NCBI RefSeq assembly: GCF_003334305.1
Contig: NZ_QOWS01000007.1
Reading direction: 5' to 3' (one strand)
DNA from: Escherichia coli
Lineage (GTDB): Bacteria; Pseudomonadota; Gammaproteobacteria; Enterobacterales; Enterobacteriaceae
DNA: 64,000 nucleotides
In this document: in pieces, positions 1 through 64,000 of the stretch
How the letters are laid out: each line of letters starts with the position of its first letter
Position numbering within the stretch: position 1 is the stretch's first letter
The notes under the pieces: generated by a model
What the model saw: the letters and a program-made list of their open reading frames with translations, nothing else
Told to the model about the DNA's origin: nothing
Database searches by the model: none
Translations under genes and position numbers: made by a program

Positions 1-14
1 GCATTCAGTTTCAT
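1..14 (-). CDS. pdeF: c-di-GMP phosphodiesterase PdeF (YfgF), first codons only; gene runs off the left edge
   Basis: Reverse complement of nt 1-14 reads ATG AAA CTG AAT GC (M K L N A), matching the recalled PdeF N-terminus; only 14 nt visible. Confidence 0.3.
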
Positions 15-365
15 AGATGCTCAGCAGAATCCCCCACATCCTGAAGGAGGTGTATTCAGACAGGCATCCCACCTGACTTCGAATGATGATTATTCATCAC
101 TATAGAGAGCATTGATTCTAAGTGTCATATGAAAGTTCCAATTGATATATATCAAACAAAATAACCCTGATTAATGAATTATTACGTTTATCATGTTAAT
201 TCATCATTATTACATCATCATTGTAAATAATTAAATTAACTTCCATAACATTAAAATATGTATCCACTGACGCTTTTTTACATAACGAAGAATTGACCAT
301 TTTGTCCTGTTGTGCCTTAATGTAAGTACCGTCCACAGCGTGGGACATACTTCAAGGAACCTTTT

Positions 366-557
366 GTGAGTCAGGCAACCAGTATGCGAAAACGACACCG
401 ATTTAACAGTCGCATGACCCGTATCGTACTGCTCATCAGCTTTATCTTCTTCTTTGGCCGTTTTATCTACTCGTCCGTCGGTGCCTGGCAGCACCATCAG
501 AGCAAAAAAGAAGCTCAGCAATCCACACTCTCCGTCGAATCACCGGTACAACGTTAG
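366..557 (+). CDS. yfgG: small membrane protein YfgG (63 aa)
   Basis: 63-aa ORF with hydrophobic segment IVLLISFIFFFGRFIY; position between pdeF and yfgH matches K-12 order. Confidence 0.8.
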   Translation: MSQATSMRKRHRFNSRMTRIVLLISFIFFFGRFIYSSVGAWQHHQSKKEAQQSTLSVESPVQR

Positions 558-867
558 CGGTTACCTTCTCCACTTTCACAGAACCTAACGGCACTTCGCT
601 GTCGGATGCTTTTGCTCTTTGGAATTATCAAAGCGGCAGATATTCTTTCATCTTAAATTTTACGTCTTTGTCCTGACTGAGGTTTATCCTGTTTGGCTGC
701 GAAATAAATATAAAATTAATATATATGTTGTAATGATATATTTTTATAAATTATTCCCTGCGTGAATTTTAATAAATTTAATCTATCCCTTTATACGCAA
801 TACATTTACTTTCCTCTTTTGATGATCTTAAATGTCTTATTTTTCGTAATGTGTATAACAAGGAATA

Positions 868-1386
868 GTGATGAAATTTAAAAAATGTCTTCTGCCTGTG
901 GCAATGTTAGCGTCATTCACTCTGGCAGGATGCCAGTCAAATGCTGACGATCATGCCGCCGATGTTTATCAAACCGATCAACTGAATACCAAACAAGAAA
1001 CTAAAACCGTTAATATTATTTCCATTCTTCCCGCAAAAGTTGCCGTAGACAACTCCCAAAATAAACGGAACGCACAAGCCTTCGGCGCGCTTATTGGCGC
1101 AGTCGCTGGCGGTGTTATCGGCCACAACGTCGGTTCTGGCAGCAATTCCGGAACGACGGCAGGGGCAGTTGGCGGCGGAGCTGTAGGCGCGGCAGTGGGT
1201 TCTATGGTGAATGATAAAACCTTAGTGGAAGGTGTTTCTTTAACATATAAGGAAGGCACCAAAGTGTATACCTCTACCCAGGTGGGTAAAGAGTGCCAGT
1301 TTACGACAGGTTTAGCCGTTGTTATTACCACAACGTATAACGAAACGCGTATTCAGCCAAATACTAAATGTCCTGAAAAGAGCTAA
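868..1386 (+). CDS. yfgH: glycine-zipper outer-membrane lipoprotein YfgH (172 aa)
   Basis: Lipobox LAGC after signal peptide; Gly/Ala-rich zipper GALIGAVAGGVIGHNVGSG...GAVGGGAVGAAVG. Confidence 0.85.
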   Translation: MMKFKKCLLPVAMLASFTLAGCQSNADDHAADVYQTDQLNTKQETKTVNIISILPAKVAVDNSQNKRNAQAFGALIGAVAGGVIGHNVGSGSNSGTTAGAVGGGAVGAAVGSMVNDKTLVEGVSLTYKEGTKVYTSTQVGKECQFTTGLAVVITTTYNETRIQPNTKCPEKS

Positions 1387-1401
1387 TAATCAGGAGGAGT
1401 C

Positions 1402-1941
1402 ATGAAGAAAGTTTTTCTTTGCGCCATCTTGGCCTCCTTAAGCTATCCGGCTATCGCCTCATCATTGCAGGATCAACTCTCTGCTGTAGCAGAAGCTGAA
1501 CAGCAAGGTAAAAATGAAGAGCAAAGGCAGCATGACGAATGGGTCGCGGAGCGCAACAGGGAAATCCAGCAAGAGAAGCAACGTCGCGCAAATGCCCAGG
1601 CCGCCGCTAACAAAAGAGCGGCAACGGCAGCGGCAAATAAGAAAGCTCGTCAGGATAAACTGGACGCCGAAGCCTCTGCGGACAAAAAACGCGATCAAAG
1701 TTATGAAGATGAGCTACGCAGCTTAGAGATTCAGAAACAAAAACTGGCGCTGGCAAAAGAAGAAGCCCGCGTTAAGCGAGAAAACGAATTTATCGATCAG
1801 GAACTGAAGCACAAAGCTGCGCAAACCGATGTGGTGCAATCTGAAGCTGACGCCAACAGAAATATGACTGAAGGCGGTCGCGATCTGATGAAAAGCGTGG
1901 GCAAAGCAGAAGAGAACAAATCGGACAGCTGGTTTAATTAA
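1402..1941 (+). CDS. yfgI: YfgI, secreted charged coiled-coil-like protein (179 aa)
   Basis: Signal peptide MKKVFLCAILASLSYPAIA; Ala/Lys/Glu-rich low-complexity body; 16-nt gap after yfgH with SD-like AGGAGGAG. Confidence 0.85.
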   Translation: MKKVFLCAILASLSYPAIASSLQDQLSAVAEAEQQGKNEEQRQHDEWVAERNREIQQEKQRRANAQAAANKRAATAAANKKARQDKLDAEASADKKRDQSYEDELRSLEIQKQKLALAKEEARVKRENEFIDQELKHKAAQTDVVQSEADANRNMTEGGRDLMKSVGKAEENKSDSWFN

Positions 1942-1980
1942 TCGATGTTAGTAACTTCAAGCCTATGATTCTTGAAGATA

Positions 1981-2013
1981 AAAAACCCTCTGTAGTAACA
2001 GAGGGTTTTGTTC
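1981..2013. terminator. bidirectional rho-independent terminator between convergent yfgI and guaA
   Basis: aaaaaccctctgttactacagagggttttgtt-type hairpin (ccctctg...cagaggg) flanked by A-run and T-run. Confidence 0.6.
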
Positions 2014-2035
2014 ATTCATAGTGCAGGGATTAAAA

Positions 2036-3613
2036 TCATTCCCACTCAATGGTAGCTGGCGGCTTGCCGCTGATGTCATACACCACGCGGGAAATACCGT
2101 TCACTTCATTGATAATGCGGTTGGAAACGCGACCGAGGAAATCGTACGGCAGATGCGCCCAGTGTGCGGTCATAAAGTCGATGGTTTCGACAGCACGCAG
2201 AGAGACAACCCAGTCATACTTACGACCATCGCCCATTACGCCAACGGAACGTACCGGCAGGAACACAGTGAACGCCTGGCTGACTTTGTCGTACAGGTCC
2301 GCTTTACGCAGTTCTTCAATGAAGATGGCGTCAGCACGGCGCAGCAGGTCACAGTACTCTTTCTTCACTTCACCCAGCACACGAACGCCAAGGCCTGGTC
2401 CCGGGAACGGGTGACGGTACAGCATGTCGTACGGCAGGCCCAGCTCCAGACCAATCTTACGCACTTCGTCTTTGAACAGCTCTTTCAGCGGTTCAACCAG
2501 GCCCATCTTCATCTCTTTCGGCAGGCCGCCCACGTTGTGGTGAGATTTGATGACGTGTGCTTTACCGGTTGCAGAAGCCGCAGATTCGATAACGTCAGGG
2601 TAGATGGTGCCCTGCGCCAGCCACTTCACGTCTTCCAGTTTCAGCGCTTCTTCATCGAATACTTCAACGAAAACGCGCCCGATGATTTTACGTTTTGCTT
2701 CCGGATCGTTTTCGCCAGCCAGCGCTGACAGGAAGCGATCTTCTGCCGGTACGTGAACAATGTTAAGACCAAAGTGATCGCCAAACATATCCAGAACCTG
2801 CTCTGCTTCGTTGAGACGCAGCAGGCCGTTGTCGACGAATACGCAAGTCAGGTTTTTACCGATAGCGCGGTGCAGCAGCATTGCGGTTACGGAGGAATCC
2901 ACACCACCAGAGAGGCCGAGGATGACTTTATCGTCGCCTACCTGCTCGCGGATGCGAGCTACAGCATCGTCGATAATTTTCGCTGGCGTCCACAGGGCTT
3001 CACACTGGCAGATATCACGCACAAAACGCTCCAGCATGCGCATACCCTGGCGGGTGTGAGTCACTTCCGGGTGGAACTGTACGCCATAGAAGCGTTTTTC
3101 TTCGTTAGCCATAATGGCAAACGGGCAGCTTTCGGTGCTGGCTACGGTGACGAAGTCGGACGGGATAGCGGTAACTTTATCGCCGTGGCTCATCCAGACA
3201 TCGAGCAGCGGTTTACCGTCTGCGGTCAGCGCATCTTCGATACCGCGAACCAGTGCGCTGTCGTTTACGACTTCAACCTGCGCGTAGCCAAATTCACGTT
3301 CGTTAGAGGCTTCAACGTGACCGCCCAACTGCATTGCCATGGTCTGCATGCCATAGCAAACGCCGAATACCGGTACGCCTGCTTCAAAGACATACTGCGG
3401 CGCACGCGGGCTGTTTTCTTCGGTGGTGCTTTCCGGGCCGCCGGAAAGAATAATGCCGCTTGGATTGAAGTCACGAATTTGTGCTTCTGTCACATCCCAC
3501 GCCCACAGTTCGCAGTAAACACCCAGCTCACGCACGCGGCGCGCAACCAGTTGAGTGTACTGAGAACCGAAGTCCAGAATGAGGATGCGATGCTTATGAA
3601 TGTTTTCCGTCAT
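2036..3613 (-). CDS. guaA: GMP synthase (glutamine-hydrolysing), 525 aa
   Basis: Full-length ORF; N-terminus [22 protein letters not shown]; ends ...PPATIEWE. Confidence 0.97.
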
Positions 3614-3681
3614 TGACGCTTATTCCGAGGCAAGTGAAACAGATAATATAAATCGCCCGACATGAAGTCGGGCGAAGAGAA

Positions 3682-5148
3682 TCAGGAGCCCAGACGGTAG
3701 TTCGGGGACTCTTTAGTAATGGTCACGTCGTGAACGTGGCTTTCCTGAATGCCCGCACCGCTGATACGTACAAACTCCGCTTTAGTACGCAGTTCGTCGA
3801 TAGTACCACAGCCGGTCAGACCCATACAGGAGCGCAGGCCGCCCATCTGCTGGTGAATGATCTCTTTCAGGCGACCTTTATAAGCTACGCGACCTTCGAT
3901 ACCTTCCGGCACCAGTTTGTCGGCAGCGTTATCGCTCTGGAAATAACGGTCAGAGGAACCTTTGGACATCGCGCCCAGGGAACCCATACCACGGTAAGAT
4001 TTGTAAGAACGGCCCTGGTAGAGTTCGATTTCACCCGGAGATTCTTCAGTACCCGCCAGCATGGAACCTACCATCACCGCGCTTGCGCCAGCGGCGATAG
4101 CTTTGGCGATGTCGCCGGAGAAGCGAATACCACCATCTGCGATAACCGGAATACCGGTGCCTTCCAGGGCTTCAACTGCGTCAGCAACGGCAGTGATCTG
4201 CGGAACACCTACGCCAGTAACGATACGAGTCGTACAGATAGAACCAGGGCCGATACCGACTTTAACCGCGCTGCAACCAGCTTCTGCCAAAGCGCGTGCA
4301 CCTGCAGCTGTTGCCACGTTGCCGCCGATGATTTGCAGATCCGGATATTTAGCACGGGTTTCACGGATACGCTGCAAAACGCCTTCTGAGTGACCGTGGG
4401 AGGAGTCGATCAGCAGAACGTCAACGCCAGCGGCAACCAGCGCGTCAACACGCTCTTCGTTACCCGCACCTGCGCCAACTGCAGCACCAACACGCAGACG
4501 GCCTTGCTCGTCTTTACAGGCGTTCGGTTTACGTTCCGCTTTCTGGAAGTCTTTCACGGTGATCATGCCGATCAGGTGGAATTCGTCATCAACCACCAGC
4601 GCTTTTTCAACGCGTTTTTCGTGCATTTTTGCCAGCACCACTTCACGGGCTTCACCTTCACGCACGGTGACCAGACGCTCTTTCGGCGTCATGTAAACGC
4701 TAACCGGCTGGTTCAGGTCGGTAACAAAACGCACGTCACGACCGGTGATAATACCCACCAGTTCGTTTTCTTCGGTAACGACCGGATAGCCCGCAAAACC
4801 GTTACGCTCAGTCAGTTCTTTCACTTCGCGCAGCGTCGTGGTTGGCAGAACAGTCTGCGGATCAGTCACCACACCAGATTCGTGTTTTTTCACACGGCGA
4901 ACTTCTTCTGCCTGGCGTTCAATGGACATGTTTTTGTGGATAAAGCCGATACCGCCTTCCTGAGCCAGAGCAATAGCCAGGCGCGCTTCCGTTACGGTAT
5001 CCATTGCTGCGGAAAGCATAGGGATATTCAGACGAATAGTTTTCGTCAGCTGGGTGCTGAGGTCAGCAGTATTCGGCAGAACGGTAGAATGAGCAGGAAC
5101 GAGGAGAACGTCGTCAAACGTCAGAGCTTCTTTAGCGATACGTAGCAT
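3682..5148 (-). CDS. guaB: IMP dehydrogenase, 488 aa
   Basis: ORF-track entry is 511 aa; true start taken at internal ATG giving [18 protein letters not shown] (cat at 5146-5148 on plus strand). Confidence 0.95.
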
Positions 5149-5279
5149 GGGCAATATCTCGACCAGAGTGGTTAATAAATATTGCCGCGGCATTATACAG
5201 AGCGTAACCGATTGCATCTACCCCTTTTTGCAAAAAATGCTTGCTATCCCCGAAGGGCGGGTTACTATCGACTGAATAA

Positions 5280-6892
<1,613 letters not shown>

Positions 6893-6960
6893 ATGAATTC
6901 CTCCGGTAGCCATCCCTCTACATTCATAGAGGGAATGGCAGATAAAATACTTACGGATAA

Positions 6961-8433
6961 TTATTTATTTTTCTTGATGTGCTTCATCAGACGCTTACGT
7001 TTACGCATCTGGGTTGGCGTCAGGGTGTTACGCTTGTTCGCATACGGGTTTTCCCCTTCTTTGAACTGAATACGAATCGGCGATCCCATTACGTCCAGCG
7101 ATTTGCGGAAGTAGTTCATCAAGTAGCGCTTGTAGGAATCAGGCAGGTCTTTCACCTGATTACCGTGAATCACCACAATCGGCGGGTTATAACCACCAGC
7201 GTGGGCATATTTCAGCTTCACACGACGACCGCGTACCAGCGGCGGTTGGTGATCTTCAACAGCCATCGTCATGATGCGCGTCAGCATAGAGGTCCCCACA
7301 CGACGGGTGGAGCTGTCATACGCTTCACGTACTGATTCAAACAAGTTACCAACACCACTGCCGTGCAAGGCAGAGATAAAGTGCACACGAGCAAAATCGA
7401 TAAAGCCCAGACGGAAGTCCAGCGTTTCTTTCACCTGCTCTTTCACTTCCTGGCTCAGGCCATCCCACTTATTCACCACAATGACAAGTGAGCGCCCACT
7501 ATTGAGAATAAAGCCCAGCAGCGAGAGATCCTGATCGGAAATACCTTCGCGCGCATCAATCACCAACATCACCACGTTGGCATCTTCAATGGCCTGCAAC
7601 GTTTTGATTACGGAGAATTTCTCTACAGCATCGGTGATTTTGCCGCGTTTACGTACGCCAGCGGTGTCAATGAGCACATACTCACGTCCATCGCGTTCCA
7701 TTGGGATATAGATGCTGTCACGCGTCGTACCAGGCATGTCATAAACAACAACGCGCTCTTCACCAAGAATACGGTTAGTGAGTGTAGACTTACCTACGTT
7801 CGGACGACCCACAATCGCCAGTTTGATCGGCAGACTTTGCGGGTCAAAGTCGTCTTCCTCTTCTTCTTCGCCGTTCTCTTCCGCTTCAAATTGCGCCCAG
7901 TATTCAGCGTCTTCGTCGACTTCCTCTTGCGGTGCGAGATCTTCCATCCACGGCAGCAGCACATGCTCCAGCAGACTTAATACGCCACGACCGTGAGACG
8001 CGGCGATCGGGTAGATTTCACCTAAGCCAAGCGAGTAGAAATCAACCACTGCCTGATCGGGATCCAGACCGTCAGTTTTGTTTGCCACCAGGAAGGTCGG
8101 TTTTTCACGGGAGCGCAGATGTTTGGCAATCGCTTCATCTGCCGGCATCAGGCCCGCGCGCGCATCCACCATAAACAGTACGACGTCCGCTTCTTCAATC
8201 GCCAGCAGCGACTGTTCCGCCATGCGGGTTTCTACACCGTCTTCTGTGCCATCAATCCCGCCGGTATCAATACAGATAAACTCACGGCCTTCAATTTCCG
8301 CACGACCGTACTTACGGTCACGAGTCAGACCCGGGAAATCCGCAACCAGCGCATCTCGGGTGCGAGTTAGACGGTTAAATAACGTGGATTTTCCTACGTT
8401 AGGGCGCCCGACAAGCGCGACCACAGGTACCAT
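6961..8433 (-). CDS. der: ribosome-assembly GTPase Der (EngA), 490 aa
   Basis: Two GTPase domains each with [10 protein letters not shown]-loop; start at [20 protein letters not shown] (track ORF is a 13-codon 5' extension). Confidence 0.93.
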
Positions 8434-8550
8434 GTTTAAAGCCTCATTTTTATAAATCATCAGACAACGCACGCTATATTCGCGTCGTTGTTAAAAACAG
8501 GAAAACGGCCCCTGTCCAGGAGCCGTTTTCAAAGTGAACGACAGAGACGA

Positions 8551-9729
8551 TTAACGTGTAATAGAGTACACGGTTCCGTCTTTTGCCTGGATCAGCAGTT
8601 TGCCGTCAGCGGCAACCGGTTCAGTCTGGAAACCGGAACTATCAACTTTTTGCTGGGCAACGAAACGACCATCTTCGACGTTAATCCAGTGCAGATAACC
8701 TTCACTGTCACCGACCACCAGGTTGCCATTATACAGCACCGGAGAAGTCAGCAGGCGATGCAGCAGATCGCTTTGTGTCCACAGCGTAACGCCGCCATCA
8801 ATGGTCAACGCCATCACCCTGTCATTTTGATCGACCAGATAGATGCGATTGCCGTCGACGATGAAATCATTCACCGAACCCAGTTCGCGTTTCCACATAA
8901 TCTGACCACTGCGCAGATCAAGCGCCGTCAGGTTACCATTATAGGCCAGCGCGAAAACAACGCCGTTAACAACGACGGGAGTCGTGTCAACATCGCTCAG
9001 ACGGTCAATTTCGGTAGAACCGGTCGCCTGGGAAATACGCTGCTGCCAAATCATCTGGCCCTGTTCCATCAGCACTGCGCTGACGCGACCATTATCGCCA
9101 CCCACGACGGCCGCACCAAAAGCCGTTGCCGGCGCAGACTCGCCACGCAAAGAGAGCGAAGGCATATCGAGGTTAACTGTCCATTTGACAGCGCCGTCAG
9201 CTTCGTTCAGCGCTTGTAACTGACCGTTACTGGTGTGGATTAACACCAGACCGTCGCTGACCACCGGGCGCGAAAGTGCTTCACCCGCGACTTTAGTTTG
9301 CCATGCCACAGTACCATCGCTGGTATTCAGCGCGTAAACCTGCGCCTTTTCGCTGCCAATGTAGACATGCCCACCAGACACGGTCACACCGCCAGAAAGT
9401 AATGCAGGCTCTTTAGAGAACCAGCCATCTTTCTCGGCCAGGCTGACAGACCAGATTTCTTTGCCATCATCCGCATTCAGCGCTTTTACCAAACCAGCGC
9501 GGTCCGCTGCATAGACAACGTTGTCCGCCAGTGCCGGATGAAGATTGGAATAGAAGTTGCCAATGCCGCTACCAACGGAAGTGCTCCACGCCGTGGTCGG
9601 CGTAAACTGGTTTTCAACGGTTGGCAATGGGGACATCTTTACCACATCTTCTTCGCTGTTAAACAGCGAACAGCCGCTTAAAAGGGTAACGGAAAGCAGT
9701 CCTGGCAGCAGTAATTTACGCAATTGCAT
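8551..9729 (-). CDS. bamB: outer-membrane protein assembly factor BamB, 392 aa
   Basis: Lipoprotein signal with LLSGC lipobox; beta-propeller-like repeats; length matches. Confidence 0.95.
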   Translation of the reverse strand: MQLRKLLLPGLLSVTLLSGCSLFNSEEDVVKMSPLPTVENQFTPTTAWSTSVGSGIGNFYSNLHPALADNVVYAADRAGLVKALNADDGKEIWSVSLAEKDGWFSKEPALLSGGVTVSGGHVYIGSEKAQVYALNTSDGTVAWQTKVAGEALSRPVVSDGLVLIHTSNGQLQALNEADGAVKWTVNLDMPSLSLRGESAPATAFGAAVVGGDNGRVSAVLMEQGQMIWQQRISQATGSTEIDRLSDVDTTPVVVNGVVFALAYNGNLTALDLRSGQIMWKRELGSVNDFIVDGNRIYLVDQNDRVMALTIDGGVTLWTQSDLLHRLLTSPVLYNGNLVVGDSEGYLHWINVEDGRFVAQQKVDSSGFQTEPVAADGKLLIQAKDGTVYSITR

Positions 9730-9739
9730 CGGGTCCCTC

Positions 9740-10360
9740 TCAGATGGACAAATTATTAATTTTCATCTGCATCATTTCGCTCAGTGCCGGAGTAACATCG
9801 CTTTTCACGCCTGCTTCCCATGCACTACGCGCACCTTGCTTATCACCTTTGCTCAGCAATGCTTCACCACGCAGGTCGGCAACAATGGCAGCCCACCCTT
9901 CACCTTTGATGGTATCAAGGGTTTTCAGCGCGGCATCAGCCTGCTTGAGCTGTACCTGAACGCGAGCAAGACGCAGATTTATCACGGCTTTGAGATTTTC
10001 ATCGCTCGTGTCTGCCAGCCCCTGTTGTAACTGGGCGGCAGCTTTCTCTAGTTCATTTTTGTCAACAAATTGCTGCGCAAGTTCCAAAGAAGCCAGCGCA
10101 CCATAAGTATTTTTATTTTCAGCAGCAAATTTTTCCGCCGCCGGGATGCTATCCGGTTTGCCTTCGCTCACTGCGGTAACCGCATTTTGATAGGCAAGAG
10201 AAGCGGAGCGTGCAGAATCAACCTGATGGCTGTTCCAGTAGCGCCAGCCAATCAGTGCGCCAACGCCCAAAATCACCCCAACAGCCAGTGCTTTGCCATT
10301 TTCAGCAAAAAAGCGTTTAACCGCTTCTACCTGGTCGTTTTCGTTCTCGTAAATTTCCAC
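9740..10360 (-). CDS. yfgM: YfgM, TPR-like inner-membrane anchored protein, 206 aa
   Basis: Single N-terminal TM segment (ALAVGVILGVGALIGW) then helical repeats; 10-nt gap to bamB. Confidence 0.9.
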   Translation of the reverse strand: MEIYENENDQVEAVKRFFAENGKALAVGVILGVGALIGWRYWNSHQVDSARSASLAYQNAVTAVSEGKPDSIPAAEKFAAENKNTYGALASLELAQQFVDKNELEKAAAQLQQGLADTSDENLKAVINLRLARVQVQLKQADAALKTLDTIKGEGWAAIVADLRGEALLSKGDKQGARSAWEAGVKSDVTPALSEMMQMKINNLSI

Positions 10361-10377
10361 GCTGTCCTTCTCCTTCC

Positions 10378-11652
10378 TTAACCCAGTAACGTGCGCAAAT
10401 GCGCGGCTACGCTATCCTGCGCAACTGCCGTTTGCTCACCAGAGCGCAAATCCTTCACTACTGCTGTGCCGTTAGCCACTTCAGACTCACCCAGCACCAC
10501 AGCAACGCGGGCACCCCATTTATCAGCACGGGCAAACTGTTTCTTAAAGTTGCCGCCGCCGTGGTTGGTCATCAATTTCACGCCCTGTAATTCATCACGC
10601 AGACGCTCAGCTAATGCCATAGCCGCAGATTGTGTATCAGCACCTGAAGCCACCAGGTATATATCGACAACAGGATCGGCTTTAAATTCCGGATTAACGG
10701 CCTGTACTAACAATACAAGACGTTCGAGGCCCATCGCAAAACCGACAGCCGGTGTTGCACGACCGCCCAGTTGTTCCACAAGACCGTCATAACGACCGCC
10801 TGCACACACGGTGCCCTGGGAGCCGAGACTGTTAGTCACCCACTCGAAAACGGTACGGTTATAGTAATCCAGACCACGCACCAGACGCTGGTTTACGGTG
10901 TAAGCGATCCCCGCGCTCTCCAGCAGTTTGCACAGACCGGCAAAGTGCTCACGAGATTCCTCGTCCAGATAATCGCCTAATGCCGGAGCATCGTTGAGAA
11001 GCGCCTGCACTTCCGGATTTTTGGAATCCAGCACGCGCAGCGGGTTAGTGTACATGCGGCGTTTGCAGTCTTCGTCCAGCTTATCTTTATGCTGCTCAAG
11101 GAATGCCACCAGCGCATCGCGGTAATTGGCGCGTGCTTCCAGCGAACCGATAGAGTTCAGCTCAAGAGTTACGTGCTCGGAAATACCCAGCGCACGCCAC
11201 CAGCGGGCGGTGAGCATAATCAGTTCAGCGTCGATATCCGGACCTTGCAGACCGAAAACTTCGCAGCCCAACTGATGGAACTGACGATAACGCCCTTTCT
11301 GCGGACGCTCGTGACGGAACATCGGCCCGATATACCACAGACGCTGTTCCTGATTGTACAGAAGACCATGCTCAATGCCGGCGCGTACACAGCCCGCCGT
11401 CCCTTCAGGGCGCAGAGTCAGGCTGTCGCCATTGCGATCCTCAAAGGTGTACATCTCTTTTTCAACCACGTCGGTGACTTCACCAATCGCACGTTTGAAT
11501 AGCGGGGTCTGCTCTACAATCGGCAAGCGGATTTCACTGTAACCGTAGCTGCCGAGCACGTTTTTCAGTGTGCCTTCAATGCGCTGCCAGATGGCCGTTT
11601 CGCCAGGCAGGTAATCGTTCATGCCGCGAATGGCTTGAATGTTTTTTGCCAC
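10378..11652 (-). CDS. hisS: histidine--tRNA ligase, 424 aa
   Basis: Class II aaRS motifs; N-terminus [18 protein letters not shown]. Confidence 0.97.
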
Positions 11653-11659
11653 GTTTATT

Positions 11660-11755
11660 CTCTTTCTGAATATAAAAATGAACCCTCAACGCTTCCCTCA
11701 ATGTTTCGGGAGCTATGCGGGTTCAATCATACACGGGAAGCGAGGCGCTTCCCAT
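11660..11755 (-). ncRNA. sroE: candidate SroE sRNA (3'-UTR-derived from ispG) in the ispG-hisS spacer; boundaries approximate
   Basis: 110-bp spacer with hairpin gggaagcgcctcgcttccc downstream of ispG stop; sRNA placement is from memory. Confidence 0.4.
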
Positions 11756-11762
11756 CACGTTA

Positions 11763-12881
11763 TTATTTTTCAACCTGCTGAACGTCAATTCGACGCGCTT
11801 CGTCCAGCTGACTGGCTTTCGCACGAATGCGTGCTTCCAGCTGGTCGATCATATCGTTGTTGTCCAGACGGTCTTTGCGCACGCCATCTTCATAGAGGCC
11901 GCTTTTCTTGTTGCCGCCGGTGACGCCGAGTGTAGAAACCAGCGCCTCACCTGGGCCATTCACCACGCAGCCGATAATCGAAACGTCCATCGGAGTGATG
12001 ATATCTTCCAGGCGTTGCTCCAGCGCGTTAACCGTACCGATAACATCAAATTCCTGACGCGAACAGGTCGGGCAGGCGATGAAGTTGATCCCGCGCGAAC
12101 GGATACGCAGCGATTTCAAAATATCGAAACCGACTTTGATCTCTTCGACCGGATCGGCCGCCAGTGATACGCGCAGCGTGTCGCCGATGCCTTCAGACAG
12201 CAGCAGACCTAAACCAATGGCGGATTTTACTGCCCCGCTGCGTGCACCACCGGCTTCGGTGATCCCCAGATGCAGCGGCTGATCGATCTGTTTTGCCAGC
12301 AAACGATAAGACTCAACAGCGAGGAAGACGTCAGACGCTTTCACGCTGACTTTGAACTGATCGAAGTTCAGGCGATCGAGATGATCAACATGGCGCATGG
12401 CGGATTCCAGCAACGCCTGCGGCGTCGGTTCGCCATACTTTTCTTGCAGATCTTTTTCCAGCGATCCGGCGTTAACGCCAATACGGATCGGAATGTTTTT
12501 ATCGCGCGCACAGTCAACCACCATGCGAATACGCTCTTCATTACCGATATTGCCAGGGTTAATACGCAGACAATCGACGCCGTATTCCGCTACTTTCAGT
12601 GCAATGCGATAGTCGAAGTGGATGTCAGCCACCAGCGGCACGTTAACCTGCTGTTTGATGAGTTTGAACGCTTCTGCCGCGTCCATCGTCGGTACGGAGA
12701 CACGGACGATATCAGCGCCAACGCGTTCCAGCGCCTTGATTTGATTGACCGTTGCTTCGACGTCTGTCGTACGCGTATTGGTCATGGACTGTACGGCGAT
12801 GGGAGCACCATCGCCAATCGGCACATTCCCAACGTAAATACGTGTTGATTTTCTACGTTGAATTGGAGCCTGGTTATGCAT
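11763..12881 (-). CDS. ispG: 4-hydroxy-3-methylbut-2-enyl diphosphate synthase (IspG/GcpE), 372 aa
   Basis: Full-length ORF; C-terminal Cys cluster [10 protein letters not shown]...GCVVNGPGE. Confidence 0.97.
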
Positions 12882-12907
12882 GAAAAATCTCCCGCGTTAC
12901 CCGTCTG

Positions 12908-24604: not shown

Positions 24605-24908
24605 TGCGGCCCTTTCCGCCGTCTCGCAAGCGGGCGCTGGCTTAAGGAAAGGATGTTCCGCGACCGTTAGAGCAAGCGCGTCTCAGCGCTTGCTATCGCG
24701 GCAATATCGCCAGTGGTGCTGTCGTGATGCGGTCTTCGCATGGACCGCACAATGAAGATACGGTGCTTCTGTATCGTACTTATTGTTTCTGGTGCGCTGT
24801 TTTCCCAAGTAAATAATAACCGGAGTCTCTCCGGCGACAATTTACTGGTGGTTAACAACCTTCAGAGCAGCAAGTAAGCCCGAATGCCGCCCTTTGGGGC
24901 GGCATATT
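24605..24908 (+). ncRNA. ryfA: RyfA small RNA locus; 5' boundary approximate
   Basis: About 490-bp gap between sseA and sseB with no long ORF; plus-strand terminator at 24886-24910; ryfA placement here is from memory. Confidence 0.45.
24752..24877 (+). CDS. candidate small hydrophobic protein (41 aa) inside ryfA; possible alternative start at 24740 (45 aa)
   Basis: ATG...TAA ORF MKIRCFCIVLIVSGALFSQVNNNRSLSGDNLLVVNNLQSSK ending 8 nt before the terminator hairpin; only a weak SD (GGA). Confidence 0.3.
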   Translation: MKIRCFCIVLIVSGALFSQVNNNRSLSGDNLLVVNNLQSSK

Positions 24909-24910
24909 TT
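24886..24910 (+). terminator. rho-independent terminator at the 3' end of ryfA, overlapping the sseB stop
   Basis: gccgccctttggggcggc hairpin followed by atatttt. Confidence 0.6.
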
Positions 24911-25685
24911 AGATTATCCGATTCTGTTTAAAGTCACGCAAAAAACCACCCCAGCGACGTTCATAGAATGGCACAATATGTTCGGTAATAAAGTGGCTAA
25001 TTCCTTTTTCCCCTTTTTTCACCTGACAAATATCGATTGGTTCATCGCCAGGTAATGTATCGGTCGCTACACTTCCCGTCGCCTGAATAATTTCTTCGAT
25101 ATCACCATCGGCTTCAATGCCAATAAGTAAATTAGGCTGTGCCTCTTCGTTCTCTTTAATTGAACAAATAAAAGCACGCTTCACCGGCTTAATGGTTTTA
25201 AATAAGGTGGTGAGTGAATCAATCATTTGTGCTGGCGGCTCTGCGACTTCCGATAATATCAGCGATTCACCGCCTTCCAGGATTTCCTGGCTGCTCAGCG
25301 GATTTCCCTCTTCACCAATCAACAAACTGATTTCACGCGGCATAAATTCTTTACCGGTCGGCAGTTTGGCATTAAGGAAGAGCGTTTCGCCAAGGGTCAT
25401 CTCAAACAATGTGCGAACGGGCATTACGACAAATGCCTGTTCGTCTTCAACCGCCTGTTGAAGCGCTTCTAACGAGGTGAAAAAAGGAATGACGCTGGTG
25501 CCGTCTTCTTTTTCCCAGTGCTGTAAATCAAGCGCACTATCTTCAACCACAGCCTCGCCCTGCGCCGCCGTACCAGGCACCCAGACGGTGGATTCCAGTA
25601 GAGTACGGAAAAAGGCCGGGCGGTGCGCCGGTTCAGTTGCTGCTTTTTCCAGCAGGTCTTCAAGTTCGTTTTTTGTTTCGGACAT
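24909..25685 (-). CDS. sseB: SseB, 258 aa
   Basis: Start taken at MSETKNELEDLL (cat at 25683-25685). Confidence 0.85.
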   Translation of the reverse strand: MSETKNELEDLLEKAATEPAHRPAFFRTLLESTVWVPGTAAQGEAVVEDSALDLQHWEKEDGTSVIPFFTSLEALQQAVEDEQAFVVMPVRTLFEMTLGETLFLNAKLPTGKEFMPREISLLIGEEGNPLSSQEILEGGESLILSEVAEPPAQMIDSLTTLFKTIKPVKRAFICSIKENEEAQPNLLIGIEADGDIEEIIQATGSVATDTLPGDEPIDICQVKKGEKGISHFITEHIVPFYERRWGGFLRDFKQNRII

Positions 25686-25719
25686 AAGAACCACAATTCA
25701 TTCAACGTTCGGGGCGCAA

Positions 25720-25820
25720 ATGCCTGATGCGCTACGCTTATCAGGCCTACAAGGGATTCGCAATTTGTTGAATTTGCAGAATTTGTAGGCCGGATAAGGC
25801 GTTTACACCGCATCCGGCAT
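25720..25820. repeat. two REP units in inverted orientation (BIME-like) between sseB and pepB
   Basis: gcctgatgcgctacgcttatcaggcctac ... gtaggccggataaggcgtttacaccgcatccggca. Confidence 0.7.
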
Positions 25821-25826
25821 ATTAGT

Positions 25827-27110
25827 TTACGCCGTTAACAGATTAGCTATCGTGCGCACACCAAGTCCCGTAGCGCCCGCAGACCACTGTTCAACCGGCG
25901 CTTTACGGTAAGTCGCCGAGCAGTCGATATGCAGCCAGCCTTGCTGATAGTTCTCAACAAAGTGCGACAGGAAGCCCGCCGCCGTGCTCGCGCCTGCCGG
26001 ATACGCCGCGCTTCCGGTATTGTTCAGTTCGGCAAAGTTAGACGGCAGCTGGCTGCGGTGGAACTCCGCCAGCGGCAGACGCCAGAATGGTTCGTTCTCT
26101 TGTGAGGCACTCGCCAGCAAACGACCGGCAAGCGCATCGTCAAAACTGAACAGCGCGTGATAATCATTACCCAGCGCAGTTTTCGCCGCCCCGGTGAGGG
26201 TCGCCGCATCAATGATCATTTCCGGTTTCTGCGCACTGGCATCAATCAGACCATCGGCAAGCACCAGACGCCCTTCGGCATCAGTGTTCATCACTTCAAC
26301 TTTTTTACCGTTGCGATAGGTGATGATATCGCCCAGCTTGAACGCATTGCCGCTAATCAGGTTATCCGCACAGCAGAGGAACAGCTTCACGCGCTTGTTC
26401 AGTCCGCGCGTAATGGCAAATGCCAGCGCCCCGGTAACCGTTGCCGCGCCGCCCATGTCCGACTTCATCGAGTCCATAAACGCAGTCTGTTTGATGCTGT
26501 AGCCGCCGGAGTCAAAAGTGATACCTTTACCTACCAGGCACGCGTACACCGGTGCTTCTTTATCGCCAGTTGGGTTGTAATCCAGCGCCAGCAATACCGG
26601 AGAACGTTCTGAACCGCGCCCGACGGTGTGCAGCCCCATATAACCTTGCTCACGCAGATCTTCGCCTTTGGTGATCCGATAAGTCACACGATCGCCCGCG
26701 ACGTTGCTGATCAGATCAACAGCACGCTGTGCCAGTTGCGATGGTCCCAATTCTTCTGCCGGTGCGTTGATGGTGTCACGCACCCAGTCGATGATCATCA
26801 GGCGGTTATCCAGTTCCTGGCGCTGGGCATCGTCCAGATCCGGCCACTCCACTTTACGCGTGCCTTTCGGGGCTTTGTAACCTTGCCAGAATGCCCAGCA
26901 GCGATCCGCATCCCAGCCTTCACCGCTTAACTGAACATGCTTGATGCCCAGACCGTCAATCTTGCGCGCCGCACGCTGGATCAGCCCCAGATCGTCTGCC
27001 CCGTTCAAATGCAGGGTAATGCCGTCATTATTAATGCTGTAAGTTGCTTTTTCTCCCCAGCGCGCGTCGGCAGGTTGGGTAGAGAGGGTAATCTTCATCG
27101 CTTCTGTCAT
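25827..27110 (-). CDS. pepB: peptidase B (M17 aminopeptidase), 427 aa
   Basis: Start at [18 protein letters not shown] (track ORF is a 29-codon extension); NTDAEGRL motif. Confidence 0.93.
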
Positions 27111-27287
27111 TTTAGTTATCCTTCTTTGTAAAAGGGCCGCCAGTTGGCAGCCCCAGGATTTTTCCGCTAAATGATTCGCGTTGCAGGAAGGCGGCAAGTG
27201 AGTGAAGCCCCAGGAGCATAGATAACTATGTGACTGGGGTGAACGAGCGCAGCCAACGCATCTGCGGCGTGAAGCATGACGCGGAAA

Positions 27288-27488
27288 TTATTCGGCCTCG
27301 TCCAGCCAGACTAACAAAATCGCTTCGAGGATTTTCTCGTTGGATGCCTGCGGGTCGTCGTCGAAATCTTCCAGATCGCAAATCCACTGATGCATATCGG
27401 TGAATCGAACCGTTTTCGGATCAAGATCGGGATACGCATCGTACAGTGCTTCGCCAATTTCGCGGCTATCGGTCCATTTAAGTCCCAT
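27288..27488 (-). CDS. iscX: IscX (YfhJ), 66 aa
   Basis: [24 protein letters not shown]; last gene of the isc cluster. Confidence 0.9.
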
Positions 27489-27499
27489 ACTAACCTCTG

Positions 27500-27835
27500 T
27501 TAATGCTCACGCGCATGGTTGATAGTGTAACGCGGGATTTCGACCACTAAATCTTCGTCGGTGACGCGCGCCTGGCAGCTTAAACGGCTTTCCGGCTCCA
27601 GTCCCCAGGCTTTGTCCAGCATGTCGTCTTCCTGCTCTGAGCTTTCCGGCAGCGAGTCAAAACCTTCACGAACGATGCAGTGGCAGGTGGTGCAAGCACA
27701 GGATTTTTCACAGGCGTGTTCAATCTCGATACCGTTACGCAGAGCTGCGTCGAGAATGGTTTCACCGCTATTAGCTTCCAGAACAGCGCCATCAGGACAG
27801 AGATCCTGATGAGGCAAAATAACAATCTTTGGCAT
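27500..27835 (-). CDS. fdx: [2Fe-2S] ferredoxin, 111 aa
   Basis: Cys ligands in ...[12 protein letters not shown]... and ...LSCQARV. Confidence 0.95.
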
Positions 27836-27836
27836 A

Positions 27837-29687
27837 TTAAACCTCGTCCACGGAATGGCCTTTCAGCGCACGACGAACCGACTGGTCCATGCGGCGAGCG
27901 GCGAAATCCTGGGTTTGTTTGTCTACGTTTTTAATCGCTTGTTCGATGGCGTCAACGTCATCGCCCTGCGCCACTTCACTCAGGTGAGCGGCAGCATCGT
28001 CAATGACCTGACGTTCTGCGGCGCTTAACAGCGCGGCATCAGCAGCCAGCGCGCCGTGCAGACTTTCCAGCACACGCGCCGCTTCTACTTTTTGTTCTGC
28101 CAGCATTCGGGCTTTTACGTCCTGCTCGGCATAGCTCATTGAGTCTTTGATCATCGAAGCGATTTCGCTATCGGTCAGACCGTAAGACGGTTTGACCTGA
28201 ATAGACGCCTCAACGCCGGTGGATTTCTCCATCGCCGTCACGCTCAAAAGACCGTCGGCATCGACCTGGAACGTCACGCGAATATGCGCACCGCCAGCCG
28301 GTAGCGCCGGAATACCACGCAGCGCAAAACGCGCCAGTGAGCGGCAGTCCTGCACCAGTTCGCGCTCACCCTGCATTACATGGATAGACATCGCCGTCTG
28401 ACCATCTTTAAAGGTGGTGAAATCCTGAGCGCGGGCCACCGGAATAGTGGTATTACGCGGAATCACTTTCTCCACCAGGCCGCCCATCGTTTCGAGGCCC
28501 AGCGACAGTGGGATCACATCAAGCAGCAGCATTTCGCTGTCTGGCTTGTTACCCACCAGAATATCCGCCTGAATCGCCGCGCCAATAGCGACGACTTTAT
28601 CCGGGTCGATGGAAGTCAGCGGTGGACGACCGAAAAATTCGCCTACCCGTTCACGCACCAGCGGCACGCGAGTAGAACCGCCAACCATCACCACTTCCAG
28701 CACTTCATCAGCTTCTACGCCCGCGTCTTTCAGCGCGCGACGACAAGCCAGTAAGGTTCGTTTTACCAGTGGCGCGATCAGTTCATTGAATTGTTCACGG
28801 CTGATTTCGCCCTGCCAGCCCGCAACGTTAACGGTCACGGAGTCCGCATCGCTCAGGGCGATTTTGGCCGCAATGGCGGCATCCAGCAGTTCACGCTGAA
28901 CGCGGTTATCGCTACGATCAGGAATGCCCGCCTGTTCGCGAATGTAATCCGCCAGTAGATGGTCGAAATCATCGCCGCCGAGCGCGGAATCACCGCCGGT
29001 TGCCAGCACTTCAAACACGCCGCGACTTAAGCGCAGAATGGAAATATCAAACGTCCCGCCACCGAGGTCATAAACAGCGATCACGCCTTCCTGACCGGAA
29101 TCCAGCCCGTAGGCGATAGCCGCAGCGGTCGGTTCGTTAAGTAAGCGCAGGACGTGAAGGCCCGCCAGACGCGCCGCGTCTTTGGTGCCCTGACGCTGGG
29201 CATCGTCAAAGTACGCCGGAACGGTGATAACTACACCATCCAGCTCGCCTGCCAGGGCTTCAGTTGCCCGCGCCGCCAGTGCTTTGAGGATGTCCGCAGA
29301 AACGCGCACCGGGTTCAGCAGCCCCGCCGCCGTTTCAATCATCGGCAGGCCGTTTTCGCTGGCCTGGAATTGATAAGGCAGATGCGGATAGCGTTGCTGG
29401 ATATCAGCCAGCGAGCGCCCCATCAGGCGTTTAACAGAACTAATGGTGTTGGCGGTGTCAAGCGCTGCGTTAGTACGCGCGTCATAACCCACCGAATGCC
29501 CTTGCTGTTGATAGTGAACAACAGATGGCAGCAGGTGACGGCCTTCATGGTCGGCTAACGTTTCGGCCTGACCGCTGCGCACTGTCGCCACCAGCGAGTT
29601 GGTTGTGCCCAGGTCAATACCAGCCGCCAGACGACGCTGATGCGGCGCAGCACTCAAACCAGGTTCACTAATTTGTAATAAGGCCAT
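27837..29687 (-). CDS. hscA: Fe-S cluster assembly chaperone HscA (Hsp70 family), 616 aa
   Basis: Start at [10 protein letters not shown] (track ORF is an 18-codon extension); Hsp70 motifs [17 protein letters not shown]. Confidence 0.95.
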
Positions 29688-29703
29688 GTTTAGCTTCCAG
29701 AAA

Positions 29704-30219
29704 TTAAAAATCGAGCAGTTTTTCTTCGAGTTGTTCGGCACTGCTCCGCAGTTTATCGAGAAAACGCAGCTTACGCACGGTATCCGCCGCCGCGTCCCAC
29801 GCCTCGTTGTCTAACTGTTCAACCATCAACTGATGGCGGGTATCAAACATCTTTTTCACACGTTTGATAAAGCTTTCCAGCCGCGCTTCATCTTTCGCCT
29901 GTTCGATCTCGTCCAGCTCTTCGCGCAGCTCCAACTGTTCCATCAGGAACGCGGTGTCGCGCACAGTATGCTGCTCGCTGGCGAGATCAAAACCGTGTAA
30001 AGAAAGCAAATATTCCGCGCGCATTAACGGATGACGCAGCGTTTGCCAGGCCTGGTTAATGGTTGCAGATTGCTGTACGGCGGCGAGTTGTTCCGCCTGG
30101 CTTCCGCTGGCGAATTTATCAGGATGATACTGACGTTGTAGATCCTGAAAACGCAGGCTCAGCGCCTGGGTATCGAGTTGATAACGGGCAGGCAAGCCAA
30201 AGAGGGTGAAGTAATCCAT
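29704..30219 (-). CDS. hscB: co-chaperone HscB (J-domain), 171 aa
   Basis: J-domain with HPD motif (...QYHPDKF...). Confidence 0.95.
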
Positions 30220-30314
30220 AACATTCTCAGGGCTGCGATCCGCCGCGATAACGGCGAATCAGGTAAAACAAACCCCACGCGCAGGCGACCACGGTGGGGT
30301 TATCGGTATGCGCA

Positions 30315-30638
30315 TCAAACGTGGAAGCTTTCGCCGCAACCACACTCATCTTTAACGTTCGGGTTGGTGAATTTAAACCCTTCATTCAGGCCTTCTTTTA
30401 CGAAGTCCAGCTGCGTACCGTCCAGAAATTGCAGGCTTTTGCCATCGACCACGACTTTCACGCCTTTGTCTTCAAACACGATGTCTTCCGGCGTCGGTTC
30501 GTCAACAAATTCCAGTACATAAGCCATACCTGAACATCCGGAGGTTCTCACGCCCAGACGCAGGCCAAACCCTTTGCCGCGGTTAGCCAGAAAGGTATTT
30601 ACTCGCGCTGCTGCACTGTCGCTCAGTGTAATCGACAT
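30315..30638 (-). CDS. iscA: Fe-S carrier IscA, 107 aa
   Basis: Start at [14 protein letters not shown]-terminal CGCGESF. Confidence 0.95.
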
Positions 30639-30654
30639 AACCAAACCTCAACTC

Positions 30655-31041
30655 TTATTTTGCTTCACGTTTGCTTTTATAGTCCGCAATGGCGGCTTTG
30701 ATCGCGTCTTCTGCCAGAATAGAACAGTGAATTTTCACCGGCGGCAGTTCAAGTTCTTCAGCAATATCGGTGTTTTTGATCGCCTGCGCTTCGTCGAGAG
30801 ACTTCCCTTTCACCCATTCGGTGACCAGGGAGCTGGAAGCGATAGCAGAACCGCAGCCGTAAGTTTTAAAACGCGCGTCTTCAATGATACCTTCATCGTT
30901 GACTTTAATCTGCAACTTCATCACGTCGCCACAGGCCGGTGCCCCCACCATGCCGCTGCCGACGTTCTCGTCGTTGTTGTCAAAGGAACCCACGTTACGC
31001 GGATTCTCGTAATGGTCGATAACTTTTTCGCTGTAAGCCAT
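30655..31041 (-). CDS. iscU: Fe-S scaffold IscU, 128 aa
   Basis: MAYSEKVIDHYENPRNVG...; Cys ligands in GAPACGD, YGCGSA and HCSILA. Confidence 0.97.
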   Translation of the reverse strand: MAYSEKVIDHYENPRNVGSFDNNDENVGSGMVGAPACGDVMKLQIKVNDEGIIEDARFKTYGCGSAIASSSLVTEWVKGKSLDEAQAIKNTDIAEELELPPVKIHCSILAEDAIKAAIADYKSKREAK

Positions 31042-31068
31042 TATAAATTCTCCTGATTCCGATACCGA

Positions 31069-32283
31069 TTAATGATGAGCCCATTCGATGCTGTTCAGAT
31101 CCACGCCCTGCTTGTACATTTCCCACAGCGGAGAAAGGTCACGCAGACGACCGATGGATTTACGAACTAACTCGATGGTGTAGTCGATCTCTTCTTCAGT
31201 AGTAAAACGACCTAAAGAGAAACGGATAGAGCTATGTGCCAGCTCGTCGTTCAGCCCCAGCGCGCGCAGCACGTAGGACGGTTCGAGGCTTGCTGACGTA
31301 CAGGCGGAACCTGAAGAAACTGCGAGGTCTTTCAGCGCCATAATCAGCGACTCACCTTCAACGTAGTTGAAGCTGACGTTGAGAATGTTCGGCGCACCGT
31401 GTTCCAGGTCACCGTTCAGGTAAACTTCTTCGATATCTTTGATGCCGTTCCACAGACGGTTACGCAGGCCGCGCAGACGTTCCATCTCGGTCGCCATCTC
31501 TTCTTTTGCGATGCGATAGGCCTCGCCCATTCCGACGATCTGGTGAACAGGCAGAGTGCCGGAACGCATACCGCGCTCGTGACCGCCGCCGTGCATTTGC
31601 GCTTCGATGCGTACGCGCGGTTTACGACGTACATACAGCGCACCGATACCTTTCGGGCCATAGATTTTGTGACCGGAGAAAGACATCAGGTCAACTTTCA
31701 ACTGGCTCAGGTCGATAGGCAGTTTACCCACGCTCTGGGTTGCATCAACGTGATAGATAATGCCACGAGCACGGCACATTTCGCCGATAGCCGCGATATC
31801 CTGCACCACGCCGATTTCGTTATTTACGTGCATGATGGAAACAAGGATGGTGTCGTCACGCATCGCTGCTTCAAGTTCTTTCAGGTCGATAATGCCGTTA
31901 CGCTGCGGTGCCAGGTAGGTGACTTCAAAACCTTCGCGCTCCAGCTGACGGCAGGTATCCAGTACCGCTTTGTGTTCGGTTTTGCTGGTGATGATGTGCT
32001 TGCCTTTTTTCTGATAAAAGTTGGCTGCACCTTTGATCGCCAGGTTGTCAGATTCGGTTGCACCAGAGGTAAAGACGATTTCACGCGGATCAGCGCCGAC
32101 CAGATCGGCAATCTGATTACGGGCGATATCTACCGCTTCTTCAGCCTGCCAGCCGAAACGGTGAGAACGAGAGGCCGGGTTACCAAAGGTTCCGTCCATC
32201 GTCATGAACTGCATCATTTTCTCGGCAACACGCGGGTCCACCGGCGTGGTTGCGGAGTAGTCGAGATAAATCGGTAATTTCAT
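31069..32283 (-). CDS. iscS: cysteine desulfurase IscS, 404 aa
   Basis: Start at [19 protein letters not shown]-lysine motif [12 protein letters not shown]; active-site SSGSACTS. Confidence 0.97.
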
Positions 32284-32394
32284 TGCTCTATAAACTCCGT
32301 ACATCACTCAATGCAAGGAATCAGGCTACCGGCTGGATGTACGACCGTGTTTACGGAGTATTTAGCACTCCGGCCTGATTCTGAATTCTTTTTA

Positions 32395-32883
32395 TTAAGC
32401 GCGTAACTTAACGTCGATCGCGTCTTGTGTGCGGGTGCGTGGCGCGTCGTGAGTATGCTGACGACCAGACACATCCAGCACTTCCTGGTTATTAACCAGT
32501 TCGCCTAAAGTAATGTTGTTGAGAAAACCGGTGAGACGGTCGCTCAAATCACGCCACAGCGCGTGGGTCAGGCATTTATCGCCGCCCTGGCAGCCGCCTT
32601 TACCCTGACAACGGGTGGCATCTACAGATTCGTCAACGGCGCTAATCACTTCGCCAACGGCGATGCTGCTGGCATCTTTGCCTAACAGATAACCACCGCC
32701 TGGTCCACGTACGCTGGAAACCAGACCATTTTTACGCAGACGGGAAAACAGTTGTTCCAGATAAGAAAGGGAAATTCCCTGACGTTCGGAAATATCAGCC
32801 AACGGTACCGGGCCCGCTTCAGAGTTGAGCGCAACGTCAAGCATTGCGGTCACGGCATAGCGCCCTTTAGATGTCAGTCTCAT
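32395..32883 (-). CDS. iscR: Fe-S-responsive transcriptional regulator IscR (Rrf2 family), 162 aa
   Basis: [20 protein letters not shown]...; Cys ligands in [13 protein letters not shown]. Confidence 0.95.
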
Positions 32884-32959
32884 GTCTTACTTCACCTCAA
32901 ACTCGCCCCTGCCCGGGGTTTTTTATTGTAAAAGTGGGGGTATTGCATAGCAGGGTCAA

Positions 32960-33020
32960 GTCTGACATTCCCGAGTAAATTGGTCAACTATTTACTTGAC
33001 TGATTTAGTCGGGTATTTAA
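32960..33020 (-). promoter_or_regulatory. isc operon promoter region with candidate IscR operators; coordinates approximate
   Basis: Partially palindromic tracts cccgagtaaattggtcaactattt and tttacttgactgatttagtcgggtat upstream of iscR; site identity is from memory. Confidence 0.35.
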
Positions 33021-33054
33021 CCTTCAGTGCCATTTTTTTATCGTGGCGTTTGTA

Positions 33055-33148
33055 CCTGTTGTCGGATGCGGTGTGAACACCTTATCCGACCTACGGTTCT
33101 GTACATTGTAGGCCTGATAAGACGCGTTAAGCGTCGCATCAGGCAACT
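33055..33148. repeat. pair of REP units upstream of iscR / downstream of trmJ
   Basis: tgtcggatgcggtgtgaacaccttatccgacctac ... gtaggcctgataagacgcgttaagcgtcgcatcaggcaa. Confidence 0.7.
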
Positions 33149-33152
33149 ACTG

Positions 33153-33893
33153 TTATTCGGCCTTGTTACCTTTATTCTGCTGCTCAATAGAAGCCAGAAT
33201 CCCGCGCAGGATATTCAATTCCTGGCTTTCCGGGCGCGCACGGGTAAACAGACGGCGCAATTTATTCATCACCTGCCCCGGATGGTTTTCACGGATAAAA
33301 CCGGTTGCCAGCAGCGTTTGTTCCAGATGACCATAAAAACGCTCCAGATCATCGACCAGCGGATACGGCGTCTCTTCATGCTCGACCTGCTCGCCGTTTT
33401 CCTGAGTTGCCAGCCAGGCCATGCGCACTTCATAGGCAATAACCTGAACCGCCATCGCCAGGTTCAGCGAGCTGTATTCCGGGTTAGCCGCAATCGCGAC
33501 ATGATAATGGCATTTCTGCAACTCTTCATTGGTCAAGCCGACGCGCTCGCGACCAAACACCAGCGCCACCGGGGTATTTGCCGCTTCAGCGACGCTTTTC
33601 AGGCCGCATTCGCGCGGGTCGAGCATCGGCCATGGCAGCGTGCGGGAGCGTGCGCTGGTGCCCACCACCAGGCTACAACCGGCTAACGCTTCGTCGAGCG
33701 TATCGACGATGTGAGCATTACCAATCACATCGCTGGCCCCTGCTGCCAGGGCAATCGCCTGGGAGTCGGGTTTCACCAGTGGATTAACCAGCCACAGATT
33801 GGTTAATCCCATTGTTTTCATGGCACGGGCAACAGAACCCATATTGCCGGTGTGTGACGTCTCCACCAGCACAATTCGAATATTTTGCAGCAT
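33153..33893 (-). CDS. trmJ: tRNA (Cm32/Um32) 2'-O-methyltransferase TrmJ (SpoU family), 246 aa
   Basis: [30 protein letters not shown]. Confidence 0.93.
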
Positions 33894-34011
33894 TGTCTTT
33901 CTTCATCTAAAGATTATTCACGCATCTTATCATAAAACGAAGACAGATGCCGATCTCGCTGCTATACTCTGCGCCGTTTTCCCGTTCTTTAACATCCAGT
34001 GAGAGAGACCG

Positions 34012-34815
34012 ATGCATCCGATGCTGAACATCGCCGTGCGCGCAGCGCGCAAGGCGGGTAATTTAATTGCCAAAAACTATGAAACCCCGGACGCTGTAGA
34101 AGCGAGCCAGAAAGGCAGTAACGATTTCGTGACCAACGTAGATAAAGCTGCCGAAGCGGTGATTATCGACACGATTCGTAAATCTTACCCACAGCACACC
34201 ATCATCACCGAAGAAAGCGGTGAACTTGAAGGTACTGATCAGGATGTTCAATGGGTTATCGATCCACTGGATGGTACTACCAACTTTATCAAACGTCTGC
34301 CGCACTTCGCGGTATCTATCGCCGTTCGTATCAAAGGCCGCACCGAAGTTGCTGTGGTATACGATCCTATGCGTAACGAACTGTTCACCGCCACTCGCGG
34401 TCAGGGCGCACAGCTGAACGGCTACCGTCTGCGCGGTAGCACCGCTCGCGATCTCGACGGTACCATTCTGGCGACCGGCTTCCCGTTCAAAGCAAAACAG
34501 TACGCCACTACCTACATCAACATCGTCGGCAAACTGTTCAACGAATGTGCAGACTTCCGTCGTACCGGTTCTGCGGCGCTGGATCTGGCTTACGTCGCTG
34601 CGGGTCGTGTTGACGGTTTCTTTGAAATCGGTCTGCGTCCGTGGGATTTCGCGGCAGGCGAGCTGCTGGTTCGTGAAGCGGGCGGCATCGTCAGCGACTT
34701 CACCGGTGGTCATAACTATATGCTGACCGGTAACATCGTTGCTGGTAACCCACGTGTTGTGAAAGCCATGCTGGCGAACATGCGTGACGAGTTAAGCGAC
34801 GCTCTGAAGCGTTAA
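34012..34815 (+). CDS. suhB: inositol monophosphatase family protein SuhB, 267 aa
   Basis: IMPase motifs WVIDPLDGT and ...AAGRVDGFFE...; divergent from trmJ. Confidence 0.95.
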   Translation: MHPMLNIAVRAARKAGNLIAKNYETPDAVEASQKGSNDFVTNVDKAAEAVIIDTIRKSYPQHTIITEESGELEGTDQDVQWVIDPLDGTTNFIKRLPHFAVSIAVRIKGRTEVAVVYDPMRNELFTATRGQGAQLNGYRLRGSTARDLDGTILATGFPFKAKQYATTYINIVGKLFNECADFRRTGSAALDLAYVAAGRVDGFFEIGLRPWDFAAGELLVREAGGIVSDFTGGHNYMLTGNIVAGNPRVVKAMLANMRDELSDALKR

Positions 34816-34959
34816 TGACTCAGGCGGGTGATGTCACTCACCCGCCCTCGCCTTTCAGGCGCTATTCTGAAATACTTCCTCACCGCTTTACTTTCTTTCG
34901 TCACTCTCCCACCATCTTTCCCCGATTAATGGATGATAAAGAAGTCGCAAGGAAAGGTT

Positions 34960-35814
34960 ATGGCACTGCCAGTGAACAAACGCGTTCCCAAAATTCTGTT
35001 TATTCTCTTTGTTGTTGCCTTCTGCGTTTATTTAGTGCCGCGCGTTGCCATCAACTTCTTCTATTATCCTGACGATAAAATTTACGGTCCCGACCCCTGG
35101 TCGGCGGAATCCGTCGAATTTACGGCTAAGGACGGTACTCGTCTGCAAGGCTGGTTTATTCCTTCTTCGACGGGCCCTGCTGACAACGCCATCGCAACCA
35201 TCATTCATGCTCACGGCAATGCCGGAAATATGTCCGCCCACTGGCCGCTGGTCAGTTGGTTACCCGAGCGTAATTTCAACGTTTTTATGTTTGATTATCG
35301 CGGGTTTGGTAAATCAAAAGGCACGCCGTCCCAGGCCGGATTGCTGGACGATACGCAAAGCGCCATCAATGTGGTGCGCCATCGCAGTGATGTAAACCCA
35401 CAACGGCTGGTGCTGTTCGGGCAGAGTATTGGCGGGGCGAATATTCTTGCTGTTATTGGTCAGGGTGATCGTGAAGGCATACGTGCGGTGATCCTCGACT
35501 CCACATTTGCCTCTTATGCAACCATCGCCAACCAGATGATCCCCGGCAGTGGCTACTTACTTGATGAGAGTTACAGCGGCGAAAATTATATCGCCAGCGT
35601 CAGCCCGATCCCGCTTTTACTCATTCACGGTAAAGCTGATCACGTTATCCCATGGCAGCACAGCGAAAAGTTGTATAGCCTGGCAAAAGAGCCAAAACGG
35701 TTGATCCTAATCCCGGATGGCGAACACATTGATGCTTTTTCCGATCGCCACAGCGATGTTTATCGCGAACAGATGGTGGACTTTATCCTTAGCGCGTTGA
35801 ATCCGCAGAACTAA
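34960..35814 (+). CDS. yfhR: predicted alpha/beta hydrolase YfhR, 284 aa
   Basis: Start taken at ATG 34960 (MALPVNKR) with SD aggaaagg 4-10 nt upstream; nucleophile-elbow GQSIGG; N-terminal TM. Confidence 0.8.
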   Translation: MALPVNKRVPKILFILFVVAFCVYLVPRVAINFFYYPDDKIYGPDPWSAESVEFTAKDGTRLQGWFIPSSTGPADNAIATIIHAHGNAGNMSAHWPLVSWLPERNFNVFMFDYRGFGKSKGTPSQAGLLDDTQSAINVVRHRSDVNPQRLVLFGQSIGGANILAVIGQGDREGIRAVILDSTFASYATIANQMIPGSGYLLDESYSGENYIASVSPIPLLLIHGKADHVIPWQHSEKLYSLAKEPKRLILIPDGEHIDAFSDRHSDVYREQMVDFILSALNPQN

Positions 35815-36004
35815 CCCATGATCGCTAGCACGATAATCATTCACAAAACCACCTTAAGACATGCTAATCCACTGGTCAGAACAGTTTAAGATGAGAAAAA
35901 TTCTGTGACGCTTGCCAACATTTCTGATGATTAGCATTCCCTTCGTCATTTCCCTGAGCAAACTTTAGCTATTCTTATCAATTATGCTTATGGGAGATCT
36001 ACAG

Positions 36005-37285
36005 ATGATGCCTACGCTTGCTCCACCATCTGTCCTTTCGGCTCCCCAGCGCCGCTGCCAGATCTTGCTGACGCTCTTTCAGCCGGGGTTGACCGCCACC
36101 ATGGCAACCTTCAGCGAGCTTAATGGTGTGGATGATGATATTGCCAGTCTTGATATCAGCGAAACAGGACGGGAGATCCTGCGCTATCATCAACTCACAC
36201 TGACGACTGGTTATGACGGTAGCTACCGGGTTGAAGGTACAGTGCTTAACCAACGTTTGTGTTTATTTCACTGGCTACGACGTGGTTTCCGTCTGTGTCC
36301 ATCATTTATTACCAGCCATTTCACCCCCGCCCTGAAGAGTGAACTGAAGCGGCGCGGAATTGCGCGTAACTTTTACGACGATACCAATCTACAAGCGTTA
36401 GTGAATCTCTGCTCCCGACGGCTGCAAAAACGCTTTGAAACGCGCGATATTCATTTCCTGTGTCTGTATCTGCAATATTGTTTGCTGCAACACCACGCTG
36501 GAATTACGCCTCAGTTTAATCCGCTCCAACGTCGCTGGGCGGAATCCTGCCTTGAATTTCAGGTAGCGCAGGAAATTGGACGCCACTGGCAGCGTCGGGC
36601 GCTCCAGCCTGTACCACCTGATGAGCCACTGTTTATGGCACTACTTTTTTCCATGTTGCGGGTTCCCGATCCACTGCGGGATGCGCATCAGCGAGACAGA
36701 CAATTGCGTCAGTCTATCAAACGTCTGGTAAACCATTTTCGTGAGCTGGGAAATGTTCGTTTTTATGATGAACAGGGGTTATGTGATCAGCTTTATACCC
36801 ACCTCGCCCAGGCGTTAAATCGCAGTTTGTTTGCCATCGGTATTGATAATACCCTGCCGGAAGAGTTCGCCAGACTGTACCCACGCCTGGTGCGCACCAC
36901 CCGCGCGGCGCTGGCCGGATTTGAAAGTGAATACGGCGTCCATCTTTCTGATGAGGAAAGTGGTCTGGTCGCGGTGATTTTCGGTGCCTGGCTAATGCAG
37001 GAAAACGATCTGCATGAAAAACAGATTATTCTACTGACCGGGAATGATAGCGAGCGAGAAGCGCAGATTGAGCAGCAGTTACGCGAACTAACGTTACTGC
37101 CGCTCAACATTAAGCATATATCGGTAAAGGCATTTTTGCAGACAGGCGCTCCGCGTGGCGCGGCACTGATTATTGCGCCTTATACCATGCCATTACCGCT
37201 CTTTTCACCACCGCTGATCTATACGGACCTGACGCTGACAACACATCAACAGGAGCAGATCCGCAAAATGCTCGAATCAGCATGA
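36005..37285 (+). CDS. csiE: stationary-phase inducible protein CsiE, 426 aa
   Basis: Start at MMPTLAPPSV; length matches; 3' end overlaps hcaT 3' end by 9 nt. Confidence 0.85.
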   Translation: MMPTLAPPSVLSAPQRRCQILLTLFQPGLTATMATFSELNGVDDDIASLDISETGREILRYHQLTLTTGYDGSYRVEGTVLNQRLCLFHWLRRGFRLCPSFITSHFTPALKSELKRRGIARNFYDDTNLQALVNLCSRRLQKRFETRDIHFLCLYLQYCLLQHHAGITPQFNPLQRRWAESCLEFQVAQEIGRHWQRRALQPVPPDEPLFMALLFSMLRVPDPLRDAHQRDRQLRQSIKRLVNHFRELGNVRFYDEQGLCDQLYTHLAQALNRSLFAIGIDNTLPEEFARLYPRLVRTTRAALAGFESEYGVHLSDEESGLVAVIFGAWLMQENDLHEKQIILLTGNDSEREAQIEQQLRELTLLPLNIKHISVKAFLQTGAPRGAALIIAPYTMPLPLFSPPLIYTDLTLTTHQQEQIRKMLESA

Positions 37286-38416
37286 GGGAACAACTTTCGG
37301 GCGCAAAAACATTGCCGGAAGCGCCACCAGCGCCATTACCCAGAACACGCCGTGGCCCAGATATTGATACAGGAAACCGGCGAAAACGGTCATGATAGCG
37401 ATACTGCCGCCCATCGCGACGGCAGAGTAAACCGCCTGTAAACGGATGACTTCGCTACCCTGGCGAGCAGCAATATAACGCATGGCGGCCAGGTGGCAGA
37501 CCGTGAAGGTGCCGCAATGCAGAATTTGCACCACTATCAACCACGGCAACGCCGTAGTTGCTCCCATAATGCCCCAGCGCACTACGCCGCAAATCGCCGA
37601 GATCAACAGCATATCGCGTGCACTACAACGGCGGAAAAGTTTATTACTCAGCGCAAAGATAATGACTTCCGCCACCACGCCCAGCGACCACAAATACCCC
37701 ACCGCCGAGGCCGAGTAGCCAGCTGCCTGCCAGTAAATGGCGCTAAAACCGTAATAGGCCGCATGTGCCCCCTGCAATAAACAAACGCAGGCCAGAAAGC
37801 GCCAGTTCTGGCGAACCAGCGCCAACCACGCTGACCAACCGGTGCTCTCCTGCTGGCGGCTTGCCCCTTGTGGCTGAATCGTCGGACGGATGAGAAAGCC
37901 GAGCAGCATGGATGCCACGCCCAACGTCAACAGCGCGAGGATCACCCGATAATCAAACATAGTGACCAGTTTGCCCGTCAGCGCCGAGCCAATGACAAAC
38001 GCCACCGAGCCCCACAGTCGCACTTTGCCGTAATCAAGCGGGAACTGCTTTTGCCACGTATTCGCCAGTGCATCGGTCAACGGTACCAGCGGTGAGAAAA
38101 AGAGGTTAAAGCCAATCATCACCAGCATCAGCCACGCTACGTGCGCCCCCGCCCAGAAGGCGACAGCAAAGAGAAGTGTCAGCAGTGCCAGCACGCGCAA
38201 GGCGGAAATCAGGCGGGAAGGATCGCTGACGCGGGGCGCGATGAGCAAACTCCCGAGAAAACGGGCAACCAGACCTGCCCCCAATAACAGGCCGATGGTT
38301 TCTGGCGTTAAACCAATCCCTTTAAGCCAGACGCTCCAGAAAGGTAGAAAAATGCCGTAACTAAAAAAGTATGTGAAATAGCCGAGCGCCAACCAGCGCG
38401 TGGATTGCAAAACCAT
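37277..38416 (-). CDS. hcaT: MFS transporter HcaT (probable phenylpropionate permease), 379 aa
   Basis: 12-TM-like hydrophobic profile. Confidence 0.9.
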   Translation of the reverse strand: MVLQSTRWLALGYFTYFFSYGIFLPFWSVWLKGIGLTPETIGLLLGAGLVARFLGSLLIAPRVSDPSRLISALRVLALLTLLFAVAFWAGAHVAWLMLVMIGFNLFFSPLVPLTDALANTWQKQFPLDYGKVRLWGSVAFVIGSALTGKLVTMFDYRVILALLTLGVASMLLGFLIRPTIQPQGASRQQESTGWSAWLALVRQNWRFLACVCLLQGAHAAYYGFSAIYWQAAGYSASAVGYLWSLGVVAEVIIFALSNKLFRRCSARDMLLISAICGVVRWGIMGATTALPWLIVVQILHCGTFTVCHLAAMRYIAARQGSEVIRLQAVYSAVAMGGSIAIMTVFAGFLYQYLGHGVFWVMALVALPAMFLRPKVVPSC

Positions 38417-38575
38417 GAGTCCCTCCCGTCAGGAGGCGTTAGTCTGGGGTTAATCGAATGTTGGTGCAAGTTGAAAAATAAGAATATTCGAGCCTGCTTC
38501 CCGATGTCTGTAACGCCAGTTCACAAGCACTAAAAAACTGCGATCCGCGACGCATGTTGCAAAAATAATGCGTAA

Positions 38576-39466
38576 TTATGCCGTTACGTTTGCCAAACGT
38601 TCCTGCACAATGGCGATGAAATCGCGTAATGCCGGCTTCATCTCCCCTTTCTTCCACGCCATCAGTAAAGCAATGGAAGGCACATTTCCGGCAATGGGAC
38701 GAAAAACAACCTGTCCGGTATTAAAATTATTCATATAACCGGGTATCAAAGTGACGCCCAGCCCCATGCCCACCAGATTCATGGTCACCAGAATATTCGT
38801 TGCCACCTGGACGATATTTGGCTGGCTGTTTTCTTGCGCAAACCACGCTTTAACGATCGGCGCAAGCGAACCGGAATACGCCGGATCGGTACTGACGAAA
38901 TTCACGCCATCCAGTTGCGCGGCGGTGATCTCTTTTTCATGTGCTAAAGGGTGATCAACCGGTAACACAACCACTAATGGTTCGTCAAAAAGCTCCAGAT
39001 AATCAATCTCCGGGCTATAAACAGGATGGCGCATTAAGCCGACGTCGAGTTCACCACGGCGAATTTTTTCCTCCTGTTGCGTGGTGATTAAACTCACCAG
39101 CTCAATCAAGGTGTCTGGCTGTCTGAGACGAAACATCGGTAATACTTTTGGCAGTAAATTCACTTCCGCCGATGGCACAAAGCCAATGGTTAATTGTCTG
39201 TCTTCCTGAACAATTTTCCGCGCCCGTAATTTGGCATTTTCCGCTTGTTCGAGGATTGCCAGCGCGTCCTGGAGAAAACATTCTCCCGCCGCCGTCAACG
39301 CGACTTTGCGCTTATCCCTCACCAGTAACGGAACACCGACACAGTTTTCAAGATCGCGGATCTGGCTGCTTAACGAAGGCTGTGAGGTATGCAGTTTTTC
39401 CGCCGCACGGGTAAAGTTCAGTGCCTGCGCCACTGCGACGAAATAGCGTAAATGCCGTAGTTCCAT
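38576..39466 (-). CDS. hcaR: LysR-type activator of the hca operon HcaR, 296 aa
   Basis: Start at MELRHLRYFVAVAQALNFTRAAEKLHTSQPSLSSQIRDLE (LysR HTH); divergent from hcaE. Confidence 0.9.
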   Translation of the reverse strand: MELRHLRYFVAVAQALNFTRAAEKLHTSQPSLSSQIRDLENCVGVPLLVRDKRKVALTAAGECFLQDALAILEQAENAKLRARKIVQEDRQLTIGFVPSAEVNLLPKVLPMFRLRQPDTLIELVSLITTQQEEKIRRGELDVGLMRHPVYSPEIDYLELFDEPLVVVLPVDHPLAHEKEITAAQLDGVNFVSTDPAYSGSLAPIVKAWFAQENSQPNIVQVATNILVTMNLVGMGLGVTLIPGYMNNFNTGQVVFRPIAGNVPSIALLMAWKKGEMKPALRDFIAIVQERLANVTA

Positions 39467-39565
39467 CACCTTCCCCTTGTTATCGAAAAAACGTCTCAGC
39501 TGGTAGAAATTAACTATTTCACATATTAGCAACCAACCAGCAACATCCTTATGGCACAAAAATAG

Positions 39566-41477
<1,912 letters not shown>

Positions 41478-41478
<1 letters not shown>

Positions 41479-41798
41479 TGAATCGAATTTATGCGTGTCC
41501 CGTTGCGGATGTGCCGGAGGGTGAGGCTCTCCGGATCGATACCTCGCCCGTCATCGCCCTGTTCAACGTTGGCGGCGAGTTTTATGCCATTAACGATCGT
41601 TGCAGCCATGGTAATGCGTCAATGTCAGAAGGGTATCTGGAAGATGACGCCACGGTGGAGTGCCCGCTACACGCCGCCAGTTTTTGCCTGAAAACGGGGA
41701 AAGCGTTATGCCTGCCCGCCACCGATCCGCTCACCACTTATCCAGTACACGTTGAAGGTGGTGACATTTTCATCGACTTACCGGAGGCGCAGCCATGA
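41478..41798 (+). CDS. hcaC: Rieske ferredoxin component of 3-phenylpropionate dioxygenase, 106 aa
   Basis: [11 protein letters not shown] ... CPLHAASF Rieske motif; start overlaps hcaF stop (TGATG). Confidence 0.93.
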
Positions 41799-42607
41799 GC
41801 GATCTGCATAACGAGTCCATTTTTATTACCGGCGGCGGATCGGGATTAGGGCTGGCGCTGGTCGAGCGATTTATCGAAGAAGGCGCGCAGGTTGCCACGC
41901 TGGAACTGTCGGCGGCAAAAGTCGCCAGTCTGCGTCAGCGATTTGGCGAACATATTCTGGCGGTGGAAGGTAACGTGACCTGTTATGCCGATTATCAACG
42001 CGCGGTCGATCAGATCCTGACTCGTTCCGGCAAGCTGGATTGTTTTATCGGCAATGCAGGCATCTGGGATCACAATGCCTCACTGGTTAATACTCCCGCA
42101 GAGACGCTCGAAACCGGCTTCCACGAGCTGTTTAACGTCAATGTTCTCGGTTACCTGCTGGGCGCAAAAGCCTGCGCTCCGGCGTTAATCGCCAGTGAAG
42201 GCAGCATGATTTTCACACTGTCAAATGCCGCCTGGTATCCTGGCGGCGGTGGCCCGCTGTACACCGCCAGTAAACATGCCGCAACCGGACTTATTCGCCA
42301 ACTGGCTTATGAACTGGCACCGAAAGTGCGGGTGAATGGCGTCGGCCCGTGTGGTATGGCCAGCGACCTGCGCGGCCCACAGGCGCTCGGGCAAAGTGAA
42401 ACCTCGATAATGCAGTCTCTGACGCCGGAGAAAATTGCCGCCATTTTACCGCTGCAATTTTTCCCGCAACCGGCGGATTTTACGGGGCCGTATGTGATGT
42501 TGGCATCGCGGCGCAATAATCGCGCATTAAGCGGTGTGATGATCAACGCTGATGCGGGTTTAGCGATTCGCGGCATTCGCCACGTAGCGGCTGGGCTGGA
42601 TCTTTAA
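41795..42607 (+). CDS. hcaB: 2,3-dihydroxy-2,3-dihydrophenylpropionate dehydrogenase (SDR family), 270 aa
   Basis: SDR glycine-rich loop TGGGSGLG; start overlaps hcaC stop by 4 nt. Confidence 0.93.
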
Positions 42608-43819
<1,212 letters not shown>

Positions 43820-43915
43820 CCAGGATAATTAGCGAATATCTCAATGCCTGGGGCGTGGCGAGGTGCAAGAGTGTGTATTACGTTTAAATCACATTATCTT
43901 GCAAAGGGATTGGTT

Positions 43916-44338
43916 ATGAACACACTACGTTATTTTGATTTTGGAGCTGCCCGCCCCGTTTTGTTATTAATTGCCCGTATCGCCGTGGTCTTAATTTTCA
44001 TTATTTTTGGTTTTCCCAAAATGATGGGCTTTGACGGTACGGTCCAATATATGGCCTCGTTGGGCGCGCCAATGCCGATGCTGGCAGCGATTATTGCGGT
44101 AGTTATGGAAGTGCCCGCCGCGATATTAATCGTGCTTGGCTTTTTCACCCGTCCGCTGGCGGTGCTGTTTATTTTCTACACGCTGGGTACGGCGGTGATT
44201 GGTCACCATTACTGGGATATGACCGGCGATGCGGTTGGGCCAAATATGATTAATTTCTGGAAGAATGTCAGTATCGCTGGCGCATTCCTGCTGCTGGCAA
44301 TTACCGGGCCGGGGGCAATTTCTCTCGATCGGCGTTAG
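43916..44338 (+). CDS. yphA: DoxX-family inner-membrane protein YphA, 140 aa
   Basis: Start at MNTLRYFDF (ATG 43916); four hydrophobic segments. Confidence 0.85.
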
Positions 44339-44342
44339 GAAA

Positions 44343-44379
44343 GATGCCGGATGCGGCGTGAACGCCTTATCCGGCATTT
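44343..44379. repeat. REP element between yphA and yphB
   Basis: gatgccggatgcggcgtgaacgccttatccggcattt. Confidence 0.65.
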
Positions 44380-44385
44380 AATAAA

Positions 44386-45258
44386 TTACAGCCACTCTAC
44401 CCGCAACGACATCTCTGAAGTTGTTGATTCCCCTGGTGCTAGCGCAATGAGATCACCCCCTTCCGGGCGATGATGATCATCCGGCGCATGGCTCATCGGT
44501 TCCAGACAGAAGAAATCAAACGCATATCCTTTATCAAACGCAGGGTCGGAAACAAAGATGAAATAACACGGTGCAGGTGGCGTCGTTTCCATGATGATGG
44601 CATAACCTTCCTGCGGCTGCTCGATGCGGGCCTGACCATTCCATCCGGCAAAACCATTGTTCACCCACTGGCGCGGCAACGGCGCGGGCTGGTTAAAATC
44701 CAGTTCCTGCGGTAGCTGCTCGCAAAACTCACCCGCCAGCCACTGCTCCCGCTCCAGCCAGTAACCGCTCGCCTGTGCCTGAATCCGCGTTTGCGGCGAC
44801 AACGGAAAATAAGGATGCCAGCCGGTACCAAATGGCAGCGTCTCTGCCCCTTGATTGGTGACAGAGAGCGTCACCGTCAGCGTATCCGCCGTTAAATGAA
44901 ACGCCTGACTTACCCGATAGTGATAGACACCGCTGCGATGTTCATACACCAGACACAAACTATCATCGCTGTGCGAGACACATTGCCACTCGCCCAGCCA
45001 GCCATCGCCGTGTAGATAGTGCGCATCCCACTCAACATTCGGTTGCAGTTGATACTCACGCCCCTGCCAGACAAAACGATTGCCGCTCACCCGGTTTGCA
45101 AATGGCACCAGCGGAAAACATGAGGCATCGGTTGCCACACCGCTTTTTTTACCAGGACGTAAGAGCGGCGTCGTATCGCGCCAGAAGCCTTCGATTACGC
45201 CGCCCTGGTCAGAAACGTCCAGCTTTAGCGACCCGTGGGATAAGGTATAGATGGTCAT
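44386..45258 (-). CDS. yphB: aldose 1-epimerase (mutarotase) family protein YphB, 290 aa
   Basis: Full-length ORF; family assignment from memory. Confidence 0.85.
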   Translation of the reverse strand: MTIYTLSHGSLKLDVSDQGGVIEGFWRDTTPLLRPGKKSGVATDASCFPLVPFANRVSGNRFVWQGREYQLQPNVEWDAHYLHGDGWLGEWQCVSHSDDSLCLVYEHRSGVYHYRVSQAFHLTADTLTVTLSVTNQGAETLPFGTGWHPYFPLSPQTRIQAQASGYWLEREQWLAGEFCEQLPQELDFNQPAPLPRQWVNNGFAGWNGQARIEQPQEGYAIIMETTPPAPCYFIFVSDPAFDKGYAFDFFCLEPMSHAPDDHHRPEGGDLIALAPGESTTSEMSLRVEWL

Positions 45259-45269
45259 CCGCTAACTCC

Positions 45270-46331
45270 TTAATCCGGGAAGTTAATCACAACTTTCCCG
45301 CATTTGCCGCTCGCCATCAGCGCATAGGCATCACCTGCCTGTTCCAGCGAGAAGCGATGGGTAATGGCGTTACGCGGCCACAGTTTCCAGTCCGTCAGAT
45401 CATGGGCGCATTTTTCCATATGGAACAGACTGGTCACCCAGGAGCCGATAATCCGCCGTTGATGGTGCATCAGATCGGCGCTGACCTCGAACTCCACTTT
45501 TCCGGTTTCTCCGATGTAAACCACCCGTCCCCAGTCAGCGGTGGATCGCAGTGCCAGCAAGCGACCTGCGGCATTACCAGAACAATCGAGCGCAACATCC
45601 GCGCCACCGTGGGTGAGTTCGGCGATAATCTGCGGCAGACCTTCGGTGGTTGCTAAATAGCCGTGATCCATCACCCCTAACTGTTTTGCCATCGCCAGAC
45701 GTTCCGGCAGCATATCAACGCCGATGATCCGTTTTGCACCGCGACCTTTCGCCAGCATCATCGCCATCATGCCGACTGGCCCCAGACCGACCACCAGCAC
45801 GTTATCACTGCCGGAAACTTCGCCGCGCAAAATCCCTTCATAGGCCGTGCCAACGCCGCAACTGATAAACGCACCATCTTCGTAGCTCAGCGCATCCGGC
45901 AGGAGGATCAGATCTTTTTCTTCCGCCAGCAGATATTCGGCATGACCGCCGTCACGCTGCCAGCCGTAAGCCGCTTTTCCTTTGCCAGTACAAGAGATAG
46001 GAAAGCCGCGGCGGCAGTTCGGGCAAAAACCACAGCCAGAAATGTGATACACCAGCACGCGATCACCCTCTTTAAAATGGCGACAGCCTTGCCCCATCGC
46101 CACAATCTGCCCGCACGGTTCATGACCGTTGATAAATCCCTGGTATAACGGTTTATCGGGTGCCGCCGCCGTGGCACGGTGTTGATGATAGATATAGTGG
46201 ACATCGCTTCCGCAAATCCCGGAGGATTTCATTTTGATCAGTACCTGGTTAATCCCCGGCGTCGGCACCGCAACTTCCCGCAGATCGACGGTTGAATTTC
46301 CTGGTAAATAAGCTGCCAGCATCGTTTTCAT
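45270..46331 (-). CDS. yphC: Zn-dependent alcohol/polyol dehydrogenase family protein YphC, 353 aa
   Basis: Start at MKTMLAAYL; zinc-ADH signature GHEPCGQIVAMGQG; structural-zinc Cys cluster CGFCPNCRRGFPISC; Rossmann VVGLGPVG. Confidence 0.85.
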   Translation of the reverse strand: MKTMLAAYLPGNSTVDLREVAVPTPGINQVLIKMKSSGICGSDVHYIYHQHRATAAAPDKPLYQGFINGHEPCGQIVAMGQGCRHFKEGDRVLVYHISGCGFCPNCRRGFPISCTGKGKAAYGWQRDGGHAEYLLAEEKDLILLPDALSYEDGAFISCGVGTAYEGILRGEVSGSDNVLVVGLGPVGMMAMMLAKGRGAKRIIGVDMLPERLAMAKQLGVMDHGYLATTEGLPQIIAELTHGGADVALDCSGNAAGRLLALRSTADWGRVVYIGETGKVEFEVSADLMHHQRRIIGSWVTSLFHMEKCAHDLTDWKLWPRNAITHRFSLEQAGDAYALMASGKCGKVVINFPD

Positions 46332-46396
46332 AAATCCCTCATTAACAATACGATTAATTTTCATCCCTGCCGCACCCGCGCCAGGGGCGTTAAGGT

Positions 46397-47395
46397 TTAG
46401 CGTTTCGCTTTACTGCTTCGCTGGGTCAGCAAGATATTCGCCAGCACCGCCACCACGATGATGACGCCGCGTACCACCTGCTGGAAAAAGGAGTTAATAC
46501 CGAGCAGCACCAGACCGTTACCGATTAGCGTAATCACCAGCACACCAAGCAATGTACCGAACAGGGAACCGCGACCGCCGGAAAGTGCCGTACCGCCGAC
46601 CACGACCGCGGCGATGACGTCAAACTCCAGACCGTTTGCGGCACCTGCGTTACCAGAACCGAGGCGCGCCGCCAACAAAATGCCGGTCACCGCCGCTAAT
46701 AATCCCGAAAGGGTAAAGATAAGAATGCGCACCCGACGAACGTTGATGCCGCACAACTGCGCCGCCGTAGCATTACCGCCAACGGCAAAAACCGAGCGCC
46801 CGAAGGCGGTTTTGCGGCTGATGAACACAAACAGCGCAAACAACACAATCATGATCAGCGCGGATACCGGCACACCGAGAAATTGTCCGCCCAGCCAGTC
46901 CAGCACCTCGTTTTCGTCAATCGGCACTGGCAGTGCGTTCGTCATAAACAGCCCCATTCCGCGCAGGGCGCTCCACAGCCCCAGTGTGGCAACGAAACTT
47001 GGTACGTTAAACACGCCGCGCAGCACCCCGGCCAGCGTTCCCATCAGCGCGCCTAACAGCAACACCAGCAGACACGCCACCGCCAGCGGAACTTCAAATT
47101 GCAGCAAAAATGCCAGGCACACCGAGACAAAAGCCACCATCGGCCCAACGCTGACATCAATTTCACCGGAGATAATAATCAGCGTCATCGCCCAGGCGGC
47201 AATCCCAATGGTGGCGGCATCGCGCAGCACGTTCATCTGGTTATTCAATGAGATAAAGCCAGGCGCGTTCAGGGAGAAGACCAGATAAAGAATGGCGATT
47301 ACCACCAGCAAACCGATCTCATTAATATGGCGACTGACAAATTGTTTGAGCGAGACGCTCTTGCCCTGCGGCAATGATAATGACGAAGCAGACAT
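46397..47395 (-). CDS. yphD: sugar ABC transporter permease YphD, 332 aa
   Basis: Multi-TM hydrophobic protein, ribose/xylose-type permease pattern. Confidence 0.88.
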   Translation of the reverse strand: MSASSLSLPQGKSVSLKQFVSRHINEIGLLVVIAILYLVFSLNAPGFISLNNQMNVLRDAATIGIAAWAMTLIIISGEIDVSVGPMVAFVSVCLAFLLQFEVPLAVACLLVLLLGALMGTLAGVLRGVFNVPSFVATLGLWSALRGMGLFMTNALPVPIDENEVLDWLGGQFLGVPVSALIMIVLFALFVFISRKTAFGRSVFAVGGNATAAQLCGINVRRVRILIFTLSGLLAAVTGILLAARLGSGNAGAANGLEFDVIAAVVVGGTALSGGRGSLFGTLLGVLVITLIGNGLVLLGINSFFQQVVRGVIIVVAVLANILLTQRSSKAKR

Positions 47396-47419
47396 CTTCA
47401 GGTTCCTCGGTAAAATTCA

Positions 47420-48931
47420 TCAGTGCACAGACAGAATGGCGGACATCAGCTCATCCACATTGACCGGCGAGTGAAACTCCTGCGAGAACGTACCGTGCTG
47501 TAACAACAGGATGCGGTCGCACACCAGCGGCAACTCCTCCACTTCACTGGAGATAAACACCACGCTTTTTCCTTCGGCAGCCAGCTCACGGACAATACGG
47601 TAAATCTGCTGTTTGGCTTCGATATCGACGCCGCGCGTTGGCTCGTCGAGCAACAAAATCTGGCTGGCGGCATAGACCCAACGACCGATCACCACTTTTT
47701 GCTGATTGCCGCCAGAAAGCGTGCCGATGGGCGTTTCGCTACTGGCGGCCTTGACCGTCATCCGCTGCATCACCTCTTCGGTCAGGCGGCGGATGGTGGA
47801 CCATTGCAGTACGCCGTTGGCGCTGATTTTTTGCCGATTGGTCAGCACTGTATTTTCGTCAACGCCCAACCAGGGAATGATCCCCGCTTCTTTGCGGTTT
47901 TCTGGCGTATAGCCAATGCCGCGTTTCAGCATGTCGCCGTAATCGGGGCGCGTGATTTTCTCGCCGTTGATAACAATTTCGCCCTGTTCATACTCCTCCA
48001 GCCCAACAATCGCCTTCAGCAATTCACTGCGCCCTGCCCCCAGCAGGCCAGCAATGCCAAGCACTTCGCCGCGACGTAACGTAAAGCTGATATCCTCCAG
48101 CTTGGGCTTATGGCGTAATGCACGGACTTCCAGCACGGCCTGATCCACAATTTCCTGAGGGGCTACCGGCGCAATATCAACGTGATCACGCCCTAGCATT
48201 AGCGACACAATATGATGCGTGGAGGTGTTTTCGAGCATCACATCGCCCGCCACCTGACCATCGCGCATAACGGTGGCACAGGAGGCAATGCGGCGGATTT
48301 CTTCCATCCGGTGGCTGACATAAATCACCGCCACGCCCAGTGCCGACATCTTTTTCACCGCACTGATCACCAGTTCAACTTCTGCACTGGCAAGCGAGCT
48401 GGTGGGTTCATCAAGAATGACCACGCGCGGCTCGCCCTTCATCACCCGTGCAATTTCCACCAGTTGCTTTTGCGCCGGGCTTAGCGTTGAAACAAGTTGT
48501 TCAGGACTAACGTCAACGCCCAGCGCCTGTAAGCAACGTTGGGCATCCTGCGCCATTTGCAGGTAATCAATCATGCCGTTGCGGCGAGGCCATTGACCAA
48601 GGCAGAGGTTTTCTGCCACCGTCAGCCCTTCCACCAGACTTAATTCCTGATAAACCGCACGAACCCCCAGTTCAGCGGCACGGCGAGTCAACGTAGCTTC
48701 GTCACCTTCCAGTCGCGTCTCGCCAATCCAGATATCACCGCTATCCGGGCGTTCGCTGCCGGTAAGCATTCGAATGAGAGTCGATTTGCCCGCGCCGTTT
48801 TTACCTAACAGCGCACGAACTTCGCCTTTATTGAGCGTGAAGTTAACGTTATCCAGCGCAACGACGCCGGGGTAACGCTTATTTCCTGCCACCACTTTTG
48901 CTACCGGGACTGCCTCTGTTGCCGTGAACAT
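47420..48931 (-). CDS. yphE: sugar ABC transporter ATP-binding protein YphE (duplicated ATPase), 503 aa
   Basis: Two Walker A motifs GKNGAGKST and GLLGAGRSE; two signature motifs LSPAQKQ and LSGGNQQK. Confidence 0.9.
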   Translation of the reverse strand: MFTATEAVPVAKVVAGNKRYPGVVALDNVNFTLNKGEVRALLGKNGAGKSTLIRMLTGSERPDSGDIWIGETRLEGDEATLTRRAAELGVRAVYQELSLVEGLTVAENLCLGQWPRRNGMIDYLQMAQDAQRCLQALGVDVSPEQLVSTLSPAQKQLVEIARVMKGEPRVVILDEPTSSLASAEVELVISAVKKMSALGVAVIYVSHRMEEIRRIASCATVMRDGQVAGDVMLENTSTHHIVSLMLGRDHVDIAPVAPQEIVDQAVLEVRALRHKPKLEDISFTLRRGEVLGIAGLLGAGRSELLKAIVGLEEYEQGEIVINGEKITRPDYGDMLKRGIGYTPENRKEAGIIPWLGVDENTVLTNRQKISANGVLQWSTIRRLTEEVMQRMTVKAASSETPIGTLSGGNQQKVVIGRWVYAASQILLLDEPTRGVDIEAKQQIYRIVRELAAEGKSVVFISSEVEELPLVCDRILLLQHGTFSQEFHSPVNVDELMSAILSVH

Positions 48932-48953
48932 AGGGACCTCTGCGAATCAGCGA

Positions 48954-49937
48954 TTAGGGCAGACCATCAACGTGCGTTGCCAGCCACTGTTTACCATCTT
49001 CCGTTTTGGTATAGAGATCGATTGGCACCTGAATCACTTTTTCACCGTCGGCTTGTTTATTGATAACCTTCAATGTTTGCGCGAAAACAGCATTGCCCAT
49101 TTTCTTACCGGAAATATCCACTACCGCTTTCAGCACCTGATTGTTTTCCAGCTCCTGAGCAATTTCGGTTGTCATATCCGAACCGAAAACAGCAATTTTT
49201 CCGGCCTGATTTTGATTACGTACCGCTTTTACCGCGCCGAGTGTCGCACCGCCCGACTCCCCCATAATGGCGTTGAGATCCGGCGTGGAGATAATCAGTT
49301 TTTCACCAACGGAAATCGCTTTATCTAAAACAGTCCCTTCCTGATTAGCGACAATTTGCGCGCCGGGAACGCGGGATTTTAATACTTCTTCAAATCCTTT
49401 ACGTCGCTGCACACAAACTTCAAAGGCTTCGCAATTGATGACGGCAATTTTCGGCTGGTCAATTTTATTGGCAATAAAATAATCGGCGGCAGCGTTACCC
49501 AGTTTTTTACCAAATTCCAGTGGATCGCCGACCAGATACGCCGAGACATATTTATCGACACCCTTTTGATTAATACAGGTGTTGTAGCAAATCACCGGAA
49601 TACCCGCTTCACTGGCGCGACGAACGGTACGGCTACTGCCATTTTCAGACACTGCCGATAAAATAATGGCATCGACATTACGCGCCACGAGGGTATCAAC
49701 AAAGGTACTTTCTTTCGAAATATCACCCTGGGCGTTAGTTTCAATTAACTGTACCTGTACTGAAGAATCTTTTGCCGCATCCTGAACGCCCTGACGCACT
49801 CCAGCGTAATATCCCTGGGTATCAAGGTATATTGCACCAATGGTCATCTCTTTATCCGCAGCCCTGGCAAATAGTGCGCTACCTAATAGCGTACCCATTA
49901 ATAATAGATTACGGGTTGTTCTCATTTTTTTAGGCAT
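48954..49937 (-). CDS. yphF: periplasmic sugar-binding protein YphF, 327 aa
   Basis: Signal peptide MPKKMRTTRNLLLMGTLLGSALFARA; type I periplasmic binding protein-like. Confidence 0.88.
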   Translation of the reverse strand: MPKKMRTTRNLLLMGTLLGSALFARAADKEMTIGAIYLDTQGYYAGVRQGVQDAAKDSSVQVQLIETNAQGDISKESTFVDTLVARNVDAIILSAVSENGSSRTVRRASEAGIPVICYNTCINQKGVDKYVSAYLVGDPLEFGKKLGNAAADYFIANKIDQPKIAVINCEAFEVCVQRRKGFEEVLKSRVPGAQIVANQEGTVLDKAISVGEKLIISTPDLNAIMGESGGATLGAVKAVRNQNQAGKIAVFGSDMTTEIAQELENNQVLKAVVDISGKKMGNAVFAQTLKVINKQADGEKVIQVPIDLYTKTEDGKQWLATHVDGLP

Positions 49938-50033
49938 AGTGCCTCCTGTAGGGTTTTTATTAACAACGGCTTATTCTAATTATTTTGTGATGAGCGGCAG
50001 CGCGTGCCGCTCAAATATTACAGTTAATAGGGT

Positions 50034-53000
50034 TTAGTGAACGTAGTTAAAAATAAAAGGCATCACGGTGGTGAATAATGCCGCTTTCGGCCAGGCCGGA
50101 TTAATCGCCGTCAATTCAGCGCGAGCAGATTCATATTGCGCAACCTCCCCGAGTCCCGCGGACGCCAGCATCGCCACCATCAGGCATTTTTCTTTATGCT
50201 GCTGTTGTAAATCGCCATACAGCGACAACAGGTCAGGTTGTGAAACAGCAAAGAAATCCGCCTCAATACTGGTTTTCGCCATCTCTTGCGCCCACTGTTT
50301 CATTTCACTAAACAGTTGCTGTGCGGTTTGCTGTTCACCCAGCAGTCGCAGCGCCATTCCTTGCCAGAAGAGATAATCAACCGGCTGATCGTTGTAATAA
50401 CTGTGGATGTTAATGGTGCGATCGCCGGTCGCCGCCAGACGTAAACAACGCATCGCTTCAGTTTCATCGCCCTGCGCGTTGGCGCATATCGCCTGCCAGA
50501 ACCAGATGTCGTTATCAGTTTGCCCCGGTAAACGGCCTTCGCTTAAATTCTCCGGATAATGCAGCGCGGCATGAAGCAGTTCGCTGGCCTGCTGCGGCTC
50601 TCTGGCATCAAGATGCTGCCAGGCGCGTAATAACTGGTTGAGGATAAACTGACTGGTGACCTTCCCTTCCCCGCCTTCCCACGGGTGGAATTTGCGCGTG
50701 GCGAGAATGTCCGCCGCTTTGTCTGCCTGACCCGTGAGATGCCACAAATTGAGCAACTCTGCTGTCATGTCGTCGCGTTTCAGCGCAATTTCCAGATTAT
50801 TTTCCAGACGCGCCAGTCGTTTCTCCGGTGTGGCTCCGCTTAACTTATCAAGCAAATCCCGTTCGAAAAGCAGACGTGCATCCTGCGGCGCAAGCTGATA
50901 AGCATTATCAAGATAACGCGCGGCCAGCTCATAATCGTGTTGCTTATTCCACGCATGGATCGCTAACCCGCGCCAGCCGTCGGCAAACTCCGGCGACATC
51001 TCTACGCAACGTTGCCATAAGGTAATGGCTTTGTTGTAGCTACGCTTGTTGTAGTAGAAGCAGGCCAGTAAATGACGGGCAAACCAGCACTCTTCAATAC
51101 TCTCCAGCGCCGCCACTTCTTCCAGCGTATTCGGGAAACGGACAAACTGCGGGAAGACATCAATGGCTTTTGCGACCAGTTCGCCGCGTTCGGCTTTCGG
51201 CAATAAACTCGCCTGCAGGTAAAGCGGCAGCGTGCGCTGGCAGTCCAGTGCGTTCAGCATCTCTGCCGCCAGGGTGGGCATTCCCCAGTTAATCAGTTGC
51301 CCGGCGGTCATCAGAGCGTTAACGTCGCGTCCCTGACACAGACCGCGCCACTGCGCGAGAGCTGATTCGCTACGACCATCGAACCAGTTCAGCCACCACA
51401 GAGTGGCGTTCAGCGGATAATCGCGCAGCAGTTTCTCGCGCTGCACACGCGCGTTGTCCTGACGACCACTTAACACCAGCAGCAGATTATGCAGGCAAAG
51501 CACTTCCTGATTGGTTGGGCAGGCGCGAAGACTTTGTTGGCAAAAATCCAGACCAGCGTCGAAGTTACCATTACGCGCCGCCAGTCGTGCCAGGCCATAA
51601 TAGCCACCGGCTTTGCTGTTGCCGCTCCAGACCGCACGCCAGAAATCCTCTTCGGCTTGTTGATATTGTCCCTGACGTTCGTAAGCACTGGCGCGAATCA
51701 AACTGGCCTGTCCGCACTGCGGATTTTTGTTCAGCGCATGTGCGCGTTTCAGCGCCTGAGTGGCATACGCCACCGCTTGCGGGAAATCGGCGCGGTTATA
51801 TTCCAGCATCGCCAGCGCCAGGTTACAGCGGTAATCCAGCGGATCCAGCACCACGCCGCGCAGGTAGTAATCGAACGGTGAACGGCTGGCGTGATGATAT
51901 TGCTCCAGATGCTGACCGATAAACCAGGCTTCATCTGTACTGGTAATGTCTTGTGCTGCCAGTGGCGCTTTGGCGACGTCCGGCAACGGCAACTCTTGCG
52001 GCTGATGTTCCTGATAACTCAGTACAATATTGCCGTCGGCATCGGAGAGCTCAATGGTCAGCCTTTCAGGATTGATACCGTGCAACACGCCCTGGATGGC
52101 GGTCGCAGGCATCAGTGCCACGGCATCATCAAGTAACGCGTTGCATTTGCCGATTTCGCGGATCGCCAGGCGGTATCCGTTCAACGGAGAGATGGCATAC
52201 AGCCCCCACTCAATCCCCCGCTTACTACGCTGGAGTTTTATCACCGCATCGCGGGAGGCATTTTGCACCATGCCCAAAGAATGATAAGGCAGGAAATACT
52301 GCTCAAAACGCATCTCTTCGTAAGCATCAAGCCAGGTAAAATCGGGCTGGTTATCGGCAAAAATACCGGTCATCAGTTCGATATACGGGCCGTTATTGTC
52401 GGTCAGACTCTTATCCCACGCCTGGCCAAATTCACTGTGTCCCCAACTCCACTGTTTTTTACCTGGCGCGATATGGTGGTTGGCAACGTGCAGCAAACCG
52501 CCATCTTCATCGTGACACCACGCGCCGACAAAATCGTACTGCGATTTTTCGGCCATATATGAGGTTGGAACAGGCACATTTTTATAGCGAGAAATGTCCA
52601 CTCCGGCGGAGTAGTCCACTTTGTAGTAAGTGCCGGTGGCGATGGGGAAAGCGGAGACGGCCCGTTTGCCGTGATCAAACACCGCAGTCACATCCGGTGG
52701 GAAAACGCTCTGATGCCCTTCCCCCCCTTTCACTGCCGGGTTGGCCCACCACAAGAAATGACGCGGCGTGGCGTTACCGTTATAGACGCGGCTGGCGATT
52801 TCCAGCGCCGCCCGTTCAGGACGCAGTGTGAAACCTGTCATCACCTGTAAACCGTGCATCGGCTCCGTTTCGCCGACCCACACCGTCTGTGCGCCGTCTT
52901 CATGGGCTTCGAGGGTGAAATCAACGGGCATAAAGGTGGTCGGGCGATGGTGTTGCGGCCAGTTAAACTCAATCCCGCCAGAGATCCACGGTCCCAGCAG

Positions 53001-53315
53001 CCCCACCAGCGCAGGTTTAATGACTTCATTGTGATAGACAAAATCGCGTTGTTTCACTTTATCCCATGCGCGATGCACACGACCGCCCAGTTCCGGCAGG
53101 ATCATCACTTTGATGTAGTCGTTTTCCAGCCACACCGCCTGCCAGGATTTCAGGGTTTTCTGCTCGCTCAGCGTATCGGTCACGCCGTAGGGATAAACCG
53201 CGCCGGACGATCCCTGATAAACGCGATTTTCCAAGAACATGGGATGTATATCCTGCGGCCCGGTTTCATAGGTCGGGATCTCAACGCGCTCTTGCCACAC
53301 TTTTACTGGAGTCAT
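50034..53315 (-). CDS. yphG: large uncharacterised protein YphG, 1093 aa (N-terminal domain of unknown function plus C-terminal helical repeats)
   Basis: Start at MTPVKVWQERVE (track ORF is a 31-codon extension); no signal peptide seen; C-terminal half rich in Ala/Leu/Trp/Tyr helical repeats. Confidence 0.8.
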   Translation of the reverse strand: MTPVKVWQERVEIPTYETGPQDIHPMFLENRVYQGSSGAVYPYGVTDTLSEQKTLKSWQAVWLENDYIKVMILPELGGRVHRAWDKVKQRDFVYHNEVIKPALVGLLGPWISGGIEFNWPQHHRPTTFMPVDFTLEAHEDGAQTVWVGETEPMHGLQVMTGFTLRPERAALEIASRVYNGNATPRHFLWWANPAVKGGEGHQSVFPPDVTAVFDHGKRAVSAFPIATGTYYKVDYSAGVDISRYKNVPVPTSYMAEKSQYDFVGAWCHDEDGGLLHVANHHIAPGKKQWSWGHSEFGQAWDKSLTDNNGPYIELMTGIFADNQPDFTWLDAYEEMRFEQYFLPYHSLGMVQNASRDAVIKLQRSKRGIEWGLYAISPLNGYRLAIREIGKCNALLDDAVALMPATAIQGVLHGINPERLTIELSDADGNIVLSYQEHQPQELPLPDVAKAPLAAQDITSTDEAWFIGQHLEQYHHASRSPFDYYLRGVVLDPLDYRCNLALAMLEYNRADFPQAVAYATQALKRAHALNKNPQCGQASLIRASAYERQGQYQQAEEDFWRAVWSGNSKAGGYYGLARLAARNGNFDAGLDFCQQSLRACPTNQEVLCLHNLLLVLSGRQDNARVQREKLLRDYPLNATLWWLNWFDGRSESALAQWRGLCQGRDVNALMTAGQLINWGMPTLAAEMLNALDCQRTLPLYLQASLLPKAERGELVAKAIDVFPQFVRFPNTLEEVAALESIEECWFARHLLACFYYNKRSYNKAITLWQRCVEMSPEFADGWRGLAIHAWNKQHDYELAARYLDNAYQLAPQDARLLFERDLLDKLSGATPEKRLARLENNLEIALKRDDMTAELLNLWHLTGQADKAADILATRKFHPWEGGEGKVTSQFILNQLLRAWQHLDAREPQQASELLHAALHYPENLSEGRLPGQTDNDIWFWQAICANAQGDETEAMRCLRLAATGDRTINIHSYYNDQPVDYLFWQGMALRLLGEQQTAQQLFSEMKQWAQEMAKTSIEADFFAVSQPDLLSLYGDLQQQHKEKCLMVAMLASAGLGEVAQYESARAELTAINPAWPKAALFTTVMPFIFNYVH

Positions 53316-53432
53316 GGTGCCCTCAATATTAACAAGACATACTGAATTAAAAGATTTGTGGCAGTGTATTGAACAATCTGGCAATGTTTTCGCGGAATAA
53401 TCACGCAATTAACTAAACAAGGTTTAGTGAAG

Positions 53433-54626
53433 ATGAGAGCCTGCATTAACAATCAACAGATTCGCCACCATAACAAATGCGTGATTCTGGAACTGCTGTA
53501 CCGGCAAAAGCGCGCCAATAAATCAACGCTGGCCCGGCTGGCGCAAATTTCGATTCCGGCAGTCAGTAATATTTTGCAGGAACTGGAAAGCGAAAAACGG
53601 GTGGTGAATATCGACGATGAAAGCCAGACGCGCGGGCATAGTAGCGGTACATGGCTGATTGCGCCGGAAGGTGACTGGACGCTGTGCCTGAACGTGACGC
53701 CCACCAGTATTGAGTGTCAGGTTGCTAATGCTTGTTTAAGTCCGAAAGGCGAGTTTGAGTATTTACAGATTGATGCACCGACGCCGCAGGCGCTGCTGTC
53801 CGAAATCGAAAAATGCTGGCATCGCCACCGTAAATTGTGGCCGGACCGCACCATCAATCTGGCGCTGGCAATCCACGGTCAGGTTGATCCGGTGACCGGC
53901 GTGTCGCAAACCATGCCGCAAGCGCCGTGGACAACGCCGGTGGAGGTGAAATATCTGCTGGAAGAGAAGCTCGGCATTCGGGTGATGGTCGATAATGACT
54001 GCGTGATGCTGGCGCTGGCGGAGAAATGGCAAAATAATTCGCAGGAACGGGATTTCTGCGTGATCAACGTTGATTACGGCATTGGCTCGTCGTTCGTGAT
54101 TAACGAGCAAATTTATCGCGGCAGTTTGTATGGTAGCGGACAGATTGGTCACACCATCGTTAATCCGGATGGCGTCGTCTGCGACTGTGGACGTTACGGC
54201 TGCCTGGAAACCGTCGCCTCGTTAAGTGCTTTAAAAAAACAGGCGCGGGTATGGCTAAAATCACAACCGGTTAATACTCAGCTTGATCCTGAAAAACTGA
54301 CAACCGCGCAGTTAATCGCTGCCTGGCAGAGTGGAGAACCGTGGATCACCAGCTGGGTTGACCGCAGTGCCAATGCCATTGGTTTGAGTCTGTATAACTT
54401 CCTCAACATCCTCAATATTAATCAGATTTGGTTGTACGGTCGCAGTTGTGCCTTTGGTGAGAACTGGCTTAATACTATTATTCGCCAGACAGGATTTAAC
54501 CCGTTCGACCGCGACGAAGGACCGAGCGTGAAAGCGACGCAAATTGGCTTCGGGCAATTAAGCCGCGCACAACAGGTGCTGGGAATTGGCTATTTGTATG
54601 TTGAGGCGCAGTTACGACAGATTTGA
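53433..54626 (+). CDS. yphH: ROK-family transcriptional regulator YphH (NagC/Mlc-like), 397 aa
   Basis: Start taken at ATG 53433 (MRACINN; track ORF starts at GTG 53427); N-terminal HTH; ROK zinc motif CDCGRYGCLE. Confidence 0.85.
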   Translation: MRACINNQQIRHHNKCVILELLYRQKRANKSTLARLAQISIPAVSNILQELESEKRVVNIDDESQTRGHSSGTWLIAPEGDWTLCLNVTPTSIECQVANACLSPKGEFEYLQIDAPTPQALLSEIEKCWHRHRKLWPDRTINLALAIHGQVDPVTGVSQTMPQAPWTTPVEVKYLLEEKLGIRVMVDNDCVMLALAEKWQNNSQERDFCVINVDYGIGSSFVINEQIYRGSLYGSGQIGHTIVNPDGVVCDCGRYGCLETVASLSALKKQARVWLKSQPVNTQLDPEKLTTAQLIAAWQSGEPWITSWVDRSANAIGLSLYNFLNILNINQIWLYGRSCAFGENWLNTIIRQTGFNPFDRDEGPSVKATQIGFGQLSRAQQVLGIGYLYVEAQLRQI

Positions 54627-54644
54627 TGGCGCGATAACGTAGAA

Positions 54645-54669
54645 AGGCTTCCCGAAGGAAGCCTTTTTT
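54645..54669. terminator. bidirectional terminator between convergent yphH and glyA
   Basis: aggcttcccgaaggaagcct hairpin followed by ttttt. Confidence 0.6.
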
Positions 54670-54689
54670 CAACAGATTAACCGTTTCGC

Positions 54690-55943
54690 TTATGCGTAAA
54701 CCGGGTAACGTGCGCAGATGTCGAGAACTTTACCTTTGATGCGCTCGATAACGGCTTCATCATTGATGCTGTCCAGCACGTCACACATCCAGCCAGCCAG
54801 TTCTTTCGCTTCTGCTTCTTTGAAGCCGCGACGCGTAATTGCCGGAGTACCCACGCGAATACCGGAGGTCACAAACGGGCTCTTCGGATCGTTCGGTACG
54901 CTGTTTTTGTTGACGGTGATGTTAGCACGGCCCAGAGCGGCGTCTGCTTCTTTACCGGTCAGGTTTTTATCGACCAGATCAACCAGGAACAGATGGTTAT
55001 CAGTACCGCCGGAAACCACTTTGTAGCCGCGTTCCAGGAACACTTCTACCATCGCTTTAGCGTTTTTAGCGACCTGCTGCTGGTAAGTTTTGAACTCAGG
55101 CTCCATCGCTTCTTTCAGAGCAACCGCTTTACCGGCGATTACGTGCATCAACGGACCGCCCTGACCACCAGGGAAAACGGCAGAGTTCAGTTTTTTGTAC
55201 AGCTCTTCGCTACCACCTTTCGCCAGGATCAGGCCGCCGCGCGGACCCGCCAGGGTTTTGTGAGTGGTGGTAGTAACAACGTGAGCATGAGGAACCGGGT
55301 TCGGGTAGACGCCAGCAGCAACCAGGCCCGCAACGTGCGCCATATCAACGAACAGGTAAGCACCGATGCTGTCAGCGATTTCACGCATTTTCGCCCAGTC
55401 CACCACGCCGGAATATGCAGAGAAACCACCGATAATCATTTTCGGCTTGTGTTCTTTGGCTTGTTTTTCCAGATCGGCGTAGTCGATATGACCGGTAGCA
55501 TCGATACCGTAAGGAACGATGTTGTACAGTTTACCGGAGAAGTTAACCGGAGAACCGTGAGTCAGGTGACCGCCATGCGCCAGGTTCATACCCAGAACGG
55601 TATCACCTGGTTCCAGCAGCGCGGTGTAGACCGCAAAGTTAGCCTGGGAGCCGGAGTGCGGCTGGACGTTAGCGTAGTCAGCGCCGAACAGTTCTTTCGC
55701 ACGATCGATCGCCAGTTGTTCAACGATATCAACATACTCGCAACCGCCGTAGTAGCGTTTGCCCGGATAACCTTCAGCATATTTGTTGGTCAGCTGAGAA
55801 CCCTGCGCCTGCATTACGCGCGGGCTGGTGTAGTTTTCGGAGGCGATCAGTTCGATGTGCTCTTCCTGACGTACTTTTTCCTGCTCCATAGCCTGCCACA
55901 GTTCGGCATCATAATCGGCAATGTTCATTTCACGCTTTAACAT
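54690..55943 (-). CDS. glyA: serine hydroxymethyltransferase, 417 aa
   Basis: Start at [19 protein letters not shown]-lysine region [14 protein letters not shown]. Confidence 0.97.
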
Positions 55944-56221
55944 CCGCATCTCCTGACTCAGCTAACAATAAAATTTTTGGCCTTTATAGGCGGTCCTGTT
56001 GGACAACGGCGAACAGTATAACCGAATCATTGTGCGATAACAGGTCTTGACAAAGGAATTTACGCAAACGATTACCTTCAGGCTACGCAAGGCTTTGGAG
56101 AATAAAGAGCTTGCAACCGGAAACGGATTTCTTTTCAGGTTTGTGATGCAAATTTTTCACTTCATCACATTCTTTCTGAAAAACACCAAAGAACCATTTA
56201 CATTGCAGGGCTATTTTTTAT

Positions 56222-56244
56222 AAGATGCATTTGAGATACATCAA
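56222..56244 (+). promoter_or_regulatory. candidate NsrR operator overlapping the hmp promoter
   Basis: Imperfect palindrome aagatgcatttgagatacatcaa about 27 nt upstream of hmp ATG; SD aaggaag at 56259-56265. Confidence 0.5.
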
Positions 56245-56270
56245 TTAAGATGCAAAAAAAGGAAGACCAT

Positions 56271-57461
56271 ATGCTTGACGCTCAAACCATCGCTACAGTA
56301 AAAGCCACCATCCCTTTACTGGTGGAAACGGGGCCAAAGTTAACCGCCCATTTCTACGACCGTATGTTTACTCATAACCCAGAACTCAAAGAAATTTTTA
56401 ACATGAGTAACCAGCGTAATGGCGATCAACGTGAAGCCCTGTTTAACGCTATTGCCGCCTACGCCAGTAATATTGAAAACCTGCCTGCGCTGCTGCCAGC
56501 GGTAGAAAAAATCGCGCAGAAGCACACCAGCTTCCAGATCAAACCGGAACAGTACAACATCGTCGGTGAACACCTGTTGGCAACGCTGGACGAAATGTTC
56601 AGCCCGGGGCAGGAAGTGCTGGACGCGTGGGGTAAAGCCTATGGTGTACTGGCTAATGTATTTATCAATCGCGAGGCGGAAATCTATAACGAAAACGCCA
56701 GCAAAGCCGGTGGTTGGGAAGGTACTCGCGATTTCCGCATTGTGGCTAAAACACCGCGCAGCGCGCTTATCACCAGCTTCGAACTGGAGCCGGTCGACGG
56801 TGGCGCAGTGGCAGAATACCGTCCGGGGCAATATCTCGGCGTCTGGCTGAAGCCGGAAGGTTTCCCGCATCAGGAAATTCGTCAGTACTCTTTGACTCGC
56901 AAACCGGATGGCAAAGGCTATCGTATTGCGGTGAAACGCGAAGAGGGTGGGCAGGTATCCAACTGGTTGCACAATCACGCCAATGTTGGCGATGTCGTGA
57001 AACTGGTTGCTCCGGCAGGTGATTTCTTTATGGCTGTCGCAGATGACACACCAGTGACGTTAATCTCTGCCGGTGTTGGTCAAACGCCAATGCTGGCAAT
57101 GCTCGACACGCTGGCAAAAGCAGGCCACACAGCACAAGTGAACTGGTTCCATGCGGCAGAAAATGGCGATGTTCACGCCTTTGCCGATGAAGTTAAGGAA
57201 CTGGGGCAGTCACTGCCGCGCTTTACCGCGCACACCTGGTATCGTCAGCCGAGCGAAGCCGATCGCGCTAAAGGTCAGTTTGATAGCGAAGGTCTGATGG
57301 ATTTGAGCAAACTGGAAGGTGCGTTCAGCGATCCGACAATGCAGTTCTATCTCTGCGGCCCGGTTGGCTTCATGCAGTTTACCGCGAAACAGTTAGTGGA
57401 TCTGGGCGTGAAGCAGGAAAACATTCATTACGAATGCTTTGGCCCGCATAAGGTGCTGTAA
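56271..57461 (+). CDS. hmp: flavohaemoglobin (nitric oxide dioxygenase), 396 aa
   Basis: Start at [17 protein letters not shown]; globin domain then FAD/NAD reductase domain (RQYSLT...). Confidence 0.95.
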
Positions 57462-57505
57462 TTTGATGTTGCCGGATGGAAACATCCGGCAACCCTTGAC
57501 GCGGT

Positions 57506-57880
<375 letters not shown>

Positions 57881-57904
57881 CTAAACGTAACACATAACGC
57901 CAAT

Positions 57905-59239
57905 TCATTCCTTGAAATCGTTTGCATCCAGCTCGTGTCGGGAAAGCAGTTTATAAAATTCTGTCCGGTTGCGCCCCGCCATTCTCGCCGCGTGGGTGAC
58001 GTTGCCTTTGGTAATTTGCAGCAGCTTACGCAAATAGTTGAGTTCAAACTGATTACGTGCCTCAACAAAGGTTGGCAGCGCCGTGTTTTCACCCTCCAGC
58101 GCCTGCTCTACTAATGCATCGCTAATAACCGGAGATGAGGTCAGCGCCACGCACTGTTCAATCACGTTGACCAACTGGCGCACATTACCCGGCCAGCTAG
58201 CGGTCATCAGGCGTTTCATCGCATCAGTGGAGAACGCGCGGACAAACGGTTTATGTCGCTCTGCCGCCTGGCGCAACAGGTGATTTGCCAGAAGCGGAAT
58301 GTCTTCTGTGCGCTCTGCCAGAGCCGGAATTTTCAGGCTGACAACGTTGAGGCGGTAATAGAGATCTTCACGGAATTCCCCGCGCGCCATCGCTTTTGGC
58401 AGGTCGCGGTGAGTGGCGGAAATAATCCGCACGTCGATATCAATATCGCGGTTGCTGCCCAGCGGGCGCACTTTACGCTCCTGCAACACGCGCAGCAGTT
58501 TGACCTGCAATGGTGCGGGCATATCGCCAATCTCATCGAGAAATAGCGTACCGCCTTCCGCCGCCTGGAATAAACCTTCGCGATTGCTGACAGCGCCAGT
58601 AAACGCGCCACGCGCATGACCAAACAGCTCCGACTCCAGCAACTGCTCGGGCAATGCGCCACAGTTAATAGCAATAAATGGTTTGCTGTTACGCGGGCTG
58701 GCGTTGTGGATAGCCTGGGCGAAAATCTCTTTCCCGGTGCCGCTCTGGCCATTAATCAACACGCTGACGTCTGATTGCGCCACCAGCCGCGCCTGTTCCA
58801 GCAAACGCAGCATCAGCGGGCTGCGGGTGACAATTGCCTCGCGCCAGCGTTCATCGGTGGCTGGCGCGGATTGCTCCAGCGCATCGTCAATTGCCTGATA
58901 TAGCGCGTCTTTGTCGACAGGCTTGGTGAGGAAACTAAAAACGCCCTGCTGTGTTGCAGCAACGGCATCGGGGATAGAACCATGCGCAGTAAGAATAATT
59001 ACCGGCATTCCCGGCTGCACTTTCTGGATTTCAGCAAACAGCTGCATACCGTCCATTTCATCCATCCGCAGGTCGCTGATAACTAAATCTACTTTTTCGC
59101 GATTCAGTACCCGTAATCCTTCAGCGCCACTTTCCGCCGTGACCACACTGTAGCCTTCGCTGGTCAGGCGCAGGCCAAGCAGTTTCAGCAATCCCGGATC
59201 GTCATCGACCAATAATAAATGCGCAGGTTTATGGCTCAT
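57905..59239 (-). CDS. glrR: sigma54-dependent response regulator GlrR (YfhA), 444 aa
   Basis: Start at [14 protein letters not shown]; receiver domain, AAA+ domain with GAFTGA, C-terminal HTH; start overlaps qseG stop by 11 nt. Confidence 0.93.
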
Positions 59240-59942
59240 CAGGAGTGACCTCATGGGTGGATGGCGCGGGCTTTTCACCCTCGTGCGGCGTATCCGGCGA
59301 GAAATTTCCAGCCGGTTTGCGGGTCGAGAGCTGGCGTTCAATATCAGTCAGGTTTTCCAGCTTGCGGGTGGTGAGTTCCAGTTGCTGCTGTAGAACGTGA
59401 TGTTGCTGGCGCAATGTATCCAGCTCGCTGTCGCTGGCCTGCTGGAGCTTGCCGTAGCGTTGGCGCTCTTCCGCCAGTTGCAGTTGCAGCGCCTGACCGT
59501 CGCGCCAGAGTTGATACAGAGGGCGAACCTGTGCCGGGATCTCGGTACTTAGCGCATCAATGCGCGCGACCAGCTGGCGGCGCTCATACGGCGTAATTTT
59601 GGCGTCGGCGAGCAAAATCCCTTGTTTAAAGGTATTTTGCCAGCTGCCGTCGTCATATTGGCGAGCTTGCTGACGTGACTGCGCAGGCATTAAACGATCA
59701 GCACAATCCATCGCCCGCAGCCAGTAAAGCGGATTGGTTTCGGTTGATTTACCTTGCAGCGCCCAGATGTCGCTACATTCAGTAGAAAGATAGTCAGCCA
59801 GTTGATAAACCGGAATTTTTTCTTCTGCTGGCGTATCAATGGCTGGCTTATTGTGACTCTGCACGCAACCCAGCAATGCCAGACATGGCAGCCCTGCCAG
59901 CCACAGCCGTCGGGGCAATAATCGTTGAAAAATGTGTCGCAT
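59229..59942 (-). CDS. qseG: outer-membrane lipoprotein QseG (YfhG), 237 aa
   Basis: Start at MRHIFQRLLPRRLWLAGLPCLALLGC (lipobox LLGC). Confidence 0.85.
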   Translation of the reverse strand: MRHIFQRLLPRRLWLAGLPCLALLGCVQSHNKPAIDTPAEEKIPVYQLADYLSTECSDIWALQGKSTETNPLYWLRAMDCADRLMPAQSRQQARQYDDGSWQNTFKQGILLADAKITPYERRQLVARIDALSTEIPAQVRPLYQLWRDGQALQLQLAEERQRYGKLQQASDSELDTLRQQHHVLQQQLELTTRKLENLTDIERQLSTRKPAGNFSPDTPHEGEKPAPSTHEVTPDEP

Positions 59943-60106
59943 ATTCACCAGACTTAATGCCTATCCCAGTGGGCGTAATTATTGCAGGCAGTTTGGACAT
60001 GGACAGCGCGGAGAAACCGGAGCGTACACGTCGTACGTGAGGATTTCGAGCACTGCCCGGGGCCGAACTGGCAAATAAAATAGCCTGATGGGATAGGCTG
60101 TTAGCA

Positions 60107-64000: not shown

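What the first reader, a model, noticed from the sequence alone, without database searches (positions are those of the whole stretch)
50034..53315. YphG: 1093-aa cytoplasmic-looking protein of unknown function embedded in a sugar transport locus
YphG has no signal peptide or TM segment that I can see. Its N-terminal half is rich in Trp, Gly and His, with acidic residues that could fit a carbohydrate-active fold. Its C-terminal half is Ala/Leu/Tyr/Trp-rich helical repeats resembling TPR units, for example YNKAITLWQRCVEMSPEFADGWRGLAIHAW. It is transcribed divergently from yphH across a 117-bp spacer, which would allow co-regulation. Such a large protein of unknown function next to a sugar ABC system is unusual.
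Basis: inference. Interest (0 to 1): 0.45.

Follow-up and report, generated by a model that had tools for sequence, protein, structure and literature searches.

The report
YphG: mutarotase-derived sugar enzyme with TPR
YphG is a real, well-conserved 1093-residue E. coli protein of untested function; its front half is an altered copy of the sugar-anomerising enzyme mutarotase and its back half is a long helical-repeat arm, and across three bacterial phyla it sits beside sugar importers, so it is most likely an undescribed sugar-processing enzyme.

Summary
The minus-strand ORF 50034-53315 encodes the 1093-aa yphG, a core E. coli gene with no signal peptide or membrane segment. It lies divergent from yphH across a 117-bp spacer.

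A bridging family links DUF5107 to YphB-type mutarotases by profile comparison. The catalytic Glu is kept (E313, invariant). The catalytic His is replaced by an invariant Asn (N192). So YphG is not a canonical mutarotase.

The link to the yphDEF ABC system is lineage-specific. Among the 80 closest loci, 53 have an MFS sugar porter within three genes, about 7 have the ABC system, and 26 have a mutarotase-type gene of three different subfamilies. In 43 of 64 non-gammaproteobacterial loci there are GH2, GH35, GH36 or GH97 galactosidase genes. More distant homologs carry signal peptides and sit inside polysaccharide utilisation loci.

Best reading: an uncharacterised carbohydrate-active enzyme. 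It most likely cleaves a small galactose-type saccharide. The substrate and the chemistry are inferred, not shown.

The parts
50034..53315 (-). yphG coding sequence (1093 aa plus stop)
   Evidence: ORF list, translation and RefSeq annotation. Pfam DUF5107 at aa 39-323, E 8.9e-55, plus TPR_16 matches.
52281..53315 (-). N-terminal beta-supersandwich, aa 1-345 (DUF5107; mutarotase-type fold). It carries nearly all the invariant polar residues.
52377..52379 (-). Codon of E313, invariant. It aligns with the catalytic-base Glu of mutarotases (CLEP motif, YphB E253).
   Evidence: Chained profile alignments: DUF5107 to c13 at 97.3% probability, and c13 to YphB at 95.8% probability. Invariance.
52740..52742 (-). 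Codon of N192, invariant. It occupies the position of the catalytic-acid His of mutarotases (YphB H148, HPYF motif).
52944..52952 (-). H122-H123-R124, near-invariant. H123-R124 aligns with the N-R (ANRV) motif of YphB. That this Arg binds the sugar in mutarotases is from memory.
   Evidence: The GGIEFNWPQHHRP motif is shared with 5cd6.
52008..52268 (-). Second, poorly conserved beta-sandwich, aa 350-436.
   Evidence: Secondary structure of the model shows eight strands at 357-435. The consensus is mostly x in this stretch.
50037..51938 (-). TPR superhelix, aa 460-1093, 34 helices.
50664..50690 (-). Conserved loop FHPWEGGEG, aa 876-884, between two TPR helices (E880 kept in 97% of homologs). 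Candidate contact with the N-domain pocket.
   Evidence: Column conservation. The loop position comes from the model's secondary structure. The proposed contact is inference only.
53316..53432 (.). 117-bp divergent spacer between yphG and yphH.
   Evidence: The consensus scan found no sigma-70-like site in it.
53409..53431 (.). Palindrome TTAACTAAAC-aag-GTTTAGTGAA next to the yphH start. Candidate operator of the ROK repressor YphH.
   Evidence: The core ACTAAAC-N3-GTTTAGT is found, with up to 3 substitutions, at the same place in 17 of 18 ROK|yphG spacers of gammaproteobacteria, against 1.7% of shuffles.
53433..54626 (+). yphH, a ROK-family regulator of the NagC/Mlc type, uncharacterised.
   Evidence: Described as uncharacterised in PMC4288165 and PMC9308461.
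46397..49937 (-). yphF (binding protein), yphE (fused ATPase) and yphD (single permease): an ABC importer with the one-permease, fused-ATPase make-up of the ribose/arabinose/xylose importers it best matches.
   Evidence: NCBIfam sub-threshold matches to the AraG/XylG/RbsA, RbsC/AraH and AlsB/MglB/RbsB families.
44386..46364 (-). yphC (Zn-dependent polyol-type dehydrogenase) and yphB (aldose 1-epimerase family).

Best explanation
YphG is the enzyme of a small sugar-utilisation module made of a regulator, YphG, a sugar importer and a mutarotase.

Its N-terminal supersandwich descends from aldose 1-epimerase. It keeps the catalytic Glu (E313) and an aligned Arg (R124). It has swapped the catalytic His for Asn (N192) and gained its own invariant set: H122/H123, K100, K286/K287, D306, Y311, N322, Q323, D325.

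I infer that it binds a small galactose-type saccharide brought in by YphDEF (by an MFS porter in most relatives) and cleaves it by hydrolysis or elimination. This would release a reducing sugar in one anomeric form, which YphB equilibrates. In the E. coli-type operon YphC may oxidise a polyol part.

The TPR arm is an integral part of the protein. It probably closes over or completes the pocket through conserved loops (FHPWEGGEG) or drives oligomerisation. YphH probably represses the divergent genes through the conserved palindrome.

Shown: folds, homology to mutarotases, residue conservation and gene neighbourhoods. Inferred: catalysis, bond cleavage, substrate class, the role of the TPR arm, and repression by YphH.
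For: Fold and descent:
- The chained profile links have E-values of 1.8e-11 and 7e-9.

Active-site-like conservation:
- Fifteen columns are invariant and about 50 are near-invariant in the N-domain across 90 sequences from several phyla.
- N-domain identity is 33-70%, against 18-49% for the C-half.

Partners are swapped but kept:
- The importer is CUT2 ABC in Escherichia, Enterobacter and Budvicia. It is an MFS sugar porter in Aeromonas, Serratia, Mixta and Bacteroidota. Multi-component ABC genes (binding protein plus two ~290-aa membrane-protein ORFs) occur in Paenibacillus.
- The mutarotase partner comes from three subfamilies: YphB-type, GalM-type and c13. This argues that a free reducing sugar in a defined anomer is a product or a substrate.

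Galactoside theme:
- GH2 resembling a beta-1,4-galactosidase, GH35, GH36 melibiase, GH97 alpha-galactosidase and GalM occur nearby.
- 43 of 64 non-gammaproteobacterial loci have at least one of the four galactosidase-type clusters.

Secreted relatives:
- 19 of 89 sampled homologs have signal peptides or lipoboxes and keep the same invariant residues.
- One lies between a GH16 gene and a sulfatase gene in a SusC/SusD locus. That is where glycan-cleaving enzymes usually sit.
Against: - There is no biochemical or genetic evidence of any kind. No paper on function was found.
- Neither half matches any known glycosidase or lyase family by sequence.
- Both conserved importer types resemble monosaccharide carriers (XylE-like porter; Rbs/Ara/Xyl-like ABC). 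That fits a monosaccharide substrate better than a disaccharide, although such carriers are known to take small glycosides (from memory: the Mgl system takes methyl- and glyceryl-galactosides).
- The residue mapping rests on chained profile alignments, not on a structural superposition.
- The galactosidase enrichment was not compared with a genomic background.
- The secreted relatives are only 34-38% identical and may do something different.
Confidence: 0.45

Rival explanations
1. YphG is a non-cleaving sugar-converting enzyme: an atypical mutarotase, a pyranose/furanose interconverting enzyme, or an epimerase or isomerase. It would act on an imported monosaccharide of the galactose or arabinose type and turn it into a common sugar.
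For: - The closest fold relatives are true mutarotases, and the catalytic Glu is retained.
- Both conserved importer kinds are monosaccharide-type.
- The minimal module in Aeromonas, Serratia and Mixta has no kinase or aldolase. The product must therefore already be a common sugar.
Against: - The catalytic His is replaced by an invariant Asn, and the second His has no counterpart.
- A genuine mutarotase is usually encoded alongside, so simple mutarotation would be redundant.
- About a fifth of sampled homologs are secreted and sit in polysaccharide loci. A monosaccharide isomerase has little reason to be there.
- A 630-residue TPR arm is unexplained for such chemistry.
Confidence: 0.3
2. YphG is a non-catalytic sugar-binding scaffold or sensor. 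The supersandwich would bind the sugar, and the TPR arm would recruit YphH, the transporter or other proteins to control the operon.
For: - TPR arrays are classical protein-protein interaction modules. The top matches include MalT domain III and Rap regulators.
- The gene is always next to a regulator gene (ROK or AraC type).
Against: - The regulator family changes between phyla (ROK versus AraC) while YphG stays 53-57% identical in its N-domain. A dedicated partner would be expected to co-vary.
- The density of invariant acidic, basic and amide residues is typical of catalysis.
- Secreted homologs cannot contact cytoplasmic regulators.
- No NTPase or DNA-binding domain is present.
Confidence: 0.12
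3. The E. coli copy is a cryptic or decaying remnant with no present function.
For: - No growth phenotype or substrate is known, and the regulator is uncharacterised.
- Truncated forms are common among database clusters: 900 aa with 1109 members, and 692 aa with 1402 members.
- The gene is split into 841- and 244-aa ORFs in one E. coli assembly (L007).
Against: - A full-length copy is present in 5420 of 5426 complete genomes at 90-100% identity.
- The reading frame is intact in the window, and every invariant residue of the family is kept.
- Many of the truncated clusters come from short contigs.
Confidence: 0.05

Closest known systems
PDB 5cd6 (BDI_1685, Parabacteroides distasonis; 'TPR-domain containing protein', structural genomics, no function assigned)
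Aldose 1-epimerases / galactose mutarotase (GalM; YphB = PDB 3nre; YeaD; hexose-6-phosphate mutarotase)
   Different: There is no Pfam Aldose_epim match. The catalytic His is replaced by an invariant Asn, and the second His is absent. YphG has extra invariant residues of its own, an added beta-sandwich and about 630 residues of TPR. Ordinary mutarotases are 290-350 aa.
Supersandwich-containing glycan-cleaving enzymes (GH186 OpgG/OpgD, GH174 fucanase, GH38, GH2/GH36/GH97 N- or C-domains; PL8/15/17/35 lyases that pair a helical domain with a beta-sandwich)
   Different: Structural similarity is weaker than to mutarotases. There is no sequence match. The helical part of YphG is a TPR solenoid, not an (alpha/alpha) toroid, and it lies C-terminal to the sandwich.
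lac/gal-type minimal glycoside operons (permease, large cytoplasmic glycosidase, mutarotase, repressor)
   Same: The gene logic is the same: an importer, one very large cytoplasmic protein, a mutarotase-family gene and a divergent repressor.
   Different: The large protein is unrelated to LacZ or any known glycosidase family. The substrate and the activity are unknown.

Membership tests
Pfam DUF5107 (PF17128) plus TPR architecture | Significant match to the DUF5107 profile, followed by TPR repeats in one protein of about 1100 aa | tested here: met
   DUF5107 at aa 39-323, E 8.9e-55; TPR_16 at 499-560 and 754-813. The same architecture is kept in homologs down to 34% identity.
Aldose 1-epimerase (mutarotase) superfamily | Galactose-mutarotase-type beta-supersandwich fold | tested here: met
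Aldose 1-epimerase (mutarotase) superfamily | Sequence-profile membership (Pfam Aldose_epim PF01263) | tested here: not met
   No PF01263 match. Direct hhalign against YphB-type and GalM-type alignments gives no signal. The link is seen only through the c13 bridge family.
Aldose 1-epimerase (mutarotase) superfamily | Catalytic-base Glu (CLEP/EPQ motif; YphB E253) | tested here: met
   YphG E313 aligns with c13 E296 and with YphB E253, and it is invariant in 90 sequences.
Aldose 1-epimerase (mutarotase) superfamily | Catalytic-acid His (HxYFN motif; YphB H148) | tested here: not met
   The aligned residue is N192, invariant across the family. This rests on a profile alignment, not on a superposition.
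Aldose 1-epimerase (mutarotase) superfamily | Second active-site His (LHGG/LHGDGW motif; YphB H83) | tested here: inconclusive
   The segment carrying it in c13 and YphB is an insertion relative to YphG. H122/H123 might substitute spatially, which needs a superposition to settle.
Aldose 1-epimerase (mutarotase) superfamily | Mutarotase activity | not testable with these tools
   Needs polarimetry or NMR with purified protein.
Tetratricopeptide repeat proteins | Helix-turn-helix repeats forming a superhelix; matches to TPR profiles | tested here: met
Known glycoside hydrolase or polysaccharide lyase families | Sequence match to a catalytic domain of a described family | tested here: not met
   No glycosidase or lyase family in Pfam or NCBIfam matches YphG. 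The only close solved relative is the unannotated 5cd6.
Supersandwich plus (alpha/alpha)6-barrel enzymes (GH15, GH65, GH94 type) | The helical half folds as a closed (alpha/alpha)6 barrel | tested here: not met
   The C-half matches open TPR solenoids only; no barrel enzymes are in the top 60.
MalT/STAND-type sugar-sensing regulators with TPR-like sensor | NTPase domain and DNA-binding domain | tested here: not met

The most novel reading that the evidence does not exclude
YphG and its relatives form a new family of glycan-cleaving enzymes whose catalytic domain is a re-tooled mutarotase supersandwich (Glu kept, His changed to Asn) working together with a TPR arm. If so, E. coli carries an unrecognised catabolic operon (yphH, yphGFEDCB) for a small galactose-type glycoside, possibly a glycosyl-polyol.
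Probability: 0.3. Interest if true: 0.7.

Novelty: new variant of a known kind. Interest (0 to 1): 0.5.

Why it matters
yphG is a core E. coli gene, present in 5423 of 5426 complete genomes. Its family is very large (3936 clusters at 50% identity) and spans Proteobacteria, Bacteroidota, Firmicutes, Actinobacteria, Planctomycetes and green algae. It has a solved structure, yet no function is assigned in the literature or databases I could search.

This work gives a concrete starting point:
- A mutarotase-derived pocket with named residues to mutate: E313, N192, H122/H123/R124, K286/K287.
- A short list of candidate substrates: galactose-type small saccharides.
- A candidate operator for the uncharacterised third ROK repressor of E. 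coli.

If catalysis is confirmed, it would add a new catalytic use of the mutarotase fold. It would also assign a gene that recurs in gut and marine polysaccharide utilisation loci.

Tried and rejected
- Direct profile-profile comparison of DUF5107 with YphB-type and GalM-type alignments gave no signal. The link appeared only through the 332-aa c13 neighbour family.
- I tested whether the helical half is an (alpha/alpha)6 catalytic barrel, as in GH15, GH65 and GH94. This was rejected: only TPR solenoids matched.
- The idea that the ABC transporter is the conserved partner was rejected. It is restricted to Escherichia, Enterobacter and Budvicia.
- Literature searches for YphG, DUF5107, 5CD6, PF17128, the yph gene names and b2549 found no functional study. 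One search was poorly designed and returned nothing.
- NCBIfam gave no specific family for YphG, YphB, YphC, YphF or YphH.
- The AlphaFold-database search returned only 'DUF5107' or 'TPR' names.
- Rfam found nothing in 44000-55000.
- The consensus promoter scan found no sigma-70-like site in the 117-bp spacer.
- I could not obtain model coordinates. No superposition on a GalM-sugar complex was possible, and I could not test whether the TPR loops reach the pocket.
Full report
**1. Observation**

The window holds a minus-strand ORF from 53315 (ATG, with GAGGG five bases upstream) to 50034. It encodes 1093 aa. Mechanically, a TTG at 53408 extends the ORF to 1124 aa. Two things favour the ATG. RefSeq annotates the 1093-aa form as 'yphG, DUF5107 domain-containing protein' in a 100% identical E. 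coli chromosome. And the first Met is near-invariant among 89 homologs.

The gene is found in 5423 of 5426 complete E. coli genomes, always on the chromosome.
- yphF, yphE, yphD, yphC and yphB lie downstream on the same strand, with gaps of 96, 22, 24, 32 and 11 bp.
- yphH (ROK family) is divergent, across a 117-bp spacer.

There is no hydrophobic segment and no signal peptide. Trp and His are about twofold enriched in the N-half, but Gly is not. The C-half is rich in Ala and Leu.

**2. Anatomy**

Pfam finds DUF5107 at aa 39-323 (E 8.9e-55) and TPR_16 matches at 499-560 and 754-813.

I modelled the two halves with AlphaFold2 on a 90-sequence alignment. The N-half had pLDDT 95.6 and the C-half 95.1.
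- The N-half is all-beta: a large sandwich (aa 1-345) followed by a smaller eight-strand sandwich (aa 350-436).
- The C-half is 34 helices.

**3. Relation to mutarotases**

Direct profile-profile comparison with YphB-type or GalM-type alignments fails. A bridge exists, however. A 310-330-aa protein (cluster c13) is encoded next to the YphG homolog in Paenibacillus and Ruminiclostridium.
- c13 matches DUF5107 with 97.3% probability (E 1.8e-11).
- c13 matches YphB-type epimerases with 95.8% probability (E 7e-9).

Chaining the two alignments gives the following correspondences:

| YphG | c13 | YphB | Role |
|---|---|---|---|
| E313 | E296 | E253 | CLEP Glu (catalytic base in GalM, from memory) |
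| N192 | H179 | H148 | HPYF His (catalytic acid in GalM, from memory) |
| H123-R124 | N101-E102 | N55-R56 | N-R (ANRV) motif |

The LHGDGW His of YphB falls in a segment that YphG lacks. E313 and N192 are invariant in all 90 sequences. So the domain is homologous to mutarotases, but it is not a canonical one. This rests on profile alignments. I could not superpose structures.

**4. Conservation**

The family is very large. A search with aa 1-490 found 3936 clusters at 50% identity with E<=1e-3. The roughly 1100-aa architecture persists down to 34% identity.

- The N-half is 33-70% identical to homologs. The C-half is only 18-49% identical.
- Invariant or near-invariant polar residues crowd the N-domain: E64, N65, D85, K86, K100, E116, N118, H122, H123, R124, N179, N192, H215, N246, K286, K287, D306, Y311, E313, N322, Q323, D325 and E333.
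- In the TPR half, most conserved positions are structural. A few polar ones stand out: R782, E818, R847-D848-D849, and the inter-helix loop F876-HPW-E880-G-G-E883.

This pattern looks like an enzyme whose helical arm contributes a few functional loops. That last point is inference.

**5. Gene neighbourhoods**

A scan of one genome per species found more than 595 relatives. The 80 closest have 53-97% N-domain identity. They come from Enterobacterales, Aeromonas, Photobacterium, many Bacteroidota, Paenibacillus, Cohnella and Ruminiclostridium.

I called ORFs in these loci, clustered them, and named the frequent clusters with NCBIfam and Pfam. The counts below are out of 80 loci.

| Neighbour | Count |
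|---|---|
| XylE-like MFS sugar porter, within three genes | 53 |
| XylE-like MFS sugar porter, adjacent on the same strand | 41 |
| yphDEF-type ABC genes, nearby | about 7 |
| Any importer, nearby | 61 |
| Mutarotase-type gene, nearby (YphB-type, GalM-type or c13) | 26 |
| AraC-type regulator, within three genes | 41 |
| ROK regulator (gammaproteobacteria only) | 13 |

Individual look-ups show the minimal module ROK | YphG | MFS | Aldose_epim in Aeromonas, Serratia and Mixta. Budvicia has both the ABC system and an MFS porter.

Outside gammaproteobacteria, 43 of 64 loci also carry at least one galactosidase-family gene. These are GH2 resembling exo-beta-1,4-galactosidase, GH35, GH36 melibiase or GH97 alpha-galactosidase. 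GalM, GH95 and sulfatases also occur in some loci. I did not compare this with a genomic background.

In Paenibacillus the homolog sits beside ABC-importer genes (a binding protein and two ~290-aa membrane-protein ORFs, not named by any profile), a GH36 gene without a signal peptide, and c13.

**6. Secreted relatives**

Of the 89 aligned homologs, 19 carry clear signal peptides or lipoboxes. All 19 are among the more distant ones, at 34-38% identity. They keep the invariant residues, since invariance was computed over all 90 sequences.
- One lies in a SusC/SusD locus between a GH16 gene and a sulfatase gene, with beta-helix proteins and a second sulfatase nearby.
- Others sit beside an SDR and an Aldose_epim gene, or beside esterase genes.

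This weighs against a cytoplasmic regulatory role for the family. It favours a glycan-processing enzyme.

**7. Regulation**

A palindrome, TTAACTAAAC-aag-GTTTAGTGAA, lies at 53409-53431, right before the yphH start. Its core, ACTAAAC-N3-GTTTAGT, recurs at the same place in 17 of 18 ROK|YphG spacers of gammaproteobacteria, allowing up to three substitutions. Only 1.7% of shuffled spacers show it. It is a candidate YphH operator.

YphH is described as the third, uncharacterised ROK repressor of E. coli (PMC4288165) and was still listed as of unknown function in 2022 (PMC9308461). No promoter-like site was picked up in the spacer by the simple scan. Rfam finds nothing in the region.

**8. Interpretation**

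- That YphG is a carbohydrate-active enzyme acting on what the neighbouring importer brings in seems likely to me, at about 0.75.
- Within that, I favour cleavage of a small galactose-type saccharide, releasing a reducing sugar that the partner mutarotase equilibrates (0.45). The reasons are the lac/gal-like gene logic, the repeated replacement of both the importer and the mutarotase partner, the galactosidase company, and the secreted relatives inside polysaccharide loci.
- The main rival is a non-cleaving conversion of a monosaccharide (0.3). Its support is the monosaccharide-type importers and the closeness to true mutarotases.
- A sensor or scaffold role (0.12) and a cryptic remnant (0.05) are less likely.
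- The idea that YphC handles a polyol aglycone, so that the substrate is a glycosyl-polyol, is speculation.

**9. Comparison and novelty**

The gene and its Pfam family are already annotated, and a family member has been solved (5cd6). In that sense the object itself is not new. No function is recorded in the papers, family libraries, PDB names or UniProt names I could search.

Relative to known systems, it is a new variant of the mutarotase superfamily. It has a changed catalytic set, an added sandwich and a long TPR arm. It is embedded in sugar-utilisation modules across phyla.

Noticed in passing
window 49991-50013: A perfect 9-bp GC-rich hairpin (TGAGCGGCA-cgcgc-TGCCGCTCA) lies in the 96-bp gap between the yphG stop and the yphF start. 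It is not followed by a T-run. The folding z-score of the gap is -2.15. It may be a partial terminator or a transcript-stabilising element inside the operon.
   Followed up: partly
window 53409-53431: A palindrome abuts the yphH start codon. Its core is conserved in 17 of 18 gammaproteobacterial ROK|yphG spacers, against 1.7% of shuffles. It is a candidate operator for the uncharacterised ROK repressor YphH.
   Followed up: partly
window 53316-53408: An in-frame TTG at 53408 would extend yphG to 1124 aa and leave only 18-24 bp before yphH. As I recall, older K-12 annotation used an 1124-aa form. Homolog alignment and the Shine-Dalgarno sequence support the 1093-aa ATG start.
   Followed up: yes
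window 49000-50500: G+C drops to 45-48% over yphF and the 3' end of yphG, against 53-57% in the rest of the operon. Together with the lineage-restricted ABC cassette, this hints that the transporter genes were swapped in.
   Followed up: no
L027:7853-8851, L030:13303-14301, L053:7350-8288, L055:13318-14292, L073:7804-8727: A stand-alone protein of about 310-330 aa (cluster c13) lies next to YphG homologs in Paenibacillus and Ruminiclostridium. It bridges DUF5107 and YphB-type aldose 1-epimerases in profile comparisons and keeps both the His and the Glu. It has no NCBIfam match and only a weak partial Pfam DUF5107 hit.
   Followed up: partly
L087:10001-13303; also L088 and L089: Signal-peptide-bearing DUF5107-TPR homologs sit inside polysaccharide utilisation loci. 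One locus has SusC/SusD, GH16, two sulfatases and beta-helix proteins, which looks like a sulfated-galactan locus.
   Followed up: partly
L007:2286-5600 (approx.): In one E. coli assembly (SCPM-O-B-8794) yphG is split into 841-aa and 244-aa ORFs. Database clusters of 900 and 692 aa, with more than 1000 members each, also exist. These may be pseudogenes in some lineages or assembly fragments. AlphaFold DB lists an 843-aa Shigella flexneri form.
   Followed up: no
fold search: DUF5107 proteins with 45-47% identity to the E. coli N-domain occur in the green algae Chlorella variabilis and C. vulgaris. They also occur in Bifidobacterium, Listeria grayi, Planctomycetes and Chloroflexi.
   Followed up: no
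L011 and L019, upstream of the ROK gene: In Enterobacter sp. ENT03 and Citrobacter sp. FP75, a GH36 melibiase gene (731-732 aa) and an unnamed ORF of about 460-480 aa lie immediately beyond the ROK regulator. This links the enterobacterial module to alpha-galactosides.
   Followed up: partly

Follow-up and report, generated by a model that had tools for sequence, protein, structure and literature searches.

The NsrR operator of hmp in the glyA–hmp divergent region of an Escherichia coli chromosome segment

Enteric bacteria turn on the detoxification of nitric oxide (NO), for instance inside macrophages, mainly through the control of hmp by NsrR. Unregulated Hmp is harmful, as it generates superoxide (PMC2884951). 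An NsrR site at hmp was predicted from comparative genomics by Rodionov et al. in 2005, and a K-12 ChIP-chip study, as summarised in PMC5320621, likewise had hmp among the targets of NsrR. In E. coli CFT073, the hmp site TTGATGTATCTCAAATGCATCTT was positive in ChIP-seq, with a PatSer ln P of -18.22 against a cut-off of -14.28 (Mehta 2015, PMC5320621). The ChIP-seq peak is positioned between glyA and hmp and shows a 3.79-fold enrichment, compared with 9.65-fold at ytfE; the same table contains AAGATGCATTT as 'hmp (44)' and AAGATGCAAAA, with a low score, as 'hmp (19)', where the figures are nucleotides from the start codon (PMC5320621, Table 2). In Salmonella, the sequence AAGATGCATTTGATATACATCAT is bound by NsrR in EMSA and the binding is NO-sensitive (PMC10783083). 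In V. vulnificus, NsrR protects the region from -2 to +18 of hmpA (the site NSRRB; PMC8175989).

The hmp NsrR operator has therefore been known since 2005–2006, and its confirmation in another strain is biologically nothing new. The practical gain of the present analysis is a set of exact window coordinates for the regulatory elements of the glyA–hmp spacer, together with a conservation footprint over 79 species.

The glyA–hmp spacer and its NsrR operator

The window, i.e. the whole stretch of 64,000 nucleotides that was analysed, is a segment of the E. coli chromosome from a strain other than MG1655, with an identity of ~99%. Colinearity with MG1655 over the whole window was ruled out, since indels displace separate segments by 640, 316 and 134 bases, and the offset is zero only in the glyA–hmp region. 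The genes and the translation signal that frame the spacer are as follows.

54690-55943, minus strand: glyA coding sequence (serine hydroxymethyltransferase), from the ORF list and the RefSeq annotation, with the annotated start
56271-57461, plus strand: hmp/hmpA coding sequence (NO dioxygenase/flavohaemoglobin, 396 aa), from the ORF list and the RefSeq annotation
56259-56265, plus strand: hmp Shine-Dalgarno sequence AAGGAAG, read directly and conserved in the alignment

Counted from the annotated glyA start, the spacer occupies 55944-56270 and has a G+C content of 39%; its length of 327 bp is the one given in the sequence-only reading of this DNA. It is 100% identical to that of MG1655, in which the hmp start corresponds to NC_000913.3 position 2,685,835, and it is single-copy in 5426/5426 complete E. 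coli genomes, with an identity of at least 99% in 5385 of them. Downstream of hmp, the ORF list and the annotation give glnB and then glrR, and the nsrR gene is absent from the window. An Rfam scan of the spacer returned zero RNA families. Elsewhere in the window, four E. coli RNA families that are already known were found at the gathering threshold, namely sroE (11672-11763, minus strand), ryfA (24606-24910, plus strand), the iscRS stability element (32285-32394, minus strand) and GlmY (61629-61776, minus strand).

The regulatory 23-mer and the half-sites associated with it are located close to the hmp start.

56222-56244, no strand assigned: NsrR operator in the 11-1-11 layout, AAGATGCATTT-G-AGATACATCAA, based on the published hmp site, matrix, shuffles and conservation footprint
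56222-56232, plus strand: left (strong) NsrR half-site AAGATGCATTT, a perfect match to AAxATGCATTT
56234-56244, minus strand: right (weak) NsrR half-site, reading TTGATGTATCT on the minus strand, with 6/10 of the consensus and a conserved core
56247-56257, plus strand: third, degenerate NsrR half-site AAGATGCAAAA, with the direct repeat TAAGATGCA at a 25-nt spacing

The sequence at 56222-56244 reads AAGATGCATTTGAGATACATCAA, exactly as had been claimed from the letters alone, and the proposed fit to an NsrR operator is borne out, the 23-mer and the published hmp site TTGATGTATCTCAAATGCATCTT being exact reverse complements. It ends 26 nt before the hmp ATG at 56271-56273, so that the earlier estimate of about 27 nt is right within one base. 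The published distances of 44 and 19 nt match positions 56227 and 56252, the midpoints of the left half-site (56222-56232) and of the third one (56247-56257). A full-text search of the literature for the promoter sequence gave Mehta 2015 as the sole match.

The description of the site as an imperfect palindrome holds as well, with the arms self-complementary at 7/11 positions in the 11-1-11 layout, although as a palindrome the site is weak. An inverted-repeat search with a 6-nt seed did not report the operator; given arms that are self-complementary at so few positions, it is undetectable as a palindrome and needs motif scoring. For this purpose we used a symmetrised NsrR matrix, whose training set consisted of the 11-1-11 sites of Mehta 2015 (Table 4) other than hmp, 25 distinct sequences in all. 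The scan, which had been proposed as a check of the sequence-only reading, placed the site above threshold and at the top of the window: with 18.8 bits, the 23-mer ranks first among the 63,978 window positions, and the training sites themselves span 12.4-31.9 bits. With a conservative AT-rich spacer background the score is 15.2 bits, the runner-up position in the spacer reaching 5.1 bits, and 4 of 5000 dinucleotide-preserving shuffles of the spacer matched the 15.2-bit score. The sequence identity to the published site and the motif score are both direct observations on this DNA.

The two arms contribute very unequally. The left arm, which is the sole exact occurrence of AANATGCATTT in the 64 kb, matches the half-site consensus (taken from PMC8175989 and PMC5320621) at 10/10 specified positions and supplies 15.4 of 17.9 bits, and the right arm supplies 2.9 bits. 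Other matches to the NsrR matrix in the window are those at 707-729 (16.1 bits), 16038-16060 (15.8 bits) and 133-155 (15.3 bits), and all three are probably false positives of composition because they are situated in very AT-rich DNA.

Two further features were observed between the operator and the hmp start. An in-frame ATG is present at 56250-56252, 7 codons 5′ of the annotated hmp start and inside the third half-site, and the mechanical hmp ORF begins at 56250. We kept the annotated start at 56271, since no separate Shine-Dalgarno sequence precedes the ATG at 56250, which is unconserved outside Escherichia. A run of A residues at 56254-56260, between the third half-site and the Shine-Dalgarno sequence, has 7 As in the window and 8 in strain EC21Z-083. 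When a 76-nt promoter query was used, 1773 of 5419 E. coli genomes gave identities of 95-99%; length polymorphism of this A-run may be the source of many of these, one of which was inspected.

Promoter geometry and conservation in Enterobacteriaceae

A sigma70 promoter scan of the spacer gave the following core elements for hmp.

56197-56202, plus strand: predicted hmp -35 element TTTACA, from the sigma70 promoter scan, highly conserved in the 79-sequence alignment
56221-56226, plus strand: predicted hmp -10 element TAAGAT, from the promoter scan, with 5/6 bases inside the NsrR left arm
~56233, plus strand: predicted hmp transcription start, 7 nt past the -10 element by promoter geometry, at the central base of the 23-mer

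The -35 and -10 elements are separated by 18 nt in the window, by 17 nt in 37 orthologs and by 18 nt in 36, and the arrangement of TTTACA, a 17/18-nt spacer and TAAGAT is conserved in 73 of the 79 sequences. It is on account of these ortholog spacers of 17 or 18 nt that TAAGAT was preferred over the adjoining TATAAG as the -10 element. An FNR site at hmp has been described as centred at +5.5, which would presumably also give 56233 as +1. The hmp start was also sought in the supplementary start-site data of Ettwiller 2016, with no match. The NsrR site of this NO-detoxification gene is, on the promoter model used here, one that overlaps both the predicted -10 element and the predicted +1.

Conservation was assessed through a protein-based scan of species-representative genomes, which yielded 80 Enterobacteriaceae hmp loci with Hmp identities of 81-99%. 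In all loci with enough upstream sequence (78/78), the divergent orientation of glyA and hmp is kept, and the two genes are 272-346 bp apart. The best NsrR match is found at the homologous position in 79/79 distinct upstream regions (the window included), with scores from 17.9 to 30.1 bits, and it is 25-27 nt from the ATG in 66 of them. The conservation of the site across genera and its overlap with the predicted promoter are thereby seen in the sequences themselves. Seven positions of the left arm (A1, A2, A4, T5, G6, A8 and T9) and four of the right arm (A13, A15, T16 and C18) are invariant, A19 is retained in 74/75, and no constraint is seen at position 14 or at the central base. Judged from the aligned sequences, such mirror-symmetric invariance is the pattern expected of two recognised half-sites. 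The conservation of the left arm could be due partly to the -10 hexamer rather than to the operator.

Among the 79 orthologous sites, the one of Escherichia has the lowest score and its right arm is the weakest, and so low a score is in line with the ChIP enrichment published for hmp, which is modest. The third half-site AAGATGCAAAA was found in Escherichia only among the aligned genera. The footprint over 79 sequences shows NsrR control of hmp to be ancestral in Enterobacteriaceae, with the FNR box described below and the third half-site as recent, lineage-restricted additions.

The FNR box and other readings of the 23-mer

The right half of the operator contains a second recognisable motif, which the sequence-only reading did not mention.

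56231-56244, no strand assigned: FNR box TTGAGATACATCAA (TTGAG-ATAC-ATCAA), 9/10 of TTGAT-N4-ATCAA, overlapping the NsrR right arm

In a consensus scan of the window for FNR, this box was one of 5 sites that had no more than 1 mismatch. An FNR site at hmp was predicted by Myers et al. in 2013, with no ChIP-seq peak (PMC3688515); in vitro binding of FNR at hmp had been found earlier, as far as the citation in the same article conveys. Is FNR, or another factor, the protein that this DNA primarily serves? That 56231-56244 is primarily an FNR operator for the anaerobic repression of hmp, with the resemblance to an NsrR site being secondary, is in our view very unlikely. The match at 9 of 10 consensus positions speaks for it, as do the repression of hmp and the binding at hmp by FNR that are attributed to Cruz-Ramos 2002 where that work is cited in PMC3688515 and PMC2884951. 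However, the box is kept with at most 1 mismatch in 11 of 78 orthologs whereas the core of the NsrR site is invariant, and in vivo no FNR ChIP-seq peak was present at hmp (PMC3688515) while the NsrR ChIP was positive; Rodionov 2005 likewise favoured NsrR over FNR. It is even harder to maintain that the conservation stems only from the hmp core promoter (-10, discriminator and +1) and that the NsrR match is a coincidence of AT-rich DNA. It is true that the left arm overlaps the -10 hexamer, that the spacer is AT-rich with its 39% G+C, and that other AT-rich window positions reach 15-16 bits with the NsrR matrix. Nevertheless, the invariance includes A13, A15, T16 and C18 (with A19 kept in 74/75), which takes it 13 to 18 nt past the -10 element, and it mirrors the left arm, a pattern that sigma70 recognition does not need; in addition, so few shuffles (4/5000) match the score even with an AT-rich background, and occupancy by ChIP has been published.

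A main role at the 23-mer for Fur, IscR or NarL/NarP can hardly be credited at all. Weak repression of hmp by Fur has been described (PMC2884951), and NarP sites have been predicted for enterobacterial hmp genes (PMC1274295), but consensus scans on or near the 23-mer gave at most 11/19 for Fur, 16/25 for IscR type-1 and 9/14 for NarL/NarP, none of which is a good match. We hold with high confidence that 56222-56244 is the operator through which NsrR controls hmp, and FNR is most likely an added layer in some lineages and not an alternative to NsrR.

Given NsrR as the principal regulator, the weakness of the right arm in Escherichia may be considered further. Across the orthologs, better FNR matches go with lower NsrR scores (Spearman rho 0.44, phylogeny uncorrected), a relation that is partly inherent in two overlapping consensus sequences. 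Taken with the low score of the Escherichia site and the third half-site found there, it hints that recognition by NsrR may be traded against recognition by FNR in particular lineages. A bolder idea, which we put forward tentatively and consider rather doubtful, is that the Escherichia hmp operator is losing the symmetry of an NsrR site, with a right arm that is the weakest of 79 because it has shifted towards the FNR box, with AAGATGCAAAA compensating. If this were true, repression in E. coli would depend on one strong half-site plus auxiliary contacts, and would be leakier and more NO-sensitive than in its relatives.

A structural variant of the region was observed in E. coli MS14384 (NZ_LR130562.1, 1301663-1301806), which carries a 25-bp tandem duplication of TTTGAGATACATCAATTAAGATGCA, homologous to 56230-56254. 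The duplication is located between the two TAAGATGCA repeats, and as a result the NsrR right arm and the FNR box are doubled upstream of hmp. In another part of the window, a perfect FNR box, TTGATATATATCAA, was found at 142-155, upstream of a 63-aa ORF (366-557) and at the same spot as the NsrR matrix match at 133-155. From its map position, we take this ORF to be probably yfgG, in the region that corresponds to the yfgF–yfgG spacer of MG1655; yfgF is activated by FNR.

Regulatory model and relation to described systems

The part of the spacer nearer to glyA contains the elements listed here.

56062-56077, minus strand: PurR operator of glyA, AGGTAATCGTTTGCGT, identical in sequence to a published ChIP-chip site (PMC3159470) and conserved across genera
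56147-56159, no strand assigned: MetR-like site TGCAAATTTTTCA, the one nearer hmp, with 1 mismatch to TGAAnnTnnTTCA; putative placement
56125-56137, no strand assigned: weaker MetR-like site GGATTTCTTTTCA, with 3 mismatches to TGAAnnTnnTTCA; putative placement
56026-56053, minus strand: predicted glyA promoter, with -35 TTGTCA (56053-56048), a 16-nt spacer and -10 AATGAT (56031-56026), from the promoter scan

Sites for PurR and MetR had been expected in the spacer by the sequence-only reading; the expectation holds for PurR and, going by the published account of the spacer, for MetR. The PurR site could be placed at 56062-56077, where it coincides with the published glyA site AGGTAATCGTTTGCGT (PMC3159470); with a PurR matrix built without glyA it is the top match in the window (22.0 bits), and this 16-bp dyad resembles ACGCAAACGTTTGCGT and is supported by ChIP. 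For MetR, the consensus TGAAnnTnnTTCA and the presence of two sites in the glyA–hmp spacer are known (PMC5002191), and the sites were sought as two TGAAnnTnnTTCA dyads in tandem, about 21-22 bp apart. The consensus is unspecific, with 21 matches of at most 1 mismatch in the window; 56125-56137 and 56147-56159 are the candidate positions, 22 bp apart from centre to centre and both within the conserved block 56122-56160. The predicted glyA promoter overlaps another highly conserved block, 56035-56055. This block reads GATAACAGGTCTTGACAAAGG and has a perfect TTGACA on the plus strand at 56047-56052 and, on the minus strand, the TTGTCA that is the predicted glyA -35 element.

Two other PurR-like boxes were noticed in the window. 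One, TTGAAATCGTTTGCAT at 57912-57927 (13.4 bits), is just 5′ of glnB, and this 16-mer is among the listed RegulonDB PurR sites (PMC2585596). The other, GCGTAACCGATTGCAT at 5202-5217 (17.5 bits), is the published guaBA PurR site (PMC3159470), and its match is not independent, since the guaBA site was in the training set.

Taken together with what has been published, these elements can be arranged in a model of regulation. A dimer of NsrR, an [Fe-S] repressor of the Rrf2 family, would bind the 11-1-11 inverted repeat, with its strong left arm AAGATGCATTT covering 5/6 bases of the predicted -10 hexamer. Bound NsrR would then keep RNA polymerase off the core promoter, an exclusion suggested by the position of the site centre on the predicted +1; occlusion as the mechanism of repression and the exact +1 both follow from the predicted promoter geometry and are accordingly provisional. 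Upon exposure to NO, the cluster would be nitrosylated, NsrR would leave the DNA and hmp would be transcribed. The overlapping FNR box may add anaerobic repression of hmp, the upstream MetR sites would act on both glyA and hmp, and the PurR site on glyA. The occupancy by NsrR in vivo and the derepression by NO are taken from the literature, and the NO-responsive repression of the flavohaemoglobin gene that the sequence-only reading had suggested is backed by the identity with the published NsrR site, by ChIP and by the NO-sensitive EMSA in Salmonella.

How does the locus compare with the described systems? In V. vulnificus, hmpA likewise has one 11-1-11 NsrR site over the start of the flavohaemoglobin gene, which acts in repression (PMC8175989). 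The surroundings of the site are different: the gene divergent from Vibrio hmpA is nsrR itself, and NsrR acts there in cooperation with Lrp and CRP, whereas in E. coli glyA takes this place, with FNR, MetR and PurR as co-regulators. With the class of FNR repressor sites (TTGAT-N4-ATCAA), the hmp box shares 9/10 positions as well as a location over the predicted start region, but it is unconserved beyond Escherichia, Salmonella and some Citrobacter, and it is silent in FNR ChIP-seq.

The NsrR operator of ytfE, AAGATGCATTTAAAATGCATCTT, shares with hmp the 11-1-11 layout and the left arm AAGATGCATTT. It differs in being a perfect palindrome with a 9.65-fold ChIP enrichment, while the right arm of hmp has 6/10 of the consensus and the enrichment is 3.79-fold. 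Closer still is the hmp target of Salmonella Typhimurium, AAGATGCATTTGATATACATCAT, which is orthologous and differs from that of E. coli at 2/23 positions (PMC10783083). Salmonella has T at both of them, positions 14 and 23, where E. coli has G and A, respectively; each of the two changes lowers the NsrR score of the E. coli site. With the NsrR site described for E. coli hmp itself (Bodenmiller & Spiro 2006; Partridge 2009; Mehta 2015), the site at 56222-56244 shares the same 23 nt, the same distance to the start codon and the same glyA–hmp context. There is no difference between the two, and the site in the window is the same element in another strain.
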